From positions 362,108 through 426,107 of the forward strand of contig CAMTYL010000003.1 in the NCBI GenBank assembly GCA_947085985.1: a stretch of DNA of 64,000 bases, given 5' to 3'. Both the position numbers and the translations under genes were made by a program. How positions within the stretch are numbered: the stretch's first letter is position 1; every line of letters begins with the position of its first letter. The notes beneath the pieces were generated by a model. It saw only the letters and a list, made by a program, of their open reading frames with translations. It ran no database searches and was not told where the DNA came from. The stretch comes from an uncultured bacterium (GTDB lineage Bacteria > Patescibacteriota > Minisyncoccia > Phycocordibacterales > Phycocordibacteraceae). Shown here in pieces: positions 1 through 64,000 of the stretch.

Positions 1-937
<937 letters not shown>

Positions 938-1309
938 AAGTAAAAGTGCTCTTAAGAAGTTACTAAGTAAGAAAGCTTATGATACAGCGTTATGCGATCG
1001 TGCGCCCGTGGGTCCCCTTTCGGCCTGCGAAAAGTTATCCACAGGTCGCACCGTGCCGATATATTACAAAACACCCCCATTTTGCGTCAACACTTCCACC
1101 ATTACCTTCCTAACCTCTCGCAAGGTAATGGACGAATTTTGAGCGTACGGAGCGCGCCAGAAGCTCTTGAGCGAAGCGATTAGAGATTCAAGTACTCTCT
1201 GGGGTGCGACGGCGCGAGTAAGAGCAAATTTTTAGCAAAAAATTATGCGGCTCAAAATTTGTCCATTACCTTGCCCACCCTCCACTCTCGTGCTACCCTA
1301 CGGGCACAG

Positions 1310-1540
1310 ATGGAAACGCTAAAGGCAGCCCTGCCATACATTGAGATTACGCTTTCCCTACTCCTTATCGTCGGTATCGTGCTTCAGCAGCGCGGTGCCA
1401 ACCTAGGAGGGGCCTTCGGTGGCGATAACTTCGCCTCCACTTTCTACAAGCGCCGTGGCGCCGAGAAGTTCCTATTCCTTGCAACGATTGTTGTGGCGAT
1501 TCTCTTTGTGCTTTCGGCTGTCGCAGGCTTCCTGCTCTAA
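1310..1540 (+). CDS. secG: Preprotein translocase subunit SecG (start at internal ATG of six-frame ORF)
   Basis: LLLIVGIVLQQRGANLGGAFGG motif typical of SecG; two TM helices. Confidence 0.7.
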   Translation: METLKAALPYIEITLSLLLIVGIVLQQRGANLGGAFGGDNFASTFYKRRGAEKFLFLATIVVAILFVLSAVAGFLL

Positions 1541-1574
1541 GGCGCGGCCATTGGCCGCCCCACCCTTTTCATTC

Positions 1575-3302
1575 ATGAATGTATCGCGTTTCTTACGCTT
1601 TCTTACTCCACTTATGACTTCAGGCATGCGACCGTTTGTTCGGTTGCATGGGTATGTTCGTTCCCTTCCTCCGGGAGACCGCTTTATCGCAAGTGTGCTG
1701 GCGCTACTTGTGCTTGTGGCAAGTGTACTGGCGTTGTTCTCACTTGTGCGTTCACAGCTTGTAGAGGTTCCTGCTCATGGAGGAGTGCTTACTGAGGGCA
1801 TCCTTGGTTCTCCACGATTCGTGAATCCCCTGCTAGCCCTCAGTGATGCCGATCGCGACGTAACCGCGCTCACTTTTGCTGGGCTTATGGGAATCGGGAA
1901 AGATGGTGCGCTCGTGCCTGTGTTAGCTAGTGGCTACACGGTATCTGATGACGGGCTTGTATATACCTTCACGCTCAGAGATACCGCTAAATTCTCAGAC
2001 GGTACTTCAGTGACTGCAGAAGACGTGGCCTTTACGGTGCAGAAGGCGCAGGACCCCGCCCTAAAGAGCCCAGAGTACTCAAACTGGGTAAGTATTCGTG
2101 CAGAAGTGATAGATGCGCGCACCGTGCAGTTCACACTGCCTAAACCATACGCACCATTTCTTGCCGAAACAACACTTGGCGTCCTGCCGTCTAGGCTGTG
2201 GCGCAACGTGCCAAACGATCAATTCCCCTTCTCCCCTCTCATGCAGCGCCCTGTGGGTGCCGGCCCATTCAAGGTGGTGAAAGTGGTGACTGACAGTAAG
2301 GGAGCAGTATCTGAGTACGACCTTTCAGCTCACAAGGGCTTTGCACTTGGTCGCCCCTATTTGAACGAAATCCGCGTTCGCTTCTTTCAGACCACAACAC
2401 TGCTCCAAGGTGCATACCGCAGCGGGCGTATTGATAGTGCGTATGGCATAGATGCTCCAGGTGCTCTACGTGCGCCCTATTCCCGAGTATTTGGTATTTT
2501 CTTTAACAAAAAGGAAGAGCCTGCATTTGCTCGCCTTGAAGTGCGCAAGGCTCTTTCCATTGCGATAAATCGCGACCACATCGTACAAAACTTGCTTGGC
2601 GGGTACGCTACCGCGCTCATTGGTCCGGTGTCTTCTGGTAACGGTGTAGTGCCTCCGACCCTCCCTCCTGTTGAGACACGTACAGAAGACGCAAAGGCCC
2701 TACTCACGTCGGGCGGATGGAAGTATGACGAGGAGTCCGCAGTCTGGAGAAATGAAAAAGAGAAACTGTCACTTGCTGCTATTACTATTCGCACATCAAA
2801 CGTGCCTGAGCTTAAGCTTGTAGCCGAAGCAGTTCAAAGTGACTGGCAAGCCCTTGGAGTTCCCACACAGTTAGAGCTATACGAGCCAGGCGACCTAACA
2901 AAGGATGTTATCCGTCCTCGTGCCTATGCTGCACTGCTCTTTGGTATGGTGGTGGGTCGCGAGCAGGACTTGTACGCGTTTTGGGACTCCAAGGAGCAAG
3001 CTAACCCTGGCCTCAATATCGCGTCCTACGCCAACAGCTCGGTAGATATCCTCCTAGAGCGCGCACGTTCAACCAGCGACCAGGCAAAGAGTATCGGGTA
3101 CTTGCAGAGCGCAAGCGACAAGATTGCGTCTGACTACCCCGCGGCCTTTACGCATGCCCCTGACTTCCTGTATGCTGTACCTAAGACCCTATACGGCGTC
3201 ATGCTTCCGCAGATTGCCGCACCTGCAGACCGATTCGCGACCGTAGCAACCTGGTACAAGGAGCGTGCGTACGTCTGGCCGTTTCTCGTGCAAAGTCATT
3301 AG
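1575..3302 (+). CDS. ABC transporter substrate-binding protein, family 5 (OppA/DppA-like), N-terminal signal/anchor
   Basis: Length ~575 aa, N-terminal TM/signal segment, family-5 SBP-like sequence features; start chosen at ATG 1575 after secG. Confidence 0.65.
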   Translation: MNVSRFLRFLTPLMTSGMRPFVRLHGYVRSLPPGDRFIASVLALLVLVASVLALFSLVRSQLVEVPAHGGVLTEGILGSPRFVNPLLALSDADRDVTALTFAGLMGIGKDGALVPVLASGYTVSDDGLVYTFTLRDTAKFSDGTSVTAEDVAFTVQKAQDPALKSPEYSNWVSIRAEVIDARTVQFTLPKPYAPFLAETTLGVLPSRLWRNVPNDQFPFSPLMQRPVGAGPFKVVKVVTDSKGAVSEYDLSAHKGFALGRPYLNEIRVRFFQTTTLLQGAYRSGRIDSAYGIDAPGALRAPYSRVFGIFFNKKEEPAFARLEVRKALSIAINRDHIVQNLLGGYATALIGPVSSGNGVVPPTLPPVETRTEDAKALLTSGGWKYDEESAVWRNEKEKLSLAAITIRTSNVPELKLVAEAVQSDWQALGVPTQLELYEPGDLTKDVIRPRAYAALLFGMVVGREQDLYAFWDSKEQANPGLNIASYANSSVDILLERARSTSDQAKSIGYLQSASDKIASDYPAAFTHAPDFLYAVPKTLYGVMLPQIAAPADRFATVATWYKERAYVWPFLVQSH

Positions 3303-3416
3303 CCTTTGGCTCATGTGTCCCTGCCCTACGTGGAGCAAGGATTCCGGGGCTAGCGTCTAGTGACTCATGCAGAGCCATTACAAATGAACATATTTAGCAA
3401 CTAACACTAAGACACT

Positions 3417-5360
3417 ATGTCATCAGCACCAGCGCCTGCTCCTGCGCCAGGATTCCGAAAAGAGGAATCCTCGCAGGCAGCGGCACCCACCACCCCAAGC
3501 GGTAGCAACGGCAGGCCTCGCGGCACTCGCGGCGGTCGCGGACGCGGCGGTCAGGGACGCGCAGGCGACCGTGGACCGCGTAGCAGCGGCGGACGCCCTA
3601 TGCGCAGCGGAGGCGGTCGTCCGCAAGGAGGACAAGGCGCCCAAAAGAGCGACAAGAACAAGCCCGATTACCTTCCGGCACCGTGTGACGAGAAGACCGT
3701 GCGTATTGTGCCGCTTGGCGGCGTGGAGGAAGTAGGCCGCAACATGTTTGCGATTGAGACCAAGGACGACATCTTTGTATGTGATGCCGGGTTCCAGTTC
3801 GTACCAGGAGGAACTAATCCTGGTGTGGACTACATCCTTCCCAACACTCGCTACCTAGAAGCAAATCAGGACCGCGTACGCGCCGTCTTTATTACCCACG
3901 GCCACCTAGACCACATTGGCGGCATTCCCTTTCTGATGGGCCGTTTTGGCAATCCGCCTATCTACACGCAGAACCTTACGTCAGTAATGATTCTGAAGCG
4001 TCAGGAGGAGTACCCAGACATGCCCGCACTTGATGTGCGTGTGGTAGAGCCAGGCTCCACCGTCACCGTAGGCAGCTCTCGCGTTAAGTTCTTCCCCGTC
4101 ACCCACTCTATTCCAGACTCTATGGGTCTCTCGGTAGAGACTCCCTGGGGCAACGTGGTCGTGACCGGAGACTTGAAGCTTGATCACGAGGGTGGCATCC
4201 CAGCCGACCACGAGCAGAAGAAGTGGGCGTCCCTTGGACAAGGCAACAACCTCTTTTTCATTGCCGACTCCACAAACGCTGAGCGCGATGGATTCTCTAT
4301 TCCTGAAAGTCGTGTAAACGAAACTCTGGAGAACATTGTGCGCACGGTGCAGGGTCGCCTTATCATCGGTACCTTTGCGTCACAGTTTGAGCGCATGATT
4401 CGCATCATTCAGATTGCCGAGTCTATGGGCAAGAAGATTGTTATGGAGGGCCGCTCTATGAAGACCAACCTGGAAATCGCACAGATTACCGGACTCCTCA
4501 CTGTAAAGAAGGAGACCATCATCAGTGCGCAGGAAATCCAGGACTACCCACCAGATAAAATTGTCGTACTTGCAACAGGAGCACAGGGAGAAGAGTTTGC
4601 AGCACTTATGCGTATTGCTACCAAGCAGCACAAGAACATCATGCTCACCACTCGCGATACTGTGGTGCTTTCGTCATCCGTTATTCCGGGCAACGAAATC
4701 TCCGTGCAGAATTTGAAGGACATGTTGTACCGTAATGGCGCAACCCTCATTCACTACAAGTCTTCTGACGTGCACTCAACCGGACACGGAAACTCGGGCG
4801 AGCTCGTATGGATTAACCAGCAGGTTGGCGCAAAGTTCTTCATGCCTGCCTATGGCTACTACTCCATGACCAGCTGCCACGCAAAGGCAGTGGAGCAGGC
4901 AGGGCGCCCGCGCGACCAGATTGTGTTGGCTGACAACGGCTCCGTGATTGACCTCATTGAGGGCAAGACGATGTTCGTGCACAAGGAAAAGGTGCCGAGC
5001 GCGCCACTCGTTGTAGACGGCTTCTCTATTGGCGACATTCAGGAGGTAGTTATCCGCGATCGCCAGGCGCTCGCAAAGGACGGCATGTTTGTCATCATTG
5101 CGACGGTAAACCTAAAGACCGGAAAGCTTCGCAAGAGCCCCGACATCATTAGTCGCGGATTCATCTACCTGCGTGAAAACCAGGAGATGCTGAACCAGGC
5201 ACGTCTTCTCATCAAAAAGACAGTGGAGGACACTACCGAAGGCATGAACCCGGTAGACCTTGATTACGTAAAGAACGCGCTGTCAGACACCATGGCGGGC
5301 TATCTATTCACTCGCACGAATAAGGCACCGATGGTCATTCCTGTATTGATTGGGGTGTAA
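3417..5360 (+). CDS. rnj: Ribonuclease J (metallo-beta-lactamase/beta-CASP RNase) with ~85-aa N-terminal Arg/Gly-rich low-complexity extension
   Basis: HGHLDHIG zinc-binding motif, overall beta-CASP architecture; N-terminus RGGRGRGGQGRAGDRG repeats. Confidence 0.85.
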   Translation: MSSAPAPAPAPGFRKEESSQAAAPTTPSGSNGRPRGTRGGRGRGGQGRAGDRGPRSSGGRPMRSGGGRPQGGQGAQKSDKNKPDYLPAPCDEKTVRIVPLGGVEEVGRNMFAIETKDDIFVCDAGFQFVPGGTNPGVDYILPNTRYLEANQDRVRAVFITHGHLDHIGGIPFLMGRFGNPPIYTQNLTSVMILKRQEEYPDMPALDVRVVEPGSTVTVGSSRVKFFPVTHSIPDSMGLSVETPWGNVVVTGDLKLDHEGGIPADHEQKKWASLGQGNNLFFIADSTNAERDGFSIPESRVNETLENIVRTVQGRLIIGTFASQFERMIRIIQIAESMGKKIVMEGRSMKTNLEIAQITGLLTVKKETIISAQEIQDYPPDKIVVLATGAQGEEFAALMRIATKQHKNIMLTTRDTVVLSSSVIPGNEISVQNLKDMLYRNGATLIHYKSSDVHSTGHGNSGELVWINQQVGAKFFMPAYGYYSMTSCHAKAVEQAGRPRDQIVLADNGSVIDLIEGKTMFVHKEKVPSAPLVVDGFSIGDIQEVVIRDRQALAKDGMFVIIATVNLKTGKLRKSPDIISRGFIYLRENQEMLNQARLLIKKTVEDTTEGMNPVDLDYVKNALSDTMAGYLFTRTNKAPMVIPVLIGV

Positions 5361-5519
5361 GTAAGAGCCGTCAAAAGTCTCCAGCTACTTCGTTGCAGGA
5401 CCCACTGGTTTCTTCCGCCGTACTTCTAGTACGTCTCCAGAAATCAGTTTCCCGCGCCTCGTATCTGAAACCTTTTGACTAGGCTCTCCACCTCCGACCA
5501 GAGCAGGTACCTGTTCTAC

Positions 5520-5558
5520 GCAATCAGCCGCACTAATCGTGCGGCTGATTGCTTTTAT
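5520..5558 (+). terminator. Rho-independent terminator (14-bp perfect stem, 5-nt loop, T-run)
   Basis: gcaatcagccgcac-taatc-gtgcggctgattgc followed by ttttat. Confidence 0.5.
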
Positions 5559-6148
5559 CGTGCAGTGCGGTACTGTGCTGCCAGAGAACATTTTGGGAGC
5601 TATTCACATGACGAAGCCACGGGTTGCTATTCGGGGGTACCGAGGCCAAAAAGGGTCCGAACGTGCTGTCGCCGTAAAGGACGCAGGAAATGTAAACGAT
5701 CTGGTTGTTTTGGCTTTCGGAAGGAAGCCAGGCTACAGAACCCTGAACCGAGGTCGGCCAGTGCCACTATCCAGTGAGCGCAAAACTACGCGTCACGGAA
5801 TCCTCGCAACTTATGTTACGCTCTCTCGCGAGGGAGCGCTCGCTCTGCATGAGGCCTTGGACGAGTTTCTCTTCGGGGAAGGCTCGGGCTAGCGCAGTCG
5901 GGCAACAGGACGCAAAGCGGCGGGTGGAAACACCCGCCGTTGTCTATTTCCGAGCAGACTGGAGCGAGCGGTTCAACACCATGCGCTAAACCGGAAGCAG
6001 TCAGTGGTGCACGGAGCGCGTAAGAGAAAGTGATTTAGCAAAGCGCTCTTCGCTTTCTCTTCACGAGAGCGACAATGCACCACGACGCCCTGACGGACGG
6101 GCTGTGCATGGATTTGAACTGCGAGCGGAATGCTACAATTTGAAATAA

Positions 6149-7306
6149 ATGCACCCGAAGCGTGTTCTCTACATCGGCAACTTCTTTGCTGCCATGCACT
6201 TCTTTTTGATTGTGTATGTGATTGGTCCATATCTTTCAACCTTCCTACCTGACAATCAGACAGGCCTCGTCGTTGCAGCAGGTGCAGTGGGCACACTCAT
6301 CATGTTTCCGTTCATGCCGCGCATCGCTGGGCACTTTGGTGTGCGCAAGACAGCCATTGCTGTGGCGAGCCTTATTGCGGTTGCGCTCATGGTCCTTGCG
6401 GGCCAGCCACCCTTTTGGATTGCCGCATTTTGTTTGGCGCTGGTGTGTGGCACCACGCCCTTTATTCAGTACCTGCTAGACCTTCTGCTTGAGGCGGCTA
6501 GTACCGACAGTACCCAGATTGGCCGCATACGCACGCTTTTCATTACTTCGGGGAACGTTGCCCTTATTTCCGCTCCGCTTATTATCGCTTTTTTGCTTGG
6601 CGACACGAGCGAGTATTGGCGGGTATTTTTGGTAGCCTCTCTTTCTCTTACTCCTTTCATTACCCTCTTTCTATTTGAGCAGCTTCCAGAGCACCCGCCC
6701 ACTCACCGAGCAAAGCTTCTCGATAGTTGTAGGTGCCTGCTGGAACGAGCCGACGTACGCGCCTCCATTTTTGCAAATGGCGTGCTCCAATTTTTCTATC
6801 ACCTAGCACCTCTCTATATCCCTCTCTATTTGCACGGCGTGCTTGGGATTCCGTGGTCAGAGCTCGGGTGGATGTTTGCGGTAATGCTCCTTCCCTTTGT
6901 CCTTATTGAGTACCCCGCAGGCTACATTGCTGACCGTTGGCTTGGGGAAAAGGAAATCCTTATGGCGGGATTTGCTATCACAGGAGTGTCGTTCGCAGCG
7001 CTCGCGTTTGTGTCTACTACGACACCGCTTATGGTACTTCTTACCATTCTTATTGCTACCCGTATCGGCAGCGCACTTGTGGAAGCGATGGTGGACGGAC
7101 ACTTCTTTAAACGGGTTACGACAGAGGATGCAAACACCACCACCCTCTATCGTATGACGCGCCCGGTGTCAGCACTTATCGCCCCACTGTCTGCAAGCTT
7201 GTTGCTGCTACTTACTGGTAGCTACGTCGTCTTCTTTATCACTATGGGCGCACTGCTCCTTGTACTTGGTCTTGGTTGCAGCTATTTCATCAAGGACGAC
7301 CGCTAA
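6149..7306 (+). CDS. MFS-type transporter (12-TM-like membrane protein); TACAAT -10-like box 11 nt upstream of ATG
   Basis: 385 aa, multiple hydrophobic helices, MFS-like loop motifs. Confidence 0.65.
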   Translation: MHPKRVLYIGNFFAAMHFFLIVYVIGPYLSTFLPDNQTGLVVAAGAVGTLIMFPFMPRIAGHFGVRKTAIAVASLIAVALMVLAGQPPFWIAAFCLALVCGTTPFIQYLLDLLLEAASTDSTQIGRIRTLFITSGNVALISAPLIIAFLLGDTSEYWRVFLVASLSLTPFITLFLFEQLPEHPPTHRAKLLDSCRCLLERADVRASIFANGVLQFFYHLAPLYIPLYLHGVLGIPWSELGWMFAVMLLPFVLIEYPAGYIADRWLGEKEILMAGFAITGVSFAALAFVSTTTPLMVLLTILIATRIGSALVEAMVDGHFFKRVTTEDANTTTLYRMTRPVSALIAPLSASLLLLLTGSYVVFFITMGALLLVLGLGCSYFIKDDR

Positions 7307-7322
7307 CTCCACTACTATTCTG

Positions 7323-7360
7323 AAATTCAAACACTACCATATATGGTAGTGTTTGAATTT
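7323..7360. repeat. Palindromic repeat family copy 1 (38-bp perfect palindrome, core ACTACCATATATGGTAGT), intergenic between convergent genes
   Basis: aaattcaaacactaccata|tatggtagtgtttgaattt. Confidence 0.8.
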
Positions 7361-8255
7361 AGTTTGGCAGTTCAAATGTTCTGCCTCTTCGCATAATTAG
7401 TTTTTCTGCGACGAGCTTTTGCATCTGCTCTTCAACTTGCTCTCTTCGGTCTGCTTCAAAGAGAGAAAGTAGTTTTGTGCGAGTGGCACCGCCCTGTGTG
7501 AGAGTGCGTAGAATCGCACCTCGCACTTCTCTTCCGGAGCCCTTAAATGCTGACTGCTTTGTGTACCCTTTTGCGCGTGCGTTTATACGTACTCCAGAGC
7601 GCTTCAGGTGTGCGCCATAGTCCATGAGCGCCGCGTACCACTCTCTCGCCTTCCCGTTCGGGTGCATTTCTTTCAGAATAGAGAGTATTTGTGCGTCATC
7701 AACAGAATCCGAAATACTACCATATATGGTAGTATTTCGGATTCTGTTTTCTTTGCCAGTTACGGACGCTGGGAAGAAGTGGTGTGTGATTGCTGTGCGG
7801 ATATTGGTTTCTATAAATATGCCGTCTTGGTTGTAGGCAAACGCGGCCACTGCGCCCGCGGTGTAGGGGCCAATTCCAGGAAGTTTTTGAAGCTCGGCAG
7901 CACTTCCCGGAAATACAAGGTTCAACCTTGTATTTTTTGAAGCTGTATATACAGGCTGGTGTGACAGTATATATTTGGCAGCCTCGTGGAGCATCTTGGC
8001 TCTCCGGTTGTATCCAAGTCCCTGCCAAAGCTTGAGCACTTCAGAAAGAGGCGCCTCCGCGAGTGTCTTCACATTCGGAAACTGCTTCAGAAAGGTTCTG
8101 TAGTACGGTATTACCCGTTCAACTTGTGTCTGCTGAAGCATGACCTCCGACACCAGTATCTTGTATGGGTCGGAAGTCTTCCTCCACGGCAAATCATGAC
8201 GGCCATGTTCCTTCCAGTACTTCCAGACAGTTGCTCTAAACGTCTGTGCTTTCAT
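7359..8255 (-). CDS. HhH-GPD superfamily DNA glycosylase (MutY/Nth-like; no Fe-S cysteine cluster evident); carries an in-frame palindromic-repeat insertion at 7702-7747
   Basis: VSEVMLQQTQVERV, LPGIGPYTAGAV helix-hairpin-helix region; inserted segment encodes ENRIRNTTIYGSISDSV. Confidence 0.7.
   Translation of the reverse strand: MKAQTFRATVWKYWKEHGRHDLPWRKTSDPYKILVSEVMLQQTQVERVIPYYRTFLKQFPNVKTLAEAPLSEVLKLWQGLGYNRRAKMLHEAAKYILSHQPVYTASKNTRLNLVFPGSAAELQKLPGIGPYTAGAVAAFAYNQDGIFIETNIRTAITHHFFPASVTGKENRIRNTTIYGSISDSVDDAQILSILKEMHPNGKAREWYAALMDYGAHLKRSGVRINARAKGYTKQSAFKGSGREVRGAILRTLTQGGATRTKLLSLFEADRREQVEEQMQKLVAEKLIMRRGRTFELPN
7702..7747. repeat. Palindromic repeat family copy 2 (46-bp perfect palindrome) embedded in-frame in the glycosylase CDS
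   Basis: acagaatccgaaatactaccata|tatggtagtatttcggattctgt; compensatory C>T/G>A relative to other copies. Confidence 0.8.
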
Positions 8256-8469
8256 CCACTACCCTTGAAGGGGTGATGTGGGGAGCCATTGGAATAATGA
8301 GAATCGCAAAGAAGTAGCAGACAACCCCAGGCACGAGTCCTGTGAAGATTGTCAGTGCGAGATAAAAAAGACGGATAAGGACTGGGTCTACGTCAAAATA
8401 TTCGCCAATACCGCCACACACACCAGCGAGCACCTTATTATCCTTGCTTCGGTAGAGTCGTTTTATCAT
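8236..8469 (-). CDS. PspC-domain small membrane protein
   Basis: MIKRLYRSKDNKVLAGVCGGIGEYFDVDPVLIRLFY is the PspC domain signature; start moved to internal ATG. Confidence 0.6.
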   Translation of the reverse strand: MIKRLYRSKDNKVLAGVCGGIGEYFDVDPVLIRLFYLALTIFTGLVPGVVCYFFAILIIPMAPHITPSRVVDESTDV

Positions 8470-8544
8470 GTATACAGTATACCAAAATCTTGCCTTACGG
8501 GCAGAACCTGCTACAGTCCCTCCAGGCAAGCAAGGGAGGGACAG

Positions 8545-8823
8545 ATGCCCATTCGCCACGTGTACGAGAAAGTAAAAAAAGTCGTCCGAGATCGGGGAGA
8601 GACCTGGATTACGCTTGAAGGGAGCACGATCATTGGGCTGCCGCCCACAGCGGCTGAACAGGCCAAGCACGTCGCTCCTGGCATGAAGGCGCTCCTAGAT
8701 TTGGAGGACTGGAACCCTGAGAATGGCCTCGCTCGACTGTGGGTCTATGATCGTCACCACGAAGTCATGGCCTGCGGGATGGGCGCTAACGGCTGCTCCA
8801 TCGAGAGCCCTGTTCTTGTTTGA
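8545..8823 (+). CDS. Hypothetical protein (92 aa)
   Basis: ATG preceded by aagggaggg Shine-Dalgarno; coding-like composition; no recognisable domain. Confidence 0.35.
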   Translation: MPIRHVYEKVKKVVRDRGETWITLEGSTIIGLPPTAAEQAKHVAPGMKALLDLEDWNPENGLARLWVYDRHHEVMACGMGANGCSIESPVLV

Positions 8824-8877
8824 GACCGGACCAAGTTCCGATGAGAAAGCCCCGCGCACTCACCGGAGCTTTCTTAT

Positions 8878-9570
8878 TTACAGCTCATAAATCACGTCCT
8901 TTTGCTCCACGACCAGCTCCCAGAGCTTTTGTTTTGCGTGGCGATACAGCACGCGGTTTGGATTGAACGCTATTGAAGACTCGGTCAGGTCCATCACAGA
9001 GATGTCGCTCTCGGTGGACCCCACTCCGTAGGAGCCGTTTAGGGTGAGATTGTTTTTCTTAATTGCGCGCATCAAAATAGCGCCCTTGTTCATAATCAAA
9101 TGCTCGTCCGCAATCTCACCCGAGAACCTGCCAGACGCCCCTGTTTCATAGAACACGCCATACGACTTATCAAACCCCAGCTCGTACGCAAACCCGTCCA
9201 CAATAAACTTCGGTGAGTATGAAATAGCCAGAAGGTAGTGCCCCTTCTTTTTTAACTCCTTCACCAAGTCGCGCGTGTAGTGGAAGGTGCGGTCGCGATT
9301 CGCTTCAATAATTTCTCCTGCAATGTCGGCAATCTCTCCATACGGACGTCCCTTTGCATGCACCGCAAAGGCATCAATCATTTTTCGTACGTAGGGCCCA
9401 TACTCGCCACGTTTGTTCTGCAACTCTCCCTCGTTCCCTTCGTAGAGCTTCGCCACACTCTTTGGGAACATCTCACGCTCTACCAACTCACGCAGAAGCT
9501 CTGCTAACAAAGACGAGCGGAACAGTGTGCCGTCTATATCAAATACTGCCACTGGCCGCTTCTTGTCCAT
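8878..9570 (-). CDS. HAD-superfamily hydrolase (HAD-IB/phosphoserine-phosphatase-like)
   Basis: N-terminal VAVFDIDGTLF (DxDGT motif I). Confidence 0.75.
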   Translation of the reverse strand: MDKKRPVAVFDIDGTLFRSSLLAELLRELVEREMFPKSVAKLYEGNEGELQNKRGEYGPYVRKMIDAFAVHAKGRPYGEIADIAGEIIEANRDRTFHYTRDLVKELKKKGHYLLAISYSPKFIVDGFAYELGFDKSYGVFYETGASGRFSGEIADEHLIMNKGAILMRAIKKNNLTLNGSYGVGSTESDISVMDLTESSIAFNPNRVLYRHAKQKLWELVVEQKDVIYEL

Positions 9571-9776
9571 GCATCTATGGTACTCCTAAGGTGTGCAAAA
9601 AGAAAAAGCGCCGTATTCGGGCGCTTGGGTGGTGTGCAGAGCGGTCGGCCCTGGCAAGCGATCGACGACTTAACGCCTCTCATCGGAATGGCTCCTCGGC
9701 CAAACCTGTCTCGCTGCCAGGACCTATCCCACTGCTAATGCCGCTCTATTCGCGGGACTGAAACAAGCCTATCAAA

Positions 9777-10469
9777 TTACTTTGCTTTTGGCCAGCGTGT
9801 AGCAGCTGCTGGCCAGAGTTTAGTGAGGGGGTGGTCGCCACACTCGTGGGGAATGGCGGAACAGAGGTACCGACCATAGAGCACCAGGCCATTGTTTACG
9901 TACTTCCAATCCTCCTTCGGCACCAGTTGTTCTAGGTCCTTAGAAATCTTTGTGAGCTCGGTTCGGTCCGTCAGGTCAAACCGAAGAGCAAATCGCCTCA
10001 CGTGCGTGTCTGTGGGAATGCCCTCCCAGATGTAGTAGAGCTCCCCAAGCACAACGTGCGCTGTCTTGTACGCTACTCCAGGCAGACGGGTGAGCTCTTT
10101 CTCCGTACGCGGCACCTCCCCACCAAATTCTTCCAGTAACACTCGAGCGGAGCCAATCAGATAGCGCGCCTTTGATTGAAAATAGGTTATGGAGGAAATC
10201 AGCTCCATCAACTCTGACGGTTCTGCATTCGCATAGTCTTCCAGCGTTCGATACTTTGCAAAAAGCGCTGGGGTCACGGCGTTCACCTTCTTGTCAGTGC
10301 ACTGAGCTGAAAGCATGACAGATGCCACTAGCTCAAACGGAGTCGTATATACAAGCTCTGTCTTTGGTGCAGGATAGGTTCTCTTTAGATACGCGACAAT
10401 CTGCGCGGCACGCTTTCTGCGTTCTTCTTGCTTTGCGTCAGGAAATAGCTCAGGAAAGTGCTTTGACAT
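9777..10469 (-). CDS. nth: Endonuclease III (Nth), HhH-GPD glycosylase/AP lyase with C-terminal Cys cluster
   Basis: HhH region LPGVAYKTAHVVL, C-terminal CSAIPHECGDHP cysteines. Confidence 0.8.
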   Translation of the reverse strand: MSKHFPELFPDAKQEERRKRAAQIVAYLKRTYPAPKTELVYTTPFELVASVMLSAQCTDKKVNAVTPALFAKYRTLEDYANAEPSELMELISSITYFQSKARYLIGSARVLLEEFGGEVPRTEKELTRLPGVAYKTAHVVLGELYYIWEGIPTDTHVRRFALRFDLTDRTELTKISKDLEQLVPKEDWKYVNNGLVLYGRYLCSAIPHECGDHPLTKLWPAAATRWPKAK

Positions 10470-10920
10470 CGGAAAGCACTTCTGCAGCGTGCTCCGCAGG
10501 CTTCACATTTTCATATATCTTGGCAATGGTGCCGTCTGGAGCAATTAGAAAAGAGGTGCGGGATATACCATCGTACTCACGACCCATCATTTTCTTCTTT
10601 CCCCACACGCCGTAGGCACTCACCATCTCCTTCTTCTCGTCTGCAAGAAGTGTGAATGGCAACTTCTGCTTGTCCTTAAACTTCTTGTGGCTTGCTACCG
10701 AGTCAGCAGAAACACCAAAAACGGTGATGCTGCTTCCCGTAAAATCTGGCCACGCATCGCGAATAGTCTGTGCTTCAACGGTGCAGCCGGGCGTTGCGTC
10801 CTTTGGATAGAAGTACAGCAGGGTCCACGTGCCTGCCACTTCAGCGAGTGTATGCACAACCCCGTCTTCCCCCGGAAGTGAGAAATCCGGCGCCTTGTCT
10901 CCTGCGTGTAGAGTAGTCAT
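10450..10920 (-). CDS. bcp: Peroxiredoxin, Bcp-type thiol peroxidase
   Basis: FYPKDATPGCTVEA peroxidatic-Cys motif. Confidence 0.8.
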   Translation of the reverse strand: MTTLHAGDKAPDFSLPGEDGVVHTLAEVAGTWTLLYFYPKDATPGCTVEAQTIRDAWPDFTGSSITVFGVSADSVASHKKFKDKQKLPFTLLADEKKEMVSAYGVWGKKKMMGREYDGISRTSFLIAPDGTIAKIYENVKPAEHAAEVLSDVKALS

Positions 10921-10924
10921 GGTA

Positions 10925-12103
10925 TTAGCTTGATGCGTCTTCCCCGAGTAAAAATGATTCATCTTCTTGCGCACTCCCAAAAGCCTTGCGATACACAATA
11001 GCCATAAGAGCTCCGAGTGCGGCTGAGGTAATGACGCAAATCACGAGGACTCCTAGTACGGGCACGAGTCCCACGATGTAGAGCACAAGTGTACCCATGA
11101 CTGCAGTGCGCCAGGTGCAGTGTTCCCTTTTAAAGAGTGCCTGCGAAAGTGCTGCGCCGCTGATAAGTCCCGCGTACAGGTACGCAAGCAAAAGCATGAG
11201 CACGTAGAGTGCGGAAAGTAATATTGCAAGCGCAATACCTACAAACGACACCAGCAAGAACAGAATAAGAATGGGGGTGGCAACAATAGCCGCGAATCCA
11301 AGCAGCGCAAGCAGAATAAAGCGCTTTGGCGTGCGGCGGATGGTACGATCCACCACCAGGTTTGCAAGTACAGGGAACAGTCCCACAACCACGCCCGCAG
11401 CTATCGCAATGGCAATGATGCGGGTAATCAACAGCACGCCCGCGCCAGCAATGGCAAAGCGTTTTGCTTCCTCGTTTGTCGGCAGGAAGGTAGAAGAGCC
11501 GGTATAGGTTACGCCACCCGAAATAGTTGCAGTCGCCGGTACCACTATCTGCTGGGGAGCGTCGTACTCAAGAGCCCCTGTTATGGTGGTGCCTTCGGCA
11601 ACAAATAACTTGTCAGAGGCCACCACATGCACATCTCCCGCAATCGTTCCGGACAGGTACACGTCGGCACCATACACGGTCACGTCTCCCCCACTTCCTT
11701 GTACCCGCACGAGCCCTCCAACAAGATGAGTATTCTGTGCAGTAGACGATGCCACAACAGTTGCGCCGAGCGCTATGATGTCTCCACCAACGGGCGCGTC
11801 TATCAACAACTCTCCACCAATGAGGCGCACATCGCCTATAACCTCTTTGCGCACATCTACATGAGCTCCACCAAAAAGCACATCTCCCATAACAACTGCG
11901 GAAGAAACGATGGTCGCACCGATAGCAAGGACGTCTTCGCCAAGCGGGGCCGCGATGGTGATGTCAGTACCTGCGAGGTAGAGGTTAGTACTTTTCGGTT
12001 CTGAAATAACAACCGTACGGGCTGCGGTCACCGTAGCTGCACCTGCTTGCAGTGGAATACTGGCTACAAGTAGAAGCGAGAAAATGAGGGTGAGTACGCG
12101 CAT
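10925..12103 (-). CDS. Membrane protein with N-terminal signal peptide, beta-helical GD-rich repeats (bactofilin/polymer-forming-like) and C-terminal multi-TM region
   Basis: Repeats of GDV..GG..V, long hydrophobic C-terminus. Confidence 0.45.
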   Translation of the reverse strand: MRVLTLIFSLLLVASIPLQAGAATVTAARTVVISEPKSTNLYLAGTDITIAAPLGEDVLAIGATIVSSAVVMGDVLFGGAHVDVRKEVIGDVRLIGGELLIDAPVGGDIIALGATVVASSTAQNTHLVGGLVRVQGSGGDVTVYGADVYLSGTIAGDVHVVASDKLFVAEGTTITGALEYDAPQQIVVPATATISGGVTYTGSSTFLPTNEEAKRFAIAGAGVLLITRIIAIAIAAGVVVGLFPVLANLVVDRTIRRTPKRFILLALLGFAAIVATPILILFLLVSFVGIALAILLSALYVLMLLLAYLYAGLISGAALSQALFKREHCTWRTAVMGTLVLYIVGLVPVLGVLVICVITSAALGALMAIVYRKAFGSAQEDESFLLGEDASS

Positions 12104-12110
12104 ACAAAAA

Positions 12111-12599
12111 TTATGAAGTTTCCGAAGTAACAACTGGGGATGGTCTGTTATGCCTCTTCCACAAGTCAAATGCTACAAAGAAGAGCATGAATGTAATTAC
12201 TGCTGAGGCGATGCAGTAAATACACATTGCTTTGATAAGGAAAAACTGAATATAGAGAAATACAAGAGATGCCAGCGAGCCGATAGCTCCGAGCAGCAAG
12301 AGTCCTTTATACATGATACGCAGAGGGACAATAAGCACGGCGGCCGAGAGCACAAAGACCAGCGCATAAAACAACACACCATAAAGCGCAAGCGGAAGTC
12401 CTAGGAAGAAGGAGAATTCGCTCTTTGCTACAATATTGCACCCATCGAGCACAGCCCCTAAGTCACAGGAAAGAGCCGTTTGATTGAGCGCGCTTGCGGT
12501 CAGGTACCACGCATCAGCAAGACCCAGAAACGAGAGCACCAGGAGGAGGACTGACAATGGGGTGGCCCCCTTCGCACTCAGACGTGTTTGCATATCCAT
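12111..12599 (-). CDS. Vitamin K epoxide reductase (VKOR) family protein
   Basis: Multi-TM, CxxC (CIYC) motif and conserved loop cysteines. Confidence 0.65.
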   Translation of the reverse strand: MDMQTRLSAKGATPLSVLLLVLSFLGLADAWYLTASALNQTALSCDLGAVLDGCNIVAKSEFSFFLGLPLALYGVLFYALVFVLSAAVLIVPLRIMYKGLLLLGAIGSLASLVFLYIQFFLIKAMCIYCIASAVITFMLFFVAFDLWKRHNRPSPVVTSETS

Positions 12600-12647
12600 A
12601 ATCGTACCGCGCGTCCCTACCCCGAGCAATGGTGATAGACTGCTGCT

Positions 12648-13100
12648 ATGGAACCTAAGGAAATACAGGACGATGTGCTCAAGGCGCGTCTCTCTGCTGA
12701 GGAGTACCACGTACTGCGCCAGGCAGGCACCGAGGCGCCCTTTTCAGGGAACTACGTAGACAATCACGATGCCGGCATGTACCACTGCAAGGTATGTAGC
12801 GCGGCACTTTTCTCCTCAGACAAGAAGTTTGATTCTGGGAGTGGCTGGCCCTCTTTCACTGACCCTGCAGTAGCAGAAAACGTGGGGACTCGTACAGACA
12901 CCTCACACGGCATGCGCCAGGAAATCTTAGGAGCAGAGCGAGTTAGATTTCCAAGTACTCTTGGGGTGACTCGCACAGAAGTGTTCTGCAAGCACTGCAA
13001 CAGCCACCTGGGACACGTCTTTGACGACGGCCCGCGCGAGGAAGGTGGCAAGCGCTATTGCATCAATTCAGTGGCGCTTGATTTTGAAGGGTCGGAGTAA
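12648..13100 (+). CDS. msrB: Peptide-methionine (R)-S-oxide reductase MsrB
   Basis: CxxC...CxxC zinc site, GWPSF and RYCINS motifs. Confidence 0.85.
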
Positions 13101-13103
13101 TTA

Positions 13104-13136
13104 CTAAGGGCCCCGCGCAGATTCGCGGAGCCCTTT
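13104..13136 (+). terminator. Rho-independent terminator after msrB
   Basis: gggccccgcg-cagattc-gcggagccc followed by tttt. Confidence 0.5.
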
Positions 13137-13156
13137 TAAGTAGTGTGCGCCACATG

Positions 13157-13654
13157 CTAGATGTAGCGCCGAAGCGAGCGAGCGAGGTCCAAAGCTCCCG
13201 AAGCGCGCTTCTTTTCCGTAGTCGGCTGGTACGCTACCTGCGCATGTTCCCTGCAGTAGGAGACTGGCCCGCCAGTGCGCCTACCACAGAACGTGAACTC
13301 GTCTGTGAGAGGGTCGCCGATGGGCCACTTGCACATGCGAGCCCTCAGCGTCATGCTCGTTGCCGACCCCAGCTCATCAGTCCGACGAGCCGGAGCAGGT
13401 ACAGTCGCAGCGCTAGGTTTGAGCGTAGTGGCTCGCACCGGCTTGGTCGCAACCGGTCGCGCTGGTCGCGGAGCCTTGAAGGCAGGGCGAGCCGGCTGTG
13501 AAGGCGCTGCGCGTCCAGAAAGCCCGAGACGATGCACCTTGCCGATAACGGCGTTGCGCGTTACCCCGCCTAGCTGCTTGGCAATCTGACTGCAGGACAG
13601 ACCGTCCAGCCAGAGCTTCTTGAGTGTCGCCACTCTTTCGTCAGTCCATCCCAT
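13157..13654 (-). CDS. GcrA-like cell-cycle regulator family protein, in a locally high-GC pocket
   Basis: N-terminal WTDERVATLKKLWLDGLSCSQIAKQLGGVTRNAVIGKVHRLGL and C-terminal CKWPIGDP...FCG...YC motif typical of GcrA. Confidence 0.6.
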   Translation of the reverse strand: MGWTDERVATLKKLWLDGLSCSQIAKQLGGVTRNAVIGKVHRLGLSGRAAPSQPARPAFKAPRPARPVATKPVRATTLKPSAATVPAPARRTDELGSATSMTLRARMCKWPIGDPLTDEFTFCGRRTGGPVSYCREHAQVAYQPTTEKKRASGALDLARSLRRYI

Positions 13655-13770
13655 ATCCCTATCCTTTCGGTAGGAGGTGAAGGGCAAAAATATCAATGCA
13701 CCCTGGCAAAAGTATAGCCCCGGTTCAAAAGCACTATCAACACCATGACACAGTGCAAAAATGTGTTCTG

Positions 13771-14217
13771 TTACATTACTTCGATGCTGTCTAAATACCG
13801 TTCAAGGAAAAGCGGAAATTGCGAATGAAGTGGCGCAGGGAATGCGTCCAAACGGAACCAGCCAACGTCATCAAATTTATGGGGCTCTGCATTGTGTGCT
13901 TTAGCCCTATTAATGAGAACGAGAAAGTCCAAAGCTACCCAGTGCGTAGGCTCGCCATTATTAATTCTGTGTATGTCCCTATACCCAAGGAATTTTTTCT
14001 CCAGAACATTGGTTCCGTACTCTTCCTTAACTTCCTTTCGTATTGTTTCTTCTACAGAATCCCCCAGCTCAAGACCCCCTGCGCCTGGCTCCCACGTTCC
14101 GTGCTCGTCTCTGCAATTGCTACCGCGTTTTGCGAGAAAGAAATTACCTGCCCCGTCGTGACATAAGAAACAAACCGTGACTCCTGTGTAATCAACTCCC
14201 TTTTTCATATATGACAC
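13771..14217 (-). CDS. NUDIX hydrolase
   Basis: Nudix box GGGLELGDSVEETIRKEVKEEYG. Confidence 0.7.
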   Translation of the reverse strand: MSYMKKGVDYTGVTVCFLCHDGAGNFFLAKRGSNCRDEHGTWEPGAGGLELGDSVEETIRKEVKEEYGTNVLEKKFLGYRDIHRINNGEPTHWVALDFLVLINRAKAHNAEPHKFDDVGWFRLDAFPAPLHSQFPLFLERYLDSIEVM

Positions 14218-14672
14218 ACGACGTTCGGATGCTTTTCGAAGTAGCGTTGGTGATACTCCTCGGCCCTATAAAAATCAGCGAGAGGAACTACTTCAGTCAC
14301 GATAGCTTCTGGGTAATATTTCGGCGACAGCTCAGCTATCACGTTCTGTGCATCGTCTCGCTGCTCCTCGGTTACATAAAAAATTGCTGAGCGATACTGA
14401 CTTCCCACGTCCGGGCCCTGCCGATTACGTTCTGTCGGGTTGTGAATGGTAAAAAACTTCCGCACGATTTCTTCGTACGAGACTATGGTTGGGTCGTAGG
14501 TCACCCGCACTGCCTCAGCGTGTCCCGTTGCACCTGTGCACACCTGCTCATACGTTGGGTTCTCACGCACCCCTCCGGTGTAGCCACTCTCAGCATCCAC
14601 GACACCAGGCACGTCTAAAAACGCTTTCTCTATTCCCCAAAAACACCCGCCTGCAAATACTGCTGTGTCCAT
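14205..14672 (-). CDS. msrA: Peptide-methionine (S)-S-oxide reductase MsrA
   Basis: GCFWG active-site motif at N-terminus. Confidence 0.85.
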   Translation of the reverse strand: MDTAVFAGGCFWGIEKAFLDVPGVVDAESGYTGGVRENPTYEQVCTGATGHAEAVRVTYDPTIVSYEEIVRKFFTIHNPTERNRQGPDVGSQYRSAIFYVTEEQRDDAQNVIAELSPKYYPEAIVTEVVPLADFYRAEEYHQRYFEKHPNVVCHI

Positions 14673-14811
14673 AGAGAAAGTATAGCAACCTCCGTGGCCC
14701 CGAGGCAGTTATAGCAAATAGAGGGAAATGAACACTGACAGGACAACGGCTTGTGCGCACGCAAGGTGCAGCACAGTCGGTTCGGTACGATTACTCACTA
14801 GCAATAACCAT

Positions 14812-15057
14812 ATGCCACTATTTCAGGCACTTGGGCTTGGGGTACTCATACTAGTCCTCCAGTCTTCTCTCCCCAATGTTCTTCGCCAGGCAGAAGCGAC
14901 CACCATTGCGCTCTTGCGCGGTGCAGAAGTTTCCGCAGTTGCAGCCACCAACATGGCCGCAGCAGCAACCTCTATCACCGATGTGAAGAGTCCGGGTTTG
15001 CCACGCGCACTCCCCGACTTTCCACTCCCGCAAGCTTCGCAAGTACGAAGCTTCTAG
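14812..15057 (+). CDS. Hypothetical small protein (plus-strand ORF followed by terminator hairpin 15066-15100); alternative Cys-rich antisense ORF exists
   Basis: ORF ends 4 nt before hairpin cacagccag...ctggctgtg + T-run. Confidence 0.25.
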   Translation: MPLFQALGLGVLILVLQSSLPNVLRQAEATTIALLRGAEVSAVAATNMAAAATSITDVKSPGLPRALPDFPLPQASQVRSF

Positions 15058-15343
15058 CCTACCCACCACACAGCCAGCTACCCTGCTCTGGCTGTGTTTG
15101 TTTTTGTGGAGTGTGCGACTAGAGTGTTCCGTTCAGCGCAGCCTTCACTGCATTCTCATATGCACGCTTTTGGTACTCCATACCAAGCCAGATGCCGAGC
15201 AGAAATACCAGGATAAAAAGCACAATACTGGCAAACTGTGATACGCGCGTGACGGCATTCCATTGGATGTTCATATGCGCTTAGCATAGCAGAAAAGCGA
15301 GCCCAGGCGGGCTCGCTTTTCATATAACCATTCTTGTTACCGA

Positions 15344-16021
15344 TTACTTCTTGAGTGCCTCGTCAACTGCTGCTGCAAGCGTAGCATAGGGCACTGCTCC
15401 TGAGAGAAGCTTGGTGCCTACAATCATGCTTGGAGTGCCATTGATACCAAAGGCTGCACCTTCTGCACGAGAGTCATTAATCACCTTGGTGTACGCGTCC
15501 TTCTTACTTACCATAAGCGCGTTCACGCGTGCAACATCAATCCCTGGTACCTTCTCTGCGGTTACCTTGTCAATTGACGCAAGGTTACCGAAGCCAGCAT
15601 CACCCTCGTCGGTATGTGCCTGCATAACTGCAGTCAGCCAGTTGTGGTACTGCTCTGGGTGGGCCTCCCATACTGCGTGCGAGTAGAGTGCTGCCGTCAT
15701 AGAATCCTCGCCAAGGAACTGGAAGTCCTTGAACACGATGCGGAGCTTTCCGTCCTTCACGTAATTCTTGATAAGCTCTGGAGTGACTGTCAGCTCAAAC
15801 TGTTGGCAGAATGGGCACTGGTAATCAAACCACACCGCCATAGTGACGGGTGCTGTCGGGCTTCCAATAAACGGCACGCCGTCCGTCTTTACATCCTTCA
15901 CATCAACAGCAACATCTGCTGGCTTTGCGTTCTCCTTGCTGCCACCCTGTCCGAACATGAAGGCGAGCGCAATAATTCCAGCACCGAGCACCACCGCAAT
16001 CGGTGTGAGGTACTTTTCCAT
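15344..16021 (-). CDS. DsbA-family thiol:disulfide oxidoreductase (secreted/anchored)
   Basis: WFDYQCPFCQQFE thioredoxin CxxC motif, N-terminal TM anchor. Confidence 0.75.
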   Translation of the reverse strand: MEKYLTPIAVVLGAGIIALAFMFGQGGSKENAKPADVAVDVKDVKTDGVPFIGSPTAPVTMAVWFDYQCPFCQQFELTVTPELIKNYVKDGKLRIVFKDFQFLGEDSMTAALYSHAVWEAHPEQYHNWLTAVMQAHTDEGDAGFGNLASIDKVTAEKVPGIDVARVNALMVSKKDAYTKVINDSRAEGAAFGINGTPSMIVGTKLLSGAVPYATLAAAVDEALKK

Positions 16022-16281
16022 AAATCCACCTGATTTTGTCTGATCCATAACTATTTGAAAGCCCTTATTAGCAATATGACCAGTATAGCAGAAAGCCCGG
16101 AACCGCAAGGTTCCGGGCTTTCTGCTCAATTTCCTGGCTTCTGTTTCGCTCTAGGGGCGCTCAAAAATGGCCAGATACAAGGCGTGGGAGAGCGGAAGTT
16201 CGAGCCGTACATACTAGTACGGTGAGAACTTTCGCTGGGCCCCGCAACGCAGTAGCTGGCTACTTTTTGAGTGTCCTCCCG

Positions 16282-17706
16282 TTATGCGCCGATAAAGGTT
16301 AGCGCCTTTCCGGCCTCTCCCGCGCGACCCGTACGGCCAATGCGGTGCGTGTAGTCCTCGTAGGTTGCTGGCAGGTCGTAGTTAATGACGTGCGATACGC
16401 CAGAGATATCAAGACCGCGCGCAGCAACGTCTGTTGCCACAAGCACGTTCACTTCGCCACGCTTAAAGAGGCCAAGGGCCTTTTGGCGTGCGCCGTGAGT
16501 CTTGTCGCCGTGAATGCTCTCGGCACGAATACCACCTGCGCGTAGCTCCTTTGTAAGGCGCTCCACCCCATGCTTGGTACGACCAAACACGAGCACACGC
16601 TTACACGCCTCATCGCGAAGAATCTCTGAGAGTTTCTCAAATTTCTCGCTTGAGTGCGCACGCACCACGTCCTGGTCAATAGTGTGAGACGTCTCGCGAG
16701 TCTTTACGGTCACGCGAACTGGATTTTTAAGGAAGTCTCCAATCAAGCGCTCAATGTCGCGAGACATAGTAGCCGAGAAGAAGAGCGTGTGACGCTCTGC
16801 ACGCATCTTGCTCATGATGAAGCGCATATCATCAATGAAGCCCATGTCGAGCATGCGATCAGCCTCGTCGAGCACGAGTGTACCGAACTGAGACAGGTCT
16901 AGCTCGCGGCGCTCCATAAGGTCCTTTAGACGTCCTGGTGTTCCAATGACGAATGCTGGGTTGCGGCGAAGCACGCGTACCTGCGGGGTGATGTTAGCGC
17001 CACCAACACAGGTGACCGACGCGAGACCCAGTCCCTTTGCAAAGCCCCAGAACTCCTCTTCAATCTGAATAGCGAGCTCACGAGTAGGCACCATGATAAG
17101 GATGCGCTCGCTCTGGTTTAGCGTACGGAACTTAAGCACCTTATCAATAAGGGGAATAAGAAAGGCCGCCGTCTTTCCGGTACCGGTGTTTGCAAGTCCG
17201 ACAATGTCAGAGCCCTTAAGCACGTGCACGATAGACTGGTCCTGAATAGGTGTTGGGAGGATGTACCCCTTCTTAGAAATGTTGTCCTTCAAACGCTCAT
17301 CAATAGCAAAAGATGAGAAGACGTTCTCGGGTACATAGGCCTCTACCTTTTCAGGGGCGGTAGCCTTGTTAATAAGCTTTGAGATATCAACATCCATTTC
17401 CTGGTAGTTGCGTCGGCCACGAGTAGGGGCGCTCGTGCGTCCCCCACGATCGTTTCCAAAGCTGCGTCCTCCCCCACCGCGAGAATCGCGACGTGGTCCG
17501 CCACCACCTCCACCCATAGGGGCACGGCGACGTGACTCCGAAGGAGCCGTTGCGGGACGCTTAAATCCGCCTTCAAGCGCAAAACGCATACCTGCTTCGT
17601 ATGCTGAGCTTGGACGGGCTGATGGGCGTCCTGTCGGACGACCACCACTGCGAGGAGCTGGTCCTCGACGTGAATCGCGCGGACGCGAAGTATTTGACTG
17701 ATTCAT
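16282..17706 (-). CDS. DEAD-box ATP-dependent RNA helicase with ~115-aa N-terminal RG/RGG-rich extension
   Basis: Q-motif, GTGKT Walker A, DEAD (VLDEADRM), SAT, HRIGRTGR motifs. Confidence 0.85.
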   Translation of the reverse strand: MNQSNTSRPRDSRRGPAPRSGGRPTGRPSARPSSAYEAGMRFALEGGFKRPATAPSESRRRAPMGGGGGGPRRDSRGGGGRSFGNDRGGRTSAPTRGRRNYQEMDVDISKLINKATAPEKVEAYVPENVFSSFAIDERLKDNISKKGYILPTPIQDQSIVHVLKGSDIVGLANTGTGKTAAFLIPLIDKVLKFRTLNQSERILIMVPTRELAIQIEEEFWGFAKGLGLASVTCVGGANITPQVRVLRRNPAFVIGTPGRLKDLMERRELDLSQFGTLVLDEADRMLDMGFIDDMRFIMSKMRAERHTLFFSATMSRDIERLIGDFLKNPVRVTVKTRETSHTIDQDVVRAHSSEKFEKLSEILRDEACKRVLVFGRTKHGVERLTKELRAGGIRAESIHGDKTHGARQKALGLFKRGEVNVLVATDVAARGLDISGVSHVINYDLPATYEDYTHRIGRTGRAGEAGKALTFIGA

Positions 17707-17984
17707 TATGTGTTTCTTGTACGTCGCGAGGGCGCCTTACGCGCTGCGTCGTGGTTAGTATGACCAGAACCTACGGCATGCGGAGGAAGTGGTTGCAACG
17801 TCTCGAGTCTCGGAGCTTCTCGCTCGGTCCCGAGGCTATGCAAAAACATGGCGGAGGACAGAAAACGTAAGGAGAAACGTTGATATATCTATTATAGCCC
17901 CAAAAGCCCAAAATAGCAAGTGTAGAAAAGGGCGCCGCGTGAAGCGGCGCCCTGTCGGCGGAAACAGTGCGTGCTGCACCACGT

Positions 17985-18377
17985 CTACCGTGCACTTTCT
18001 GGCGATTCGTCCTTCCAGAAGATTTCCGCGAACCGTGCCGCTTCAGCAACACCCGGAAACCGATCCATGCGGACCTCCGCCGACTGGAAGGCGAGCTCGG
18101 CAAAAAACTCAACCAGTCCGGAGCGCAGGTCATCCGTGTATCGTATATAGGATGCCTGCGAGCCGTTGTACCGACTCTCACCTGGAACCAGCTCCTGAAA
18201 AAAGAACATGAGCGCCACGTTCTCCTCCTTGACCAGGATGGTCACGTCGCTCTTGTCGCCGATGAAGCGAATGAACGCAACCTTGAGCGACTCCTTTTCA
18301 AGCGGGGGCGCCAGACCCACTTTTTCGCACAACATGCGCAGGTTTCGCGCATGTCTCGGAAACAAAAGATCTCCCAT
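17985..18377 (-). CDS. Hypothetical protein (130 aa), followed by terminator hairpin 17930-17955
   Basis: Coding-like ORF with downstream gggcgccgc-gtgaa-gcggcgccc hairpin and T-run on minus strand. Confidence 0.4.
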   Translation of the reverse strand: MGDLLFPRHARNLRMLCEKVGLAPPLEKESLKVAFIRFIGDKSDVTILVKEENVALMFFFQELVPGESRYNGSQASYIRYTDDLRSGLVEFFAELAFQSAEVRMDRFPGVAEAARFAEIFWKDESPESAR

Positions 18378-18472
18378 ATTTTTCTCCTAAAGCCAACTTG
18401 GCCGAACCTGCATACTACACCAAAGCAAAAGACCCACAACATTCGTTGTGGGTCTTTTGCTTTACGGGCAAA

Positions 18473-20257
18473 CTAGCGCCGATTCTTTGCGCGGTCGGAC
18501 TCAGTGAGTCCCTGCTTGCGCAAGCGCACTGACAGCGGAGTGATTTCTAGGTACTCGTCCTCAGTCATCACTTCAAGACCGCGCTCAATCGTGAGTGTGA
18601 AGGCTGGCACCAGGTTGATAGCCTCGTCCATTCCAGAGGAGCGAACGTTGGATTGGTTCTTGCCCTTCGTAGGGTTTGCTACCATTTCCTCGCCCTTAGA
18701 CGTGTTGCCGATGACCATACCCTCATACACTTCAGTCGCAGGAACAATGTAGAGCACACCGCGCTCCTGCAGACTCCACAGTGCGTATCCAAGCGCCTTT
18801 CCAGTAGCCATGGAAATCATGGAGCCTACCTGACGCTTCTTAATCTCACCTGCGTATGGCTTGAAGCCGAGCACGCGACTAGAGAGAATTCCCTCGCCCT
18901 TGGTGTCCACGATGAACTGGTTACGATAGCCAAGAAGTCCACGTGTTGGTCCTTCAAAGGTTAGGCGCACCGTATCGCCCTCCTGTACCAAGTTCTGCAT
19001 CACAAAGGCGCGCGTACCGAGGCGCTCGATGATAGCTCCCTGGTATTCCGTTGGAGTGTCGATGATGACCTCCTCGTACGGCTCTACCTTCACACCCTCC
19101 TCCTCGCGCACAATTACCTGTGGCTGAGACACCTGCATTTCGTATCCAGCACGACGCATATTCTCAAGGAGAATAGCGATGTGGAGCTCTCCACGGCCTG
19201 ACACCTTGAATGCTTCAGGAGATACAAAATCCACCTTAAGACCCACGTTCACTTCAAGCTCGCGTTCAAGGTAGTCGCGCAGCTGACGGCTCGTCACGTA
19301 CTTACCTTCCTTTCCAGCAAACGGTGAGTTGTTCACAAGGAAGTTCACGGTGATGGTTGGCTCATCAATAGCGATTGCTGGCATTGGCTCCATCTCTGGG
19401 TCGGTAGTGATAGTCTCACCGATAAACGCGTCAGCGATACCAGCAATAATAACAATGTCGCCTGCGCCTGCCTCCGGCACGTCCACACGCTCAAGACCTT
19501 TAAAGGTAAATACCTTCGTAATCTTTGCATTGCGGCTCTCGCCATCTGCTTTCTTCACAGTGACCGTCTGTCCTGCCTTCACCGTTCCTTCGTACACACG
19601 TCCAATGGCAAGACGTCCGAGGAAGTTGTCGTATGCCAAGTTAAAAGTCTGAAGCTTTAGCGGCTTTGATGCACTGTCAGCGCTTGAAGTAGGTGCAACC
19701 TGCTCCAGGATAACGTCGAGCAGCGGAGTGAGGTCCTTACGTTCGTCATCAAGCTTGCGCATCGCAACTCCCTCGCGACCAATTGCGTACACCGTAGTGA
19801 AGTCAGACTGCTCGTCAGAGGCTCCCAGTTCTAGGAAGAGCTCAAGCACCTGCTCTTCAGCGCGGTTTGGATCAGCTGCTGGCTTATCAATCTTGTTCAA
19901 AACAACAATAGGCTGCAACCCGAGCTCGAGAGACTTCTTAAGCACGAAGCGAGTCTGTGGCATCGGTCCTTCCTGTGCGTCCACAATAAGGAGCACGGAA
20001 TCAATAGAGCGAAGTACGCGCTCAACCTCAGAACCAAAGTCGGAGTGGCCTGGGGTGTCCACGATGTTGATCTTGGTTCCCTTGTACTCAATAGAGGTGT
20101 TCTTTGAATAAATGGTGATACCACGCTCGTGTTCAAGCGCATTGGAGTCCATGGAGACACCTTCGGCGGCAGCTCCCGTCAGCTTCATGATGGCGTCCGT
20201 GAGCGTGGTCTTGCCGTGGTCCACGTGCGCAATGATAGCGATGTTTCTAATTTCCAT
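18473..20257 (-). CDS. typA: Translational GTPase TypA/BipA
   Basis: AIIAHVDHGKTTL G1, DTPGH, NKIDK motifs; 594 aa. Confidence 0.9.
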   Translation of the reverse strand: MEIRNIAIIAHVDHGKTTLTDAIMKLTGAAAEGVSMDSNALEHERGITIYSKNTSIEYKGTKINIVDTPGHSDFGSEVERVLRSIDSVLLIVDAQEGPMPQTRFVLKKSLELGLQPIVVLNKIDKPAADPNRAEEQVLELFLELGASDEQSDFTTVYAIGREGVAMRKLDDERKDLTPLLDVILEQVAPTSSADSASKPLKLQTFNLAYDNFLGRLAIGRVYEGTVKAGQTVTVKKADGESRNAKITKVFTFKGLERVDVPEAGAGDIVIIAGIADAFIGETITTDPEMEPMPAIAIDEPTITVNFLVNNSPFAGKEGKYVTSRQLRDYLERELEVNVGLKVDFVSPEAFKVSGRGELHIAILLENMRRAGYEMQVSQPQVIVREEEGVKVEPYEEVIIDTPTEYQGAIIERLGTRAFVMQNLVQEGDTVRLTFEGPTRGLLGYRNQFIVDTKGEGILSSRVLGFKPYAGEIKKRQVGSMISMATGKALGYALWSLQERGVLYIVPATEVYEGMVIGNTSKGEEMVANPTKGKNQSNVRSSGMDEAINLVPAFTLTIERGLEVMTEDEYLEITPLSVRLRKQGLTESDRAKNRR

Positions 20258-20335
20258 AGGTAGTACTTGGCGACGAATAAAATAAAAATGCCCCGTGGGC
20301 GATTACCTTTACAATACCGTTATATATACAACTCG

Positions 20336-21337
20336 TCAATGCGCCTTGCGAAAGTTGTTTTGTATATGCTCGCTCAACATGTGGGCATTCCCGTGCTTCA
20401 AGAGCCCCAGGCATGACTGAATACTCTCTTCCTTTCCCTCTATTTCCATGATACGCCGCAGCATTCGTCGCTTGCTGGTGCTCCGTAGAGTGCGATGGTC
20501 AGGGAAATGCACCCAACCGAGAAAGTCTACCCCTGCCGAAAGTGTTCCGATTGATACTTTCCTTGGATGAAGCTCTAATTTCAGACGGGCATGTAGAAAT
20601 TCCTCAATACGAGGAAGGAGTGATTCGAGCAACATGCGGTCTTCCGAGAAGAAAGCAAAGTCATCCGCATACCGTATGTAGTGCTTAGCTTTTAGTTTAT
20701 GCTTTGCAAATTGGTCGAACTCGTTCATGTACACATTCACTAGAAGTTGTGAGGTAAGGTTGCCGAGTGGTAGACCCTTTCCCTTTTCACTACTTGAAAA
20801 GCTTTCGATAACTCTCCCAATGAGCCAGAGCGTATCTTCGTCTGACAAATAGGAACGGAGTATATCCATAAGCACATCTTGGTCTATTGAAGCAAAGAAC
20901 TTTCGAATATCACACTTCAGCACCCAACAGGTACGGGTACCGTTCTTTGATACCTTATAGCCAAATGCTTTGAATCTCTTCATTGCTCTGTGCGTTCCCT
21001 TTTTCTTTCGACATGAAAACGAGTCTGCAATAAAGGTACGGTCAAAGAGCGGATACAGCTTACGGTAAATAGCATGATGCAATAGGCGGTCTCGTACCAG
21101 TGCTTTATGTATATCTCGCGGTTTTGGGTCTGATATCTTAAAGGCCGTATATCCTCCGTGGGTATAGGTTTTCTCTTTTAAATCTTCTTGCAACTTGAAA
21201 ACATGGTGCATGAGAAAGCGTGAGAACTCACGAACATCCATTTTTCTTCGCTTCCCTTTTAGGAATTCGTGCCACGCTTCGAGCAGATTCTCGATTGAGA
21301 TGATATCTTCATATTTATGAACGAAGCGATTTCGCAT
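20336..21337 (-). CDS. Diversity-generating retroelement reverse transcriptase (DGR RT), copy 1
   Basis: 333 aa; YADD catalytic motif; DGR-specific LPLGNLTSQLLVNVYMNEFD (I/LGxxxSQ) motif; strong similarity to the Bordetella phage bRT family layout. Confidence 0.85.
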   Translation of the reverse strand: MRNRFVHKYEDIISIENLLEAWHEFLKGKRRKMDVREFSRFLMHHVFKLQEDLKEKTYTHGGYTAFKISDPKPRDIHKALVRDRLLHHAIYRKLYPLFDRTFIADSFSCRKKKGTHRAMKRFKAFGYKVSKNGTRTCWVLKCDIRKFFASIDQDVLMDILRSYLSDEDTLWLIGRVIESFSSSEKGKGLPLGNLTSQLLVNVYMNEFDQFAKHKLKAKHYIRYADDFAFFSEDRMLLESLLPRIEEFLHARLKLELHPRKVSIGTLSAGVDFLGWVHFPDHRTLRSTSKRRMLRRIMEIEGKEESIQSCLGLLKHGNAHMLSEHIQNNFRKAH

Positions 21338-21371
21338 ACGGCATTTAACGCCCCCCCCCCCACGATCTTTC

Positions 21372-21734
21372 GTGGCCGTCGTAGAGCGTGCAAAAGACCT
21401 CTATCGCGTGTGGCTGCCTGTGCGACGCAGTATGGCGCGGGACGAACGCTTCGGTATTGGCGCAAGAATAGACACCTTACTTCTCGATATTCTTGAGACT
21501 CTGCGAAAGGCAAGTTTTGTAGATACGACAAGCAAACCCGCTCTACTAGGTACAGCGATAGGTATAGCGGACTCATTGCGGTTCTTCTTGCAGATAGCAT
21601 GGGAAAACAAACTGATTGCTAATAAACAATACGAGGAACTCGCGGGTGCTGTCGAGGAGATAGGACGCATGACTGGAGGTTGGAGAAAGGGTGTTCTTAG
21701 TAAAACCCCGCTCAAGCAGAGCGGGGAAAGATAG
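21372..21734 (+). CDS. avd: Accessory variability determinant (Avd) / four-helix-bundle protein, encoded antisense to the DGR RT/TR strand
   Basis: 120 aa, pattern ...GIGARIDTLLLDILETL...LRFFLQIAWENKLIANKQYEELAGAVEEIGRMTGGW typical of Avd/23S-IVS four-helix-bundle family. Confidence 0.7.
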   Translation: MAVVERAKDLYRVWLPVRRSMARDERFGIGARIDTLLLDILETLRKASFVDTTSKPALLGTAIGIADSLRFFLQIAWENKLIANKQYEELAGAVEEIGRMTGGWRKGVLSKTPLKQSGER

Positions 21735-21739
21735 GAGTA

Positions 21740-21843
21740 GCGAGAAACGACGTGGTTGCCGTCGTTCCACTCGTTCGGGTTCGTAACCGGATTGGCTTCG
21801 ACATTCCAGCCGTCGTCGTTCCAGTTGGCGTTCACCGCCCAGA
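21740..21843 (-). repeat. DGR template repeat TR1 (A-rich on minus strand)
   Basis: 104-bp near-identical to 22165-22268; all ~20 mismatches are T (plus) = A (minus) in this copy. Confidence 0.8.
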
Positions 21844-22161
21844 CGATATGTGCATCACGCCATCCGTACCACTGCCCTTTGAATACTCTTAAGGCTGAAT
21901 CTCATGTGGGACCTCGGAAGTCCACGAGCGCAATGCACCTGTTTCTATTCTTTTTTAGAACATCTGCGGACACGCTTGTGCTTGGAATACCTCACGCAAT
22001 TCTCTTCCGCATATGTCCAAGGAGTTGCGTGCGAGCCGTAGCCAACACACCATAACTTCCTTGTTGTCATTGTATCAAAGCAAAGGACCCTCATCCCCAG
22101 TGCCGACAAAGCGACAAAGGTTCAGAGGGTCCAAGGGTCCGAAGACCAAAGTGACTGAGAA

Positions 22162-22779
22162 TCAGCGAGAAACGACGCGGCGGCCGTCGCGCCACTCGAG
22201 CGGGTACGCAACCGGAGAGGCCTCGACACGCCAGCCGTCGACGCCCCAGTCGGCGCCCACCGCCCAGAGGACTCCCTTCGCGTCAGCGACGTAGAAGATG
22301 AACCACTTGGACTTGTCGGCGGTCTTCAGGAACTCGAAGGTGTGCGCCAGGGCGACACGGGCCTTCTCGACCTTGTTCAGATCCTTGTCGCCGAGGGCGG
22401 CGAGGATCGGACCGTCGACAGACGACTTCCGCAGCTTGCGCTGCTTGGCCGTCATGGGCTTCACGTCTTCTTCGACGACATCGAGGAAATTCCCCTTGAA
22501 GTTGTCGCCGAGGTACGAGATCGGGAGTTCCCCGTTCCGATTGACCATGAACTTGTCGCGGGCGACGAAACGCTCGACGGCGGAGAGCTTCACGGGCTCG
22601 CCGACCTGTTCGAGCAAATCCGCGAGGACTTTCGGGGCGGCGGCGTGCTTGGCCTGACCCGCGTTGCCGGGTTCGGTAACAACGAGTTCGCCGCTCAACA
22701 CGCGAGCGATGGCGGATTCGCCACCAATTTTGTTGATGAGCGCCTCGACTTGGCCGAGGTTCACATTGCCGTACTTCAT
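22162..22779 (-). CDS. DGR target (variable) protein 1, 205 aa, C-terminal VR-encoded ligand-binding region
   Basis: C-terminus VLWAVGADWGVDGWRVEASPVAYPLEWRDGRRVVSR matches TR-encoded ...VWAVNANWNDDGWNVEANPVTNPNEWNDGNHVVSR. Confidence 0.75.
   Translation of the reverse strand: MKYGNVNLGQVEALINKIGGESAIARVLSGELVVTEPGNAGQAKHAAAPKVLADLLEQVGEPVKLSAVERFVARDKFMVNRNGELPISYLGDNFKGNFLDVVEEDVKPMTAKQRKLRKSSVDGPILAALGDKDLNKVEKARVALAHTFEFLKTADKSKWFIFYVADAKGVLWAVGADWGVDGWRVEASPVAYPLEWRDGRRVVSR
22165..22268 (-). repeat. DGR variable repeat VR1 at the 3' end of target gene 22162-22779
   Basis: Pairs with TR1; substitutions only at TR adenines; ends at the stop codon. Confidence 0.8.
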
Positions 22780-22981
22780 ATCGTGCTCCTTTCCGACTGT
22801 TTGTCGGAAGCATCCCTCTGCCCGAGGTTATAGGGGCCGTTGGCGGTTCGCCACAGCAGGAAATGGCCCTGTTGAGCCGCTTTCTGCTGTGGCGAAATTC
22901 TCAGCGTTTCAAAGACCAAATAGTCACTATTTATAATACTCTAGTTTGTATACCTTGTCAAGATTTGAAATGGTGCCGAGT

Positions 22982-24007
22982 TTATTTAAGGTACCGATTC
23001 ACATTAGATAGGTGGCCGGCATAGGTAGCCGAACAGCGAATAGTGCCGTTGTTGTCGTGAATGTAGTAGAGACAGTTAGTCTTTACTGGGTTAAGTGCCG
23101 CATCAATTGACGCTAGGGACGGGTTTGCGATTGGGTGCGGTGGCAGTCCACGATACTTATACGTATTAAAGGGAGATTCTAGCTTCTTGTCCTCTGATTG
23201 CGGCATAGGCCACCAATTACCTGGCTCGCCACGTATGTACTGCAGCGTAGCGTCTACCTGCAACCCCATGCCCTTATTAAGACGATTCCACAGAATACCT
23301 GACACAATCTTTCGGTCGTCCGCGGATGCTTCTCGCTCAATTAATGATGCGAGCGTCAGTACATCCGTCCACGGAATATTCCTGCGAGCCGCTTCCCCCG
23401 CATATTCCTTAAACACATCTTGGAATCTGCTTCGCAGGCGCGCCGCTACCAGCGCAGGTGGCTGGTCGGTCGGGATAAGATACGTGTCACCATAGTACAC
23501 ACCCTCAATGAAATCGGGCGAGGGTGCCGTATCAACGGAAAGCCAATGCTCGCGCTCAGCTTCGCTCCAGCCAAGCTTTCGCACCAACAGGTCTGCTATC
23601 TGCTCCTTGCGCCAGCCGCTTGGGAACGTCACCCACGCAAGATACGGAGGCGACGCCAACAGCTTGGCAATCATGAGTGTATCCATACTCGAAGACAGTT
23701 TGTATCCTCCTTCTTGAATTCCCCGTCCGCCGTCGTGCATGCTAAACGCAATAGAGAACGCGGTGCTGCTCTTAATAAATCCTGCGCGACGCAGCTCCTG
23801 CGTCACTTCAAACACCGTAGCGTCCGGATTCACAATAAATTCCCGAGGTTCTCCCGTAATATCCGCTGGACCAAAGTACTGCGCGTACAGCAGCAAGAAT
23901 CCAACGAGCAATACCACAAACGCAGCACCCGAAGCCATAAGCGGTATGCGCCAGCCGGAGCGCGGACGGTACGTGCGTATTCTCTCTAGAACCTGACCAA
24001 GAAGCAT
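22982..24007 (-). CDS. mltG: Endolytic murein transglycosylase MltG (YceG-like)
   Basis: N-terminal TM anchor, YceG-like domain, C-terminal LYYIHDNNGTIRCSATYAGH. Confidence 0.75.
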   Translation of the reverse strand: MLLGQVLERIRTYRPRSGWRIPLMASGAAFVVLLVGFLLLYAQYFGPADITGEPREFIVNPDATVFEVTQELRRAGFIKSSTAFSIAFSMHDGGRGIQEGGYKLSSSMDTLMIAKLLASPPYLAWVTFPSGWRKEQIADLLVRKLGWSEAEREHWLSVDTAPSPDFIEGVYYGDTYLIPTDQPPALVAARLRSRFQDVFKEYAGEAARRNIPWTDVLTLASLIEREASADDRKIVSGILWNRLNKGMGLQVDATLQYIRGEPGNWWPMPQSEDKKLESPFNTYKYRGLPPHPIANPSLASIDAALNPVKTNCLYYIHDNNGTIRCSATYAGHLSNVNRYLK

Positions 24008-24032
24008 TTCTCCCTAGTATACCCTCTCGCCG

Positions 24033-25700
24033 TTATCCCCTACTGTCGAGTACAATGCGCGCGAGTTTCAGCTCATCGTATGAGTACTTCCCCTTTAGCC
24101 TCGCAAATACTGGCGCGAGCTTCGCTTCTTTTACGGATGCAAATGCCTCCTCAATCTTTGGAAGTGCTTTACGCAAGGCATCGGGCAACATGCCATCTAT
24201 TGTCTCTGCGGTAATGCGCCCACCCGCATGCAATTTTTCAAGATGGTCGCAAATGGTTCCGAAGGTAAGTGAGCGACGCGCAACAATCTCTTCCATACCA
24301 AGACCCTCTTCGACCAATGCGAATGTTTCGTCGTACGTGGACTTTTTCGGCGGGCGCGGTGCGCTCTCTGTAATTTCTTCCACCACCCCGCCTGATGCAC
24401 GAATAAAGCGCTCCTGCATTTCGGTAAGTTCGCCACTAGCATCAAGCGCATCAAACGCACGCGTCGCCGCTTCTGACTGCTCTTTAAATGAGCGGTCAAC
24501 AGAAAGTACTTCTGGGTGCACCTGCATAGCGCTTTCACTCCAACCAAGGAGGCGCAGACCGTCGAGCGTGCGCACACGAGAAAGTGCCACGTACCCTTGC
24601 CCGTACTCAAACGCGCGCGAGAGGTCGATTGCGGCAGCATCCATACTCATACCCTGACTCTTGTGTACGGTGATAGCCCACGCGAGACGAAGTGGCACCT
24701 GTGCAAGCTTTGCGCGCACCTTGCCATTCTCTTCCACAGCCCAATCAACCGGAGCAATTACCAACTCGCGCCCATCATGCGTCTCAATGATGGGATACCC
24801 CGTGCCCATCTCGTATCCAATAACACTACCCAGCGTGCCGTTCACGTACCCCACCGCAGGATTATTCTTGGTACACATTACAATTGCTCCCTCTTTGAGA
24901 GACAGCAGTTCGGGGGAAAGACATCCGCGCTTCAACGCCTCGGTAAGGACCGAAGGTCCGGTGGCACTCATCGCAAACTTTTTCTCAGAACCAGAAAGCG
25001 ACGCGAGCTTCTCTGCATTAATGCGGTCGACGTCCGCGTTGTGGGTAAACAAACGTGGTGTCTCGTCGTCTACCTCGTCCAGCTCGGTTTCACGTGACGT
25101 TATGACCGACACGTGCGTATGATCCCACTCGCCACTACGAATTGCGGCAAGCACATCCAAAAATACCGAATCCTCTTGGCGGTGCTGTTCAGTCAGATAA
25201 CAAACCAGCGGATTCAGTTTCTTCCACGCAGACGACTGGAACGCAAAACCAACAGAGCCACGCGACACAGGCGGAAGCTGAAAGAAGTCGCCCACGAGCA
25301 CTACCTGGATTCCACCCATCGGAAGCTCACTGTGGCGCACTTCGCGCAGCACCGCGTCTACCATGGCGAGCACTTCACCCGAGAGCATGGATACCTCATC
25401 AATAATGAGCACTCGTGCTTTCTGGAGTCGCTTTGCAACGTGCTCCTTGGAAGCAACAGCATCCAGAAGCTCTGGCGTCATACGCTCTGCAATGCCAATA
25501 CCACTCCAGGAGTGAATGGTCATGCCACCTACGTGCGTCGCAGCGATACCCGTGGACGCTGTAATGGACGGCTCTATGCCATGAGCACGCAACCACGCAA
25601 CATACGCATTAACGGTATGCGTCTTTCCACTTCCCGGCTCTCCCGTAAGAAATACATTCGCACCCGTCTTTAATATAGTGAGCGCCTCGTTTTGAGTCAT
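24033..25700 (-). CDS. SF1B DNA helicase, RecD/Pif1-like (AAA_30 + UvrD_C_2) with C-terminal helical extension
   Basis: Walker A TGEPGSGKTH, Walker B LIIDEVSM, C-terminal helicase motifs. Confidence 0.75.
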   Translation of the reverse strand: MTQNEALTILKTGANVFLTGEPGSGKTHTVNAYVAWLRAHGIEPSITASTGIAATHVGGMTIHSWSGIGIAERMTPELLDAVASKEHVAKRLQKARVLIIDEVSMLSGEVLAMVDAVLREVRHSELPMGGIQVVLVGDFFQLPPVSRGSVGFAFQSSAWKKLNPLVCYLTEQHRQEDSVFLDVLAAIRSGEWDHTHVSVITSRETELDEVDDETPRLFTHNADVDRINAEKLASLSGSEKKFAMSATGPSVLTEALKRGCLSPELLSLKEGAIVMCTKNNPAVGYVNGTLGSVIGYEMGTGYPIIETHDGRELVIAPVDWAVEENGKVRAKLAQVPLRLAWAITVHKSQGMSMDAAAIDLSRAFEYGQGYVALSRVRTLDGLRLLGWSESAMQVHPEVLSVDRSFKEQSEAATRAFDALDASGELTEMQERFIRASGGVVEEITESAPRPPKKSTYDETFALVEEGLGMEEIVARRSLTFGTICDHLEKLHAGGRITAETIDGMLPDALRKALPKIEEAFASVKEAKLAPVFARLKGKYSYDELKLARIVLDSRG

Positions 25701-25705
25701 TTGTA

Positions 25706-26287
25706 TTAGCGCGTTTCAACGAGTAGCGTAAATCGATACTGACTCTTATCTATAGGTGTCGTAGAGAGTGGCGTGGGCACTACGTCCGTAAGGGTGATTT
25801 GAAGATGCTCAGTGGTGGAGACGACCCCAAGAGAAAGTGGCAGTGTGCTGGTTCCGTTTGGGCCCGTGACCGTGGCAGAAAGCTCTACCGTACCTGCCTG
25901 TATGCACTGCACATCACTTGGGCAACGACTGTCCACAGTCACGCGATCGATCACAATGCTAGAGTCAGGCATTGCTCCCGGCTCGCCCAAGGAAAGCATG
26001 AGTGTGGTGGTTGCCGTTTGAGGAAGCACTACGGGCACCTCTACCTCGGGAGCCAGTGCAGTGCGAGGATTATTAAGCACGTACCCTGCCATTCCACTTA
26101 TAAGTACCGCAACGCCGCCAAGGAGCCAAAGGTACATAAAGGTGTGGTGAGGCTTCTTGTCGTGGTGGTGCAACATTACCCGTATTCTAGCACCCGTGCT
26201 CCACGCAGGGGGCATCAAGTGAGTATTTGACATATTTATTAAAATGGTATAGAATATACATATGAACGCACTCTTTACGAGCGCCAA
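25706..26287 (-). CDS. Hypothetical membrane-anchored/secreted protein
   Basis: ORF with TM segment; no known domain. Confidence 0.35.
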   Translation of the reverse strand: MALVKSAFICIFYTILINMSNTHLMPPAWSTGARIRVMLHHHDKKPHHTFMYLWLLGGVAVLISGMAGYVLNNPRTALAPEVEVPVVLPQTATTTLMLSLGEPGAMPDSSIVIDRVTVDSRCPSDVQCIQAGTVELSATVTGPNGTSTLPLSLGVVSTTEHLQITLTDVVPTPLSTTPIDKSQYRFTLLVETR

Positions 26288-27812
26288 AGGCGCCCTTTCT
26301 TATAGTGCTCGCCGCACCTCTTCCTTCTGGACCTGGTATCGCTCACAGAAGCCCTGGAAGCAGATGGTGGGAGCAGTAGTGACGGGAGTACTTCTGATTG
26401 CAGGTATTTCGCTCCTCCATAGTCTTGGAAACGTAGCAGAAACGCCAAACGAGCTGCGCACCGTCACCCTTGCAAGTGCGGGCTCTCTTTCTGGCACCGG
26501 GAACGGCTCAAGTGTCATAGGCACTGTCCGCTCAATCGCAGAGGCGCAAATTCTTGCCGAAAGTGGCGGCACGGTGCGCTCGGTGCGCACACAGCAGGGC
26601 GCGAGTGTGCCTGCAGGCTACGTGATTGCTGAACTTGATAACGCCAGTCAGCGCGCAGTAGTGCTACAGGCAGAGGGTGCCTACGACGCTGCAATAGCGG
26701 CGCGCAATAGCGTGTCTCCTGTTGACGCGGCTACGGCTGCACGAAACGCATACCAGAGTGCATTCTCAGCTCTGGAATACACGCTTGAAAATGAAGTTGA
26801 TTCATTTTACGGAGCACCCGGACCTTACGGACCAAACTTCGCTCTTGGAGACGGCCGCTTTGCGCAAAACTTTTTCCCAACAAAGCGTGCCGACATAGAC
26901 CGCATGATTGATGCGTGGCGCGCCAATCTTGCGAGTGCTTCAAACAGAGATCCCGAGCAACTTCTAACCGAAGCAGTAGCAACCGTCTCTACGACAAACG
27001 CGCTTCTTCAGAATATTGCAGAGATTGTAAACGCAAGAGGTTCTAATGCTTCAGCAGCGCAGATTGCAGACCTCGCGAGCGCTCGCGCTACAGTGAGTGC
27101 ACAGGCCAGCGTGCTCGCTTCTGCTCGCGAGTCGTATCGCAACAAAAACGTTGGCTCTTCCGCATCCGTTGATGCGTCAGTGAAGCAAGCACTTGGAAAT
27201 CTTCGCGGCGCACAAGCACAGCTCGAAAAGACGTTAATCCGCGCACCTCTTGCCGGCACCGTTAACTTCCTCCCTATTCGGGTTGGAGAGTATGTAACCG
27301 CGTTCACGCACGTAGCAACCGTTGCGCAAAATGGCGCACTTGAAATTGTCACCTACGTGTCTGAAGACGAACGCGAGCAATTGTCTGTCGGAGATACGGT
27401 CACCATAAACGACACTGTACGCGGAGTAATAACTCGTGTAGCACCAGCGCTTGACCCAAGCACGCGCCAGATTGAAGTACATGTTGCAGTGACGAGCGAT
27501 ACCAAGAATCTTGTGAATGGCCAATCCGTGCGCGTCACACTCCCCAACGCACCCGTACTTGCGCAGAGTGCTTTACCTGGGCCGCTTATGCTTCCGCTTG
27601 CTAGTGTAAAACTCCGCTCAAACGACCGTGTTGTATTCACGGTGGACACCGAAGGTCGCATTGTCTCAAATCCAATCACTATCGGCACCGTGCGCGGCGA
27701 CCGCATAGAAGTACTCACGGGCGTTAGTGCTGACATGCGCATTGTCACTGATGCGCGTGGTCTTTCAGAAGGAGAAAAGGTCCGCATTGCAGACGCGCTG
27801 CCTAGCACATAG
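26262..27812 (+). CDS. Efflux pump periplasmic adaptor (HlyD/MFP family)
   Basis: N-terminal TM, coiled-coil region, beta-barrel/MPD motifs; immediately upstream of RND gene. Confidence 0.7.
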   Translation: MNALFTSAKGALSYSARRTSSFWTWYRSQKPWKQMVGAVVTGVLLIAGISLLHSLGNVAETPNELRTVTLASAGSLSGTGNGSSVIGTVRSIAEAQILAESGGTVRSVRTQQGASVPAGYVIAELDNASQRAVVLQAEGAYDAAIAARNSVSPVDAATAARNAYQSAFSALEYTLENEVDSFYGAPGPYGPNFALGDGRFAQNFFPTKRADIDRMIDAWRANLASASNRDPEQLLTEAVATVSTTNALLQNIAEIVNARGSNASAAQIADLASARATVSAQASVLASARESYRNKNVGSSASVDASVKQALGNLRGAQAQLEKTLIRAPLAGTVNFLPIRVGEYVTAFTHVATVAQNGALEIVTYVSEDEREQLSVGDTVTINDTVRGVITRVAPALDPSTRQIEVHVAVTSDTKNLVNGQSVRVTLPNAPVLAQSALPGPLMLPLASVKLRSNDRVVFTVDTEGRIVSNPITIGTVRGDRIEVLTGVSADMRIVTDARGLSEGEKVRIADALPST

Positions 27813-27817
27813 AAGCC

Positions 27818-30800
27818 ATGCTCTCGTTCTGGAAATTTTTTATAGACAAACACAATTTCACGATTCTTCTTGGCGTCGTGCTTGTACTTGGTGGTCTGTA
27901 CGCGCTTGTCGCAATTCCAAAGGAATCCGCACCTGAAGTGCAAATTCCCGTTGGTGTAGTCACCACAGCACTTCCCGGAGCTTCGGCGCAGGATATTGAG
28001 CAGCTTGTTACCGATAAGATTGAGGACCAAGTCATTGGTATTGCTGGTGTCACAAAAGTGACCTCAACCTCAGGCGACGGCGTCTCCTCGGTGGTGGTTG
28101 AATTTGAAGCAAACGCGGATATTGAAACCTCTATCCAGCTTCTTAAAGACGAAGTGGACAAGGCAAAACCTGAACTTCCTGAGGAAGCGAGTGAGCCAAA
28201 CGTCACGGACGTGAATTTTGCTGACCAACCGATTCTCATTGTTTCTATCTCGGGAAATCTAGCATCGAGTGAACTCACTGCGCTTGGCAAAACGGTCGGA
28301 GTCGAAATTGACCGCATTCCAGGCGTCTCTCGTGTTGTCCTCTCAGGTGCTCCCGACCGCGAGGTACAGGTTATTGTGCGTGCCGAAAAACTGCGTCAAT
28401 ACGGCCTCTCTCTTTCAGATGTTACGAATGCAATTGCCATGTCTGGCATTGCTGCGCCGGCGGGAACGATTACGGTAGACGGGGTCACCTACGCAGTCAG
28501 ACTTTCAACTGGCCTGTCCGCGCCAGAGGCAGTAGCTCGTATAACCATACCAGGGCCTGGCGGCACTCCCCTTGCCCTCGCAAACGTTGCGGACGTACGT
28601 GATGGACATGAAAACGCGTCTACGTACTCGCGTGTATCTGTCGCGGGTGAACCCTCTCTCCCTGCGCTCACCCTCTCCGTATACAAGAATCGCGGTGGCA
28701 ATATCGTGGAAACGGGCACCGCAGTGAAAGAGAAGCTGGCCGAGCTTGAGAAGAATGGAGTCCTCGCAGGCACCCATTCAGTCATTTCATACGACGCAGC
28801 TAAAGACGTTGCCGACGACTTAGGAAAGCTAACAAAGGCCGGAGTTGAAACAGTGGTACTCGTGATGCTCGTGCTCCTGCTTACCCTTGGGTGGCGCGAA
28901 TCTATCGTTGCGGCTCTCTCCGTCCCTCTTTCTTTCTTGATTGCGTTCATAGGACTCTATGCGGCGGGCAACACCATTAACTTTGTTTCTCTCTTCTCAC
29001 TCATCCTTGCAATCGGCATTCTTGTAGACACGGGTATTGTGGTGGTGGAGGCTATCCACACTCGCCTCGTAAAGTATGGCGATAAGCGGGCTGCAGCCAT
29101 AGCCTCGCTCAAGGAATATGCGTGGCCACTTATGGCAGGAACGTTTACCACCATTGCCGTGTTTGTTCCGCTCTTCTTCCTTTCAGGAGTTACGGGAAAA
29201 TTCATTGCTTCTATTCCGTTTACCGTTATCTTTGTACTCCTTGCGAGTATCTTTGTGGCTCTCGCGCTCGTTCCTCTTATTGCTATGTATGTGATTAGGG
29301 GTGAATTATCTCCACTGGAGAAGCGGCAAGAAGAGTGGAACGAGAAGGCAGCAAAGTGGTACGGAGGATTCCTACGCACCATGCTCGGAAACCGAAAGCG
29401 CGAGAACCGATTCCTTATTGGTATCGTGTTGCTGTTTGTCGTAGCGCTTATGCTTCCTGCGTTTGGCGCAGTCCAGTCAGTGTTCTTCCCTGCCGACGAC
29501 TCAGACATTATCACCGTGGAAATTGAGCGCCCACAAGGCACGGCACTGTCACAGACCGACCTCTCTGTCCGCGAAGTAGAGGAGCTTCTCTACGCCGACA
29601 AGCGCATTGAATCTTTTGTGACCGAAGTAGGTGCAGGTAGTTCATTCGCACAGTCTGGACTGTCTGGTTCAAAGGCTGCCAACATCACCATTAGCCTCGT
29701 TCCAGGTCACGAGGGCACCGATCGTGTTGTTTCTGACCTTAGAAAGAAACTTAGTAGTGTTTCTAGTGCGCGTATAACGGTTGACTACCCTAAGGGAGGG
29801 CCTCCCTCAGGCAACCCCATAGCTATCAGTTTTGTTGGTGACGACCTGGGTGCACTAAATAGCACCGTTGAGCGCGCCGCATCTGTGTTAAGCGATGTTC
29901 CTGGCGCAACAAATGTCACCACGAGCACCAAGGATTCTAACGCTGAATTCGTCGTACAACTTGATACTGCAAAGGCCTCTGAGCGCGGCGTTTCCCCGGC
30001 GATAGTTGCTGACACGCTGCGCACGGCGCTCTATGGAGCAAAGGCGACCTCTATTCGCCAAGGGAGCGACGATGTTGATGTATGGGTACGACTTGCCCTT
30101 AACCCAAACTATCGTGATCCCTCTGAAGTCACGCACACCACTATTGAGTCTGTGCGGGACTTAATGGTGCAAGGAAGCAAAGGCCCCGTATCACTTGGCA
30201 GTATCGCTAGTGTGTCCTTTGAGCCAGCCAACGCATCCATAAAGCACGAGGACGGCCTACGCATCGTTACGCTCTCTGCAGGAGTAAGTGGTAAAGAGAC
30301 TGCCTCAGGCGTCACGAATGCGTTTGTGAAAGAAATGAAGCAGCAGACACTGCCGGAAGGTATCACCATGAAAATCGGTGGCGAGGCAGAAGACGTGAAC
30401 CAGTCATTTGCTGAGATGGGTATTGCTCTATTAGTTGGAGCAGCCCTCATGCTGGCAATTTTGATTCTTGAATTCAATTCATTCCGTCAATCGCTCTACC
30501 TGCTTGCCGTCATTCCGCTTTCATTGATTGGTGTATTGGTAGGGTTGATGCTCACGGGCCTACCACTCTCGTTCCCGTCCATGCTCGGAATTATCGCACT
30601 TTCGGGTGTGCTTATTAATCACGCCATCATTTTGATGGACTCTATTGCTCGCATAGGACGTCAGCGCACTAACCAGTCGCTAACCGATGTAGTGGTTGAG
30701 GCATCCGTCTCTCGCCTCCGCCCAATTATTTTGACGACAGTCACTACCGTGGTGGGCATGATTCCCCTCTCGCTCGTGTCAGCACTGTGGGGACCACTTG

Positions 30801-30928
30801 CTATTTCTATTATGTTTGGACTCGCGTTCTCCACCGTACTTACGCTTGTCCTGATTCCGGTTCTGTACCATCGCTGGCCAGGTAAGGCGGTTGCAAAGCA
30901 ATACAAAAACGAAGAGGTGGTCGTTTAG
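27818..30928 (+). CDS. RND-family efflux transporter permease (AcrB-like, 1036 aa)
   Basis: 12-TM two-fold repeat architecture with large periplasmic loops; AcrB-like motifs. Confidence 0.85.
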   Translation: MLSFWKFFIDKHNFTILLGVVLVLGGLYALVAIPKESAPEVQIPVGVVTTALPGASAQDIEQLVTDKIEDQVIGIAGVTKVTSTSGDGVSSVVVEFEANADIETSIQLLKDEVDKAKPELPEEASEPNVTDVNFADQPILIVSISGNLASSELTALGKTVGVEIDRIPGVSRVVLSGAPDREVQVIVRAEKLRQYGLSLSDVTNAIAMSGIAAPAGTITVDGVTYAVRLSTGLSAPEAVARITIPGPGGTPLALANVADVRDGHENASTYSRVSVAGEPSLPALTLSVYKNRGGNIVETGTAVKEKLAELEKNGVLAGTHSVISYDAAKDVADDLGKLTKAGVETVVLVMLVLLLTLGWRESIVAALSVPLSFLIAFIGLYAAGNTINFVSLFSLILAIGILVDTGIVVVEAIHTRLVKYGDKRAAAIASLKEYAWPLMAGTFTTIAVFVPLFFLSGVTGKFIASIPFTVIFVLLASIFVALALVPLIAMYVIRGELSPLEKRQEEWNEKAAKWYGGFLRTMLGNRKRENRFLIGIVLLFVVALMLPAFGAVQSVFFPADDSDIITVEIERPQGTALSQTDLSVREVEELLYADKRIESFVTEVGAGSSFAQSGLSGSKAANITISLVPGHEGTDRVVSDLRKKLSSVSSARITVDYPKGGPPSGNPIAISFVGDDLGALNSTVERAASVLSDVPGATNVTTSTKDSNAEFVVQLDTAKASERGVSPAIVADTLRTALYGAKATSIRQGSDDVDVWVRLALNPNYRDPSEVTHTTIESVRDLMVQGSKGPVSLGSIASVSFEPANASIKHEDGLRIVTLSAGVSGKETASGVTNAFVKEMKQQTLPEGITMKIGGEAEDVNQSFAEMGIALLVGAALMLAILILEFNSFRQSLYLLAVIPLSLIGVLVGLMLTGLPLSFPSMLGIIALSGVLINHAIILMDSIARIGRQRTNQSLTDVVVEASVSRLRPIILTTVTTVVGMIPLSLVSALWGPLAISIMFGLAFSTVLTLVLIPVLYHRWPGKAVAKQYKNEEVVV

Positions 30929-32316
30929 GAAAAGCGCTGTACGTACGCCGCTACGTCAAACTTCTTTTCGCAACCTGAGCGCGCCATATAACGAACTGTT
31001 CCAAAGATAGGCCTCGTAAACCACGGCCGATCGTGGGTGCCTCCGATGGACCACGATATGCCAGCGTATCCATTAGGGTCTCTCCCATCAAGCTCGTAGG
31101 TGTCGTTTAAGTATATAGCTACCTTCATCGCACTCTCCGCGTCTTTACTCCATTCTAAAATTTTCTTTGCCCAGTACATGCGCATGTACCCGTGCATCTT
31201 TCCGGTCGTTGTCATTTCGCGCTGTGCAGCATTCCACAAGTCATCATGGGTCTCCGCGTTTTCCAACTGTTTGCGTGTATAGAGATACTCGCGCTCATCC
31301 CCTTCATGTGCAGCAAGCGTACTCCTTGCCCAATTCGGAAATCCTTCTACCGAAGCGTAGTCCTTGGTATAGAAACAAAAGTTATCCGCAAGTTCACGTC
31401 GCACAATTACATCTTCCAGAAAACTCGCAAGCGACGTGGCCTTCTCCCCAGAACCGTTTCGTTTTGGGTCCATCACACGAGCAACTACCTTCTGCGGCTC
31501 TCCCACGGTGCGGAGTGCGACGAGTGCAGCACGCTGAGGAGCTATGTGTCCATAATGAAAGTACGGTGACAGCCCCGACTGCCCCTCTTGATTTGGATCG
31601 TTTCTGGCCTCTCCATAGTCTGCAAGCCTGTGCTCTACAAAGGAGTGTAAGCGACGCATACCAGCCGTATACCCAGGAGTAATCCACGTTGCTTCGGGAA
31701 CGTCTGCCAACCCTTCTTGAGCAAGAACCGCGTCCCACGCAATCTTTGGAACATGTTTCGTGTACGGGTGCGGGTACCTCGTCAGGCGGGGAAATTCGTC
31801 CATGAACTCTGCAATACGTGCATGTATCTTTGGGCGAATAGTGCGTGCTGCATACTCGGCTTTAGTGGAAACTACTCTGACCGGCACAATGTTATGAGCA
31901 TCTACTTCGTACACGGGACAAGGAGCGCTACGGACAACATCTGCCACCCACGCTCGCTGTTTTGTGAGGGGTGAAAAGTCCGTTACCACAACAGACGCCT
32001 TATGCGTTACGAGAAATTCGCTGACGCCTTCTTCCCCTACAAGAAAGAACGGCGTCTCAACTTCCTCACACTGGCGAGCAACCTCCATAAGTCCACGCAC
32101 CTTGAACACGTGCTGGCGATAGCCACCACCGAGGAAACCTGGTGCTAGGTTGTAAGCAACAAGCACTGGCTGGCCCTGCTTCTTACCAAGCTCGCGCGCG
32201 TACTGGTACGCCCAATTGTCGTGAATTCGACAATCGCGATTCATCCAGTACACCACGGGGCCTTCGCCGACTTCCTCAGGACCACCAAGTAGAGTTATGC
32301 GTCCTTCGTGTACCAT
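30925..32316 (-). CDS. phr: Class II CPD deoxyribodipyrimidine photolyase
   Basis: SPYFHYGHI and FAD-binding C-terminal motifs typical of class II photolyases. Confidence 0.8.
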   Translation of the reverse strand: MVHEGRITLLGGPEEVGEGPVVYWMNRDCRIHDNWAYQYARELGKKQGQPVLVAYNLAPGFLGGGYRQHVFKVRGLMEVARQCEEVETPFFLVGEEGVSEFLVTHKASVVVTDFSPLTKQRAWVADVVRSAPCPVYEVDAHNIVPVRVVSTKAEYAARTIRPKIHARIAEFMDEFPRLTRYPHPYTKHVPKIAWDAVLAQEGLADVPEATWITPGYTAGMRRLHSFVEHRLADYGEARNDPNQEGQSGLSPYFHYGHIAPQRAALVALRTVGEPQKVVARVMDPKRNGSGEKATSLASFLEDVIVRRELADNFCFYTKDYASVEGFPNWARSTLAAHEGDEREYLYTRKQLENAETHDDLWNAAQREMTTTGKMHGYMRMYWAKKILEWSKDAESAMKVAIYLNDTYELDGRDPNGYAGISWSIGGTHDRPWFTRPIFGTVRYMARSGCEKKFDVAAYVQRFS

Positions 32317-32342
32317 GATTTCGTAAAGCGCAGCTAACGTAC

Positions 32343-32738
32343 CTATTCGGTGGTGTCACCCAAGAATTCCTCGTGGTCTGCTTCGGCGTCTGCTTTGGTC
32401 GCGTGAACCACTCCGTCCTCGTGGTGCGGTGGTGCGTAGAGTGAGTACAATTTCAGCGGCTCGGTGTCGGAGGTGTTTAAAACGTTGTGGAGCGTGCCGG
32501 CGGGCACGACCACCGCGTATCCGTCTGAAAGCGTATGCTCCGCGCCGTCCAGTACCGCCTTGCCTTCTCCCTCCTCAACGCGAATAAACTGGTCTTGTCC
32601 GTGCGTCTCCTCTCCAATGGATTCTCCAGCGGGAATGGACATCACCACTAATTGCATGTACGCGGAGGTGTAGAGCACCTTGCGAAATGCCTCGTTTTCT
32701 AGTGCCTCTTGTTCAATATTTCCTGTGTATCCGTTCAT
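32343..32738 (-). CDS. Cupin-domain protein
   Basis: 131 aa with two His-containing cupin motifs. Confidence 0.55.
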   Translation of the reverse strand: MNGYTGNIEQEALENEAFRKVLYTSAYMQLVVMSIPAGESIGEETHGQDQFIRVEEGEGKAVLDGAEHTLSDGYAVVVPAGTLHNVLNTSDTEPLKLYSLYAPPHHEDGVVHATKADAEADHEEFLGDTTE

Positions 32739-32747
32739 ACGTACGTG

Positions 32748-33170
32748 TTACTTAAATAATACAAGAAGCGTGCCCGCCACCAACAATACTACTCCAAGGA
32801 CACTTTTAAGCGTCAGCGCTTCTCCCAGAAAGAGCGCAGCAAAGAGAATAACGAGCACGACGCTCATCTTGTCTAGCACGGCCACCCCTCCTGCAGGGCC
32901 GGCCTTAAGTGCAATAAAATACAGTATCCACGATGCAGCTCCGGCAAGTGCTGAAAGAAAGATGAATACCCATGCCCGACTACTTACCGAAAATGGATCA
33001 AATCCCTCAAACTTGCGGAACGCAAATCCGGCAACAATAAGTATCATCGCCATCACAACACCACGAATAATGGTCGCTAGGGTTGGGTCAATTTCCTTAA
33101 GACCAATCTTCCCAAAGATAGCGACGCACGCAGCAGCAACTGCTGAGCCGGCGGCATAGAGCATCCACAT
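32748..33170 (-). CDS. EamA-like (DMT superfamily) 4-TM membrane protein
   Basis: 140 aa, four hydrophobic helices, EamA-domain-like. Confidence 0.55.
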   Translation of the reverse strand: MWMLYAAGSAVAAACVAIFGKIGLKEIDPTLATIIRGVVMAMILIVAGFAFRKFEGFDPFSVSSRAWVFIFLSALAGAASWILYFIALKAGPAGGVAVLDKMSVVLVILFAALFLGEALTLKSVLGVVLLVAGTLLVLFK

Positions 33171-33179
33171 ACCTCTAGT

Positions 33180-33599
33180 CTACCACCACCCAGAAAGCGT
33201 GAGGCCAAGGAGAATAGTTGCTACCCAGGCACACACGGACACACCCCCGCTCACAAAAAGTGGTCTGCGAGCTTTGGCCGAAAGTTCTGCGAAAGGTGTC
33301 GTCACGGCAATACGCGACAGGTGCCCAATAAAGAATGCGTTAATGATGAGCACCGACACAAAGCTCATTTTTGCCCAGTACACAGGTTGCGAGAAGTAGA
33401 ACTCAGGGTCTTCGAGCACCATGCGCGCTCCTGTAAGGATGATGCTCGCGAGTCCTATGGCGACAAGCGTATGAAGCACCATCACACGCTTTTGTGAGAG
33501 TGTTGAAATTTTTCCACGTACATACTGCAATCCTTGTTCGTCTGCATACAACACAACAAGCAGGGTGATGATGATGCTACCCACATGAAAAAGAGTCAT
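33180..33599 (-). CDS. Hypothetical integral membrane protein
   Basis: 139 aa, 4 predicted TM helices. Confidence 0.4.
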   Translation of the reverse strand: MTLFHVGSIIITLLVVLYADEQGLQYVRGKISTLSQKRVMVLHTLVAIGLASIILTGARMVLEDPEFYFSQPVYWAKMSFVSVLIINAFFIGHLSRIAVTTPFAELSAKARRPLFVSGGVSVCAWVATILLGLTLSGWW

Positions 33600-33670
33600 A
33601 TGGGTCTAGTATATACGCACAAACGGCCCTTTCGGGCCGTTTGTTACCTGCTCTATAGGAGGCGAGAATC

Positions 33671-34057
33671 TTAAAAGAATCCGAAGCCGTAGCCAGCAAG
33701 GTAAATACCTGCAAGCACCGCCACAATACCACTCGCCATGAACCACTGACGGTTTCCGAAGGAACGAACCATCTTCTGTACCTGTTTTACAGGAAGTGAG
33801 AGGTACACGATACCTTCAATAATCATCATGTAACCAATAAGCGAAATGAGACCTGCTGGTGTCATAGACACTTCCTGGAACACAAGCACAATCGCAAGAC
33901 CAGCAGCAAGCTCAAGTGCTCCAAGGAGCAGCGTGAGCGCACGGTTCTTTGCGATGTCCATGATTGCAGGCATGATGGACTTCTTCTTGGTGAGCACAAG
34001 CGCTCCCATAATAATGAGATACAAACCGAACAGTTTTGCAATGAATAATTCGAGCAT
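33671..34057 (-). CDS. DoxX-family membrane protein
   Basis: 128 aa, 4 TM, DoxX-like. Confidence 0.55.
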   Translation of the reverse strand: MLELFIAKLFGLYLIIMGALVLTKKKSIMPAIMDIAKNRALTLLLGALELAAGLAIVLVFQEVSMTPAGLISLIGYMMIIEGIVYLSLPVKQVQKMVRSFGNRQWFMASGIVAVLAGIYLAGYGFGFF

Positions 34058-34125
34058 ACGGATTAATTAAGTAGGTATACCAATACGATACCACTCACAA
34101 TTGCTTTGCAACGAGTTATACACTT

Positions 34126-35511
34126 CTAGTCTTTTTGGAGTGCCGGGTCAAAAATAGACGGAGGAAGCGTGTCTCCATTTAACAGTCGTGCAGTGCGCGA
34201 GGCACCCATGATAGACGGGAGCAGTCCCACGCCATTGCAACCAAGATTGTAGTGGAGCACAGGATTAAGTGGCTCTTGCCCTACCAAGCGCACGCGACTG
34301 CGTGTGTATCCCATAAGTCCGTGCCAGCAAAATTTGTAGGGAGTTTGTGTGCCTGGGTATCGCTTGTAATCGTTTGCAAGAAACTCAGTGATGTCGTCTC
34401 GGTATTTCTCGTCACACCCATCGCTTCGCACGTATGTCTTCAATTCTGGCAACTCCTTGTCTGGTCCCCCGACACAAATAAGGTTACGGGCTTCGTCTCC
34501 TGTTTGGTGAAAGGGTCTTCTAGTTAGATAGAAGTAGTCGTCTCCCATGGAATCATTGCTTCGTACATCGCTTGATTTTCCATAGTAGCTAATAGCTACG
34601 GGACTTGCAGTTCCTTCTTCTAGATAGCCAGCCATATAGCCAATGAGTCCCTGCACCTCGTGATGGAACTCGGTGTTTATATCAGGCCCGTCGTCGTTCG
34701 TAATGGTGAAATTTTCAAAACCGTTTGTTGCAAGCACCACGTGTGCCGCCGCCACGTCGTGACCGTTTGCAGTAAGGGACGCCCTACCCTCATGAAGCCT
34801 AACGTGCGACACGAGTGTCTCCTCGTGTAGACGAAAACGCTCTGGGTACGCGACAAGCAAATACCCCAGCACCTCTTCAGCCAAAAGCGCACTATTGCCG
34901 CAACCCTTATCTTCCGCAATCATTGCTATGTACTTGCGACTAGTAGTTTCAAGTACTCCGAGAATTTCTTCATGCTCTGCTTCTTCATAGAGCCCTGCGT
35001 ACTCTAGAGGAATAGCTGCCGTCCCCTCCCACCCGCGTGCAAGTACGATACGCTTCGCTGCCAGTCCGCCTAGAACACGCAGACGGTTATCTTCTAAATG
35101 CTCTATAAGTTGCTCCGTGATGCACAGACCTGCGTATCCAGTAAACCGGTGAATAGGGGTGGTCAGCTTTGCCTCGTCTATTACTTCATCAAGAAGTGTC
35201 CACGCATTCTCAACGGCACGGACGCCTTCACTAGCAAGTTCCAGACCAAAATCGTCTACCAGACTTTTGAACGAACGCTCAAAGTAGCTCACCAACTGTC
35301 CTGCGTTGTGTCCGGTTGCTCCATGCGCCACCTTTGTGCCTTCAATCAAGAGTACGGCCCGGTTGGTCTCGCGAAGTGTTGCATACGCCGTCATAATGCC
35401 CGCAATACCTCCACCAACTATCACTACGTCGGCAAGCAGGTCCTCGTCGAGCGGAACAACGGGGCGCGTGCGATTAAGTTGAGCAATCCAGGGTGAAGTA
35501 TTCGGTAGCAT
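34126..35511 (-). CDS. FAD-dependent oxidoreductase
   Basis: N-terminal Rossmann dinucleotide motif VVIVGGGIAGIMTAYA. Confidence 0.65.
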   Translation of the reverse strand: MLPNTSPWIAQLNRTRPVVPLDEDLLADVVIVGGGIAGIMTAYATLRETNRAVLLIEGTKVAHGATGHNAGQLVSYFERSFKSLVDDFGLELASEGVRAVENAWTLLDEVIDEAKLTTPIHRFTGYAGLCITEQLIEHLEDNRLRVLGGLAAKRIVLARGWEGTAAIPLEYAGLYEEAEHEEILGVLETTSRKYIAMIAEDKGCGNSALLAEEVLGYLLVAYPERFRLHEETLVSHVRLHEGRASLTANGHDVAAAHVVLATNGFENFTITNDDGPDINTEFHHEVQGLIGYMAGYLEEGTASPVAISYYGKSSDVRSNDSMGDDYFYLTRRPFHQTGDEARNLICVGGPDKELPELKTYVRSDGCDEKYRDDITEFLANDYKRYPGTQTPYKFCWHGLMGYTRSRVRLVGQEPLNPVLHYNLGCNGVGLLPSIMGASRTARLLNGDTLPPSIFDPALQKD

Positions 35512-35563
35512 AGTCTCCCTATTCTACCAGGCGGGTATCTCGCAGCCACCCCGTGGAAAAGAT

Positions 35564-35611
35564 ACACAAAATCTAAACACTACCATATATGGTAGTGTTT
35601 AGATTTTGTGT
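35564..35611. repeat. Palindromic repeat family copy 3 (48-bp perfect palindrome), intergenic
   Basis: acacaaaatctaaacactaccata|tatggtagtgtttagattttgtgt. Confidence 0.8.
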
Positions 35612-35631
35612 CTTTCTTGTGCTTCAGCGCT

Positions 35632-35991
35632 CTATTCTCCGTACCAGCTCTTCTGCCAAGACCTCATCTGAGCAATTTCTGCCGTTTGAGCTGAAATAAT
35701 CTCTTCTGCCATTTGCTTAAGTTCTACGTGTGCACCGCCCTGTAGTACTGCCTGTGCCATCTCCACAGCACCTTCGTGGTGAACTATCATCTCACTAAGA
35801 AACGCACGATCTAACGCGTCCCCTGTTTTTCCTTCAAGCGAAGACATCATGCCGTCCATAGCATGATGCATACCACTTTGTTCATTGCCGACCACCTTCT
35901 CTTGGTTGCTAGCGCCAATTGAATATCCCACCACCCCTGCCAGAATAACCGCGACTGCAAGAATACCCACCTGTGTTTTCTTTGTTTCCAT
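35632..35991 (-). CDS. DUF305-family protein (secreted, His-rich four-helix)
   Basis: MIVHHEGAVEMAQ...AEEIISAQTAEIAQM pattern. Confidence 0.55.
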   Translation of the reverse strand: METKKTQVGILAVAVILAGVVGYSIGASNQEKVVGNEQSGMHHAMDGMMSSLEGKTGDALDRAFLSEMIVHHEGAVEMAQAVLQGGAHVELKQMAEEIISAQTAEIAQMRSWQKSWYGE

Positions 35992-36009
35992 AGAAACTCA
36001 GTATACCAT

Positions 36010-36801
36010 CTATCCCTTCCGCGGTGGCAGTGGAAGAAAGACGCTTGTTTTTGCCTTATAGGCTTCCCACTCAGGGTTCCCTGCAAATTTGGCTTCAAGC
36101 ATGGGCACACCGGAAACTTTAAGGAGTAAGAACGTGATGAGAACTGGTCCCAAAAGCGGTACCAGAGCGTATGGGAGCGCGAGCGTAAACAACAGCGTGT
36201 CTATGGCAACAATCGCCAAGCCCCACCACATGACCGATTCTCCAAAGTAGTTTGGGTGGCGCGTAAACTTCCAGAGTCCACGGTTCATAACATGCCCCTT
36301 GTTTGCAGGGTCCTTCATGAATCTAGCTAGCTGAGCATCCCCCACTGCTTCAAAAAAGAATCCTATTGACCAAAGCGATAGACCCACAAGCCCAAGAACA
36401 CCAATGCCGAGGTCAGCTCCATGAATATTAAGCAGGGTCACGGGTAGTGCAACGATAAAGATAACGAGCCCCTGCAACAGGTACACCTGCAAAAAACTGC
36501 GCACGACAAACGTTTTACCCCAAGCCGATCTCCACGCCGCATAGCGAAAGTCTTCTGGCTTGCCGCGCCCACGCATATAAATCCGCAGTGACAGACGGAG
36601 CGCCCACACGGTAGCAAGCACGCTTACCAGGAAGCCCACAATATTTTCTGTCCCAAAGTAATAGCTCACCCATGCCAACAGTGCAAAGCCCCATCCGTAG
36701 GCAATGTCCGCAGTGCCGTTATCCTTTCGGATAAGCGATACACCGAATGCTCCACACATGTACACGAACAACACGCCAAGCAATATAAGTAGTGGTTCCA
36801 T
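36010..36801 (-). CDS. Membrane protein of the ICMT/DUF1295/steroid-5-alpha-reductase-like family
   Basis: C-terminal FTRHPNYFGE motif. Confidence 0.55.
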   Translation of the reverse strand: MEPLLILLGVLFVYMCGAFGVSLIRKDNGTADIAYGWGFALLAWVSYYFGTENIVGFLVSVLATVWALRLSLRIYMRGRGKPEDFRYAAWRSAWGKTFVVRSFLQVYLLQGLVIFIVALPVTLLNIHGADLGIGVLGLVGLSLWSIGFFFEAVGDAQLARFMKDPANKGHVMNRGLWKFTRHPNYFGESVMWWGLAIVAIDTLLFTLALPYALVPLLGPVLITFLLLKVSGVPMLEAKFAGNPEWEAYKAKTSVFLPLPPRKG

Positions 36802-36807
36802 ATACCT

Positions 36808-37506
36808 TTAGTCTACTACGGGAACCTCTACGATAAGTAGTACGCTATCTTCTTGTGCAAAGAGACTGATACTGCCTGTATCTGACACGCAAAGCGCGTC
36901 TCGTTTGCTAAGAGCGGTCTCACCTACACGAGCTGAACCAGAAACAACAAAGATATACATTCCGTTTCCTGCTTTTCGCACAGCATGCATTTTCTCATCT
37001 CCTGCGTGAAGTACGACACGCTCGATAAAGGCTTCCTGCATGATAGACAGACTTCCATCCCGCCCATCAGGCGAGACCAGAAGAGAGGCACTTGCATCAA
37101 ACACTCTCTGCTCGTACCGAGGAGCAAGATCTACTTCTCGGGGAGTAATCCATAACTGGAACAACTCAAGCGGTTCTGTCTGCGATTCATTCTTCTCCGC
37201 ATGGACTACACCAGTCCCCGCAGTCATTACCTGCAACTCCCCGGCATGGACTACACCCTTGTTTCCCATACTATCCTCGTGCGTCACCGCTCCCTTAGTG
37301 ACGATAGTGATAATTTCCATGTTTACATGCGGATGCATACCAAAACCAGAGGCGCGCGCGATGGTGTCGTCGTTAAGTACGCGCAGCGCCCCAAACCCCA
37401 TACGGGACGGTTCGTACCAGTTGGCAAAGCTAAAACTAAATCTGCTAGAAAGCCATCCGTGCTCTGCTACTCCGCGGGAGGTGGCACTGTGAAATATCGT
37501 CTGCAT
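36808..37506 (-). CDS. Pirin-family protein (bicupin)
   Basis: GFGMHPHVNMEIITIV N-terminal cupin metal-site motif. Confidence 0.75.
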   Translation of the reverse strand: MQTIFHSATSRGVAEHGWLSSRFSFSFANWYEPSRMGFGALRVLNDDTIARASGFGMHPHVNMEIITIVTKGAVTHEDSMGNKGVVHAGELQVMTAGTGVVHAEKNESQTEPLELFQLWITPREVDLAPRYEQRVFDASASLLVSPDGRDGSLSIMQEAFIERVVLHAGDEKMHAVRKAGNGMYIFVVSGSARVGETALSKRDALCVSDTGSISLFAQEDSVLLIVEVPVVD

Positions 37507-37511
37507 TTGTA

Positions 37512-40500
37512 CTAGTCTAGGTCCTCCGCAAGACGTGCTTCTGGTGTGGATATCTGTGTATTAAGAAATGCTCGTGTACCTGGACCAAAGAGCCCCGTCC
37601 CCTTCGTGAGTCCAATTGGTTTCAAGATTGCTGTAGCATTTGCTTCCTGGTAGCGCTTAAGTGCCAGCTGTGTGCGGGTACCAAAATACTCAGTTTCGTT
37701 TCCAGGCGCTCCTGCTCCGGTGCTCGCTATAGTAAATCCGTGGGTGTTTAAGAATTGCTGCAGGCGTTTAACGTCTGCGTGCGTTTCACCGGCTCTAAGA
37801 GTTCGCTCAAATGAACCGCGGACCAGGAGCACTGGCTGCTGCGACACCTGCGCACTCACATTACTGAAAACGGACAGATGAGACCATCTTGCGACAAGTG
37901 CTGCCGCTTCTGCAAAGTTCCCCATACGCTTAAGCGCCTCTACGCGATCAACGATGCTTACCGAGTAACGTTTTGATGTTGAGGATACGTCCGCCGCGAC
38001 CACGGCTTCAGATTCAGCTTCAGTTTCGGCTTCGTCCCCAAAGATGGCAAAGTCCGAAAAGCTTGTTGTGGTACAGGTCACTGTTTTCGCGCCTGTATTC
38101 ACCGTACAACCAGAGAGTTCAGACCAGGCAGCACCGTCGTAGCGATGTATTTTGAGCGACGTCGCGTCGAGCCCAGAAACGTCGCTGTCACTGTAGGCGA
38201 GGGTTACCGTCACTGGCTCTTCAAATGTAGAAAGCGCAGTAGAGGTATCGGTATATGCGGAAAGATTGTAAACAGTAGTGCCCGCCCGACTCTTCCCACT
38301 TGGACCGGTGACGTTTGAAAAGAAGGTAGAGCCGTCTAGTTTCTTAGCTTGAAAGGATGCCTGCGAGGAACTAGCAGTAAACGATGCCGGTATCGTGAGG
38401 GTGAGCACATCCTGCGTGAGTGTGCCTCCAGACGCTACAGTTATATCGTCTTCATTATTAGCGGTGATGGTGGCACCTCCAGAACACCCAGCTGTCTTGA
38501 AGGTAGAAAGAGAGCTTGTCGCTATTTCATTGGATTCATTCTTACTCACGGTGTAGTACTTGTAGACTGCACACGGGCGCAAGCCAGAGAGATTGACTGA
38601 GTGACTGGTCACACGACTAGACGTGTTTGCTTCAGGCGTCGAAGACGCGAGACCGTTTGTAAATCCAAAGAACATCTTTGATGAGCCTTCAACAGGCGTG
38701 GCCCACGTGACGGTAGCAGCTGAAGTATTCGCTGAGGCCGCAACCCCCGAAGGAGCAGGCTGATTTGCAAGAGTCACCGTACGCGCGGTTGAGGTTGCGT
38801 AGTTATTAGCACTATCACGCGCAACCGCAATGACGGTTTTCGTGCCTGAGGTTGTTGCGGTGAGACTATTCCAAACAATTCCATACGGCGCACTTGTGTC
38901 CTCCGCTCCAACCAACACGTTATTTACGTAGAACTTCACTCCTGCCACTGCTATATTGTCTGATGCATCCGCGGTAATACCAATCGCACTCCCTCGAATC
39001 GTCACTCCGTTATCCGGCAGTGTGAGTACTACTGTTGGCGGAGTCGGGTCGCTTATGTACTCCATGGCACCAATATCAGGTGTGACGTCGCGTGCAGTAC
39101 GCGATTGATCGGCTGTCGGTACCTCAATAGTTACGAGCGCGGTAGTTGTCGCATTATTAATAGCAATACTGTCCGCAAGAAGCGTGAACGCCCCTATATC
39201 GGTATCAAATGTACTGTTTAGGTTGAGCCCTCCCGTCGGACTCGCACTTCCCACCTTCCGATAGACATCGTCTCCTGCTCCAGAACCTGCTTGGTCATAC
39301 CAGGTGTTGGTATTGAGACCGCTGGTGCTCGGGACCTTGCTAATGATGTTGTTGCCGGCGTCCGTGATACCGGAGACATCATACGCTCCCGAGACATCAC
39401 GCAAGTAGGTGCCTTGTTTTTTATTGTTGGCGACGATGGTGTTTTTGAGATGCACCGTTCCTCCTCCGGTACTCACGGCTGGTGTATATGAATTGTTTGA
39501 ACTGAGATGATTGTTTTCCACAATACTTGAGTTGAGTACATAGACCGTTCCTTCGCGCGCAAAGATACCTGAGCCACCGACAGTGGCTGAGCTGGATGTC
39601 TGAGTGTTATATGCAATGGTCGTGTTGATGAGCGTTGCACTTGTTGGGCGCGCAGATTGTGTGCCGGTGTGGCTATTATTGAGCCCGCCACCTTGTGAGT
39701 ATGTGTGATTGTAGAGAATCGCTGAATCGCGCAGGGTGAGCGTTCCTTTGTTGCTTATACCGCCACCCTGGCCGGATGTTGACACTTGCACATAGTTATC
39801 TCGAACATGCACCCGCTCAAGGGTGGTGGTGCCGTTGTTCAAAATACCGCCACCGTCAGACGACGCGCCGCTGGTGAGCCGACCGTGTCGGACCGTGAGG
39901 TCTTGAAGAGTCGTGCTTGCAATTGATGCAATGGTGAACACACTACGGTCTCCCGTGGTTGAGGCAGTCGCTGCCTGGATGATGGTTGAGGTGGCGCTTT
40001 GGCCTCGTATAGTAAAATTGAATCTGCTGATTGTATATCCAGAAGAAACCGCGTCGCCCGTTTCGTCTGTGTCCGTCCAGGTAAATGTGCCGTTAAGATG
40101 TATCGTGTCTCCGTCCAAAGATGCTGTGTAGGCTTTATTAAAAGTTTTGTACGGACTACCTGAAGAACCAGTACCGGTACTATCGTTACCAGTCGAGCTA
40201 TTGGCATAGAGAGTAGTGCCTGCATACGCACTACGCGTTATTGGATTGTTGGCGCCAGAAGTGGTTAGATATTTTTCCTCGGTTTCAATGCCATTGTACT
40301 CAACGACATGCACACGGTAGTTCTTAGCGTAATCTAATCCGGAAATAGCAACACTCGACCCTCTACCTTTGTACACCGCATACCACCCACTTGACCCTAT
40401 CTGATCTCCACCTCTAAAGGTGGTGCTTGCAGTATAGGTAGTGTTATCGACCGGAGCAGCCTGTCCACTCGTAGCATCCTCTTTTACAAAGACTAGACGA

Positions 40501-41831
40501 CGTTCTCCATCTCCGTTTGTCCAGGAAAGGTTCATGTTCCTGTCCGCTACTGTTCCCGCAATTAGCTCACTTCCGGTAGTCGCTGGCGCGGCATTGTTGG
40601 CTGCGTAAAATTCATACGCACCTATGTCTGCCAAGCCCGATCTCGCCTGAATTGCCTGGTCTGTGGAGGGCACGTCAAGAGTTGAGAGCGCGGTGGTGGT
40701 GCTGTTATTAACGGCTATGCTCGTTCCTCCTATGCGAAGATACCCACCGCTTTGTAATACATCGTCCAAAAAAAGTCCTCCTGTGGGGCTCGCACTTCCC
40801 ACCTTTCGATAGACATTGTCTCCTAGTCCAGAACCTGCTTGGTCATACCAGGTGTTTGTGTTGAGGCCGCTCGTGCTTGATATCAAGCTGATGATGTTGT
40901 TTCCGCCATCAGTTATGCCAGACACTTCATAGGCTCCCGAGACATCACGCAAGTAGGTGCCTTGTTTTTTGTTGTTGGCGACAATGGTGTTTTTGAGATG
41001 TACGGTGCCGCCGCCGGTACTCACGGCTGGCGTGTATGAATTATTTGAACTGAGGTGGTTATTCTCCACAATACTTGAGTTGAGTACGTAGACTGTTCCT
41101 TCGCGCGCAAAGATACCTGAGCCACCGACAGTGGCGGATGAGGCCGACTGGGTATTGTATGCAATGGTCGTGTTGACGACATACATCACCGTTGGACGGC
41201 TTCCTTGTGTACCAGTGTGGCTATTATTGAGCCCGCCACCTTGTGAAATCGCATGGTTGTAGAGAATCGCGGAATCTCGTAGAGTGAGCGTTCCTTTGTT
41301 GCTGATACCGCCACCAGTACCGCTGCTTGAAACCTGCGCATAGTTTTCACGGACATGCGCACGCTCGAGGGTGGTGGTGCCGTTGTTCAACATACCGCCA
41401 CCGTCAGACGAACCGCTGGTGAGCCGTCCGTGCCTGATGGTGAGGTCTTGAATTGTGGTCGATGCCGTAGCGTCGATGGTGAACACTCGACGGTCACCCG
41501 TGGTTGAGGCAGTCGCTGCCTGGATGATGGTTGAGGTGGCGCCTTGGCCTCGTATGACGATGTCCTTAGCGAGGGTGTAGCCAGTAGAAGAGCTGTCTCC
41601 TGTCTCGTCGGCACTGCTCCAATCAAAGGTACCCGCAAGATCGATGGTGTCGCCCGCGGTCGCTTCTGTGTATGCCTTATGAAAGGTTTTGTAAGGGTTG
41701 CCTGAGGTTCCATCTCCCGTCGTATCGTTGCCCGTGGAGCTATTGGCGTACCAGGTAGCAGCAAACGCTTCGCTTGCACCAAGCGAAAAGAATAGCGCCA
41801 CCAATACCAGAAACCGTATGCCCCGTACCAT
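37512..41831 (-). CDS. Giant secreted surface protein (1439 aa): signal peptide, two tandem-duplicated right-handed beta-helix (PbH1-like) modules, Ig/FN3-like regions, C-terminal peptidoglycan-binding domain
   Basis: N-terminal MVRGIRFLVLVALFFSLGASEAFA; repeated block SATVGGSGIFAREGTVYVLNSSIVENNHLSSNNSYTPAVSTGGGTVHLKNTIVANNKKQG twice; C-terminal PG_binding_1-like ...DVKRLQQFLN...FGTRTQLALKRYQ. Confidence 0.7.
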   Translation of the reverse strand: MVRGIRFLVLVALFFSLGASEAFAATWYANSSTGNDTTGDGTSGNPYKTFHKAYTEATAGDTIDLAGTFDWSSADETGDSSSTGYTLAKDIVIRGQGATSTIIQAATASTTGDRRVFTIDATASTTIQDLTIRHGRLTSGSSDGGGMLNNGTTTLERAHVRENYAQVSSSGTGGGISNKGTLTLRDSAILYNHAISQGGGLNNSHTGTQGSRPTVMYVVNTTIAYNTQSASSATVGGSGIFAREGTVYVLNSSIVENNHLSSNNSYTPAVSTGGGTVHLKNTIVANNKKQGTYLRDVSGAYEVSGITDGGNNIISLISSTSGLNTNTWYDQAGSGLGDNVYRKVGSASPTGGLFLDDVLQSGGYLRIGGTSIAVNNSTTTALSTLDVPSTDQAIQARSGLADIGAYEFYAANNAAPATTGSELIAGTVADRNMNLSWTNGDGERRLVFVKEDATSGQAAPVDNTTYTASTTFRGGDQIGSSGWYAVYKGRGSSVAISGLDYAKNYRVHVVEYNGIETEEKYLTTSGANNPITRSAYAGTTLYANSSTGNDSTGTGSSGSPYKTFNKAYTASLDGDTIHLNGTFTWTDTDETGDAVSSGYTISRFNFTIRGQSATSTIIQAATASTTGDRSVFTIASIASTTLQDLTVRHGRLTSGASSDGGGILNNGTTTLERVHVRDNYVQVSTSGQGGGISNKGTLTLRDSAILYNHTYSQGGGLNNSHTGTQSARPTSATLINTTIAYNTQTSSSATVGGSGIFAREGTVYVLNSSIVENNHLSSNNSYTPAVSTGGGTVHLKNTIVANNKKQGTYLRDVSGAYDVSGITDAGNNIISKVPSTSGLNTNTWYDQAGSGAGDDVYRKVGSASPTGGLNLNSTFDTDIGAFTLLADSIAINNATTTALVTIEVPTADQSRTARDVTPDIGAMEYISDPTPPTVVLTLPDNGVTIRGSAIGITADASDNIAVAGVKFYVNNVLVGAEDTSAPYGIVWNSLTATTSGTKTVIAVARDSANNYATSTARTVTLANQPAPSGVAASANTSAATVTWATPVEGSSKMFFGFTNGLASSTPEANTSSRVTSHSVNLSGLRPCAVYKYYTVSKNESNEIATSSLSTFKTAGCSGGATITANNEDDITVASGGTLTQDVLTLTIPASFTASSSQASFQAKKLDGSTFFSNVTGPSGKSRAGTTVYNLSAYTDTSTALSTFEEPVTVTLAYSDSDVSGLDATSLKIHRYDGAAWSELSGCTVNTGAKTVTCTTTSFSDFAIFGDEAETEAESEAVVAADVSSTSKRYSVSIVDRVEALKRMGNFAEAAALVARWSHLSVFSNVSAQVSQQPVLLVRGSFERTLRAGETHADVKRLQQFLNTHGFTIASTGAGAPGNETEYFGTRTQLALKRYQEANATAILKPIGLTKGTGLFGPGTRAFLNTQISTPEARLAEDLD

Positions 41832-41887
41832 TACAGGAATTCTAGCACGTGTACAATCGGTGCTATACTTTGGCCGTACAACCGAAT

Positions 41888-42025
41888 ACGCAGTATCAAG
41901 AGTGCAGCGAGGGAATCAGCCCTACGACCTGCCAGCAACCAGTCGCGCGCGACAACGGTGCTTCTGAACCCGCAAGGGAACGATGCCTTTTACGAACGCA
42001 TCTTCCTGCACGGAAGATGCTTTCG
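41888..42025 (+). promoter_or_regulatory. SAM-I (S-box) riboswitch with expression-platform terminator hairpin, in metK leader
   Basis: uaUCAAGAGugcaGCGAGGGAaucaGCCCuacGAccuGCcaGCAACCagu...GGUGCuucuGAA matches S-box core; hairpin gcatcttcc-tgcac-ggaagatgc + tttcgttt at 41997-42027. Confidence 0.7.
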
Positions 42026-42186
42026 TTTGGTACTCATTTACCATGTGCACCTAACCAAGGGCGTTCAAAAATTTGATAGATGCGCGACGGGCGCGAGGAG
42101 TGATGTGAGCCGTATGAGCTATACGGTGAACGAGCCCCGGAGCGCACAACAAAGCAGCTGCGAATTTTTGGCCGCACTTCTACCCT

Positions 42187-43239
42187 ATGTTCCATTTGTT
42201 AACGAGATATACAACGGAGAGTGTTACTGCAGGTCACCCCGACAAAGTCTGCGACCAGATGTCAGACGCAATACTTGATGCGTGTCTTGCACAAGACTCA
42301 AAGAGTCGCGTGGCAGTAGAGACGTTCGGCAGTCACGGCACACTTATGATTGGGGGAGAAGTGACCACGAATGCTGACGTTGATTACGAAGCTATTGCCC
42401 GCAAGGTGTACGCCGATATTGGGTACACTGATCCGCTTGAAGTGTTTGAGCGTGTAGTGACACAATCGGGCGATATCGCGCAGGGCGTAGACACCGGAGG
42501 GGCTGGCGACCAGGGCATTATGTACGGCTATGCCACCGACGAGACTCCAGAGTTCCTTCCACTTGGTGTCGTACTCGCGCATGCCCTCGCACGTCGTCTA
42601 GAAGAACTTCGCACCAGCGGCACCCTTCCCTACTTGCGCCCCGACGGCAAGACACAGGTGACTATCAGTGATGGCAAGGTAGTGACCGCGCTCACCTCTA
42701 CCCAACACGCAGAAGACGTGGAGCAGGACACTATTCGCAAAGACTTGATTGAGCATTTATTCGTTCCGATTCTAGGCGATGTATCAAACATTGAGATTCT
42801 GGTGAACCCAACAGGACGCTTTGTTGCGGGCGGATTCAGTGCAGACGCAGGACTCACCGGTCGCAAGATTATGGTGGACACCTATGGCGGACTGATGCCG
42901 CACGGCGGGGGTGCCTTCTCCGGAAAAGACGCAACAAAAGTGGATCGCTCGGCCGCATACATGTGTCGCCTGGTAGCAAAGAGTCTGGTAGCAAATGGGT
43001 ATGCCAAGAAGGCACTGGTGTCTGTAGCCTATGCTATCGGCCGAGTAGAGCCTGTGATGGTGGAAGCGTACAGCGAAGACGGGACCAACCTCTCAGACAT
43101 TGTGAACAAGAATTTTGACTTCCGTCCCTTTGCTATTCGCGAACGCCTCGGGCTTACCCGCCCCATCTTCCGTGAGACTGCGGCCTATGGACACTTTGGT
43201 GTCGCGGGGCGCCCATGGGAAGAGATAGTGAAGATATAA
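42187..43239 (+). CDS. metK: S-adenosylmethionine synthetase
   Basis: TESVTAGHPDKVCDQ, GGGAFSGKD, KVDRSAAY MetK motifs. Confidence 0.9.
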   Translation: MFHLLTRYTTESVTAGHPDKVCDQMSDAILDACLAQDSKSRVAVETFGSHGTLMIGGEVTTNADVDYEAIARKVYADIGYTDPLEVFERVVTQSGDIAQGVDTGGAGDQGIMYGYATDETPEFLPLGVVLAHALARRLEELRTSGTLPYLRPDGKTQVTISDGKVVTALTSTQHAEDVEQDTIRKDLIEHLFVPILGDVSNIEILVNPTGRFVAGGFSADAGLTGRKIMVDTYGGLMPHGGGAFSGKDATKVDRSAAYMCRLVAKSLVANGYAKKALVSVAYAIGRVEPVMVEAYSEDGTNLSDIVNKNFDFRPFAIRERLGLTRPIFRETAAYGHFGVAGRPWEEIVKI

Positions 43240-43282
43240 CAAGAAACATAATCATAGAAAGAGGCGCCATTGGCGCCTCTTT

Positions 43283-43954
43283 CTATTTTATTTCAACGAG
43301 AATCTCGTGGCGCGACAGCCAAGGCGGCGTACCTGGAGCGTTGTACCCAGCGTATGAAGGAGTACCCAGAACCACTTCACCATCGCGTTCAAGTAGCCCA
43401 AGAAGTTCTACCTTCATTGTTTCAATGCCCGACGTGCTTCTGTATCCACTATAGCGGAGCGCCGCAATCTTTCTCTCAGGAACTGCCACAAGCTGCACTC
43501 GCGCATCGTTTGGGGTAGGCAGCTTCTCAAGCGTGTATGAACGAGGCATGACAAAGGATACGACATACGCGCCAGCATTTTCAGTAGCAACAACCGGTGC
43601 GGTCATGGGAATTTTTTCAGACGCAACCTTAGTACGTACCACTGGTGCGGTCATGGCGATTCTCTCCGACGATGCTTCAACACTTCCAACGGGTGCTGTC
43701 ATAGCAATAGAAGTCTTGCTCGTGTTTCCACCAAAAATGTATCCTGCGATAATGGTGAACCCTTCACCCATAGCCTTATCGCTTGCACCGGAAACTACAG
43801 TTTGCGCTTCAATGTGCGGCGCATAACTACGCACTTCATATCCTCGCTTCTTGGATAGAACAGTGTAGGAAGCCTGTTCAACGCGCGAGGCCAAAAGCCC
43901 CCAAAGCGACCACACCACAAAAACTCCGACAACAACGAGGAAGAGTATTTTCAT
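43283..43954 (-). CDS. SOUL/heme-binding-protein family protein with internal IAMTAPV repeats, N-terminal TM anchor
   Basis: SOUL-like N-terminal region; three MTAPV repeats. Confidence 0.5.
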   Translation of the reverse strand: MKILFLVVVGVFVVWSLWGLLASRVEQASYTVLSKKRGYEVRSYAPHIEAQTVVSGASDKAMGEGFTIIAGYIFGGNTSKTSIAMTAPVGSVEASSERIAMTAPVVRTKVASEKIPMTAPVVATENAGAYVVSFVMPRSYTLEKLPTPNDARVQLVAVPERKIAALRYSGYRSTSGIETMKVELLGLLERDGEVVLGTPSYAGYNAPGTPPWLSRHEILVEIK

Positions 43955-44027
43955 AGGTATAGTCTACTCCTATTTGTACAGAAAAGGGCGCCACCTCCCC
44001 ACGGAGGTAGCGCCCTTTTCGCAACCA

Positions 44028-44573
44028 CTACTTCTTGGCAGTCTTCTTCGCTACTACCTTCTTTACTGCAGCCGCCTTCTTTGGCTTTTCTTCTACGGCA
44101 GCAGAGGAAGAAAGAATAGCTGAGTACGCGGTGTTAGAAAGCTGATCCGAGAGCGCTTCAAGCTTCGCGTTCACGCTCTGCAATTCTTTTAGGATTGCAT
44201 CAATCCGGAAGTCGGGCGCAGCTGTGCGAACAGGTGCACGGTCACTTCCGTAGGAAGGTCGGTCGTTACCGAAACTCTTCTTCTGGAACGAGTCGCGCGG
44301 AGCGCCCGCTCCACCTCGAGGCGAGCGCTCGTCGTCACGTACAAAGCAGTCCTTACAGTAGACCGGCTTCATGCCGTTTGGGCGGAATGGTACCTCGCAC
44401 GCGTTCTGACACTTTGCGCAGGAAGTCTTGTAGAGCTCTTTTGGAGCGTCAAATCCGCGACTGTCCTGGCGGCGAGAGCCAGCACGGTCACCAAAGCTCG
44501 GGCGTGAGCCTCCTCCACGAGAAAAACCGCCTGGAGGACCACCTTTTGTAAACTTCTTCTTGAATTCAGACAT
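44028..44573 (-). CDS. Zinc-ribbon (CxxC-x17-CxxC) protein with RGG-rich N-terminus and Lys-rich C-terminus
   Basis: CAKCQNACEVPFRPNGMKPVYCKDC; GG/RG repeats. Confidence 0.5.
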   Translation of the reverse strand: MSEFKKKFTKGGPPGGFSRGGGSRPSFGDRAGSRRQDSRGFDAPKELYKTSCAKCQNACEVPFRPNGMKPVYCKDCFVRDDERSPRGGAGAPRDSFQKKSFGNDRPSYGSDRAPVRTAAPDFRIDAILKELQSVNAKLEALSDQLSNTAYSAILSSSAAVEEKPKKAAAVKKVVAKKTAKK

Positions 44574-44672
44574 AGGTATGTAGTGAGATTTAGTATATTA
44601 ATTATATCATACTGTACTAAAAAAGCAACATCTCGTGAGAGATGTTGCTTTTTGCTCCGCGCGCTTTGGAAA

Positions 44673-45236
44673 CTAGTACTCAACCGTAATCGGGAAGGAC
44701 ACGGACGCATCATGCTCGGGAAGACCTGACGGGTTGTCCTTTCTGAGCACAAGTGTCGCAGGCCCCATATATGTGCTTGGCGCTTTAATCTCTGCTCTAA
44801 ATGGCACAAAGTTTTCTGTCATCCAGTCCCCTTCTGCCTGCGCAATGCCTGTAGCTATCACCTTTCCTGACGGATCAATGAGTACTACCGGGAGCGATGC
44901 CTCAAAGTACCAGGTACCGCGCGCCTTTCCTATTACACTAAACTCCTTGCCGGTGACTGCTCCAGGAAATGGGAAATCCACCACAATGCTGTCTGCAGTT
45001 GCCGCAGTGTAGGTTGGCTCCAGCGCAATCTCTTCTGCGTAGGTGCGACCGTCGTCAGTTCTACACTGTCGCGGATTGCTCTCCATGATTGGATTACCTG
45101 CACTTACGCAGTCTTCAAAGGAGCGGATTTCGCTGTTAATTGAGGTGGGTGCCGGCTGGTCTCGTGTGACGAACCACAATCCAAACCCAACCAGCAAGAG
45201 AACAGCGACGGCGATAAGTATTGTTTTTAAGTCCAT
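44673..45236 (-). CDS. Hypothetical secreted/membrane-anchored protein
   Basis: N-terminal TM/signal anchor; terminator hairpin at 44625-44660. Confidence 0.4.
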   Translation of the reverse strand: MDLKTILIAVAVLLLVGFGLWFVTRDQPAPTSINSEIRSFEDCVSAGNPIMESNPRQCRTDDGRTYAEEIALEPTYTAATADSIVVDFPFPGAVTGKEFSVIGKARGTWYFEASLPVVLIDPSGKVIATGIAQAEGDWMTENFVPFRAEIKAPSTYMGPATLVLRKDNPSGLPEHDASVSFPITVEY

Positions 45237-45255
45237 AGTACTAGTCTAGATAGTC

Positions 45256-45606
45256 TTAATTTCGCAAATCAATGACAGTGGCGGCAGTGTCCGGGCTTGC
45301 CTGCACGCGCTCTGCCTGTCGGTACGATTCTACCTCAGATACCAAATTCTTGTTGTTTTTTTCAAGAATGCGAACTCTAAAATAGCTTGCCATCGCCGAA
45401 GGAATGGACGCAAACACGCTCATAAGTATGCCCACCCCGACCGAAACAAGTACAAGCAATGCGAGCGTGCTTTGAAACTGCCAGCCCATAAATACAAGCG
45501 ACACAACCTCTGTGTTTTGCAGCGCAAAGAGTAATGCAGCGGCTCCGAGAATAAACCCAATGAGTAGTGAAAGTATCATGATTATAAGTATACGCTGTGG
45601 AAACAA
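45256..45606 (-). CDS. LapA-domain (DUF1049) small membrane protein
   Basis: Two TM helices followed by coiled segment. Confidence 0.45.
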   Translation of the reverse strand: MFPQRILIIMILSLLIGFILGAAALLFALQNTEVVSLVFMGWQFQSTLALLVLVSVGVGILMSVFASIPSAMASYFRVRILEKNNKNLVSEVESYRQAERVQASPDTAATVIDLRN

Positions 45607-45703
45607 GCTCTAAGGCTGGTTCACTAGAGTAGCCGTGTAAGGAGTGCGATCCTTACCACCAGTAGTGAGGGGCGGCTGAAACCCTAAGGCTCCAGGGCAA
45701 GTT

Positions 45704-45916
45704 ATGAGTAGTATGCTAGAGAAACTATTTCTGCGCTCCTTTATTGTCTGCTTGATTAGCTGCGCCAGCCTCGTTCTATCCTTTATCTGGGGAGGAGACC
45801 CCGACGACCTGTACGCGCACATTGCGGCCTCACTTTTTATAATTGGCCTTGGATCATTCCTCTTTTGGTTTGTCTCATTCTTCTACAATCTGAAAAAGCA
45901 GCTCTATCCTGTTTAA
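45704..45916 (+). CDS. Hypothetical small membrane protein (70 aa)
   Basis: Two hydrophobic helices. Confidence 0.3.
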   Translation: MSSMLEKLFLRSFIVCLISCASLVLSFIWGGDPDDLYAHIAASLFIIGLGSFLFWFVSFFYNLKKQLYPV

Positions 45917-45977
45917 TAGGAGGCGAATCATTTGTTGCTCTGATATCTGACTACATCGTGGTATACCGTACGTAAGT

Positions 45978-46619
45978 ATGTTCACTGCACTTGAGACTGC
46001 ACTCCTATCATTTGCGCACTCGATGCCGCTTCCCCTTTTTGCATTTGTGGCGTCATTTGTGGAGGAGGTTATTGCACCAATACCGTCAGGTGCGGTACTC
46101 CTACTCATCGGCTCCCTTGCACAGCTTCAATCATATACAGTCCCTGCGCTTATAGTTCTGGCTCTAGTCGCTACATTTGGAAAGCTCTTCGGAGCGCTCC
46201 TCATATATGTAATTGCAGACAAAGCAGAAGATGTGGTTATGGCGCGATTCTCACACTTCCTCAGTATCAAGCATGAGGATTTGGAGAAATTTGGAGAACG
46301 GTTTGGAAATGGGTGGAAGGATTACCTGTTACTTACCCTCCTGCGTGCCCTGCCCATTGTTCCAAGCGCCGTTGTCTCCGCGGGTGCGGGTGTCCTACGT
46401 ATTCCCATGCGGTTGTTCATTTTTGCCACAGTCGTTGGTTCGTTTGTGCGGGACAGTATTTTCATTGGCATTGGATACGGCGGTTTTGTGACCGCAGCAC
46501 TTCTGCTGGACAACCTCTCAGGATACGAGTCGGCACTGCAAATTGGAGTCAGTATTGGTCTCGGCCTTGCCCTAGTCACCTATATATACTTGCGCAAGCG
46601 AAGGACGAAGCGCATCTAG
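45978..46619 (+). CDS. DedA/SNARE-associated (TVP38/TMEM64) family membrane protein
   Basis: DedA signature region ...GSFVRDSIFIGIGY..., multi-TM. Confidence 0.7.
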   Translation: MFTALETALLSFAHSMPLPLFAFVASFVEEVIAPIPSGAVLLLIGSLAQLQSYTVPALIVLALVATFGKLFGALLIYVIADKAEDVVMARFSHFLSIKHEDLEKFGERFGNGWKDYLLLTLLRALPIVPSAVVSAGAGVLRIPMRLFIFATVVGSFVRDSIFIGIGYGGFVTAALLLDNLSGYESALQIGVSIGLGLALVTYIYLRKRRTKRI

Positions 46620-46621
46620 CA

Positions 46622-47326
46622 CTATTGAGCTTGTGCGAGACACTGCTTCAGTTCCGCCGACTCTGTCCAGCCGCAGGCGCCCGTTGACTGGCGCTCACAA
46701 GTCGCCGTTTTATAGCAGCCGTACGCTTCGCGGTATTCACAAGTAGACATTATGTCGGGATTGTCGGTACACAGCTGACTGGAGCAACCACCCACAAAGC
46801 ACTTCCCTTCGGTCTTTGGTGGCACAGCAACGACGGGTTCTTCTTGCGCTGGCAGCATCGTCTCAATCTGAACCTCACCCGCTATGCTGAAGATTCCCGA
46901 GACTTGGTACTTCTGCCAATAATCACTACTAAGCAGCTCAATCGGTGTGATAGTTCCAGAAGCGATGAATCGCTTTCCGTCCTGTACGTTCTGCACACCA
47001 ACAGCAGCCTCCGTATCTAGGGCGTAATACTCACCACTGTCTGTCTTCATACCGATAGCACACTCCAGAGTTTGTGGTCCCGTAGTGTCCTTGTGAGGCA
47101 AGCACACCTTCTCACCTGAAAGCGTGCCGAAGTATGACTCCACCACAGGGCCTTGCTGCTTCTCGTTATAAATGTAGGAATTGAAGGCAAAAAATAAGCC
47201 GGTAAGAATAAGTGCCACACCAGCAACGATTATGAGGGTTCTGTTCATACCTATAAGTGTATCAAATCTGGCCCCCACGCTTAAAACGCCACTGGCATGA
47301 GAGTCACTACTGTCCGTCTTGTTCAA
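46622..47326 (-). CDS. Secreted protein with C-terminal 8-Cys module
   Basis: Signal/TM anchor; CFVGGCSSQLCTDNPDIMSTCEYREAYGCYKTATCERQSTGACGW. Confidence 0.4.
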   Translation of the reverse strand: MNKTDSSDSHASGVLSVGARFDTLIGMNRTLIIVAGVALILTGLFFAFNSYIYNEKQQGPVVESYFGTLSGEKVCLPHKDTTGPQTLECAIGMKTDSGEYYALDTEAAVGVQNVQDGKRFIASGTITPIELLSSDYWQKYQVSGIFSIAGEVQIETMLPAQEEPVVAVPPKTEGKCFVGGCSSQLCTDNPDIMSTCEYREAYGCYKTATCERQSTGACGWTESAELKQCLAQAQ

Positions 47327-48002
47327 GGTGGAATGGCTTGGGAATTTCCTTATCTAAAATCTCGCGCTGCAGGTACTTCGCCTTGGTGCGAATAGTCGCA
47401 CCCTTCTCTGGTGCTCGGTCCTTGGTGGCCTCCATGCGCTTTTGTTCAAGCCAGCTCTCTAGTCGTCGCTTTTCACGCTGCTGTTTTTCATATGCTTCTG
47501 CAATACGTGCTTGTACCTTCTCTCGCTCAACGAGATAGTCCGAGTAGTTTCCTGTGAAGGAACTAATTGATTTAGTTGCAGGGTCTATCTCAAGAATTCG
47601 CGTGACACGTGCCGCATGCATAAGCTCTGCATTCTCAGAAGCGATAAGTACTCCACCTCGGAACTGAGCAACGAAACGCTGCAGCGCCTGCATATCAACT
47701 GCAGGGCTCGCTCCATGCGTATCAATGATAAGAACGGTTGGTCTGGCATGAAGTACGCGCGCAAGTGCGTCAGCGCCCCCTTCAAGAATCTCTGGCGAAA
47801 CGTATCCCACGCGCTCCCCGTCGCACGTAATGCTCCCTTCGTCCATCTCGTCCTCGTCCGCTATAACGCGCAAAAAGGCCGTGACATCGCTTGCCCTGGC
47901 ACCAAGCACGCCCACACGCTCGCCAGTGGCTACGACCACATTAACCTTCTCAAAGAGAGGTTCACCGAGGACGTCTACTCTAAGCTGCTTAATAACTATC
48001 AT
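47307..48002 (-). CDS. ABC-F-like ATPase-domain protein with degenerate Walker A (non-canonical)
   Basis: ABC-domain-like fold, C-terminal NYSDYLVEREK...QQREKRRLESWLEQKR typical of ABC-F linker; no GxxGxGKS. Confidence 0.5.
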   Translation of the reverse strand: MIVIKQLRVDVLGEPLFEKVNVVVATGERVGVLGARASDVTAFLRVIADEDEMDEGSITCDGERVGYVSPEILEGGADALARVLHARPTVLIIDTHGASPAVDMQALQRFVAQFRGGVLIASENAELMHAARVTRILEIDPATKSISSFTGNYSDYLVEREKVQARIAEAYEKQQREKRRLESWLEQKRMEATKDRAPEKGATIRTKAKYLQREILDKEIPKPFHLEQDGQ

Positions 48003-48536
48003 GGTCCTCTATTAGTAGCACACTATACGTATGTTGCTACATAGCACTGCCACTTCGCCAAATTTTTCTTACTCAGTTGCCTTTTCAGTTCGCAGTCGAT
48101 GTGCCTCGTATTCGTATGTTCACTCATACAAGTTGCGGGACTAGGAACGCGATTACGCTTCTCGCCCACGAGTCCTAGTTCGTGTATCTTACCAATCTCT
48201 GCACCACAGGAGTACTTCCAATTTCTAATCGCCTCGCTCAAGAAATCTAGGTCGGGCACCGCCTCCTGGTTTTGCCTGCTGGAAAAAATCCGACGTTCAT
48301 ACCCCGCCGGGCATACTGATGCATAAGTCCTAGACGCGAGTGCCCCGCACTCGCTTCCCGAGCCACGCAAAAACCGCCCCTTAGGGCGGCTTTTTGCTGG
48401 CTGCCAGGTTTGGACGCGTTCAGAACAATTGACTGGAAGGGTCTCGTCCAAGGCCTCGCATTTATGGGCCCTTGTTCCAGTTTTAAAAAGACCCGCCTTT
48501 GAGGGGCGGGTCTTTTAAGAACAGTCGCATCGCGTG

Positions 48537-49091
48537 TTAGTGCCTAGCGACCAGAAGAGCGTTCGTGGCGACGTCGGCCATGGTCTCGTAGAACGGGAAC
48601 GGTTTTCCGTATGCCTCGCTCAACTCGAAAAGAATGACATCGAGACCGTGGAAGCCAGGGTCTCCACCTACCACCATGCGGACATTCATCGTCTCCGCAA
48701 AGGCAGTGAACTTCCCAATTTCACGGCGGGTGTCCATGGCGTATGGCTCAGGTCCCGGATGAGGTTTGGTGATGCTCTCGCGACCCAGCCAGAAGATGAT
48801 GCAACCCGGCACGGCTGGCTCAAGCCCGGCTTGCTTCAGATAGTGGCGTTCCCACACGAGTTGCCGGTTATCCGCTTGCGAGAACGGTTGATGGAAGTGA
48901 CGCGCCAAACGGTGCGCACCATCCCAACGTGACGGACAGGCAATATTCGCCGACGGCTCCTGAGTCAGAATCTGCTCCGCCATTCCTGACTGCCAGTCGC
49001 CACCACCACGAATGGGGCCGGCGAGAAACAGTAGGGGTGAATCAGTCGTTGGCTGAAGCGCTACGATTTGTTTTGGAACATAGATGGGCAT
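48537..49091 (-). CDS. Nucleoside 2-deoxyribosyltransferase-like protein, high-GC, flanked by terminator hairpins
   Basis: LFLAGPIRGGGDWQ motif; hairpins at 48370-48395, 48485-48520, 49112-49140. Confidence 0.45.
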   Translation of the reverse strand: MPIYVPKQIVALQPTTDSPLLFLAGPIRGGGDWQSGMAEQILTQEPSANIACPSRWDGAHRLARHFHQPFSQADNRQLVWERHYLKQAGLEPAVPGCIIFWLGRESITKPHPGPEPYAMDTRREIGKFTAFAETMNVRMVVGGDPGFHGLDVILFELSEAYGKPFPFYETMADVATNALLVARH

Positions 49092-49249
49092 ACGCCCTCC
49101 TTTCTTTTAGGTTAAACAAAACCGCCTTAGGCGGGTCTGTTTAACTTATACCACAAATAAGAATTTGAAGTCCTGGAGAAGAATACTCCAGGTGTTCTGA
49201 CGTCCAATTCCCCTACCTGTAGAACCACATACTTAAGGGGTGAAAAAAT

Positions 49250-49388
49250 GGGCTGGCCATCTCGAGTTCGAACCGTATAGAACCAAGCCCTGCTTAGTCC
49301 GTTTGGTGAGTTTTCAGAAACCAAAACGACGCGTCTCGTGCACCTAGGAAAGTTACAAAAGTGACACAGGAATGAGGTTTTGGTGTCA
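49250..49388 (-). repeat. Copy A of a ~130-nt conserved 3'-UTR element with terminator hairpin (after RT2 stop)
   Basis: ~85% identical to 56290-56420; imperfect hairpin gggctgg...ccaagccc followed by U-run in minus sense. Confidence 0.6.
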
Positions 49389-49389
49389 C

Positions 49390-50385
49390 TTAAATAGTTA
49401 CACTATCCTGTAACGTTTGGACTCTGGTGGCGAGCTTTCTCGTATTTCCATGAGACATTAGGCCGAAATATGAACTCAGTCGTTCCTTGGACGTATTGTT
49501 CCTGAGCTTCGTAAACATCCTCCTTTTACTTACAGTCCTCAATACCCTGTGATCTGAGAAATGCACCCAGCCAAGAAAGTCCACGCCCGACGCAAAGGAC
49601 TTTATATATACCTTGTCCGGGTGCATGGTTAGTCCAAGATTGGTTTCTAGGAATTCATTCAACTGAGGGATGAGTGATTCAAGGTATCCTCGGTCTTCAC
49701 TGAGGAATACGAAATCATCAGCGTAGCGTATGTAGTACTTTGCCCGGAGACGGTGTTTAACGAACTGGTCGAATTCATTCATATACACGTTCGCGAAGAG
49801 TTGTGATGTGAGATTGCCAAGAGGTAGTCCCGTTTTAGGTGTAACCTCGAAGCTGGAGATTATCTCTCGTAAAAGATTCAGAATGTCTGGATCAGGAATA
49901 TGGGATTCAAGAATGGTCATCAGTTTGTTGTGCTTCATGGAGGCAAAGAACTTCCTGATATCGCACTTCAATACCCAGACCGTTCGAGTGTTATTGCGTC
50001 CTACCTTCTGAGAGAAAGCTTTGAATCTATCGAGAGCTTTATGTATGCCCTTTCCGTCACGACAGGAGTACGAGTCATGGATAAAGGTAGTATCAAAGAA
50101 TGGATATAGTTGGCGATATAGAGCGTGGTGCAGGAGCCGATCACGCACATTAGCCTTATGAATAATGCGAGGCTTGGGGTCAGAGATATTGAAACTTATA
50201 TATCCGCCATTGCGATACGACCTATTCTTTAAATCAGCGTGTAGGTCGAGGACGTGTCCCATGAGATTCGTTTCAAACTCCCGCACATCCTTTCGGGCGC
50301 GTTTTCCGTTCAAAAACTCTCGCCATGCGTCGAGTAGATTCTCCGTCGAGATGATATCTTGATATCTATGTCCGTACGCTCTCAT
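49390..50385 (-). CDS. DGR reverse transcriptase, copy 2 (paralog, ~60% aa identity to copy 1)
   Basis: YADD, LPLGNLTSQLFANVYMNEFD motifs. Confidence 0.85.
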   Translation of the reverse strand: MRAYGHRYQDIISTENLLDAWREFLNGKRARKDVREFETNLMGHVLDLHADLKNRSYRNGGYISFNISDPKPRIIHKANVRDRLLHHALYRQLYPFFDTTFIHDSYSCRDGKGIHKALDRFKAFSQKVGRNNTRTVWVLKCDIRKFFASMKHNKLMTILESHIPDPDILNLLREIISSFEVTPKTGLPLGNLTSQLFANVYMNEFDQFVKHRLRAKYYIRYADDFVFLSEDRGYLESLIPQLNEFLETNLGLTMHPDKVYIKSFASGVDFLGWVHFSDHRVLRTVSKRRMFTKLRNNTSKERLSSYFGLMSHGNTRKLATRVQTLQDSVTI

Positions 50386-50427
50386 ACCTCCAAGGCTACC
50401 CCCCCCCCGACACTTCCAGTGCTAGTG

Positions 50428-50760
50428 CAGGTCAAAAGTGTGTATATCCTTTGGAACTCTTACGCCGCAAAAATTCCTAAGACCGCTAAGTACTCTCTTG
50501 GTCTCAAGATAGATAATCTGTTTATAGATACGATTGAAGCAATTTCAATTGCCGCATTCCTACAGCGTGCCGAGAAACTTCCCTATCTCAAGAGAGCAAT
50601 TGCGCGAGTCGATACCCTGAAAGTCTTTCTACAGCTTGTATGGGAAATGAAGCTACTAGATACTAAGCAGTATGCGGAGATTTCAGAGAAGCTCTCGGAA
50701 GTAGGAAAAATGCTTGGAGGCTGGTACGGACAGGTAGTAAAGCAAAACTCCCCTGCATAG
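50428..50760 (+). CDS. avd: Avd-like four-helix-bundle protein, copy 2 (antisense to RT/TR strand); start uncertain
   Basis: ...KYSLGLKIDNLFIDTIEAI...LKVFLQLVWEMKLLDTKQYAEISEKLSEVGKMLGGW. Confidence 0.65.
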   Translation, partial: QVKSVYILWNSYAAKIPKTAKYSLGLKIDNLFIDTIEAISIAAFLQRAEKLPYLKRAIARVDTLKVFLQLVWEMKLLDTKQYAEISEKLSEVGKMLGGWYGQVVKQNSPA

Positions 50761-50781
50761 GCAGGAGAGAAATGAAGTAAG

Positions 50782-50907
50782 TTGCGAAGACGGAACACGA
50801 TGCGATTGTCGAGGTTCCACTGATTGTCGGGATTCGTCCAGTTCGTATTGAGCCACTGCTTGCCGTCCGAGTTCCGCTTGACGTTGAAGACGTTCGGGTT
50901 GCCGTCG
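50782..50907 (-). repeat. DGR template repeat TR2
   Basis: ~126 bp matching 51274-51398; ~24 mismatches, all TR-adenine (T on plus strand). Confidence 0.8.
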
Positions 50908-51257
50908 GAATCGGTTTGAGCGCCACACCATCTGTACCACCACCCCTTGAAAGTTCTTGGGGTTGAATCTTATGTGTGATCGTAATCACCAGTGTGACGC
51001 ACCAAGTATCTTCATTTTTGAAGTTTCTGCATACACCACGCTAGTTCAAATCGTAGTCGGAACTATTCTGGGTTGTATGGATACTGGGTTCGGTAGCAGA
51101 CGAGCCTATGGCTCCCGCGTATTCACCTACTGCCGTTTTTAAATATACCGTATGTAAATGTAGAAAGTCCCCGGGCGCATCACTGCGGCCGGGGACCCTT
51201 GATCGGAAGGACAAAGTATCAGAGGGACAAAGAGCCGAAGCTCTAGTCCCAAGGATC

Positions 51258-51956
51258 TTAGTCCTGAGTGACCTTGCGAAGACGGAACACGATGCGATTG
51301 CCGAGGCTCCACTGATTGCCGGGATGCGTCCAGTCCGCAATGAGCCACCGCTCGCCGCCCGAGCCCCGCCCGACGCGGAAGACGCTCGGGCGGCCGCCGG
51401 AAGCGGTAATCCGTTCCATCGCGATCCAGAGGACTTCGCCGTTGGGCTGATCCTTGTACTGGTCGCGGATGTGCGGACCCGCTTCCGCCGGAAGCAGTTC
51501 GACGACGTGGCCGTCGAGCCGTTCGGCGTTCTGCGCGCTCCACTCGGCAAGCCGGGTGGGATCGAGCAGTTCGGTCGTGGTCGGCATGCGCTCATAGCCG
51601 AAGTCGGCAGGGGTGAGGATGATCGTATCGATTTCCTCCTCCTTGTCGAGCGTCGTGAAGGCGTGGTTGTTGACCAGGCTCTTGGCGTAGTCGCTGACCG
51701 TGAAGCCAGCTTCGACGCGCTTGATGAGCGCCTTCTTGGCGACGCCGCCGATCAGGAACGTCCGCCACTTGGCGAACGCAGGCGTGACCACCAACAGGGG
51801 CGGTTCGGGCGTCTTCCCTTCGATGACGGCCTGGAGGGCCTTCATCACGTCGTCGAAGTTGGCATAGGAGCCGGACTTCACACGCCGGAACAGGTCGTTT
51901 TGGCGGACGGCGAGCTGACCCAGCTGACCGTCGGTGACAAGAGTCTTGGTATTCAT
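51258..51956 (-). CDS. DGR target (variable) protein 2 (233 aa from ATG 51956), paralog of target 1
   Basis: Shared FTVSDYAKSL../ISYLGDNFKGNF.. core and VR-encoded C-terminus ...ERWLIADWTHPGNQWSLGNRIVF. Confidence 0.7.
   Translation of the reverse strand: MNTKTLVTDGQLGQLAVRQNDLFRRVKSGSYANFDDVMKALQAVIEGKTPEPPLLVVTPAFAKWRTFLIGGVAKKALIKRVEAGFTVSDYAKSLVNNHAFTTLDKEEEIDTIILTPADFGYERMPTTTELLDPTRLAEWSAQNAERLDGHVVELLPAEAGPHIRDQYKDQPNGEVLWIAMERITASGGRPSVFRVGRGSGGERWLIADWTHPGNQWSLGNRIVFRLRKVTQD
51274..51398 (-). repeat. DGR variable repeat VR2 at the 3' end of target gene 51258-51956
   Basis: Pairs with TR2; A-specific substitution pattern. Confidence 0.8.
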
Positions 51957-52357
51957 GATATACCTCGTCGTGACAGTACTTTGCCGTTCAAGCTCACCAG
52001 TGTTCGGGTTCGCCACAGCGGAGAATGGCCTAGATAAGCCGCTCTTCGCTGTGGCGAATTCGCAAGGTTTTCAAGGAACAAGTCCGTACCACAGTATCAC
52101 AATATACGGGTAAAGTCAAGTCATTTTGACCGTTCCCGCTCAGAAGAATATCCTTATCAAATATGAGCCAAATAGTTATCGGGGTCGTCATTGCCGTTAT
52201 ATCGGCCATCATCATTTCCCTATTCCGAATTGGTGGAAATCAGAACGTAACGGTACATCACGTACAAAGCACTCATCGTGCTGGGACTCTTTGGAAACTA
52301 ATGATTGTTCTAGGCTGGGGCAGTGAAGTTCCCTCGCGAAGGAGCGGAGCAGCTTAT

Positions 52358-52645
52358 TCAGCAGATCGTACACTTTGGTGTCGAGAAGCATGACGACCTT
52401 GCAGACGCGTTCTCTGCTCTCGTCTTGGACGCGATTGCCGATCCTCCAAGAACCTTCAGGAGGAACTCTGTAAAAGCAGGATCGTCTTTTGAAACCTCTA
52501 TATCAATATCTATATCAGTAAGGTTCCGGGGTACTCCGTATGCATAACAAGCGAAGCCACCTGTTATACACCAACGCAGATTCAGTTTATCCAGAATTGG
52601 GATAATGAATGAGAGCGCTTCGTGTGCTTTTTGTTGTTCAGGAGT
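52358..52645 (-). CDS. Nucleotidyltransferase-domain protein (minimal NTase/ANT-like); C-terminal tail atypical, possibly truncated at ~52440
   Basis: LRWCITGGFACYAYGVPRNLTDIDIDIE (GG...DID motif). Confidence 0.45.
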   Translation of the reverse strand, partial: TPEQQKAHEALSFIIPILDKLNLRWCITGGFACYAYGVPRNLTDIDIDIEVSKDDPAFTEFLLKVLGGSAIASKTRAENASARSSCFSTPKCTIC

Positions 52646-52652
52646 CATAAGG

Positions 52653-53150
52653 TTAGTTGTTTTGAGCTTCCTCAAAGAAGAGAATTTCTCGTGGAAGAAT
52701 ATACTCTCCCTCCCATTGTGTCGGGGTGCTTTCACTCAATAACCGCATTACTTCTTCAATCGGGAGCCATAGAGTCTGAAAACCTCTTTCTTTTTCACTC
52801 TCAGTTAGTTGAGGTTCACCCTTATCCCCTACTAACTTTGCAAGATAGCAATATGAAATCTGCTTTTCATTATCTTCCTTCCAATATTCAGTCGTAAAGC
52901 CAAGTTCCCGTATCACCTCAATTTCGCATCCTATCTCTTCCTGACATTCTCGGTTAAGGGCAATAATCTTATCTTCATCGCCTTCTAGTCCACCACCAGG
53001 AAGCTTGTAGTAGTTATCTCTACTTACATTTAGTAAGGCGATTAATCCTTGGTCATCGGATACGATTGCTCGCGCTGCTTCTCGTATTTTGTATCCCGAA
53101 GCTTCTTCGTGAGAGACATTTCTAGGATTAATTAGGCCAAGATCTTTCAT
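52653..53150 (-). CDS. NUDIX hydrolase
   Basis: Nudix box GGGLEGDEDKIIALNRECQEEIGCEI. Confidence 0.7.
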   Translation of the reverse strand: MKDLGLINPRNVSHEEASGYKIREAARAIVSDDQGLIALLNVSRDNYYKLPGGGLEGDEDKIIALNRECQEEIGCEIEVIRELGFTTEYWKEDNEKQISYCYLAKLVGDKGEPQLTESEKERGFQTLWLPIEEVMRLLSESTPTQWEGEYILPREILFFEEAQNN

Positions 53151-53153
53151 AAC

Positions 53154-53876
53154 TTAAAACTTTTTAAACCATTTGACCGTCGCCTTATATAAAGCTTCTT
53201 GCTTCCCGTCTTCTGAGAAATTATGATGAGCGCCCTTTATTACTACAAGTTCTTTCTTCTGGGTAGTTCCCTTGAACATCTTCTGTGCGCCATCTAGGTT
53301 TCCATCTATATTGTCGTCTACAGTGATGTAAGAAATTGGTTGCTCGAATGTCTTGAGTAGATCAACAGATTTGATTGTGTGGGAATCCTTGGCCATCTGC
53401 TCACCGACGACAATGTAGTACCCGAAATCAACGAGGCGACCTTTTGGCTTCTCAATACGTTCAGGCATATCAACATGGTTCGTGGGAAGTATAGAGCCGT
53501 CCCAAGCGGCAACTGCCGTAAAGCTTCGGTCTTTGGTATGAAGAATTGATGGGAATCCGTAGCTGTGTCCTGTGATGAAGATCTTCTTCGCACCCTTAGA
53601 TTTCAAGTACTTTAGAACAGAATCAATATCCTCTCCGTGCGTCGAGAAAGTGGTCTCATCCAGTCTCCTTGAGCCCTTTTCCCAAGCATATAGATTGAAT
53701 CGTAAAGATGAGAATCCCTGCTTTTCAAAGTATCGAGCTGCGTTATATTGCAACGCTGTATTCATATCTCCTGCCAGGCCATGTACTTGCACGATGACAG
53801 GTTTACGCAAAGAACCGCGAAGAATGGCCTGAATGGTCTTCCCTCCAGTGGTCTTTATTTTGAGTACCTTTTCCAT
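53154..53876 (-). CDS. Alpha/beta-hydrolase (dienelactone-hydrolase-like)
   Basis: ITGHSYG nucleophile elbow. Confidence 0.65.
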   Translation of the reverse strand: MEKVLKIKTTGGKTIQAILRGSLRKPVIVQVHGLAGDMNTALQYNAARYFEKQGFSSLRFNLYAWEKGSRRLDETTFSTHGEDIDSVLKYLKSKGAKKIFITGHSYGFPSILHTKDRSFTAVAAWDGSILPTNHVDMPERIEKPKGRLVDFGYYIVVGEQMAKDSHTIKSVDLLKTFEQPISYITVDDNIDGNLDGAQKMFKGTTQKKELVVIKGAHHNFSEDGKQEALYKATVKWFKKF

Positions 53877-53923
53877 ATCTTAATTGTATCGCAGGCACCC
53901 GAAAAGGAAACGACGTGTTCTAA

Positions 53924-54364
53924 TCACTGAATATCCTGTTTGGGAGCATTGGGGAAATTGACCTCATCCCAGAGCGAAACGATCTGTGGCTTCAGCATCC
54001 AGTACGCCCTTCCTTCTGGAGTATTCGCAAGCACTTCTTGTAAACGCTCTGGTTTATCTCCAAACTTATTTCCGTATAGCTGATTAACCCTCTCAACATC
54101 ATCAAGAGCAACTTCAAATGCCTCTCCCACTATTTGCACTGCTTGTTTATGTTCTGAATCATGCACTACAGTGGCGGCTGCTTTTGGATTGTTTAGTATC
54201 TCCTTAGAGTGCTGTCGGGAACGTGCCGAAGTCCAATAGAGATTACCCTCCTCATCAGCGACAAAGTATACGTTACAGATCCACGGACCATTCTCGCCCA
54301 CAGTCGCCAACTGCATAAGCTTGTTAGCACTTAAAAATTCTTTGAGGATATCCTTCGGGTTCAT
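53924..54364 (-). CDS. Pyridoxamine 5'-phosphate oxidase-like FMN-binding protein (general stress protein 26 family)
   Basis: 146 aa, PNPOx-like split-barrel pattern. Confidence 0.6.
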   Translation of the reverse strand: MNPKDILKEFLSANKLMQLATVGENGPWICNVYFVADEEGNLYWTSARSRQHSKEILNNPKAAATVVHDSEHKQAVQIVGEAFEVALDDVERVNQLYGNKFGDKPERLQEVLANTPEGRAYWMLKPQIVSLWDEVNFPNAPKQDIQ

Positions 54365-54711
54365 AAGGCAACTATATCTGCAACGATCTCAGGAAAAGTT
54401 GCATCGTTAAAATGCTTTCTGTCTTCAAAGATTCGAGTCTGCGCCGAAGGTAGTTCCTTGTGGTATCGCTCAAAGTTACTGAACGGAACACTCTCATCGT
54501 CTTTGCTATGGTAGAGAATTATTTCGCCTCCTTGTCTTTCCAGATCAGAAAGATCGGTCAGGATATTGAAGTCTACATACGGATGGTCGTCCAGAGCGTT
54601 GTATGGAGCTGCCACTAAAAGCGTGGCTTTTATCTTCATTGGGTACTTCTCCTCGGAGAGATACTTTGCGAGGAATATTCCACCGTATGCCGGAAAACAC
54701 GAACCGATCAT
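54361..54711 (-). pseudogene. C-terminal fragment of a YdeN/RBBP9-type alpha/beta hydrolase (N-terminal nucleophile half missing)
   Basis: Retains ...LVAAPYN...ILYHSKDDESVPF... C-terminal half only; abuts recombinase fragment. Confidence 0.45.
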
Positions 54712-55222
54712 AAGCCAGGAGCTTTTTAGAAAGGTTCAGGAAAAACTAGACACCAACACACATGAGAGCAAGGGCGATAAAGAATTCGCTTTCACCAAGC
54801 TCATGAAGTGTGGCATGTGTAAATCAGGCGTAACGGCTGAAGAGAAATACAAAAATCTTGCTGATGGATCAATCAGAAAGTACATCTACTACGGGTGCAC
54901 CAAATTTCATGACAAGAACTGCAAAAACACTTACTTACCTGAAACTGATCTAATCTATCAGCTTACTGAAATTATTGATCGCATAGACATCAATCAGGTC
55001 GGTGTTAAGGATAAGCTTGAAAAAGAGATCGAACGCTATGTAGATTTCAGAAGTAAGGTTTTAGGAATGACCGAGGATGACAAGATACGCCAGAATCGTC
55101 TAGATATTCGAGGCTACATGAAATACATTCTTGAGAAAGGTGCGATTCAGGAAAAACGAGAATTAATGCAATCGTTTACGAGCCGACTAATACTCATTAA
55201 TAAAAGAGTTGTACTGGAGTAA
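54690..55222 (+). pseudogene. C-terminal fragment (zinc-ribbon + coiled-coil) of a large serine recombinase; catalytic resolvase domain absent
   Basis: HEPIISQELFRKVQEKL followed by CGMCKSG...YYGCTKFHDKNC zinc ribbon; no upstream resolvase domain. Confidence 0.6.
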
Positions 55223-55231
55223 GTGTGAAAT

Positions 55232-56215
55232 TTATTTAGTAAGCACCTCTACCAATGAGTCTAAATTCTCAGAAAGATATTTGATTCTCTTGTGATCGTC
55301 AAAGAGGAAATGGTCTACACGAGTATTTCCTTTCAGGTAATGCTCACTCTCTACCCAGAAACCGTGAATGGTTTTAACGAAGTAAAGCTGCAAACCTCTT
55401 TTAATCTCATCTTTCGATATCGGGTAAACGCTTGAGTACGCATCTATATATTTTCTCGCATTCTCCAAATCAGCTTTTGTAACGTCTGCGGAGAGAAGTC
55501 CGTATATCATCGACCTGAAGATTTCATATGTTCTAGGAGAATAGTTTGTCTTCTCAAGATCAAACACCCACTTCACCTTGTCCTCCTCATCAAAGAAGAC
55601 ATTATGATCAAGATAGTCACCATGTATCAAATGGTCGCAGTTTAAGCCCAAACTCTCAAAAGTCATTGTGTTTTTTAAAAGAAGCCCCTTTTTCATCTGC
55701 ACATTTTCAAGCGCAACTTTATCAAAATCACTCAGAAGGCTGACCTCTGATATTTTAACTAAGATATCTTCGATCTTCTTAAATGTCTTTTCTTCATTCT
55801 CAATCTTAAACTGATCGTCTATAGCCAGTTTTGATTCTTTGCCGAGGAGATGAATCTTTCCCAACATTTGACCAAGAGAAATAATGGACGCTTCAGTCAG
55901 ATTACCCCTTTCAAGATGCTTGCCTTCGACAAAAGGAAATAGTGCGTAATAAGCACCATCATGTTCAAAAAATGTATTTCCATCTAAAAGTGATATAGGA
56001 AGAATCACTGGAATACCACCGTCAGCAAAATACTTTTTGGAAGCATGGACTTCGGCAATTCGATTAGAGTTATCAAACCTGTACTTCTTTAAAAAGAACC
56101 TGGTCGTTCCGTCTGAAAGAAAATAATTATCGCTTAAAAAGCCTCTTGTTACCTTTTCAGAAGAGGAGACGTTGGTTCCATACAAATGATTTATTTTTAC
56201 TAAAATCTCTTCCAT
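55232..56215 (-). CDS. Phosphotransferase-family kinase (APH/choline-kinase-like)
   Basis: LIHGDYLDHNVFFDEE...WVFDLE (HGD catalytic loop, D...DLE). Confidence 0.7.
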   Translation of the reverse strand: MEEILVKINHLYGTNVSSSEKVTRGFLSDNYFLSDGTTRFFLKKYRFDNSNRIAEVHASKKYFADGGIPVILPISLLDGNTFFEHDGAYYALFPFVEGKHLERGNLTEASIISLGQMLGKIHLLGKESKLAIDDQFKIENEEKTFKKIEDILVKISEVSLLSDFDKVALENVQMKKGLLLKNTMTFESLGLNCDHLIHGDYLDHNVFFDEEDKVKWVFDLEKTNYSPRTYEIFRSMIYGLLSADVTKADLENARKYIDAYSSVYPISKDEIKRGLQLYFVKTIHGFWVESEHYLKGNTRVDHFLFDDHKRIKYLSENLDSLVEVLTK

Positions 56216-56289
56216 AAATGCAATTATAACCTTTCTGTACCTTAAGCTGTACTTACAGCAATTCGACCCGTCTAGGTCGCCGGGTACCA

Positions 56290-56420
56290 AAAACTAAGCT
56301 GCTGGCCGTCTCGAGTTAGAACCGTGGCCGGTCAAGCCCTGCTTGGTCCGTTTGATGAGTTTTCAAAATCCAAAACGACCCGTCTCGAGCGCTTTCAAAG
56401 TGACAAAAGTGACACTCCCC
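56290..56420 (-). repeat. Copy B of the ~130-nt conserved 3'-UTR element (after stop of 56420-56923 gene)
   Basis: ~85% identical to 49250-49388. Confidence 0.6.
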
Positions 56421-56923
56421 TAGGATGTTGGCCAGAGCTTCTTTTTGAAGTAAAAGTAAAGTGTAAAAAGGATTACCGAAACTCCTACTGGTGGAAACGC
56501 ATAGAGAGTAAGGGCAAATAAGTTATATCCAATCGAGAGAATTCCATTGAGGATATCTACAACCAAGGGAACGATTACAAAGAACATCGCACCCATGAGG
56601 AGTACCCAGATGATTGCCTTTGCCTCCTTGAACGATTGCCAATCCCCAAGTATCCGATACAACCCTTTGTAAAACTTAATCTTATATAGAAAGGCACCGA
56701 GGGTAACGAACGTAAGTGCGCTGTAGAAGATACGCACGAATATAGACGGTGGGTCTATCGGACTGATATCTGTCCACGTGAAGGACTTCCCCATTCCATA
56801 AACCCACAGCAAAAATGCGAGAGTACAGATAACGGAGAAGGCCGCCCCTGATAGAATCTCTTTTCTATATTTTCTCAGTATCCTTCCGTACCAGCTCATT
56901 TTAGTTTCTTCGGTAAAGCCCAA
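56420..56923 (-). CDS. Hypothetical 4-TM membrane protein
   Basis: 167 aa, four hydrophobic helices; overlaps upstream HNH gene by 23 nt (operon). Confidence 0.5.
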   Translation of the reverse strand: MGFTEETKMSWYGRILRKYRKEILSGAAFSVICTLAFLLWVYGMGKSFTWTDISPIDPPSIFVRIFYSALTFVTLGAFLYKIKFYKGLYRILGDWQSFKEAKAIIWVLLMGAMFFVIVPLVVDILNGILSIGYNLFALTLYAFPPVGVSVILFTLYFYFKKKLWPTS

Positions 56924-57998
56924 ACTTAAGTATCTTTTGAGCTGGTGTTAAAAGATGTTCTGGCGTTTGGGACAAATTAGTGATTATGCGTTCAAAAGGA
57001 TTGAACGCGTGGCCTCCACCAAAGTTAGGAAGATTCAACTCTTCCGGCATCGCACCAAGAACTATCTTATATATAGCTTGCCCACCAAAGAAGGTCATGG
57101 TCGCAACAATCTGACCATCTTCAAGTACAAAGTTTATAAAATGCATTATTACTCTCCGACCTTCATCTCGCTCTAATTTTAGAACCGGGTCTTGAGTAAT
57201 CGAGACGATTATCTCTTTCATTACACCCTCGCCAGAATGTATGAAGTTTCGAATTTTATCGAAATGCTGGCTGAATAGGATATCCCTTTTACCATCCTGG
57301 ATAGCGCAGTATGCGAAATAATTAAAAGCTATTTTTGCAAAGACACGTGCCAAATCTCTATCGACTGAACAGGAATACTCCTCCTCAATAGTAATTTTGT
57401 CGCCAGGTTCAAACTGATGACCTTTAGATGCTTTTTCTTTGTAGTTAACTCCATACTCATGTAGCAAACTAATCATACTTTTTACTTCCTCTTGAGTCTC
57501 TCCGAAGATAGCAATGTCTTTCTGATCTAGTTTCTGCATGTCTGCAGAAAGCTTTTTAAACTCGCGTCCTCCTTTAGGGACTGAGCGCAGAGCTTCAGGT
57601 CTGAAAACCCGGAAACCACCCTTGAGTCTTCGAAGCTTTATCTGATTTTTTAAGGCAGGAACTATCCTGTTCTCTTTAGGTTCAAGAAACAGGAACATCT
57701 CATTGAAAAATTCATCCCCAAATCCATTCAATCGAGTGATTTTGAACTGATTATTTCTAATAGTGACACTTCCTCTACCATCCAGGTTAAGACGCTGCCC
57801 AAAAACACCCTCGCAAGTATCCTCTGTAAAGATAGTTTCGAGTCGGGTAAAGACCTCAGAATTGCATATGTCACACACGACATCTCCTTTGATTGTCGCG
57901 TTCGAATCGAAGGTTCCAAGACAGCGCGGCATTACATGTTCACGCGAATTGAAAGTCGTCTCTGGCTCACCCTTCAAGCAATATACGCATTGGGACAT
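56901..57998 (-). CDS. HNH-endonuclease-domain protein with uncharacterised C-terminal domain
   Basis: N-terminal CVYC...REHVMPRCLG...CDICN HNH/zinc-finger pattern. Confidence 0.6.
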   Translation of the reverse strand: MSQCVYCLKGEPETTFNSREHVMPRCLGTFDSNATIKGDVVCDICNSEVFTRLETIFTEDTCEGVFGQRLNLDGRGSVTIRNNQFKITRLNGFGDEFFNEMFLFLEPKENRIVPALKNQIKLRRLKGGFRVFRPEALRSVPKGGREFKKLSADMQKLDQKDIAIFGETQEEVKSMISLLHEYGVNYKEKASKGHQFEPGDKITIEEEYSCSVDRDLARVFAKIAFNYFAYCAIQDGKRDILFSQHFDKIRNFIHSGEGVMKEIIVSITQDPVLKLERDEGRRVIMHFINFVLEDGQIVATMTFFGGQAIYKIVLGAMPEELNLPNFGGGHAFNPFERIITNLSQTPEHLLTPAQKILKFGLYRRN

Positions 57999-58003
57999 AC
58001 GGC

Positions 58004-61000
58004 TTATAGCAAGTCACGAAACTCTTCAATCAAGCCAATTGACCCGAGATAGTGAATAAGGTCATTCGTGATTTTTATTGCTTCAGCATTTTCGGTAGCC
58101 TTAACCATCTTTATTACTTCACGGTATTCTTCCTTCTTATACAGATGCTCATATGTATCCCGCTCAGCACGAGCAATGAGGTCTAAAGTCGTAGTGGTTT
58201 CAACGGGAAATTCCATTGCGTAGGACTTAAGTTCTTCTGCAATCTCATATGGAACATCGATAACACCATCAATAAGCTGTAGCGTCTTAATGGTTCGCTC
58301 CAGTGTTTCTTTTTTCGGGAATGGACTAACCTTGAACCACCAGCCAAATTCCCTGATTTCTTCGGCATCAATCCTTTCCTTAGGTAGAGCAATCCTAGCG
58401 TCCCACAGCCTTCCTAGTCGCTCTTTGACGCTTTCCTTATCCTCAAAGGACTCGAGTTGCCGGAGGATAACTCTACCTATGAAGTTTATTGCTTCTGATC
58501 TTTGTTGTGCGGGTGCGTTCCTAAAGAAATGTTCAGTAAAATCATCATGCTCGGGTTCATTTGTGTAGACAATTGCTGCATGCTGAGCAAACCGTTGATC
58601 AACGTCAGCAGCTCGATAGCCTTTCTTTTCAGCGGTTCCAAGGTAAGGGACAAAGTCCTTGTACTGTTCCTTAAGGATTGTAAAGACCTCTTTGATTACA
58701 TTATTGGCGAGATACCCTTCCCAAGCAGCCCATAAGTACTCAGGTGAATTTTTATCAAAAATTTTATGCTTGTTTTCCTCAAGCCATGCCCCATTTAGAT
58801 AGGAGAAATTCGGAACTCTCCAACCATATACCGAACGAATAGCTAAAGACGGATCCTGAGTAGAGTCTAGATGTCTGTCTAACAATTCCTGCATGGCAGG
58901 AGTCATTTTGTTTTCAATAGTCTTATCTGAGAGATTACGCGCTGTCCATAGACCGAAATTAACTACGGCATGCATAGCTTCGCCTCGTACGGTATTTATC
59001 GCTAGGGTCATTGGATCTAGTCCACCCTCACTGTCACGTTTCTCATACTCAGTGGTTGGGTCCGGGTCTTCAGCAAGATTAGTTATGATTTCCCATACCC
59101 TATCCTGAAAATTAATAGGTACTTCGCAACTATTCTTACCAAGGGCCTCTCCCAAGAAATCCGCAATCGCTAAGCGTACTGATTTCCAATCTTGTTCGTC
59201 ATTTGCTGGACTTACATCTGTCTCGTCTTTAACTACAACTCGGTATAGCAGTTCAATGACTTCTTCCCATGCAAAGCATTTATCTTTCCTTAAAGATTCT
59301 TTAAGGCCGTGGACCAGATGATAGAAAAAGATGGGGCGGATTTTCTTCTCGAAAAGCAGACCAAGCACCGCCACATACTTTTCGGGATTCTGAGCAACGA
59401 GTTCAGCAAAAATCATACCTAGACCTCCAGTCGAGTGCCTACCAAACGGGTCATCAGGTATTTTGTAGTCAACAAAATATTGCAAAGTCTCCTTCGCATC
59501 TAACCTTGCTAGGTCTTCTGAAGAAATGGGACTTTTACCCCCGTCCCACATAACCATCTCGCCGTCATGATCAGTTGGCTCACCATACTCTTTGACGATA
59601 CCTTGATACTCGTCTGCTTCCTTGACAGGGAGATTCTCCCCTATCGCCCTTAGGTAGAGTCCCTTCCAATCTGATTTAACCCGCTCGAATTCTTCTTCTG
59701 TGAGAGTGTCGTTTTTCTTAAACTCAGGACCTTCCTCAATAACCTTCAAAATCGAGTCTTTTGCTTCAGGTGACAGATTCCCAAACTGCAATCGCAGCAA
59801 AGGTAGGTATTCTCTCCGCAAATTGTATGAAATCGTGACCTTTCTCTCAGTCAGAATTTCTTCGATTTCCTTTGGAAACGGCTTGGGGTTCAATATGTAG
59901 GTCCAAAGCTCAATTCGTCTAAAAAGAGCCCACGGGTGAGATTTGAGAATCGTAACGAAATCTCTCATAACCTCATGATTATCCTTATTTTCCTCAATTA
60001 GCTTTATAACCCCATCAAGGAGCGTATCCTTTGCGTCGTCTCTACTGTGCCTAGACGACCTTAAGTTCGGACGCCATATATGAGAATACTCATAGTACGT
60101 ATCATCCGATTTATCTATCCTATCTTCTAGTTCTAACGCTTGGCGCAATTTAGATGTAAGTACTGCAAACAAACCTTTTGGATCAACCTTTGCCAATTCG
60201 ACAGTTTTCTCTTTAATAATTTCCCCAAACCTCCATTCGTCGAAATATGGCTTTGCGTCACGCCCAATGAAACGCATCGGACCCTCCTCATCGTCAGTTG
60301 CTGGTTTATCTACTTTTGTATCGAGTAGAACATTCGCTAGTTTTAAGGCTTCCTTAACCTTTCCTTCTTTTGCCAGCTTCTCCATCAACTCAGCAACTTT
60401 GTCAGGCAAAAGTAGATTATACGAATTTTGTATCCACTTATTCTTACAAATTAGGTCTACGTACTTCACTGCGACATCTGCAGGTGACTTAAGCGCCATT
60501 GATACAAAATCGTCCAATACAGACTGATTGTCGGAATTTAAGTTCTTAACAATGTCGAAGACAACTTCTGGCTTTTGCTCAGCCACCTTCAGTAAGTACT
60601 GAGATTCAGGCCAACCAACGAAACGAATATACCCTCCTTCCCTGAGGGGTTCTTGGGGCGCATTAAAAGCACCGACATCCCTCAGAGGCTCAAGCCAGTT
60701 CTGATTATCGCATCTCTCAAAAAAGTACTTTCTATGCTGTGGCTGAACAATTACTTTTGCGAGGATACTTAAATGCTCAGGAGTCGGATCATTAACAACT
60801 AAAAGCTTATCGATTTCAGCAACGCCATCAAAAAATGGAGTCTCGACCAAGACTTGGTATAGGAGGTCCTCGTACCTCCAAACCATCAATTCAAACTCCC
60901 TTTCAAGAATTCCAGCAATTTGTTTATTCTTGAGATCATCGTGCTTTGAACCTTTATGAAAGAAGGTCTGCACCTCAATCCAATCTTCAACAAACTTTCT

Positions 61001-61384
61001 TCTTAAGTATTCAGGCAGTGCGCTTCTATCTGCGTGCCTGCTGAGTAAATCTTGAAGCATTTGCTTCTGGCCGCCGGTATTCGCTACCTGAACTGACTCA
61101 TCTTTGGCTAGCAATGGGATGCCTTTGAAGTAACGTGGCAAGATTGCAGTCAGCTCACGAGCAGAATGTGACACTTGGCCAATGCGGTCGGGATTTCTTT
61201 TGTTATTAAAAGTGATTACTAATCCCTCATAAATCCCCGCCAACTTCTTGCACAGCTCTGGAGACTCTGAATCTAGTCTTAATAAAGCGTCGCGGATTTT
61301 CTTTTGCCTCACTTCGGCGGACGACAAAACATCTTCAGTATCAACTGAGTTTTCCAAGCCCTCGTCTTTAAATTGGTCCGCCAC
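58004..61384 (-). CDS. Large uncharacterised protein (1126 aa), predominantly alpha-helical, no NTPase motifs detected by eye
   Basis: Long AT-rich ORF with uniform coding signal; no Walker A/B, no known domain recognised. Confidence 0.55.
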   Translation of the reverse strand: MADQFKDEGLENSVDTEDVLSSAEVRQKKIRDALLRLDSESPELCKKLAGIYEGLVITFNNKRNPDRIGQVSHSARELTAILPRYFKGIPLLAKDESVQVANTGGQKQMLQDLLSRHADRSALPEYLRRKFVEDWIEVQTFFHKGSKHDDLKNKQIAGILEREFELMVWRYEDLLYQVLVETPFFDGVAEIDKLLVVNDPTPEHLSILAKVIVQPQHRKYFFERCDNQNWLEPLRDVGAFNAPQEPLREGGYIRFVGWPESQYLLKVAEQKPEVVFDIVKNLNSDNQSVLDDFVSMALKSPADVAVKYVDLICKNKWIQNSYNLLLPDKVAELMEKLAKEGKVKEALKLANVLLDTKVDKPATDDEEGPMRFIGRDAKPYFDEWRFGEIIKEKTVELAKVDPKGLFAVLTSKLRQALELEDRIDKSDDTYYEYSHIWRPNLRSSRHSRDDAKDTLLDGVIKLIEENKDNHEVMRDFVTILKSHPWALFRRIELWTYILNPKPFPKEIEEILTERKVTISYNLRREYLPLLRLQFGNLSPEAKDSILKVIEEGPEFKKNDTLTEEEFERVKSDWKGLYLRAIGENLPVKEADEYQGIVKEYGEPTDHDGEMVMWDGGKSPISSEDLARLDAKETLQYFVDYKIPDDPFGRHSTGGLGMIFAELVAQNPEKYVAVLGLLFEKKIRPIFFYHLVHGLKESLRKDKCFAWEEVIELLYRVVVKDETDVSPANDEQDWKSVRLAIADFLGEALGKNSCEVPINFQDRVWEIITNLAEDPDPTTEYEKRDSEGGLDPMTLAINTVRGEAMHAVVNFGLWTARNLSDKTIENKMTPAMQELLDRHLDSTQDPSLAIRSVYGWRVPNFSYLNGAWLEENKHKIFDKNSPEYLWAAWEGYLANNVIKEVFTILKEQYKDFVPYLGTAEKKGYRAADVDQRFAQHAAIVYTNEPEHDDFTEHFFRNAPAQQRSEAINFIGRVILRQLESFEDKESVKERLGRLWDARIALPKERIDAEEIREFGWWFKVSPFPKKETLERTIKTLQLIDGVIDVPYEIAEELKSYAMEFPVETTTTLDLIARAERDTYEHLYKKEEYREVIKMVKATENAEAIKITNDLIHYLGSIGLIEEFRDLL

Positions 61385-61436
61385 AGACCAATTTTATCAT
61401 TTTTGGCCTGATTTATAGCCCTGTGGGGTACGCGTC

Positions 61437-61703
61437 TTAACGTACACTCTTGTGCCTATGGTCAGACGGTCGGCCAATGAAGTAGCTGTAGTCCTTCATA
61501 AAAAGCTGGCACAAAATAATCAGGTCATGAATCTTGAGGCTGCGCTCCCCACTCTCAATCAAGGAGATAGCTGTCGGCGATTCGTATTCTAGAAGGCTCG
61601 CAAGGTTTGTTTGCGAGTAGCCCGCCTCCACGCGGCAGTCCCTAATCTTCTGTCCGATTTCCCTATCCAGGTCTTTGAAGGTCGCTTTCTTTGTCATATC
61701 CAC
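61437..61703 (-). CDS. XRE-family helix-turn-helix transcriptional regulator
   Basis: IRDCRVEAGYSQTNLASLLEYESPTAISLIESGERSLKIHDL HTH_3 pattern. Confidence 0.7.
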   Translation of the reverse strand: MDMTKKATFKDLDREIGQKIRDCRVEAGYSQTNLASLLEYESPTAISLIESGERSLKIHDLIILCQLFMKDYSYFIGRPSDHRHKSVR

Positions 61704-61810
61704 ACTATATCTCTATTGACCAAGTTTACCAATTTGATAAACTTGTAACGGAGTTCCCGGAGGAGGTAGCAAAAAAGCATGACGTGCGATTAATCATTAT
61801 CTTTTTTGCT

Positions 61811-63088
61811 ATGTCCCATAAACTAACTTGGACTACGGTCCAGAAGCGGGTGGACGATCTCGTCCCCCAGGAGGTAAATCCTCGCATTATTACCGACAAG
61901 CAGATGTCGGACCTGAAGCGCAGTCTCAAGAAGTTCAATCTTGTTGAGGTTCCCGCAATCGATATGAACGGCAAGATACTTGCCGGGCATCAGCGTATCA
62001 AAGCATTGCAGCTCCTCGGCCGTGGAAACGAACTTATCGATGTTCGTATTCCAAACCGCAAGCTCACGAAGCAGGAGTCAGACGAATACCTCCTTGCTTC
62101 CAACAAGCTTGGCGGAGACTGGGACTTTGAACTTCTGAAGTCCTTCGATCTCGGAACGCTTGAGTTCGCAGGGTTCGATGATGTCGAGCTCGCGGAAATC
62201 TGGGACGAGGATAAGTCTGTCGAAGATGACAGCTTCGATGTAGAAAAGGAACTTAAGAAGATTAAGGAGCCGGACACAAAGCTTGGTGACCTTATCACGC
62301 TCGGGAACCACCGTATCCTCTGTGGCGACTCAACCAAGCCCGAGAATCTGAAGCGTCTCCTCGGCACCGAGAAGGCGGTAATGATTTATTCGGACCCCGT
62401 CTACAACATTGATATCGATTACAACGGCGGTATCAGCGGCAAGCAGAAGTACGGCGGTGATGTGAATGACACCCGTACGTTCGAGGAATACCGTACATTC
62501 CTTAAGAGGAGTCTTGAGGCGGCACTCGCCGTATCTGCTACAGACACTCATGTCTTCTACTGGTGCGACCAGGTGTACATCGGCGTACTTCAGGAGCTAT
62601 ACCGTAGCCTCGGCATTGCGAACAAGCGAGTGTGCCTTTGGCTTAAGAACAGCCAGAATCCTGTTCCCTCTGTAGCGTTCAATAAGGCGTATGAGCCTGT
62701 GGTGTACGGCGTTCGCGGGAAGCCGTATCTGGCTGAAGCGGTTACGACTCTGAACGAAGTACTGAATAAGGAAATGGGTACGGGGAATGAACTTCTAGAG
62801 CAGGTAGAGGATGTCTGGATGGCGAAGCGTCTTTCCGGCAAGGATTATGAGCACGCGACCTCGAAGCCGCCCCAGCTTCACGAGAAGGCTATCAAGCGGT
62901 GTACGAAGCCAGGAGACATAATCCTCGACAGCTTCCTTGGTTCAGGTAGTACCCTCATTGCAGGAGAAGCACTCGGACGGAAGGTGTATGGTTGCGAACT
63001 TGAGCCTGCATTCTGCGACCTCATGATTCGCCGGTATGAGAAGCTGACCGGCGCAAAGGCAAAGGTAAAGAGGTATGAAGAAGACTAA
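61811..63088 (+). CDS. ParB-like nuclease domain fused to DNA N6-adenine/N4-cytosine methyltransferase (beta-class, orphan)
   Basis: ParB-N region ...VEVPAIDMNGKILAGHQRIKALQLL; MTase motif IV SDPVYN (D/SPPY) and motif I ILDSFLGSGST. Confidence 0.75.
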   Translation: MSHKLTWTTVQKRVDDLVPQEVNPRIITDKQMSDLKRSLKKFNLVEVPAIDMNGKILAGHQRIKALQLLGRGNELIDVRIPNRKLTKQESDEYLLASNKLGGDWDFELLKSFDLGTLEFAGFDDVELAEIWDEDKSVEDDSFDVEKELKKIKEPDTKLGDLITLGNHRILCGDSTKPENLKRLLGTEKAVMIYSDPVYNIDIDYNGGISGKQKYGGDVNDTRTFEEYRTFLKRSLEAALAVSATDTHVFYWCDQVYIGVLQELYRSLGIANKRVCLWLKNSQNPVPSVAFNKAYEPVVYGVRGKPYLAEAVTTLNEVLNKEMGTGNELLEQVEDVWMAKRLSGKDYEHATSKPPQLHEKAIKRCTKPGDIILDSFLGSGSTLIAGEALGRKVYGCELEPAFCDLMIRRYEKLTGAKAKVKRYEED

Positions 63089-63518
63089 GAAGGTTGTAGA
63101 GAAATTCTTAGCTGAACTTGAGCGCACCCCTATCGTTGGAGCTGCGTGTGAAAAGACAGGACTCTCACGCAATACGGTATATCGCTGGAGGAAGGAGGAT
63201 CGTGAATTCGCCGCTCACTTTGATTACTCACTCTACCAAGGAATCGCGGTTGTGAGTGACGTGGCTGAAAGCAACGTACTCAACGGTATCAAGAACAAGG
63301 ACGCTGGCTACACCAAGTTCTGGTTGAGTAGCAGGCACCCGGCATATCGAAAGGTCTTCTTTAATCGAGAAGAAAAGCGAAAGAACCCTTTGGCTGATCC
63401 TGCGGAGCAAGCTCGCGTAAAGAAGGAGGTAAAGAGAATCTTTAGGGAGTGGGATGCATATGGACCCAAGGGCCCTCCACCTGATGAGCCAGAGGACAAG
63501 AAGCGTAAGAAGTCCTAA
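63075..63518 (+). CDS. Phage terminase small subunit-like HTH protein
   Basis: N-terminal ...AACEKTGLSRNTVYRWRKEDREF... typical TerS HTH; basic C-terminus. Confidence 0.5.
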   Translation: MKKTKKVVEKFLAELERTPIVGAACEKTGLSRNTVYRWRKEDREFAAHFDYSLYQGIAVVSDVAESNVLNGIKNKDAGYTKFWLSSRHPAYRKVFFNREEKRKNPLADPAEQARVKKEVKRIFREWDAYGPKGPPPDEPEDKKRKKS

Positions 63519-64000
63519 AGTACCTTTTCTCCGTCGAAGACAATGCTTTCAGGTTTCCAGCTTTGAGGATTTGAGAGGTCTTCCCTGCTTGCTCCCGAGT
63601 AGACCATCACTACTTCCCAACTGGAGCGAATCGTTGCACCGAACCCATTCTGACTATCAACACACGATGTGACCCTGAATCGATTGTCGCCGAGGTCTTG
63701 CGTCGCCGCATCGCAGAAATCTGCTGTTGAGGGAGACTTGAGAATGTTCAGAACGTAGTCCTCGGCGTAGGTGCTTGGATAGACTGTCTCTGCGATTGGT
63801 CTCGGAGCAGGTTCAGAACCAGTGTCTGAAACTATCGCTATAAGAATCGGAGAGGCAATCAGAACTACGAGAAATACTTTAATGAGATTCGACATCGGCT
63901 TGCGAATAGCACTCCGACAGTTCGGACACTTCTTCGCTAAAGCAGATATATCTGATTGGCACTGCGGACACTTAACAGTGTCCGTTGTTTGCTTGTCCAT
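63515..64000 (-). CDS. Zinc-ribbon membrane-anchored protein (CxxC-x11-CxxC, one TM, extracellular domain)
   Basis: MDKQTTDTVKCPQCQSDISALAKKCPNCRS then TM helix; ATG at 64000. Confidence 0.45.
   Translation of the reverse strand: MDKQTTDTVKCPQCQSDISALAKKCPNCRSAIRKPMSNLIKVFLVVLIASPILIAIVSDTGSEPAPRPIAETVYPSTYAEDYVLNILKSPSTADFCDAATQDLGDNRFRVTSCVDSQNGFGATIRSSWEVVMVYSGASREDLSNPQSWKPESIVFDGEKVL

Follow-up and report, generated by a model that had tools for sequence, protein, structure and literature searches.

What are three long, perfect palindromes with an identical centre doing in one stretch of Patescibacteria DNA, and how does one of them come to lie in frame within a gene for a DNA glycosylase? 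The 18-bp core ACTACCATATATGGTAGT has three exact matches in the window, which here means the whole 64-kb stretch of DNA analysed, starting at positions 7333, 7716 and 35579; a search of the window yielded no further match with up to three mismatches (0.01 expected), and a script yielded none with up to five. Each match forms the centre of a perfect palindrome without spacer and without assigned strand: copy 1 at 7323-7360 (38 bp; core 7333-7350; flank type AAAC/GTTT), copy 2 at 7701-7748 (48 bp; core 7716-7733; flank type AAAT/ATTT) and copy 3 at 35564-35611 (48 bp; core 35579-35596), the arms of which reach 35557-35618 (62 bp) at 90%. Apart from these three, the window contained a single zero-spacer palindrome of 16 bp or more, a 16-mer at 31174. 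The arms of the three copies resemble one another, and copy 2 (AAAT-core-ATTT) differs from the AAAC-core-GTTT type by a symmetric C>T and G>A change. The initial annotation had described a family of three palindromes, and the exact cores, each within a perfect palindrome, confirmed a true repeat family; a perfect palindrome was likewise found where copy 2 had been placed, though its boundaries had to be corrected from 7702-7747 to the 48 bp given above. No Rfam covariance model matched at gathering score anywhere in the window, and the scan of the window for tRNA and tmRNA was empty.

To define the distribution of the element, the exact 18-mer was searched for in genome contigs totalling 596 Gb, with one genome per species. 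It was detected in 90 stretches, compared to about 9 matches expected by chance (596 Gb/4^18), and approximately 76 of these stretches were Patescibacteria MAGs from about 30 genomes, including Kaiserbacteria, Paceibacterota, Parcubacteria, Saccharibacteria, Moran- and Falkowbacteria. The core, for which a search beyond the window had been proposed, is thus not private to this genome; the motif spans Patescibacteria, and the finding is more general than could be seen from the window. Exact copies number only about 5-12 per genome, and in the complete genome OY969413.1 (993 kb) they are dispersed at 258, 457, 648, 702.5 and 703 kb. It is the centre of the element that is conserved, not its termini. 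In its general form the motif reads ACT-NNN-ATATAT-NNN-AGT, with ACC/GGT as NNN in the window; the 18-mer forms named here are ACTACCATATATGGTAGT and ACTATGATATATCATAGT. The matches outside Patescibacteria (Agathobacter, Lachnobacterium, other Bacillota and Kiritimatiellota) were examined briefly, and neither a gene of the TrpR-like type described below nor another informative neighbour was seen. A match in Treponema proved to be the FtsK motif LPYxVV and was set aside as a chance hit driven by protein sequence, and scanning of viral contigs gave only two matches, which is near the chance level.

At two loci an open reading frame of 142 aa is enclosed by two copies separated by about 480 bp. 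The gene product is a conserved helix-turn-helix protein of 136-145 aa that was assigned to the Trp_repressor family of Pfam (2.6e-15) and scored 43 bits, just above the cut-off of 42.2, against TIGR02531 (YerC/YecD). Its closest solved structures are 3FRW, 3KOR and 3G1C, followed by E. coli TrpR, and superposition of the AF2 model (pLDDT 85) on these structures gave TM-scores of 0.81-0.87. The protein has an additional conserved C-terminal tail of about 40 aa (KKRYPLHFLLFPEP), and no catalytic domain of the HUH/Tyr or DDE type was found in it. In tblastn searches the gene adjoined the core in eight genomes, with sites abutting the ATG and past the stop codon, and no such gene was detected in the 64-kb window; the protein database contained 1425 homologues.

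Since loci found through the motif would carry an ascertainment bias, 70 distinct regulator genes were fetched from metagenomes by the protein alone, ignoring the motif. A perfect palindrome of at least 16 bp was present within 75 nt upstream of the gene in 54 of 69 cases and a perfect palindrome within 140 nt downstream in 55 of 65, and in 43 of the 44 genes with both, the two shared the same half-site. The upstream core mostly ended 5-12 nt from the ATG of the regulator, and additional copies in these loci had the local half-site variant. The gene lies in a conserved order, obg / regulator / secA; the regulator is hence chromosomal, and a mobile cassette consisting of regulator and flanking palindromes was rejected for the same reason. 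In genomes of the TCC, ATC and TTC types the upstream operators are hybrids (ACTTCCATATATGGTAGTAT) that retain ..AGTAT beside the ATG, which points to a -10 box. These hybrids also show that asymmetric sites are acceptable to the protein, so that a separate cause, for instance a role as hairpin or an origin by templating, has to be sought for the perfect symmetry of the dispersed copies.

The half-site can be written as ACT-NNN-ATA, in which the triplet is lineage-specific (ACC, TCC, TTC, ATC, ACG, ATG, TTG and others), and it co-varies with the recognition helix of the regulator. Using Ala80 and Thr83 of TrpR as reference positions for alignment of the helix, half-sites ending in ..TGATA were always accompanied by Asp at the residue aligned with Ala80, and those ending in ..CATA by residues other than Asp. 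The half-site ACGATA pairs with RNVD in the recognition helix and GACTTGATA with DTVWRV; the ACC, TCC and ATC types have a nearly identical helix. This correlation is confounded in part by shared ancestry.

Copy 2 lies within a gene on the minus strand (7359-8255) for a MutY-like HhH-GPD DNA glycosylase of 298 aa, which matches Pfam HhH-GPD (2e-18) as well as HhH domains, and TIGR01084 (mutY) at 2.4e-49, though under the cut-off of that family. The palindrome is in frame and codes for ENRIRNTTIYGSISDSV, that is, the peptide NRIRN-TTIYGS-ISDSV. Most homologues have a length of 269 aa, and among 120 homologues the insert was absent from 84, in which the segment always comprised nine residues; 27 contained the core or a symmetric variant and nine an unrelated insert. 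Relative to most orthologues, copy 2 is consequently an in-frame insert, as had been proposed from the window. In a neighbour-joining tree of the glycosylases, alleles that have the insert are interleaved with alleles that lack it. The suggested structure prediction was carried out as well: in the AF2 model (pLDDT 86.5) the element falls within residues 161-180, an unstructured loop between two helices, of which residues 166-179 have a pLDDT below 50 and are predicted to be disordered.

At the DNA level the glycosylase site was compared in three syntenic relatives, L091, L092 and L093. In L093, which is 72% identical, the site is empty; it reads CAAAATACTATCATATATGATAGTATTTTG in L091 and GAAACCATACCATATATGGTATGGTTTC in L092. 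In both filled sites the perfect symmetry is confined to the central 28-30 bp, which carry symmetric changes, and the outer arms show decay. With ACTATC..GATAGT and CATACC..GGTATG found in syntenic relatives at these glycosylase codons, compensated changes preserve the symmetry, as the initial annotation had argued from copy 2. Orthologues with the same segment devoid of palindromic character, which had been named there as evidence to the contrary, are the opposite of what was observed, as the orthologues keep the palindromy. Between the two causes proposed for this pattern, a hairpin or cruciform and a site for a dimeric protein, the second fits best. Read as its reverse complement, the left arm of copy 2 (ATC CGA AAT) gives exactly ATT TCG GAT, the counterpart of the native V/I-S-D codons directly 3′ of the core in short-form orthologues (GTT TCG GAT in L076). 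It therefore appears that the arms were made from the local flank, and snap-back templating would fit this origin.

The glycosylase is one host gene among several. The core is carried by glycosylases of the same type in L011, L031, L038 and L076, and altogether 44 of the 84 CPR copies lie in long open reading frames, always in one of the two stop-free frames, encoding TTIYGS or LPYMVV. They occupy orthologous codons of housekeeping genes (trpS, pheT, dnaG, murC, eno and the glycosylase gene), with five genomes each for the sites in TrpRS, DnaG and MurC, four for PheT, three for enolase and three for a DGR-type reverse transcriptase. Single cases, judged by eye from the peptides only, resemble AlaRS, MurD, MiaA, HolB and an MGMT-like protein. 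The TrpRS site is constant in length, and in roughly 15 of 120 close homologues TTIYGS stands in place of E-x-I-Y-x-E. TrpRS forms with TSIYGS, chosen by the peptide alone, were encoded by ACTTCCATATATGGAAGT, the single palindromic encoding among 3456, and the TCC variant at this site is the one flanking the regulator gene in L098 from the same metagenome. The two reverse transcriptase genes of the window have LPRIEE and IPQLNE, at equal length, where relatives have LPYMVV. In TrpRS and the DGR reverse transcriptase, the same 18-bp motif accordingly arose without a change in length. The in-gene copies keep the same codon across genera and switch the variant in place, and they follow the same half-site variants as the palindromes at the regulator genes.

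The positions of the two copies outside genes were confirmed as initially annotated. Copy 1 marks the junction between the glycosylase gene and a convergent MFS transporter gene (6149-7306, plus strand); it lies in a spacer of 52 nt between the convergent stop codons (7307-7358, no strand) and overlaps the glycosylase stop codon by 2 nt. The synteny of both genes is kept in L091-L093, and in L091 and L093 their stop codons overlap (CTAA/CTAG) and the spacer is missing, so that the copy 1 spacer represents a recent gain of about 53 nt in the lineage of the window. New copies of about 50 bp do appear, as the lack of copy 1 in syntenic relatives shows. The target-site duplication that a mobile element might have left was looked for by comparing filled and empty sites for copy 1 and the glycosylase, and none was seen. 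Copy 3 is located between two tandem genes of the minus strand, 20 nt past the stop codon (35632) of a DUF305 gene (35632-35991) and upstream of a gene for an FAD-dependent oxidoreductase of the DAO family (34126-35511), whose start at 35511 is 52 nt away; the oxidoreductase gene is a possible candidate for regulation by copy 3. The suggestion that both copies may double as terminators found support for copy 3, which is terminator-like on both strands with a hairpin of -34.3 kcal/mol followed by UAUCUUUUCC, but not for copy 1, the RNA hairpin of which (about -28 kcal/mol on either strand) has no U-run and was not flagged as a terminator by a simple scan.

Taken together, we propose that the palindromes are the predicted cognate DNA sites of an autoregulated protein of the TrpR/YerC(HisR) family of Patescibacteria, and that these sites tend to grow into longer palindromes; judged from sequence comparisons, we assign this reading a probability of roughly 0.6. 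The motif copy 5-12 nt before the regulator start would overlap the likely -10 box (TAGTAT), implying autorepression of a near-leaderless mRNA, and a second site would be bound just past the stop codon. Where copies follow genes or separate convergent ones, their A/T-rich arms could provide an RNA hairpin or terminator, and within genes the copies would be confined to the two reading frames without stop codons (TTIYGS and LPYMVV). Sites may arise by two routes, either by substitution within pre-existing motif-like codons (TrpRS and reverse transcriptase) or by insertion into tolerant loops or spacers (the glycosylase and copy 1), and the arms beyond the core would then be perfected by inverted copying of the local flank. 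Several observations speak against an operator: no regulator gene was detected in the window, a dimer of the TrpR type requires about 20 bp, compared to the 38-54 bp of perfect symmetry found here, and a location of 44 out of 84 copies inside long open reading frames is unusual for the regulon of a repressor.

A further reading is a partnership of a new kind, resembling that of REPIN and RAYT, in which a vertically inherited TrpR-fold protein and the palindromes bracketing its gene co-evolve genome-wide, give rise to new copies of about 50 bp and occupy positions inside essential genes. The protein would then be a global or architectural factor, or a keeper of the repeat, rather than a repressor of an amino-acid operon. 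The all-or-none sites of the window look more like mutual copies than like a degenerate regulon, and together with the hybrid operators and the mosaic repeats of the Saccharibacteria MAG CAYHYY01, in which the core is a module within dispersed repeats of more than ten copies, they keep a REPIN-like reading alive. We regard such a partnership as doubtful, though as a possibility to be taken seriously.

A plainly selfish repeat of the REP/REPIN or RPE type, i.e., palindromes of 40-50 bp copy-pasted through the genome and also into coding loops, with the TrpR-like gene merely bracketed or acting as a RAYT-like partner, would likewise account for the resemblance of the arms in the window, the all-or-none character of its sites and the repeats in CAYHYY01. 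It would also agree with the gain of copy 1 plus about 15 nt relative to L091 and L093, with the interleaving of filled and empty glycosylase alleles and the uniform nine residues of the empty sites, with the many noncoding copies at 3′ ends or between convergent genes, and with a single-copy gene flanked by its own co-varying repeat, as in REPIN-RAYT pairs. However, the partner is a TrpR-fold helix-turn-helix protein lacking an HUH/Tyr or DDE catalytic domain, no target-site duplication was seen, nor an interior bounded by terminal inverted repeats, and a genome has just about 5-12 exact copies. Moreover, TrpRS and the reverse transcriptase acquired the 18 bp without an indel, copies hold the same codon across genera as the variant changes in place, and the outer arms decay as the core stays symmetric. 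A selfish repeat of this kind is hence unlikely. Membership in the RAYT family was rejected, as the flanked gene encodes a TrpR-fold helix-turn-helix protein and not an HUH transposase. A MITE or other transposon repeat was rejected as well on account of the missing duplication and terminal repeats, the central conservation and the vertically inherited TrpR-like gene; no transposase was seen adjoining the palindrome copies.

Selection on the RNA hairpin alone, as an intrinsic terminator or mRNA-stabilising stem whose DNA sequence is read by no protein, could explain the stability of the hairpins of the three copies (-28 to -36 kcal/mol, z-scores of -7 to -11), and it is consistent with the noncoding CPR copies, which often lie 10-40 nt past stop codons, ten of them between convergent genes, and with the T-run found 3′ of the hairpin in copy 3 and in many copies outside the window at this distance. 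Arms are also longer outside genes than inside (median 13.5 vs 10.5). Nevertheless, a hairpin does not need 18 nt that are invariant across phylum-level lineages, and the palindromes end abruptly, pairing being resumed for at least four positions past the first mismatch in only one of 84 copies. Copy 1 has no T-run, and copy 2, predicted to fold at -36.5 kcal/mol, is part of an intact gene's sense mRNA, its terminator-like appearance being limited to the antisense strand. As the motif in addition co-varies with a DNA-binding helix and the upstream copies abut the start codon, this explanation appears very improbable.

The sites could alternatively serve as chromosomal marks in organisation, segregation or DNA uptake, comparable to parS, matS, Noc or RefZ sites or to uptake sequences, and the TrpR-like protein would then be an architectural factor and not a gene-specific repressor. 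This idea draws on the few perfect palindromes, many at conserved positions in conserved genes, their dispersal in OY969413.1 (258 to 703 kb of 993 kb) and the conserved C-terminal tail, which could recruit a partner. We consider it highly unlikely: the sites are far sparser than uptake sequences, no domain of the ParB, Noc or MatP type occurs in the protein (the Noc match with E = 0.16 is non-significant) and, in a weak test, no clustering near origin or terminus was seen in OY969413.1.

Patescibacteria (CPR) are mostly uncultivated, have very few transcription factors, and their gene regulation is almost unknown. The present analysis links a highly conserved helix-turn-helix protein of this group to a precise 18-bp site, and the relation of half-site triplet and recognition helix offers a built-in specificity code, by which a regulon or an architectural system becomes directly testable. 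No description of the palindrome or the TrpR-like system was found in the literature searched. The palindromes further provide a clean natural example of binding-site palindromes that grow to long hairpins and enter coding loops, and annotators should be aware that peptides of the TTIYGS/LPYMVV type in CPR proteins reflect a constraint at the DNA level.

Several known systems invite comparison. The NrdR box (acaCwAtATaTwGtgt) and operators of the CsoR type (TACC-N6-GGTA) were dropped, as the motif brackets a TrpR-like gene and neither suits the in-gene copies; for LexA of Patescibacteria, the literature searched gave no motif to compare. With parS/ParB, matS/MatP and RBM/RefZ the sites share the small number of perfect palindromes, often in genes and at positions conserved across species, but the proteins belong to other families and no positional clustering is shown here. 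The correction of quasipalindromes by intramolecular template switching according to the Ripley model, in which an imperfect inverted repeat with a palindromic centre is perfected by copying one arm, fits the left arm of copy 2 as exact reverse complement of native codons; that mechanism is a mutational one of E. coli and phage T4, whereas its counterpart here is deduced from comparison of orthologues.

Rickettsia palindromic elements (RPEs), of which the in-gene copy had initially been thought reminiscent, are numerous, specific to Rickettsia and about 100-150 bp long, and are not known to have a cognate protein. Both kinds of element place palindromic DNA in frame into coding genes at tolerated surface positions. 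The units described here, however, measure 38-48 bp and consist of an 18-bp core with locally derived arms, the site was often gained without insertion, and the host belongs to another phylum, Patescibacteria. Membership among the RPEs was rejected for the unit length, the core and the host, and central conservation, low copy number, gains without indels and the tie to a TrpR-like gene argue against kinship. A resemblance also exists to REPIN-RAYT systems. A single-copy gene flanked by its own co-varying repeat is reportedly their hallmark, and here, too, the palindromic repeat stands on both sides of its cognate gene, which is single-copy and vertically inherited, the sequence of the repeat changes with the clade of the protein, and dispersed copies at 3′ ends or between convergent genes share the sequence type. 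The differences lie in the partner, which is a repressor-like helix-turn-helix protein instead of an HUH (Y1) tyrosine transposase, in the copy number, which amounts to tens at most and not hundreds, and in the occurrence of copies inside genes.

The proteins of the TrpR family, TrpR and HisR (= YerC), bind palindromic operators of 18-20 bp with a lineage-specific consensus and are frequently autoregulated (PMC9413887). In the Patescibacteria the consensus is ACTNNNATATATNNNAGT, in contrast to TGTACTAGTTAACTAGTACA for TrpR and cacTTTAnnnnnnTAAAgtg for HisR, the protein is longer by the conserved tail of about 40 aa, the gene is followed by a second site, the perfect palindromes reach 38-54 bp and half of the sites are within coding sequences; no trp or his biosynthesis gene was seen adjoining any site. 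Nevertheless, the protein shares fold and family with TrpR and HisR (YerC) of Firmicutes, the site matches the geometry of an 18-20-bp palindrome with two half-sites, its consensus is lineage-specific and tracks the protein as described for these operators (PMC9413887), and in relatives a site overlaps the likely promoter of the regulator itself, a perfect palindrome being present upstream of the gene in 54 of 69.

The loop of the MutY-like glycosylase that carries copy 2 in frame (window ~7690-7770) holds inserts unrelated to the 18-bp palindromic core in homologues from other lineages (P0035, P0040, P0048, P0066, P0083, P0091, P0096, P0106 and P0109). These inserts include VQHQVLN, IGHPMSN, SSMVYHST and SSLRSARAARPIQHL in the protein sequences, and translation of other short inverted repeats would yield peptides like these. 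Judged solely from the proteins, the loop thus appears to receive several kinds of palindromic DNA as an insertion hot spot. At the site of copy 1, between the convergent MFS and glycosylase genes, the matching spacer of the syntenic relative L092 (3892-4015) contains an inverted repeat that is imperfect and differs from copy 1 (GCGCTTCAAATTGGTCACCTGC ... GCAGGTGGCCGATTTGGAGTGTGC), so that various kinds of hairpin-forming DNA are drawn to this spot.

Two DGR-like cassettes were also found in the window, at 20345-22896 and 49429-52058. Each contains a reverse transcriptase gene (Pfam RVT_1; 21769..20345 and 50406..49429, both on the minus strand) and a TR/VR-like direct repeat pair (21739-21846 versus 22164-22271, 81%, and 50782-50915 versus 51274-51407, 84%), and the GC-rich inverted repeats of the two cassettes (22847-22896 and 52009-52058) are related to each other.

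In the Saccharibacteria MAG CAYHYY01, the core sits within mosaic, BIME-like dispersed repeats (loci L003, L037, L043, L044, L053, L056, L064, L065, L068, L071 and L082), which combine a number of recurrent modules, among them GGGGATTGAAACCTAGTAAATCCCG and GAGATTCTCTTGACGGTACTCCGTC..GAGAATCCAAGTGTGGTCG; one of the modules is likewise located next to the regulator gene in L023. The identical 18-mer was detected outside the Patescibacteria within AT-rich intergenic DNA of Kiritimatiellota (L024, ~365-450), Lachnospiraceae (L002, L008, L022, L028, L046, L052 and L084) and Bacillota (L005 and L032), in one case as a tandem array of three CTACC-N6-GGTAG palindromes. None of these loci showed a TrpR-like gene, and their 18-mers may be operators of unrelated factors.

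Genomes with dispersed copies of the TCC type, named after the variable triplet of the core, carry the hybrid ACTTCCATATATGGTAGTAT as the putative operator adjoining the ATG of the TrpR-like regulator gene (L098, L099, L104, L106, L114 and L060). TAGTAT is kept in this hybrid 6-9 nt ahead of the start codon, leaving no room for a Shine-Dalgarno sequence in between, an arrangement that suggests a -10 box within the operator and a leaderless regulator mRNA. More divergent regulator genes (L150 and L167) are bracketed by pairs of sites, TTACCATATAAGGTAA and TTACCTTATATGGTAA, which are mutual reverse complements, each site itself being non-palindromic.

The regulator itself carries a C-terminal tail of ~40 amino acids ending in the nearly invariant motif KKRYPLHFLLFPEP (P0121-P0240; alignments A1 and A4). 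The structure model predicts helices followed by a disordered end, and the tail may represent a partner-binding peptide. Structures of HisR/YerC-type proteins and of TrpR stop short of the tail present in the patescibacterial regulator.

Follow-up and report, generated by a model that had tools for sequence, protein, structure and literature searches.

Organization of the Locus

The window, which is the whole 64,000-nucleotide stretch of DNA that was analyzed, contains two diversity-generating retroelements (DGRs), designated here as DGR1 and DGR2. DGR1 is located between the genes for TypA/BipA and a YceG/MltG protein, and its features are listed in Table 1. The preliminary description of this DNA had reported a complete DGR that consists of a reverse transcriptase (RT), a template repeat (TR), a variable repeat (VR), and a target protein. 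The element is indeed complete, but this list of components had overlooked avd, which is on the strand opposite to that of RT, TR, and the target gene.

Table 1. Features of the DGR1 cassette and its neighbors (positions within the window)
Feature	Position	Strand	Basis
TypA/BipA	18473-20257		neighbor
DGR reverse transcriptase, 333 aa	20336-21337	-	motifs, Pfam, structure match
Homopolymer tract, 11 C (+) / 11 G (RT sense)	21351-21361	.	run search
avd (accessory variability determinant), 120 aa, GTG start	21372-21734	+	Pfam bAvd
TR 3' flank, terminator-like hairpin	21702-21738	-	terminator scan
TR	21739-21848	-	ungapped comparison and repeat search
Structured leader at the 5' end of the template RNA	21849-22060	-	RNAalifold, covariation
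Leader helix P1	22049-22028	-	
Leader helix P2	22013-22005/21971-21964	-	
Leader helix P3	21999-21976	-	
A-rich leader linker	21963-21939	-	
Leader helix P4	21938-21927/21861-21850	-	
Leader helix P5	21923-21909	-	
Leader helix P6	21895-21874	-	
Extended -10 box TTTGATACAAT, proposed template-RNA promoter	22069-22079	-	motif count
VR 3' flank, degenerate 8-nt unit array (CTTNGnnn) and terminator-like stem	22085-22153	-	motif spacing, fold
Target gene, 205 aa	22162-22779	-	ORF; no Pfam/NCBIfam match
IMH-like 3' end CGTCGTTTCTCGCT	22164-22177	-	same in VR and TR; five-locus TR/VR alignment
VR	22164-22273	-	codons 172-205 of target ORF
Promoter-like site TTGACA-17-TATTAT, 11/12 matches (putative promoter)	22933-22961	-	consensus scan
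YceG/MltG protein	22982-24007		neighbor

Reverse Transcriptase and Avd

The RT carries the sequences IRYADDF and LPLGNLTSQ, and thus both of the motifs (YADD and LGNLTSQ) that had been attributed to this open reading frame are present. The protein matches RVT_1 at 1.4e-20. Its best relative of solved structure is 8ub7_A, a 328-residue reverse transcriptase that aligns over the full length with an E-value of 7.8e-45 and whose IPIGSLTSQ is aligned with LPLGNLTSQ. The entries 8ub7-8ube are structures of the Bordetella phage bRT-Avd-RNA complex. As in the DGR clade, YxDD is accompanied by [ILV]GxxxSQ in place of the QGxxxSP of group II enzymes. The RT is 61% identical to that of DGR2, and more than 556 relatives were found in metagenomes, from which 80 that are 59-76% identical were kept. 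The -35 box (TTGACG) of a promoter-like site for typA shares nucleotides with the RT stop codon.

Avd is present in most DGRs, although not in all of them. The protein encoded here was found to match Pfam bAvd (5.8e-12, 46.5 bits), which passes the cutoff of 40, and NCBIfam DivGenRetAVD (1.1e-16, 61 bits), which is under the equivalog cutoff of 80. It is 32% identical to the Avd of DGR2. Wherever avd was detected in related loci, it is reversed.

Template and Variable Repeats

The homology between TR and VR extends over about 108 nucleotides of the minus strand. The ungapped comparison of 21740-21843 with 22165-22268 (104 nucleotides, offset 425) gave 20 mismatches, and all 20 are at an adenine of TR (T on the plus strand, A on the sense minus strand). 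The substitutions from TR to VR, given for the plus strand, are T>C (11), T>G (5), and T>A (4). Within this stretch 20 of the 26 TR adenines are changed in VR, and the probability of obtaining an adenine-only set of mismatches by chance, (26/104)^20, is less than 1e-12. The identity continues to 21848/22273, and a repeat search returned 21739-21846 against 22164-22271 at 81% identity. Codons 169-171 contain differences at positions other than adenine, which blurs the 5'-edge of the repeat.

VR is in frame with the target, with the end of the homology reaching into the target stop codon. When 111 nucleotides (codons 169-205) were compared, 27 of the 28 TR adenines were found at codon position 1 or 2, and no stop codon can be reached by mutation from the TR codons, which include seven AAC and two AAT (nine AAY). 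The preliminary description had counted about 20 mismatches confined to TR adenines, had placed VR in the last ~34 codons of the 205-residue protein, and had considered TR to be rich in Asn codons; all three statements agree with our results. In the orthologous locus L006, which is about 82% identical to DGR1 overall, TR is 100% the same, and this conservation in spite of a divergence of ~18% argues for purifying selection on the template.

The last 14 nucleotides at the 3'-end of the repeat are shared by VR and TR, and the flanking sequences diverge immediately thereafter (GATTCTCAG for VR and ACTCCTATC for TR). By analogy with the IMH and IMH* of the Bordetella phage, this shared end may function as an IMH. 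The 3'-flank of VR contains only a 4-bp hairpin together with a longer terminator-like stem (GGACCCTC...GAGGGTCC, followed by TTTGCTTTG) and the array of degenerate 8-nucleotide units. Motif distances in the 41 VR flanks examined peak at 8 and 16 nucleotides, and the TR flanks are without such peaks. The sequences CCCTT and CTTTG are enriched 13-fold and 9-fold, respectively, in the VR flanks, and a hairpin with a T-run is found 3' of VR in 24 of 40 loci. Tandem Repeats Finder (TRF) recovered only a 2-copy fragment of the array. A GC-rich inverted repeat has been found in only 34% of DGRs (Wu et al., PMC5758913).

Target Protein

No match to the target family was found in Pfam or NCBIfam, and the target profile has no match in the PDB. 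The 131 homologues are nearly all unnamed or from Patescibacteria. Among these proteins the scaffold LWAVxAxWxxxGWxVxAxSVxxPxxWxxGxxVVSR is kept, and the variation is located at positions encoded by TR adenines. The AlphaFold model has a pLDDT of 87.5, and a C-type-lectin fold is weakly suggested. The protein has no signal peptide, no hydrophobic segment (highest 19-residue hydropathy, 0.99), and no cysteine. It is apparently cytoplasmic or exported by a nonclassical route, in keeping with its earlier characterization as non-secreted-looking, and it may bind a ligand. The targets of DGR1 and DGR2 have no detectable sequence similarity to one another. The gene is preceded by a Shine-Dalgarno sequence (AAGGAG) 7 nucleotides before the ATG, and the promoter-like site is ~150 nucleotides upstream of the start codon.

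A Proposed Structured Template RNA

In the "spacer" between VR and TR, a terminator-like stem is followed by an extended -10 box and then by a structured leader of ~215 nucleotides. The motif TGnTAnnnT occurs in 32 of 40 such spacers, compared with 15.0 ± 3.3 in shuffled sequences, and in DGR1 it is directly upstream of the conserved leader. Its sequence and position suggest that this box is the promoter of the template RNA.

RNAalifold predicted 49 base pairs for the leaders of 33 loci, with compensatory changes in 43 of these pairs. Paired cells amount to 92.8%, compared with 67.7% after shuffling, and the covariation is 0.797, compared with 0.285 for shuffled and 0.13-0.20 for slid alignments. 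A covariance model built without the sequences of the window matched only two places in the 64 kb, 21849-21956 (E-value of 1e-16) and 50917-51020 (E-value of 2e-18). A comparison of 20000-23200 with Rfam at E-values up to 1 returned nothing relevant to the leader, the match to IRES_Bag1 (18 bits) being attributable to chance, and no Rfam family was matched at its gathering score in the whole window.

The 3'-flank of TR contains CTCCTATCTTT, which pairs with the leader linker. When linkers and flanks from the same locus were paired, the mean duplex energy was -7.98 kcal/mol, compared with -5.68 kcal/mol when the partners were taken from different loci, and the own-partner mean was reached in 0 of 5000 permutations. 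The hairpin in this flank, CCCCGCTC-TGCTT-GAGCGGGG followed by TTTT, overlaps the 3'-end of avd on the opposite strand and looks like a terminator and/or a stem-loop that binds Avd. A hairpin with a T-run is found 3' of TR in 30 of 40 distinct loci, and the sequences of the stems differ. The ends of the transcript, priming in cis, and the role of the hairpin are putative.

A Simple Repeat at the avd-RT Junction

The start codons of the divergent avd and RT genes are separated by a gap of 34 nucleotides, and the homopolymer tract is within this gap, 13 nucleotides upstream of the RT ATG. Only two runs of G or C of at least 8 nucleotides are found in the 64 kb, and the second occupies the corresponding position in DGR2. 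Of 73 related loci, 69 have a simple repeat at the junction, compared with 0.019 per kb elsewhere in these loci. The repeat units are G (60), GA (4), GT/TG (4), TC (1), and CTGG (1), and the G tracts range in length from 6 to 14. The repeat therefore has a conserved position and a polymorphic length, as in contingency loci. The tract has 12 G rather than 11 in the four other assemblies from this strain, which may be an assembly difference, and this is the sole difference in 2.2-3.5 kb of the DGR1 region.

The poly-G tract was considered as a Shine-Dalgarno-like element and as a sequencing artifact, and neither explanation was retained. The distance to the RT start codon varies from 3 to 45 nucleotides, and CT and other units substitute for G. 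The tract is internal to the contig, it is found at the same position across many studies, and it is replaced elsewhere by di- and tetranucleotide repeats. The motif TAnnnT follows the tract directly in 20 of 60 loci, compared with 8.7 expected. A model in which the tract is the spacer between -35 and -10 elements fits the L015 group (TTGCGA, 7 nucleotides plus the G tract, TAGCTT). The -35 matches in DGR1 are poor, and a clean spacer model is only partly supported.

The repeat may regulate the flanking genes. We tentatively propose, as a hypothesis with somewhat less than even chances, that the repeat is a slipped-strand contingency switch that gates the expression of RT and Avd, and that the template is a separate, terminated, and structured noncoding RNA of ~400 nucleotides that belongs to a new family absent from Rfam. 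No description of this combination was found in the literature searched, which did not extend to Paul et al. 2017, reportedly the main paper on DGRs from CPR bacteria. The junction repeat and the structured leader of 215 nucleotides were not found in PMC5758913 or PMC8144416.

Activity of DGR1 and DGR2

The VR of DGR1 (VR1) is the same in five assemblies of one strain (the window and Logan ERR4904395, ERR3478703, ERR3478709, and ERR3478701), although the four Logan samples perhaps represent no more than one or two studies, and minority variants are lost in consensus assemblies. The 90% cluster of the target is also a single sequence, and hence there is no direct evidence of present diversification by DGR1. 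For DGR2, two assemblies differ at 7 positions of VR, all of which are TR adenines, and are otherwise identical over 3201 nucleotides; this organism therefore has active machinery of this DGR family. VR also turns over between related loci. In the orthologous loci L006, L007, and L010 it differs at TR-adenine positions, and among the orthologous and paralogous cassettes L005, L006, L007, L010, and DGR2 the differences between VR and TR are at adenines and TR is conserved, with the exception of a single C/T difference in L005 and another in L010.

It is conceivable that DGR1 is intact but silent or frozen, with VR1 fixed by selection or with the element turned off, for instance through the length of its poly-G tract, such that only DGR2 is active. 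The contrast between the invariant VR1 and the 7 adenine-templated differences in VR2 is consistent with this proposal, as is the fact that the DGR1 region differs between assemblies only in the tract, 11 against 12 G. We regard it as less likely than not, however, given that all of the open reading frames are intact, that TR is unchanged relative to L006, that most TR adenines are already substituted in VR, and that the sampling of VR1 is as narrow as noted above.

Genomic Context and Related Cassettes

The host is placed in the Patescibacteria by TypA, whose relatives at 87-92% identity bear the names Patescibacteria, Paceibacterota, or Parcubacteria. The cassette is flanked by housekeeping genes in conserved order, and no integrase, transposase, or phage structural gene was found within several kb of it. 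The earlier assignment to a chromosomal, housekeeping neighborhood is thus upheld. The further suggestion that the DGR is "host-adopted" does not hold, since this is a stereotyped CPR cassette (architecture B3) whose presence at the mltG-typA site varies between strains.

In relatives with 95-99% identical TypA, the mltG-typA site is either empty (L099 and L100) or occupied by a gene for a HAD hydrolase (L097), and L010 has the target alone at this site. The ATTGACG at the junction in L010 was considered as a remnant of the 3'-end of RT, and hence as proof of a deletion, but it is the -35 box of the promoter-like site for typA and is also present in L097, which has no DGR. The same cassette is found in L007 in a different genomic context, with homology that begins at 22915. 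The composition is mosaic, with a GC content of 44% for RT, 61% for the target, and 51% for the window. These three observations (variable occupancy, a second context, and mosaic composition) are in line with a cassette that belongs to a phage or another mobile element rather than being a resident chromosomal system. We consider this improbable in view of the conserved housekeeping flanks, the absence of mobile-element genes within several kb, and the finding that the Patescibacteria-restricted clade of DGRs (clade 2) is almost wholly cell-encoded (Roux et al. 2021, PMC8144416).

The same gene order was found in all related loci with enough flanking sequence. The order VR, TR, (avd), RT is shared by 41 loci, which include the two DGRs of the window and 36 from a metagenome scan; loci were retained if at least 75% of the TR/VR mismatches were at TR adenines, and in most of them all mismatches are. 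A scan of genome contigs with a narrower alignment returned two loci only.

An ordinary diverged duplication next to an RT of the group II intron, retron, or defense type has a negligible probability: the NCBIfam matches to group II intron, Drt, and retron RT models are far under their cutoffs, retron and group II structures score only ~1e-18 against the RT (27 orders of magnitude worse than 8ub7_A), the adenine-only mismatches would hardly arise by chance, an avd gene adjoins, and the pattern recurs in the 36 metagenomic loci with a TR/VR pair.

Comparison with Known Systems

We conclude with high confidence, from the sequence features described above, that DGR1 is a complete DGR of the Patescibacteria (CPR) type. 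This kind of element is already known, in that CPR bacteria are enriched in chromosomal DGRs with an inverted avd and small targets without recognizable domains. [quoted passage not shown] 2018 (PMC5758913), who also define the unclassified classes UVR1-6. Stem-loops after TR and duplexes between upstream and downstream sequences have been predicted for CPR DGRs (Handa et al., 10.1101/2023.10.23.563531). DGR1 resembles the B3, clade 2 elements in gene order, in the reverse-strand avd between TR and RT, in host phylum, in its chromosomal location, and in its small target with a C-terminal VR and no recognizable transmembrane or conserved domain. There is no essential difference; the target family (~200 residues, LWAVxAxW...VVSR) is without a Pfam model.

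The DGR of the Bordetella phage BPP-1 (mtd-avd-TR-brt) has a homologous RT and Avd, adenine-specific transfer from TR to VR, and a common IMH/IMH*-like 3'-end beyond which the flanks diverge. The RNA segments on both sides of TR are required in BPP-1, and in DGR1 they are conserved and paired. The two systems differ in that avd is inverted in DGR1, which makes the RNA 3' of TR antisense to this gene. On the upstream side, DGR1 has a noncoding leader where BPP-1 has the avd coding sequence, and TR of DGR1 is followed by a terminator-like hairpin and a U-run. BPP-1 has an 8-bp GC cruciform after VR in place of the 8-nucleotide periodic array. DGR1 is cellular rather than phage-borne, and its target is not a tail fiber. 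The C-type-lectin-fold variable proteins of other DGRs (Mtd, Treponema TvpA 2y3c, and FGE-like domains) are among the closest known systems.

Contingency loci include the TA repeats between the divergent hifA and hifB genes of Haemophilus and the poly-G/C tracts in the promoters of Neisseria porA and opc and of Bordetella fim. The DGR junction is similar in having a hypermutable tract between divergent genes, with lengths of G6-G14 and other units at the same place. It differs in that the promoter elements are only partly recognizable and the variation is known only among related loci.

Proposed Mechanism and Implications

In the proposed mechanism, a template RNA of ~400 nucleotides would be transcribed from the minus strand, beginning with the structured leader and continuing through TR into a short flank that folds back to pair with this leader, and it would end at the hairpin and U-run. 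RT and Avd would be expressed divergently from the junction with the poly-G/C tract. These two proteins would bind the template RNA and copy TR into cDNA, with random bases inserted opposite the template adenines. The cDNA would then replace the homologous VR, to which it may be directed by the shared IMH-like 3'-end. As many as 15 C-terminal codons of the target, whose fold may be distantly lectin-like, could be recoded in this way.

The comparison of ~80 related cassettes brought out the near-universal hypermutable repeat exactly at the avd-RT junction. The well-supported secondary structure of the template RNA, with its candidate ends, could guide the reconstitution of CPR DGRs in vitro and their annotation. 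The two sister DGRs of the window, of which only DGR2 shows direct evidence of recent activity, also offer a natural comparison. If the proposed switch is correct, then a hypermutable element would gate a targeted hypermutator that is on or off in subpopulations of cells, and the junction repeat suggests, in a form open to testing, how cells may keep a self-mutating system from becoming too costly.

DGR1 as a Diversity-Generating Retroelement

The template repeat (TR1) and variable repeat (VR1) of DGR1 were aligned directly and found to match without gaps at an offset of 425 nt, with 20 mismatches. Each of these is a T on the plus strand of the TR1 copy, corresponding to an A on the minus (sense) strand, and the plus-strand replacements in VR1 are C (11), G (5), and A (4). 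There are 26 sense-strand adenines in this stretch of TR1, of which 20 are substituted in VR1. The probability that all 20 mismatches would land on that quarter of the positions by chance is <1e-12. A repeat search delimited the pair as 21739-21846 and 22164-22271, with exact identity as far as 21848/22273. When codons 169-205 of target 1 were compared (111 nt), 27 of the 28 adenines of TR1 were found at codon positions 1 or 2. The TR1 codons include seven AAC and two AAT, and a stop codon can be reached by mutation from none. The preliminary description had proposed adenine-only mismatches, a VR1 forming the last ~34 codons of a 205-aa ORF, and an RT with YADD and LGNLTSQ motifs. All three were borne out, with 20/20 mismatches at TR adenines over 104 nt, VR1 at codons 172-205, and both motifs within a 333-aa ORF. 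The RT, TR/VR pair, and target that it listed as components also stand; the avd gene (accessory variability determinant) had been overlooked. The features are collected in the table below.

Coordinates of features in DGR1 and DGR2
Feature	Position	Strand	Details
DGR1 RT	20336-21337	minus	333 aa; IRYADDF, LPLGNLTSQ; RVT_1 match
DGR1 homopolymer tract	21351-21361		11 C/G between avd and RT starts
DGR1 avd	21372-21734	+	120 aa; Pfam bAvd 46.5 bits (cut-off 40)
TR1	21740-21843	minus	direct alignment
Extended -10 box	22079-22069	minus	TTTGATACAAT
8-nt array	22085-22153	minus	4-7 degenerate units (CTTNG...; CCTTGGAC / CTTTGACC / CTTAGTCC) after target stop codon
VR1	22165-22268	minus	direct alignment
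Target 1	22162-22779	minus	205 aa
DGR2 RT	49390-50385
DGR2 homopolymer tract	50399-50408		10 C/G, equivalent position
DGR2 avd	about 50410-50760
TR2	50782-50915
VR2	51274-51407
Target 2	51258-52016		252 aa

The closest solved relative of the DGR1 RT is 8ub7_A, a 328-aa reverse transcriptase matched at full length (E 7.8e-45), whereas retron and group II RTs are matched at ~1e-18 only. We take entries 8ub7-8ube to be the Bordetella phage bRT-Avd-RNA structures. The DGR1 Avd scores 61 bits against NCBIfam DivGenRetAVD, under the cut-off of 80. The TypA relatives, at 87-92% identity, carry the names Patescibacteria, Candidatus Paceibacterota, or Parcubacteria, as do the homologues of target 1, and among species-representative genomes the nearest one to carry the cassette is a Candidatus Kaiserbacteria MAG. 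In architecture B3 of Wu et al., found in 90% of their CPR set, the order is TR-(avd)-RT, avd being encoded on the reverse strand (PMC5758913). Roux et al. described a cell-encoded DGR clade restricted to Patescibacteria, whose targets are typically without transmembrane or other conserved domains (PMC8144416). Both descriptions apply to DGR1. When metagenomes were scanned with the DGR1 RT, >556 relatives were returned, and 80 loci with RT identities of 59-76% were examined. The avd gene is reversed and immediately upstream of the RT in every one of these loci with a detectable avd. A TR/VR pair was found in 36 of the 80, all with the order VR, TR, (avd), RT and adenine-biased mismatches; VR precedes TR by 360-820 nt, in most cases by 430-500 nt.

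A second cassette in the window, DGR2, shares this design, with all 21 TR2/VR2 mismatches at TR adenines. Identity between the cassettes is 61% for the RTs and 32% for the Avd proteins, and no sequence similarity was detected between the two targets.

Target Proteins

Target 1 has no match in Pfam or NCBIfam, target 2 has none in Pfam, and no hydrophobic segment was found in target 1. The AlphaFold model of target 1 is confident over residues 50-205. Its ~131 homologues share the scaffold LWAVxAxWxxxGWxVxAxSVxxPxxWxxGxxVVSR, where the x positions correspond to template adenines. GC3 is 0.82-0.84 in both targets (22274-22779 and 51408-52016) versus 0.47-0.51 in the RTs and 0.56-0.60 in neighbouring genes, and it is higher in the target than in the RT in 34 of 36 related cassettes (mean 0.64 vs 0.49). 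The ~150-nt 5' UTR of target 1 (22780-22932, minus strand) contains an 11-bp hairpin (CGCCACAGCAG...CTGCTGTGGCG); the UTR has no Rfam match and is also conserved where the cassette lies in a different genomic setting (locus L007). A 192-aa homologue with 50% identity and the same VR scaffold is encoded on a Novosphingobium resinovorum contig (JAZFAX010000009.1; locus L009, 4001-4579). Its composition and GC are native to this alphaproteobacterial contig; the gene shares 4 nt with the one upstream, and no TR was found within 4 kb. A transfer between phyla is possible.

Genomic Site and Activity

The preliminary description regarded DGR1 as a chromosomal, host-adopted element. It is chromosomal, but it is part of the flexible genome, and the contents of the site vary among relatives. 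An orthologous cassette is likewise found between mltG and typA in locus L006, and in L007 the cassette adjoins unrelated genes. Of the cassette, L010 (4001-4851) has at this site only the target, which carries a DGR-type VR, and no TR, avd, or RT; its VR differs from TR1 at adenines plus a single C>T, and the N-terminal 45 residues of its target are different. In L097 (TypA 99% identical) the site (3641-4501) holds a HAD hydrolase gene, and in L099 (4417-4501) and L100, both with TypA 95% identical, typA directly follows mltG. No integrase or phage gene was found near DGR1. The RT stop codon (CAT TGA CG) overlaps the -35 box of a promoter-like site upstream of typA (20311-20339), and the downstream edge of the cassette therefore falls exactly on the typA promoter. 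This site is kept in relatives without the DGR. In the Kaiserbacteria MAG (L005, 5001-5593) the orthologous target is broken into two overlapping ORFs, from either a frameshift or an assembly error, and one mismatch of its TR/VR pair is not at an adenine. Elsewhere in the window, at 39226-41555, a gene-sized segment of ~1.5 kb occurs in two tandem copies (83-86% identical, spacing 1545-1548 nt), which are probably tandem paralogues.

TR1 is identical between the window and L006, loci that are ~82% identical overall, and VR differences at adenine sites were found in L006, L007, and L010. DGR1 has therefore been at work over evolutionary time with a constrained template. VR1 is unchanged across five assemblies. 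For DGR2, the window and Logan assembly ERR4904395 differ at exactly 7 positions in 3201 nt, each of which lies in VR2 (51293-51326) at a TR2 adenine. These changes are direct evidence that mutagenic homing by DGR2 has occurred recently in this organism.

A Predicted Template RNA and the VR-TR Interval

The 315-nt interval between VR1 and TR1 is more than a mere spacer. The 8-nt array downstream of VR1 is accompanied by a terminator-like stem. Across 41 loci, distances between motifs in the VR 3' flanks show peaks at 8 and 16 nt that are absent after TR; the array may mark the target site in place of the Bordetella cruciform. An extended -10 box (TGnTAnnnT) is present in 32 of 40 VR-TR spacers versus 15.0 ± 3.3 in shuffles, and downstream of it is a conserved leader of ~215 nt. 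RNAalifold on 33 loci gave 49 base pairs in six helices, with compensatory changes at 43 pairs. Pairing was found in 92.8% of alignment cells, compared with 67.7% when shuffled, and the covariation score was 0.797 versus 0.285 for shuffled alignments and 0.13-0.20 for slid partners. For the leader 3' domain, a covariance model was built from 29 metagenomic loci with the window and its orthologues left out. Its only matches in the 64 kb of the window, at 21849-21956 (E 1e-16) and 50917-51020 (E 2e-18), directly adjoin TR1 and TR2, respectively, on their 5' sides.

The leader contains an A-rich linker whose complement is found in the 10-12 nt after TR. The duplex energy is -7.98 kcal/mol with own partners versus -5.68 with partners from other loci, and the own-partner mean was reached in 0 of 5000 permutations. 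A:U pairs switch to C:G pairs, as in GAAGAU with UCUUC versus GAAGCU with GCUUC. The TR flank is followed by a GC-rich hairpin and T-run (21726-21706 in DGR1), present under a strict definition in 30 of 40 distinct loci. Handa et al. predicted post-TR stem-loops and upstream/downstream duplexes in many DGRs, CPR included (10.1101/2023.10.23.563531), and the principle is therefore already known. No description of this specific leader was found in the papers searched, and it has no match in Rfam 15. No Rfam family reached its gathering score in the whole window, and no tRNA, rRNA, or riboswitch model was matched.

A Simple Repeat at the avd-RT Junction

The divergent start codons of avd and RT in DGR1 are 34 nt apart, and the window has no G/C runs of ≥8 nt other than the tracts at this junction in DGR1 and DGR2. 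A simple repeat is found at the junction in 69 of 73 related cassettes, against a background in the same loci of 0.019 per kb. G tracts predominate, at a modal length of 9-10 (7-12 nt among the 60 counted; G6 to G14 over all loci seen), and where G is missing the repeat is (GT)n, (GA)n, (CT)n, or (CTGG)n. TAnnnT is enriched directly after the tract, in 20 of 60 cases versus 8.7 ± 2.7 expected. Since one repeat unit can stand in for another and either orientation works, the simplest interpretation is a role at the DNA level. We hypothesize either that slipped-strand events vary the spacing within divergent promoters that overlap, or that non-B DNA is involved, and the tract is a candidate slipped-strand switch. 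The DGR1 tract has 12 G, compared with 11 in the window, in four same-strain Logan assemblies that are otherwise identical to the window over 2.2-3.5 kb; the extra G may reflect either true slippage or a difference in assembly. A full-text search pairing DGRs with homopolymers or simple sequence repeats returned no description of the junction repeat.

The identification of DGR1 is confirmed, and the element adds another case to a kind already known. Its interest comes from regulatory and RNA features that are conserved in the clade and are worth experimental study.

Follow-up and report, generated by a model that had tools for sequence, protein, structure and literature searches.

Many DGRs occur in CPR bacteria, and, to our knowledge, the Bordetella phage element is the only source of mechanistic knowledge on how DGRs reverse-transcribe their RNA; in it the essential RNA lies downstream of the template repeat (TR). 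This element (BPP-1) has Architecture B1, with the order mtd/VR, avd, TR, spacer, brt, and its RNA consists of 20 nt upstream of the TR, the TR itself and a 140-nt downstream spacer, as described by Handa et al. (2018; PMC6182149) and in a preprint (bioRxiv 10.1101/2023.10.23.563531). According to that preprint, 207 of 278 DGRs, CPR members among them, have a stem-loop just 3′ of the TR that is proposed to bind Avd and that commonly consists of 9 bp and a tetraloop. Wu et al. (2018; Nucleic Acids Res 46:11, PMC5758913) catalogued Architecture B3, written "TR-(avd)-RT" with parentheses for the reverse strand, which makes up 90% of their CPR DGR set and is almost never found elsewhere.

Two cassettes of the catalogued B3 class

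The window (the whole 64-kb stretch of DNA analysed) holds two cassettes built in one order: target with the variable repeat (VR), TR, avd on the opposite strand, and RT (Table 1). The initial annotation had placed an antisense avd between TR and RT in both cassettes, with TR, RT and target on the minus strand, and the coordinates together with the adenine-only mismatches confirm this: all 21 mismatches between TR1 and VR1 in the 106-nt core, and all 23 between TR2 and VR2, fall at TR adenines when read on the minus strand. VR1 ends at the stop codon of its target ORF, while 16 nt separate the end of VR2 from the end of the second one. The blocks shared by TR and VR after the last adenine mismatch (CGTCGTTTCTCGCT in cassette 1, CAATCGCATCGTGTTCCGTCTTCGCAA in cassette 2) are candidate IMH/IMH* sequences. 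In cassette 1, the 363-nt avd ORF takes up the TR-to-RT interval of 400 nt (21338-21737): its stop codon is 3 nt away from the TR, and its start codon 34 nt away from that of RT.

The two RTs are 60% identical, and their LGNLTSQ motif fits [LIV]GxxxSQ, which we take to be the DGR-specific RT motif. The cassette 1 target protein had no Pfam or NCBIfam match, and no further VR copies of TR1 or TR2 were found in the 64-kb window. Each cassette has an RT, an Avd and a TR/VR pair that differs at adenines only, and so is, judging by its sequence, a complete DGR that was active in the past. The short hairpin downstream of VR1 may be a target-side recognition element, by analogy with the Bordetella phage VR, which has a hairpin downstream (summarised in PMC5758913).

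Table 1. Positions of the DGR features in the window, by cassette.
Feature	Position	Strand	Remarks
RT1	20336-21337	-	333 aa; LGNLTSQ and YADD motifs; RVT_1 E=1.4e-20
Homopolymer tract 1	21351-21361		11 nt, poly-G (minus)/poly-C (plus); in the 34-bp avd1-RT1 spacer
avd1	21372-21734	+	120 aa; GTG start; convergent with template RNA, divergent from RT1
Linker, hairpin and U-tract 1	21700-21737	-	overlaps the last 11 codons and stop codon of avd1
Hairpin 1	21706-21726	-	8 bp, CCCCGCUC-UGCUU-GAGCGGGG, then UUUU; terminator-like
Linker 1	21727-21737	-	between TR1 and hairpin
TR1	21738-21843 (21843->21738)	-	minus is the sense strand
Leader 1	21844-22062	-	~220 nt, structured; 5′ of TR1
Leader 1 P3	21927-21938/21850-21861	-	closes three-way junction with P4 and P5
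Leader 1 P5	21874-21895	-	inside three-way junction
Leader 1 P4	21909-21923	-	inside three-way junction
Leader 1 A-rich segment	21945-21953	-	predicted to pair with linker 21727-21734
Leader 1 P2	21978-21997	-	hairpin; P1 and P2 mostly with UACG-type tetraloop caps
Leader 1 P1	22028-22049	-	hairpin
Predicted extended -10 element 1	22069-22077	-	TGATACAAT, for template RNA; T-rich stretch before; family consensus and promoter scan
Hairpin downstream of VR1	22136-22147	-	GGUC-UUCG-GACC; ~15 nt downstream of VR1, then CTTTGTCG direct repeats
Target ORF 1	22162-22779	-	205 aa; VR1 at 3′ end
VR1	22163-22268 (22268->22163)	-	3′ end of target ORF 1
RT2	49390-50385	-	331 aa; LGNLTSQ and YADD motifs; RVT_1 E=9e-25
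Homopolymer tract 2	50399-50408		10 nt, poly-G/C; in the 33-bp avd2-RT2 spacer
avd2	50419-50760	+	113 aa from GTG 50419
Linker, hairpin and U-tract 2	50744-50781	-	straddles avd2 stop codon
Hairpin 2	50748-50769	-	9 bp, CUCUCCUGC-CUAU-GCAGGGGAG, then UUUU
TR2	50782-50917 (50917->50782)	-	
Leader 2 with predicted -10	50918-51147	-	-10 TATATT at 51142-51147
Leader 2 P3	50991-51002/50918-50929	-	
Leader 2 P5	50942-50963	-	
Leader 2 P4	50977-50987	-	
Leader 2 P2	51044-51063	-	
Leader 2 P1	51096-51118	-	
Target-gene terminator hairpin, cassette 2	51167-51196		just upstream of -10/leader
Target ORF 2	51258-52016	-	252 aa
VR2	51274-51409 (51409->51274)	-	inside target ORF 2

The plus-strand ORFs encode genuine Avd proteins, as the initial annotation, which called them Avd-like, had supposed. 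Both scored 46.5 bits against Pfam bAvd (PF22296; cut-off 40), and their sole NCBIfam match was DivGenRetAVD at 61 and 69 bits, under the equivalog cut-off of 80. The AlphaFold model, computed from an alignment of homologues collected by protein search, had a pLDDT of 93.4 and four helices, and the tail of Avd is disordered and differs in length between loci; in a Foldseek search of the PDB its top match was 4DWL, the Avd of the Bordetella phage DGR (TM 0.81-0.89, rmsd 1.7 Å), followed by the DGR RNP 8UB7. A sequence search of the PDB with a 56-sequence Avd profile gave nothing significant, 4DWL again being on top (E=0.62). PF22296 was present in 120/120 of the Avd homologues listed, among them proteins named from Paceibacterota, Kaiserbacteria and Nomurabacteria. 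Comparison with relatives sets the start of avd2 at GTG 50419; there is no start codon at 50428, and the longest ORF, from TTG 50359, would overlap RT2.

Among 481 RT relatives found, the closest 80 were retrieved for locus comparison. They come from CPR/Patescibacteria/Parcubacteria-type genomes, with a few bins under other labels, and nearly all loci with enough sequence have a DGR context. In every relative with enough upstream sequence (73/73) avd lies opposite to RT and adjoins it head-to-head, and in 59 of 67 testable loci, a count that takes in both window cassettes, the distance between the end of a TR with adenine-specific mismatches and the stop codon of avd is -1 to 30 nt. The reversed-avd arrangement is far beyond chance, and its conservation in all 73 relatives bears out the earlier view that the layout is functional and not an assembly error.

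The supposed novelty of this layout did not survive comparison with catalogued architectures. In both cassettes the order is TR, avd, RT, avd is on the opposite strand and no other accessory gene is present; gene order and orientation (target/VR, TR, reversed avd, RT) are identical to those of B3 DGRs (PMC5758913). The small RT of ~330 aa and the CPR/Patescibacteria host lineage, which is typical of B3 and not strictly defining, likewise match. Both cassettes fit without exception and are ordinary B3 members, the layout being already described and nothing new by itself.

RNA elements on both sides of the template repeat

Checking the layout brought out a predicted promoter and a structured leader upstream of the TR. 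The family alignment has the promoter consensus TTTxTGxTAxAAT, and TGnTAnnnT ends 219-241 nt upstream of the TR in about 35/60 loci; the 46 covered sequences divide into 29 with an extended -10 and a further 17 with a plain -10. Downstream of it, RNAalifold predicted 36 pairs in five helices for the leader family, 33 of them with compensatory changes. With an alignment made from sequence only, 95.5% of cells were paired compared to 68.5% in shuffles (0/500 as high), double-change cells numbered 543 compared to 166 in shuffles, and slid controls gave 40-50% paired. Cassette 1 forms 34 and cassette 2 30 of the 36 consensus pairs, and the single-sequence MFE fold of cassette 1 recovers P1, P3 and a helix between leader and linker. 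A search of the whole window at Rfam gathering thresholds returned no matches. A small-protein gene in place of the leader was considered and rejected: there are long stop-free stretches, but the frames are inconsistent, each anchored frame is stop-free in at most 9 of 50 sequences, and the leader contains no conserved ORF.

The helix between leader and linker joins a leader segment ~150 nt upstream of the TR to the linker 3′ of it; in cassette 2, linker CUUCAUUU is complementary to leader AAAUGAAG. With much A-U pairing in this helix and a register that varies from one subfamily to another, support for it comes from duplex energies, covariation and the MFE fold. Cognate duplexes had -7.68 compared to -6.03 kcal/mol for non-cognate ones (permutation p=0.0005; a control segment was not significant), and in fixed register 70% of cells were paired, with 34 double-change cells compared to 14 in shuffles (0/500 as high). 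RNAalifold predicted no pairs on the concatenated leader segment and linker. The covariation between leader and linker is moderate. When the 50 nt upstream of the TR were tested in the same way against linker and hairpin, no cognate-specific pairing was seen.

On the 3′ side, a hairpin of 8-9 bp with a U-tract follows the TR at 9-12 nt. A terminator-like motif was present on the RT strand at 52/72 loci, on the avd strand at 0/72, and in 1 of ~900 control windows. A covariance model of the hairpin (R1) matched 57 loci and cassette 2 (57.9 bits) at this position, and elsewhere gave two weak matches only, with E about 0.9; the divergent cassette 1 hairpin was not matched by it. Pairing in the hairpin family extends to 98.4% of cells, and two-sided changes occur in 7 of 9 pairs (as high in 0/500 shuffles). 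Measured from the stop codon of avd, the place of the hairpin varies between -31 and +14 nt. Being GC-rich and directly followed by a U-tract on the transcribed strand, it has the sequence expected of an intrinsic terminator and can be either a leaky terminator or purely a protein-binding element. In the Bordetella phage RNA the corresponding place is taken by the stem-loop that binds Avd, and Avd binding is putative here. A bidirectional terminator serving avd as well was discarded, since the avd strand has no T-run at any of the 72 loci. Promoter, leader, TR and hairpin appear to form a separate unit, the template RNA.

Probable transcription of the template RNA and of RT

Homopolymer makes up most of the ~31-34 bp between avd and RT, so neighbouring coding sequence would have to contain one promoter or more. 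A G tract of 7-14 was present in 61 of 74 loci, and several others had GT or CT repeats. The motif TAnnnT stands flush with the poly-G tract in 20/61 loci, where ~2 would be expected, an excess suggestive of a separate promoter for RT. In the spacer the -35 match is weak, and RT has no strong recognisable promoter there. In many RT genes the ATG is closely preceded by an SD-like GAGG, a feature as compatible with a longer 5′ UTR, or with read-through, as with a promoter in the spacer. It is reasonable that avd would need a promoter of its own, divergent from RT. A function of the poly-G tract as Shine-Dalgarno mimic or G-specific RNA element is less likely, since GT/CT repeats replace it at some loci.

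We consider it probable that in these B3-class cassettes the template RNA is a minus-strand unit of its own and RT is expressed separately. The unit would comprise promoter, leader, TR, linker and hairpin/U-tract, and the RNA would mostly end at the hairpin. Pairing of the A-rich leader segment with the linker 3′ of the TR would enclose the TR in a loop and put a leader nucleotide at the place of the cis-primer, and the priming nucleotide is predicted to be found in the leader beside the segment AAAUGAAG/AAAGA-UAG. Docking and priming functions, which in the Bordetella phage lie downstream of the TR in the 140-nt spacer, would be upstream here, in a 5′-primer, 3′-template topology like that of retron RNA. 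The avd gene would converge on this unit, sharing ~35 bp with its 3′ end, and RT would be expressed from the short avd-RT spacer, where the poly-G tract may modulate expression.

Alternatively, the hairpin might only bind Avd and not terminate, the leader-TR RNA continuing across antisense avd, which would be a tail devoid of function, and doubling as RT mRNA, with avd on a separate transcript. This is unlikely in our judgement, although in its size and place the hairpin agrees with the Avd-binding stem-loop already described, the weak -35 match and the SD-like motif before the RT ATG would be accounted for, and the unconstrained antisense avd (see below) fits a passive tail. The U-tract is nevertheless conserved and bound to the hairpin: the T-run is kept even at loci whose hairpin falls beyond the avd ORF (L006 is one), and where a Lys codon is covered it is AAA almost exclusively (entropy ratio 0.12). 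The TAnnnT hexamer suggests a separate RT promoter, and read-through would collide with convergent avd transcription.

Even less probable is a TR-RT co-transcript in which ~400 nt of antisense avd act as functional spacer for self-priming and RT binding and the overlap couples expression, as the initial annotation had proposed. The Bordetella phage has its essential 140-nt spacer between TR and RT gene, just where antisense avd lies here; Handa et al. assumed a downstream spacer for CPR DGRs too; and RT, with no strong promoter in 31-34 bp and an SD-like GAGG that suggests a 5′ UTR, could be read from such a transcript. Against this, the synonymous codon entropy ratio of avd was ~1.0 throughout and 0.12-0.6 only in the last ~12 codons, which are the overlap with the covarying hairpin and U-tract; the test detects conserved sequence, and a structure-only element in antisense avd could escape it. 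Duplex energies of the sequence upstream of the TR and of the TR 3′ end with two 130-nt antisense avd segments were equal for cognate and non-cognate pairs, with no locus-specific complementarity. Spacer elements within antisense avd were rejected on both results, neither of which indicated Bordetella-type RNA elements within ~140 nt downstream of the TR, and beyond hairpin and U-tract the antisense avd appears free of RNA-level constraint. The terminator-like motif directly after the TR, on the RT strand only, and the strongly covarying RNA domain upstream of the TR with its own promoter also speak against the co-transcript. Neither the self-priming spacer nor antisense coupling of avd and RT/TR expression finds support in the sequence evidence.

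That the plus-strand ORFs are chance ORFs or products of an assembly inversion, with the true accessory gene elsewhere, has the NCBIfam score under the strict equivalog cut-off and nothing else in its favour, and is ruled out for practical purposes by the bAvd scores of both ORFs, PF22296 in all homologues listed, the match of the fold to 4DWL, and the identical layout in the relatives and in five independent assemblies of this locus.

The proposed template RNA topology and the poly-G tract among known systems

In retron msr-msd RNA, a structured 5′ part carries the priming nucleotide, the template lies 3′ of it, and a helix joins the 5′ part to a segment 3′ of the template. The topology predicted for the template RNA as a separate unit would be alike. 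The analogy is one of topology only, the sequences being unrelated, and the present cassettes would yield adenine-mutagenised cDNA, primed from a presumed site and destined for retrohoming into the VR.

With the BPP-1 DGR the cassettes have in common the adenine-specific differences between TR and VR, an RT of the same class and the four-helix Avd fold. They also have a stem-loop immediately 3′ of the TR, at the site of Avd binding in the phage RNA, and a duplex that would connect the two sides of the TR is predicted for them, in a position that differs from the phage's. They differ in that avd is reversed and downstream of the TR, whereas the phage avd is upstream. The phage also depends on 140 nt of spacer, while here RNA-level constraint in the TR-RT interval appears to stop at ~40 nt. 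A structured domain of ~220 nt precedes the TR, and the strand predicted to pair next to the TR 3′ end comes from upstream.

Phase-variable promoters are known with TA repeats between the divergent hifA and hifB of Haemophilus influenzae, and with poly-G/poly-C tracts in Neisseria and in the Bordetella fim genes. Common to these and the present loci are a long homopolymer (dinucleotide repeats in some relatives) between divergent genes, a -10-like hexamer abutting the tract, and a length difference of one unit between otherwise identical sequences. Four independent assemblies, which show no other difference from cassette 1 in the part aligned, have 12 nt in this tract, and groups of otherwise identical sequences had lengths of 11 and 12 (cassette 1), 11/11/10, 11/11, and 8 in 4/4. 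Such differences could also be homopolymer sequencing or assembly errors.

Building on the template RNA as a separate unit, a wider and more tentative reading is possible, in which CPR B3 DGRs combine a rearranged template RNA with a slippage-prone poly-G (or GT/CT) switch. The ~220-nt leader, with two UACG-type hairpins and a three-way junction, would dock RT-Avd and supply the cis-primer, and the RNA would end at the hairpin/U-tract that overlaps the stop of the convergent avd. The move of the RNA domain upstream would have freed the TR-RT interval for the reversed avd. Slippage of the tract would make expression of RT and/or avd, and hence hypermutation, vary between cells. The leader 5′ of the TR, the overlap of hairpin and avd stop, and the avd-RT poly-G tract are absent from the accessible literature; novelty of the leader is not assured, as the main paper on CPR DGRs (Paul et al., 2017; Nat Microbiol 2:17045) is outside the literature covered.

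Overall, what could matter is the RNA anatomy found while checking the layout, rather than the layout. If the upstream domain and an RNA ending at the hairpin shared with avd are true, the boundaries of a minimal CPR DGR RNA would be predictable and testable in vitro, and scans limited to 40 nt upstream and 100 nt downstream of the TR would miss relevant elements. A slippage-prone avd-RT tract, if it acts as proposed, would give these bacteria a simple switch for targeted hypermutation in part of the population.

Architecture of the cassettes and identity of the reversed gene

The genome carries two complete, diverged diversity-generating retroelement (DGR) cassettes separated by 29 kb (20336-22779 and 49390-52016). 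ORF maps, repeat search and alignments of the template repeat (TR) with the variable repeat (VR) gave an identical layout for both, confirming the reversed avd between TR and the reverse transcriptase (RT) gene reported in the initial annotation. All TR-VR mismatches fall at TR adenines of the minus strand (21/21 in cassette 1 and 23/23 in cassette 2), so that the TR sense strand is indeed the minus strand and both elements were active in the past. The avd2 start previously placed at 50428 had to be moved, since relatives put it at the GTG at 50419. RT1 and RT2 are 60% identical and Avd1 and Avd2 34%, and no additional VR copies of either TR were found within the window.

Coordinates of cassette features, with 1 and 2 denoting the cassette
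Feature	Position	Strand	Remarks
Target gene 1	22162-22779	-	ORF map; VR1 at 3' end
VR1	22268->22163	-	repeat search, TR/VR alignment
UUCG hairpin 1	22147->22136	-	GGUC-UUCG-GACC; just downstream of VR1
Extended -10, cassette 1	22077->22069	-	TGATACAAT
Leader and promoter region 1	21844-22077	-	conserved, non-coding, ~220-nt leader
TR1	21843->21738	-	repeat search, TR/VR alignment
Hairpin 1 + TTTT	21726->21706	- (RT strand)	immediately 3' of TR1
avd1 ORF	21372-21734	+	120 aa; fills 400-nt TR-RT interval
G11 tract	21351-21361		G on RT strand
RT1	21337->20336	-	ORF map
Target gene 2	51258-52016	-	ORF map
VR2	51409->51274	-	repeat search, TR/VR alignment
UUCG hairpin 2	51243->51232	-	GAGC-UUCG-GCUC; just downstream of VR2
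-10, cassette 2	51147->51142	-	TATATT
Leader and promoter region 2	50918-51147	-	conserved, non-coding, ~220-nt leader
TR2	50917->50782	-	repeat search, TR/VR alignment
Hairpin 2 + TTTT	50769->50748	- (RT strand)	immediately 3' of TR2
avd2	50419 (GTG) to 50760	+	start placed by relatives
G10 tract	50399-50408		G on RT strand
RT2	50385->49390	-	ORF map

The plus-strand ORFs, earlier called Avd-like, are Avd. Both score 46.5 bits against Pfam bAvd (PF22296, gathering cut-off 40), and the NCBIfam Avd model was the sole match, full-length and below its strict equivalog cut-off. Among the matches listed, all of at least 120 Avd homologues carry PF22296, some being annotated as "four helix bundle protein" in Patescibacteria. 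The AlphaFold model, built from an alignment of 34 sequences (pLDDT 93.4), has four helices and a disordered stretch of nine final residues. The PDB structures closest to it are Avd chains, from the Bordetella phage DGR (4DWL; TM 0.81-0.89, rmsd 1.7 Å) and from a DGR ribonucleoprotein (8UB7); a PDB search by a sequence-only Avd profile gave no significant match.

The layout, presented initially as non-canonical, is unusual only against the Bordetella phage prototype. The DGR cassette classification by Wu et al. 2018 (PMC5758913) lists it as Architecture B3, "TR-(avd)-RT", with parentheses denoting the reverse strand, and states that components on different strands need at least two transcription units. 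Scanning an RT alignment against species-representative genomes yielded 481 relatives, the best 80 of which are all in Patescibacteria/CPR-type genomes. Of these 80 loci, 73 had enough sequence upstream of RT, and all 73 encode an Avd homologue immediately upstream, in the opposite orientation to RT. In 59/67 testable loci, window cassettes included, a TR with at least 80% of its mismatches at adenines terminates -1 to 30 nt from the stop codon of avd, and the VR is located beyond it, upstream on the RT strand. Thus, both cassettes are typical new members of an already catalogued class, reversed avd included.

Antisense avd and the hairpin 3' of TR

The initial annotation envisaged a TR-RT co-transcript with antisense avd as the self-priming spacer. 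For the Bordetella phage, PMC6182149 and bioRxiv 10.1101/2023.10.23.563531 describe a 140-nt spacer downstream of TR carrying an Avd-binding stem-loop, the priming adenosine A56, a stop duplex, a thumb ring and an RT-binding stem-loop. When 68 distinct avd genes were aligned by codon, the ratio of column codon entropy to that expected from gene-wide codon usage was about 1.0 along the gene, dropping to 0.12-0.6 only in the final ~12 codons. Moreover, duplexes of the region upstream of TR, or of the TR 3' end, with two 130-nt antisense avd segments were no stabler for cognate than for non-cognate pairs. Both results speak against self-priming structures in antisense avd, which most likely lies outside the functional RNA.

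The hairpin 3' of TR recurs in relatives as CTCYCC...loop...GGRGAG TTTTGTTT. A terminator-like definition identified it on the RT strand in 52/72 loci, on the avd strand in 0/72 and in about 1/900 control windows. A covariance model derived from ten of the hairpins detected the motif at this place in cassette 2 as well as in 57 loci. The remaining matches were two weak ones (E about 0.9), and the more divergent cassette 1 copy gave none. Overall, 98.4% of hairpin cells are paired, and 7/9 pairs show changes on both sides. The hairpin offset from the avd stop ranges from -31 to +14 nt, and the Avd tail encoded across it (KQNSP...GEK) is variable in length and disordered in the AlphaFold model, so that the constraint acts on nucleic acid and not on protein. 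The tail seems to owe its sequence to the RNA element on the opposite strand, and its Lys codons are nearly exclusively AAA. This tail is the reverse complement of U-tract plus hairpin (21700-21734; 50744-50769; columns 110-142 of the Avd alignment), reading KTPLKQSGER in Avd1 and KQNSP...GEK in many relatives. Handa et al. (bioRxiv 10.1101/2023.10.23.563531) report a putative Avd-binding stem-loop, commonly 9 bp with a tetraloop, just downstream of TR in 207/278 Avd-containing DGRs, CPR included; the present hairpin fits this description, with a U-tract in addition.

The structured leader and its proposed pairing with the linker

Whereas the VR-TR interval of the Bordetella prototype holds avd, here it is 300-360 nt long, non-coding and strongly conserved. 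On the RT strand it comprises, 5' to 3', the short UUCG hairpin and short direct repeats, a hairpin with T-run acting as target-gene terminator, an extended -10 promoter, a leader of ~220 nt and TR. The extended -10 (TTTxTGxTAxAAT) has its 3' end 219-241 nt from TR in about 35/60 loci. Direct repeats of the CTTTGTCN type directly follow each VR (22085-22162; 51167-51273); the family consensus at this place is a run of CTTNG-like units, then the target-gene terminator. The UUCG hairpin and repeats may be a target-side recognition element for retrohoming.

For 50 leaders aligned by sequence only (MAFFT), RNAalifold predicted five helices (P1-P5) comprising 36 pairs, and compensatory double changes occur in 33 of these. 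In an independent count, 95.5% of the cells were paired vs 68.5% after shuffling (0/500 shuffles as high), double-change cells numbered 543 vs 166, and slid controls were 40-50% paired. P1 and P2 are hairpins, mostly with UACG-type tetraloops and a conserved G-U pair each, and P3 is a 12-bp long-range helix that closes a three-way junction (P4, P5) and stops ~12 nt short of TR. Of the 36 consensus pairs, 34 form in cassette 1 and 30 in cassette 2. No conserved reading frame was found in the leader, and Rfam had no match to it. Five loci (L013, L016, L032, L045, L064) carry insertions of 25-50 nt that behave like expansion segments. Their sites are fixed: past the P1-P2 linker, ahead of the A-run and within the P4 loop (leader alignment columns 140-190, 245-275, 312-340). 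Two contigs of one Adlerbacteria genome (L041/L042) have identical cassettes whose nearest VR-like partner is 104 nt upstream of TR, leaving no space for the usual leader; the true VR may be elsewhere or the element rearranged.

A conserved A-rich leader segment (consensus AAAAAUGAAGAUAC) has its complement in the linker that separates TR from the hairpin (CUUCAUUU). The pair differs in cassette 1, AAAGA-A-UAG with CUA-UCUUU, the latter containing the avd1 stop codon on the opposite strand. Pairing energy was -7.68 kcal/mol for cognate vs -6.03 for non-cognate combinations (Mann-Whitney p=8e-6, permutation p=0.0005), with no cognate effect for a control leader segment against the linker. In fixed register, 70% of cells were paired vs 64% shuffled, with 34 vs 14 double changes; RNAalifold alone gave no pairs on the concatenated segment and linker. 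Folded as a single sequence, the 363-nt RNA of cassette 1 (22062->21700; MFE -130 kcal/mol, z -2.76) is predicted to form this helix as well as P1, P3 and the terminal hairpin. Support for the helix from these sequence data is moderate. If real, it would enclose TR in a loop and place the leader nucleotide just 3' of it at the cis-primer position for copying TR from its 3' end. Such a topology would be that of a retron, and its connectivity the reverse of that in the Bordetella phage element.

The avd-RT spacer and the proposed transcription units

The starts of avd and RT are usually 29-41 nt apart (mode 31), and avd starts with TTG in 53/74 loci. TTG-start avd genes have TTGCCAGTG, encoding MPV, no Shine-Dalgarno and a poly-C tract 7-8 nt upstream. 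In 61/74 loci the spacer consists mainly of 7-14 consecutive G on the RT strand (poly-C on the avd strand), replaced at the same place by (GT)n in L004, L006 and L034 and by (CT)n in L070; in L064 a CT-rich run borders the called avd start. The tract is directly flanked by a TAnnnT hexamer in 20/61 loci vs about 2 expected, and the RT ATG is typically 13 nt past the tract. Tract lengths were compared among assemblies otherwise identical in the surrounding sequence. The cassette 1 tract measures 11 in the window and 12 in each of four Logan assemblies that are independent of one another. Lengths are 11, 11 and 10 in a second group and 11 and 11 in a third, and in a fourth C8 is invariant in four contigs. 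The tract looks like a slippage-prone element within the 5' UTR or a promoter spacer, although sequencing error at homopolymers may explain the length differences. It could switch RT and/or avd by phase variation.

No literature linking DGRs to such a tract was found, nor, in the accessible literature (without Paul et al. 2017, the principal CPR DGR paper), any description of the leader, the overlap of terminal hairpin and avd, or the repeat tract. Handa et al. (bioRxiv 10.1101/2023.10.23.563531) restricted their scan to the 40 nt before and the 100 nt after TR.

In the best-supported picture, with anatomy and covariation taken from sequence and the mechanism beyond them proposed, each cassette is a B3-type CPR DGR that would be transcribed as three units: the target gene; a template RNA of its own, made up of promoter, structured leader, TR, linker and hairpin/U-tract; and the divergent avd and RT genes. 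Avd would converge on the template RNA and share ~35 bp with its 3' end, and some read-through past the hairpin would be possible. Since each cassette has one target and a leader-linker pair that matches within it, each template RNA may be specific to its own cassette.

Follow-up and report, generated by a model that had tools for sequence, protein, structure and literature searches.

The window, by which we mean the whole 64,000-nt stretch of DNA analysed here, holds two complete DGRs, each with an RT, a bAvd gene and a TR/VR pair (Table 1). Both RTs match RVT_1 (1e-20 and 9e-25) and carry the LGNLTSQ motif, placing them in the DGR clade of RTs, and the accessory gene of both cassettes matches the bAvd family PF22296 with 46.5 bits (cut-off 40). 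The repeats, of 108 nt and 134 nt, are 81–84% identical; TR and VR differ at T on the + strand, that is at A in the TR sense, the TR adenines lying on the minus strand, and each VR forms the 3′ end of a minus-strand target ORF. Read along the RT strand, both cassettes have the order target with VR, TR, antisense avd, tract and RT. A search of the window for tRNA genes found none.

A gap of 33–34 nt separates the RT gene on the minus strand from the bAvd gene on the plus strand, and in each cassette this gap contains a homopolymeric tract, C11 in cassette 1 and C10 in cassette 2 on the + strand. Both tracts lie exactly 13 nt from the RT ATG (at 21337 and 50385, minus strand), and in both the first in-frame avd GTG (21372 and 50419) sits 10 nt past the tract. 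RT1 and RT2 are 61% identical and Avd1 and Avd2 33%, and the tract is the sole sequence common to the intergenic DNA of the two cassettes. Read directly from the sequence, the positions and lengths of the tracts agree with those in a preliminary description of this DNA, which also held that tracts this long are rare. Beyond these two, the window has no C or G run longer than 5, and an independent-base model predicts about 0.11 runs of at least 10 by chance in the window. The preliminary description further placed the tract ~14–20 nt upstream of the RT start and ~10–20 nt upstream of the avd start. These spacings are approximately right, at 13 nt for RT and 10 nt for the avd GTG, but the tract is probably inside the avd reading frame rather than upstream of its start.

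Table 1 Positions of the features of the two DGR cassettes in the window
Feature	Position	Strand	Remarks
Cassette 1 tract	21351–21361	+	C11 on +, G11 in RT sense; out of frame with upstream ATG
Cassette 1 putative avd promoter	TGn 21301–21303, TATCTT 21304–21309	+	Extended −10 (TGa + TATCTT); antisense of RT codons E-D-I-I
Cassette 1 putative leaderless avd start ATG	21317–21319	+	Complement of RT His codon CAT
Cassette 1 Avd body, bAvd fold	21363–21734	+	First in-frame canonical start after the tract is GTG 21372
Cassette 1 DGR RT	20336–21337	−	−10-like TTAAAT at 21348–21343, between tract and ATG
Cassette 1 hairpin then T-run, terminator-like	21706–21726	− (TR/RT strand)	Directly 3′ of TR
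Cassette 1 TR	21739–21846	−	Adenines on minus strand
Cassette 1 VR	22164–22271	−	3′ end of target ORF 22779–22162
Cassette 2 tract	50399–50408	+	C10; in frame, codes for TPPP in Avd N-terminal leader
Cassette 2 putative avd extended −10	TGn 50352–50354, TATCTT 50355–50360	+	TGa + TATCTT
Cassette 2 full avd ORF, 130 aa	50368–50760	+	Putative leaderless ATG (50368–50370), then through the tract
Cassette 2 RT −10 box TAGCCT	50393–50398	−	Directly adjoins the tract; ends 7 nt before RT ATG
Cassette 2 DGR RT	49390–50385	−	
Cassette 2 hairpin then T-run	50748–50769	−	Directly 3′ of TR
Cassette 2 TR	50782–50915	−	
Cassette 2 VR	51274–51407	−	In target ORF 52016–51258

RT-alignment scans placed the two cassettes among relatives, with 80 loci taken from species-representative genomes (of 481 relatives), all of them Patescibacteria/CPR MAGs, 80 from metagenomes (of 503 relatives) and 30 from viral contigs. 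Approximately 148 related Patescibacteria DGR loci were evaluable, and 125 unique tract-bearing loci remained once duplicates had been removed. Wherever a locus has sufficient sequence, avd lies immediately upstream of RT in divergent orientation, and a simple repeat lies between the two genes in 138 of the ~148 loci (about 90%). In the avd sense this repeat is poly-C in 124 loci (length 6–18, mode 9–11), (CA)n in 8, (GA/AG)n in 4, (CT)9 in one and (GCCA)10 in one, and 8 loci have no repeat at the site. None of the 138 tract loci has a repeat unit that is a multiple of 3, the units being 1, 2 or 4 only; what all tract types have in common is repetitiveness, whatever the motif. Interrupted tracts were seen two or three times (L079, L152 and L046). 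Tract position is tied to avd, at 1–3 codons before the LPV motif in 89 of 113 loci, whereas the distance from tract to RT start varies (0–35 nt in the tabulated loci and more than 50 nt in L029 and L064). Relatives with RT identity below ~55% have no tract, and their avd ATG lies 4–5 codons before an I-P-I-L motif. Elsewhere in the ~0.5 Mb of DNA flanking the loci there are almost no G/C runs of 7 or more. Rather than a local quirk, the tract is a feature of the whole clade. Selection on it, first suggested by its presence in both paralogues, is upheld by the filling of the same site in ~138 of 148 related loci, in some lineages with other repeat types. An exact protein look-up for further strains returned one contig only per cassette, and the closest relative among the matches listed in the metagenome scan was no nearer than 76%.

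Repeat number differs between near-identical genomes. Over 3,525 nt, the window and a contig from run ERR3478701 with an identical RT1 protein (L081) have C11 (window) versus C12 as their sole difference, and over 3,565 nt L040 differs from L118/L141 by one tract base (one G) only. L046 and L123, compared over 3,972 nt, differ at 3 nt adjoining the tract, and L039 and L119, compared over 2,519 nt, differ by 2 nt at the tract and one substitution at RT codon 2. Other close relatives carry (CA)9 and (CA)8, (CA)14 and (CA)5, (AG)11 and (AG)9, or C9, C10 and C11. Single ±1 homopolymer differences could be partly technical, short-read assemblies being error-prone at such sites, but the dinucleotide length differences are unaffected by homopolymer error. 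Both C10 and C11 reach the slip-prone length typical of contingency loci, which for G/C is about 8 upwards, and their unit is not a multiple of 3. On these alignments the tract is hypermutable and the fastest-changing site of the locus. Comparing tract length across related genomes, a check proposed in the preliminary description, thus gave a poly-C range of 6–18 and differences at the tract between near-identical loci. Its suggestion of slipped-strand phase variation is supported by loci whose only difference is the tract, with a target other than the one it named.

That target depends on where avd translation begins. Shine-Dalgarno (SD) sequences are scarce in this genome. Among the 39 ATG genes of the window, 17 have a TAnnnT (TAGACT, TATACT or TAGAAT) ending 6–9 nt before the ATG, against a background of 1% per position (p = 9e-14), which is the geometry expected of leaderless mRNAs; the promoters of this genome show no −35 consensus. 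The avd strand carries a corresponding motif, TGnTAnnnT-N7-ATG, antisense of the conserved RT N-terminus H-x-Y-[ED]-D-I-I. A TAnnnT precedes an ATG by 5–9 nt on the avd strand in 103 of the 125 unique loci, with a gap of exactly 7 nt in 89 and a TGn in 91, and in all 103 the frame of this upstream ATG is open to the tract. In cassette 2, TGATATCT is present as a tandem duplicate at 50352–50367. Promoter prediction on both strands was also proposed in the preliminary description; the avd-strand motif and an RT-side −10 were found, and a generic sigma-70 scan gave nothing useful near the tract.

The avd promoter motif is not a by-product of the RT protein, because the synonymous RT positions are strongly biased. 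The RT His codon is CAT in 83 loci and CAC in 2 (background 53% CAT, p = 2e-20), the Asp codon is GAT in 75 and GAC in 3 (background 55% GAT, p = 2e-16), and the first of the two Ile codons is ATC in 81 of 101 (background 38% ATC, p = 2e-18). The biased positions are those that make TG, the −11 A and ATG on the avd strand. Because this codon bias preserves a leaderless promoter geometry that is common in the genome, avd is most likely leaderless, starting at the upstream ATG and running through the tract, and its promoter and ATG appear to lie antisense within the first 12 RT codons. Directly after the tract, the residues x-[ILV]-L-P-[VI]-[LIV]-[EQ]-[KR] are kept through synonymous changes, and the Pfam bAvd profile begins at this motif. 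No ATG, GTG or TTG occurs within 8 codons after the tract in 42 of 125 loci, including 11 of the 14 non-mononucleotide loci, and in L020 the entire avd ORF is without any of the three. Gene callers return Avd products of 100 aa and 106 aa, versus 130 aa from the upstream ATG. If the tract is translated, peptides across the leader-PPP-LPV junction of cassette 2 would include SKATPPPTLPVLVQVK, as against N-termini M-P-V-L for a start after the tract.

The promoter-backed ATG and the Avd body share a frame in 19 of 103 tract-bearing loci; the offset is +1 in 47 and −1 in 37. In cassette 2 the C10 tract keeps the frame, and the product is a complete Avd of 130 aa, MSVRSHTSKATPPPTLPVLVQVK...; in cassette 1 the C11 tract shifts it by one base. 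C10 or C13 would restore the cassette 1 frame, and the C12 allele of L081 is likewise out of frame. The same alternation is seen among relatives: L087 with (CA)8 is in frame and its 99% relative L004 with (CA)9 is not, and in the series L131/L160/L127 the C9 allele alone is in frame. Non-slipping configurations, comprising loci with no tract (L010/L099, L019, L067 and L159), with an interrupted tract (L152) or with C6 (L144 and L132), are in frame in 7 of 8 cases, versus the 19 of 103 that bear a tract (Fisher p = 1e-4). An intact ORF body whose frame is scrambled where there is a tract and fixed ON where there is none is the picture expected of a phase-variable gene. More than one-third of alleles had been expected to be in frame; in-frame alleles are instead depleted (19 of 103 versus one-third expected, p = 6e-4), contrary to a simple 'must be ON' model, and the proposed switch is read as mostly OFF in the consensus. 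We infer from this depletion a cost of the ON state, and an assembly bias against populations with diversifying VRs could contribute.

VR sequences offer one comparison per cassette. L082, a contig of run ERR4904395 whose RT2 protein is identical and whose tract is likewise C10, was compared with the window over 5,996 nt; the 7 differences all fall in VR2 (51293–51326) and at TR-adenine positions. For the out-of-frame cassette 1, there is no VR difference between the window and L081. Change in the VR of the in-frame cassette 2 and none in that of the out-of-frame cassette 1 is in line with a frame switch, as an anecdote of n = 1 per cassette, since the window and L081 may come from the same sample.

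We propose that the tract operates as a slipped-strand frame switch on Avd, a hypermutable repeat in the translated 5′ end of avd, and put the probability of this reading at about 55%. The avd mRNA would be leaderless, with an extended −10 (TGnTAnnnT) and a 5′-terminal ATG antisense in RT codons ~7–12, as selection on the synonymous sites suggests. From this ATG, the ORF as read from the sequences would pass through ~11 leader codons and the repeat (poly-C giving poly-Pro) and, within 1–3 codons, reach the conserved N-terminus I/L-L-P-V-L. Slipped-strand mispairing would alter the repeat number, consistent with the tract-only differences between otherwise identical loci, and the repeat number would decide whether the Avd body shares the frame of the ATG. 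With Avd production toggling by frame, DGR mutagenesis would switch stochastically between cells; in the window, cassette 2 (C10) would be ON and cassette 1 (C11) OFF. Basal Avd could arise from slippage of RNA polymerase or the ribosome on C9–C11, where RNA polymerase or tRNA-Pro slippage could add leakiness, or from a TTG start after the tract in about half of the loci, so the switch may be high/low rather than on/off. The tract also adjoins the −10 box of an apparently leaderless RT promoter; the transcripts of RT and avd would then share a head-to-head overlap of 21 nt, and the tract may act on RT transcription as well. More tentatively, and at somewhat less than even odds, we extend the proposal to a clade-wide, heritable, reversible and stochastic switch on DGR mutagenesis. 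One repeat common to two head-to-head overlapping leaderless genes would set the avd frame and possibly the RT promoter, few cells would diversify their target at once (bet-hedging on hypermutation), and the ON state would be selected against in most populations.

That adjacency to the RT −10 allows another reading, in which the tract is a spacer whose length sets the distance from the −10 to a −35 or an activator, so that RT transcription varies. We consider it unlikely, though with an appreciable chance, and it could coexist with the frame switch. Read in the RT sense, 28 of 92 loci have a TAnnnT that follows the tract without a gap and whose end is 7 nt from the RT start (p = 1e-32). Cassette 2 fits this geometry with TAGCCT, 7 nt and ATG, cassette 1 more weakly with TTAAAT, and a CTGGCA-like hexamer is a candidate −35, with spacers of 16–19 nt in 16 of 17 loci and one outlier of 31. 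The lack of a −35 consensus at other promoters of this genome speaks against such a partner, as does the position of the hexamer, which is antisense of the avd L-P codons and whose would-be conserved T falls on a free Pro wobble. Strict −10 adjacency is found in only about a third of the loci, and some lineages have more than 45 nt between tract and RT start, with the tract still beside the Avd N-terminus. Variable RT spacing would also leave unexplained both the CAT/GAT/ATC bias and the tract-less loci that are in frame. RT itself looks leaderless, with the tract at about −13 to −23 of its promoter, and would therefore have essentially no 5′ UTR. Control through promoter spacing or the 5′ UTR of RT had been proposed in the preliminary description. 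Spacing is partly supported, the RT −10 being adjoined by the tract in ~30% of loci, but the best-supported target is the avd frame, with RT apparently leaderless and no conserved −35 demonstrable. We also considered TGGCAAAAT as an extended −10 with a transcription start site inside the poly-G (reiterative transcription) and rejected it, its Pro wobble being free and other repeats replacing poly-G.

We give slightly less credence to a start of Avd at TTG or GTG after the tract, which would leave the tract untranslated or in a uORF, with poly-Pro stalling (EF-P) in the leader ORF or the length of the tract tuning initiation. This improbable reading draws on the Leu codon of LPV, which is TTG in 54 of 88 cases versus 15% of avd Leu codons elsewhere (p = 4e-23), an enrichment that suggests selection for a start not dependent on the tract in about half of the loci. 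A canonical start is present within 8 codons after the tract in 83 of 125 loci (80 of 111 poly-C loci versus 3 of 14 with other repeats), the Pfam bAvd profile starts right at that point, and in-frame fusions are depleted, as noted above. Both window cassettes have a GTG after the tract, so the tract could formally be 5′ UTR there; in the post-tract codon count, Val GTG showed no enrichment. The 42 loci that have no such start, 11 of the 14 non-mononucleotide loci among them, are difficult to reconcile with this reading, and tract-less loci depend on an upstream ATG in frame. SD sequences are absent before the post-tract start, because the tract fills that place, and (CA)n, (GA)n and (GCCA)n would be unable to cause poly-Pro stalling. 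We rejected the idea that termination in the leader ORF is coupled to reinitiation at a TTG further down: leader-ORF stops are scattered 2–212 nt downstream of the tract, and such coupling is not conserved.

It is very unlikely that the G-run is instead a structural or functional element of the DGR RNA or the RT mRNA, such as a G-quadruplex, an SD mimic or a pairing partner. Poly-G followed by T does resemble GGAGGT, and the strand bias is complete (124 poly-C in the avd sense and 0 poly-G), but common descent accounts for that bias, and in 14 loci poly-G is replaced in the RT sense by (GT)n, (CT)n, (AG)n or (GGCT)n. No complementary C-run that could pair with poly-G lies nearby in the loci, and long-range pairing of this kind was rejected. 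A perfect, terminator-like hairpin with a U-rich tail (consensus CTCTCC...GGGAGAG TTTTGTTT) lies directly 3′ of TR, inside the antisense avd 3′ end and between TR and the tract, in 85 of 115 loci; a TR RNA that ended at this hairpin would not contain the tract, and neither would a leaderless RT mRNA. An Rfam search gave no match, and the tract does not show the conserved sequence or structure expected of a structured element on the TR transcript. The structured G-run element in the DGR RNA that the preliminary description put forward is thus made unlikely by these substitutions, by the missing pairing partner and by the hairpin.

Least probable of all is an assembly or sequencing artefact, a possibility the preliminary description had raised itself, or a neutral slippage-prone leftover without function. 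Homopolymers do invite error, and some contigs (L065 and L036) are broken there. Against this reading, however, more than 120 unique loci, which come from many studies and assemblers, have a repeat at this one site, as do both paralogues of a single genome, and dinucleotide repeats can fill it as well. A neutral tract would decay, but no more than two or three interrupted ones were found, and long G/C runs are otherwise essentially missing from the flanking DNA.

Contingency repeats in 5′ coding sequence are familiar as poly-G/C tracts in Campylobacter jejuni and Helicobacter pylori, as CT repeats in H. pylori oipA and sabA, and as tetranucleotide repeats in Haemophilus lic and lgtC; Neisseria has them too. 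Translational phase variation at simple sequence repeats has been described before (PMC2715451, PMC4081817, PMC6625227). The frame switch proposed here would share with contingency loci a mono-, di- or tetranucleotide repeat a few codons past the start and before the functional domain, a repeat number that varies between near-identical strains, the absence of units divisible by 3, and many out-of-frame alleles with an intact ORF body. Unlike at those loci, the gated gene would be a DGR accessory protein, and hence a mutator, rather than a surface or modification gene, and the host is a free-living or episymbiotic Patescibacterium rather than a host-adapted pathogen. The mRNA is here apparently leaderless, with promoter and ATG antisense in the partner gene, and ON alleles are under-represented.

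Promoter-spacer switches are known from Neisseria meningitidis porA (poly-G) and opc (poly-C) and Bordetella pertussis fim (poly-C), and Haemophilus influenzae hifA/hifB has (TA)n between divergent genes. The loci studied here resemble these in having a G:C homopolymer of ~9–14 bp directly upstream of a −10 and between divergent genes. They differ in that there is no demonstrable −35 partner, tract position follows avd and not RT, and the divergent genes overlap at their 5′ ends rather than sharing a common intergenic promoter region. Programmed slippage or frameshifting at homopolymers occurs in Thermus dnaX, in IS element transposases and in CCC-C +1 slippage of tRNA-Pro. Like such sites, the tract is a long C-run of Pro codons with the downstream part of the ORF usually out of frame. 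A programmed frameshift would be expected to have one conserved direction, whereas the offsets here (+1 : −1 : 0) are 47 : 37 : 19; +1 and −1 are about equally common and non-homopolymer repeats substitute, so no fixed programmed shift is indicated.

The canonical DGR is that of Bordetella phage BPP-1, with the order mtd-avd-TR-brt, and the DGRs of CPR and DPANN genomes were reportedly surveyed by Paul et al. 2017 and Roux et al. 2021. In the loci studied here, unlike in canonical DGRs, avd is divergent from RT and lies between TR and RT on the opposite strand, with a head-to-head overlap; there is a simple repeat at the avd 5′ end, and TR is followed by a hairpin with a U-tail. No report of repeat-based DGR control, searched for as homopolymer, slipped-strand or phase-variation control, was found in the searchable literature, the main CPR-DGR survey lying outside it. 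What appears to be new is the nature of the gated function, a DGR accessory factor, the conservation of the arrangement across a large Patescibacteria clade, and the writing of one gene's promoter and ATG in the synonymous sites of another. An RT N-terminal coding sequence that doubles as promoter and start of the opposite gene is a compact overlap typical of minimal genomes. Practical consequences follow for annotation: gene callers mis-start or truncate avd at these loci, and assemblies may break at the tract or miscount its length.

CPR bacteria have the densest known DGR repertoires, and to our knowledge little is established about how DGRs are regulated. Adenine mutagenesis of a surface or binding protein should carry a cost if nothing restrains it. 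If the proposed repeat switch on Avd is true, the frequency of in-frame tract alleles is predicted to track VR diversity in existing metagenomes, and the switch would explain how DGR activity is confined to subpopulations.

The Leu codon of the LPV motif, a set of conserved Avd N-terminal residues, lies 2–3 codons after the simple-repeat tract between the divergent RT and avd genes, and is TTG in 61% of cases, compared with 15% elsewhere. The wobble base of the Pro that follows is free. TTG at this position appears to have been selected as a secondary start codon. Automatic gene calls on the contigs that match cassette 1 (L081) and cassette 2 (L082) place the avd start at an internal ATG/GTG, giving products of 100 and 106 aa, respectively, with a truncated first helix. 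Publicly available annotations of avd across this clade are thus probably mis-started in a systematic way.

Two related loci that are 99% identical carry C18 (L102) and C14 (L016); in one locus of this pair the 18-C tract is joined straight to 'GAYKLW' and ~10 N-terminal Avd codons are missing; the cause is a deletion at the tract or else faulty assembly. The L065 and L036 contigs terminate at the tract or beside it, with abnormally long homopolymers (C49), and assemblies are prone to breaking or misbuilding at this site.

Directly 3′ of the template repeat (TR), on the TR/RT strand, each cassette has a perfect hairpin with a U-rich tail, and the 3′ end of avd, in antisense, overlaps this hairpin. 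This hairpin (CTCTCC...GGGAGAG; TTTTGTTT) is kept in 85 of 115 related loci, and may act as a terminator of the TR RNA or as a recognition or priming hairpin for RT–Avd.

Coordinates of features in the window and in related loci
Feature	Position	Strand
LPV Leu encoded by TTG, examples	L013, L007, L023	
GTG counterpart of this site, cassette 1	21372	
GTG counterpart of this site, cassette 2	50419	
Called avd gene, cassette 1 contig	L081:2103-2405	
Called avd gene, cassette 2 contig	L082:2126-2446	
Contig ends at or next to the tract	L065:1-49; L036:1-25	
Hairpin, cassette 1	21706-21726	minus
Hairpin, cassette 2	50748-50769	minus
Example ATGs with a -10-like hexamer	26262; 45236(-); 43954(-); 37506(-); 24007(-)	
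Tandem duplication, cassette 2	50352-50367	
58-nt direct repeat	49284-49341; 56333-56390	
Window/L082 differences	51293-51326	
L004/L087 substitutions	L004:201-287	

Across the window, 17 of 39 ATG-start genes are preceded by TAGACT, TATACT or TAGAAT ending 6–9 nt before the ATG, with no visible -35 consensus; few genes have a Shine–Dalgarno (SD) sequence. In this genome, leaderless mRNAs seem to be the usual form. In cassette 2, TGATATCT is duplicated in tandem, which gives this cassette two extended -10-like motifs that overlap each other ahead of the avd ATG.

A 58-nt direct repeat (90% identical, copies 7 kb apart) encloses cassette 2 together with its neighbours, and could mark a duplication or a mobile-element boundary. 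Among the related loci, L004 and L087 differ by 16 substitutions that cluster between the variable repeat (VR) and TR and are not adenine-specific, the pair being otherwise 99.9% identical. Between the window and L082 (a contig from run ERR4904395), 5,996 nt contain only seven differences, all within the cassette 2 VR at TR-adenine positions. This comparison indicates that cassette 2 is diversifying actively in nature.
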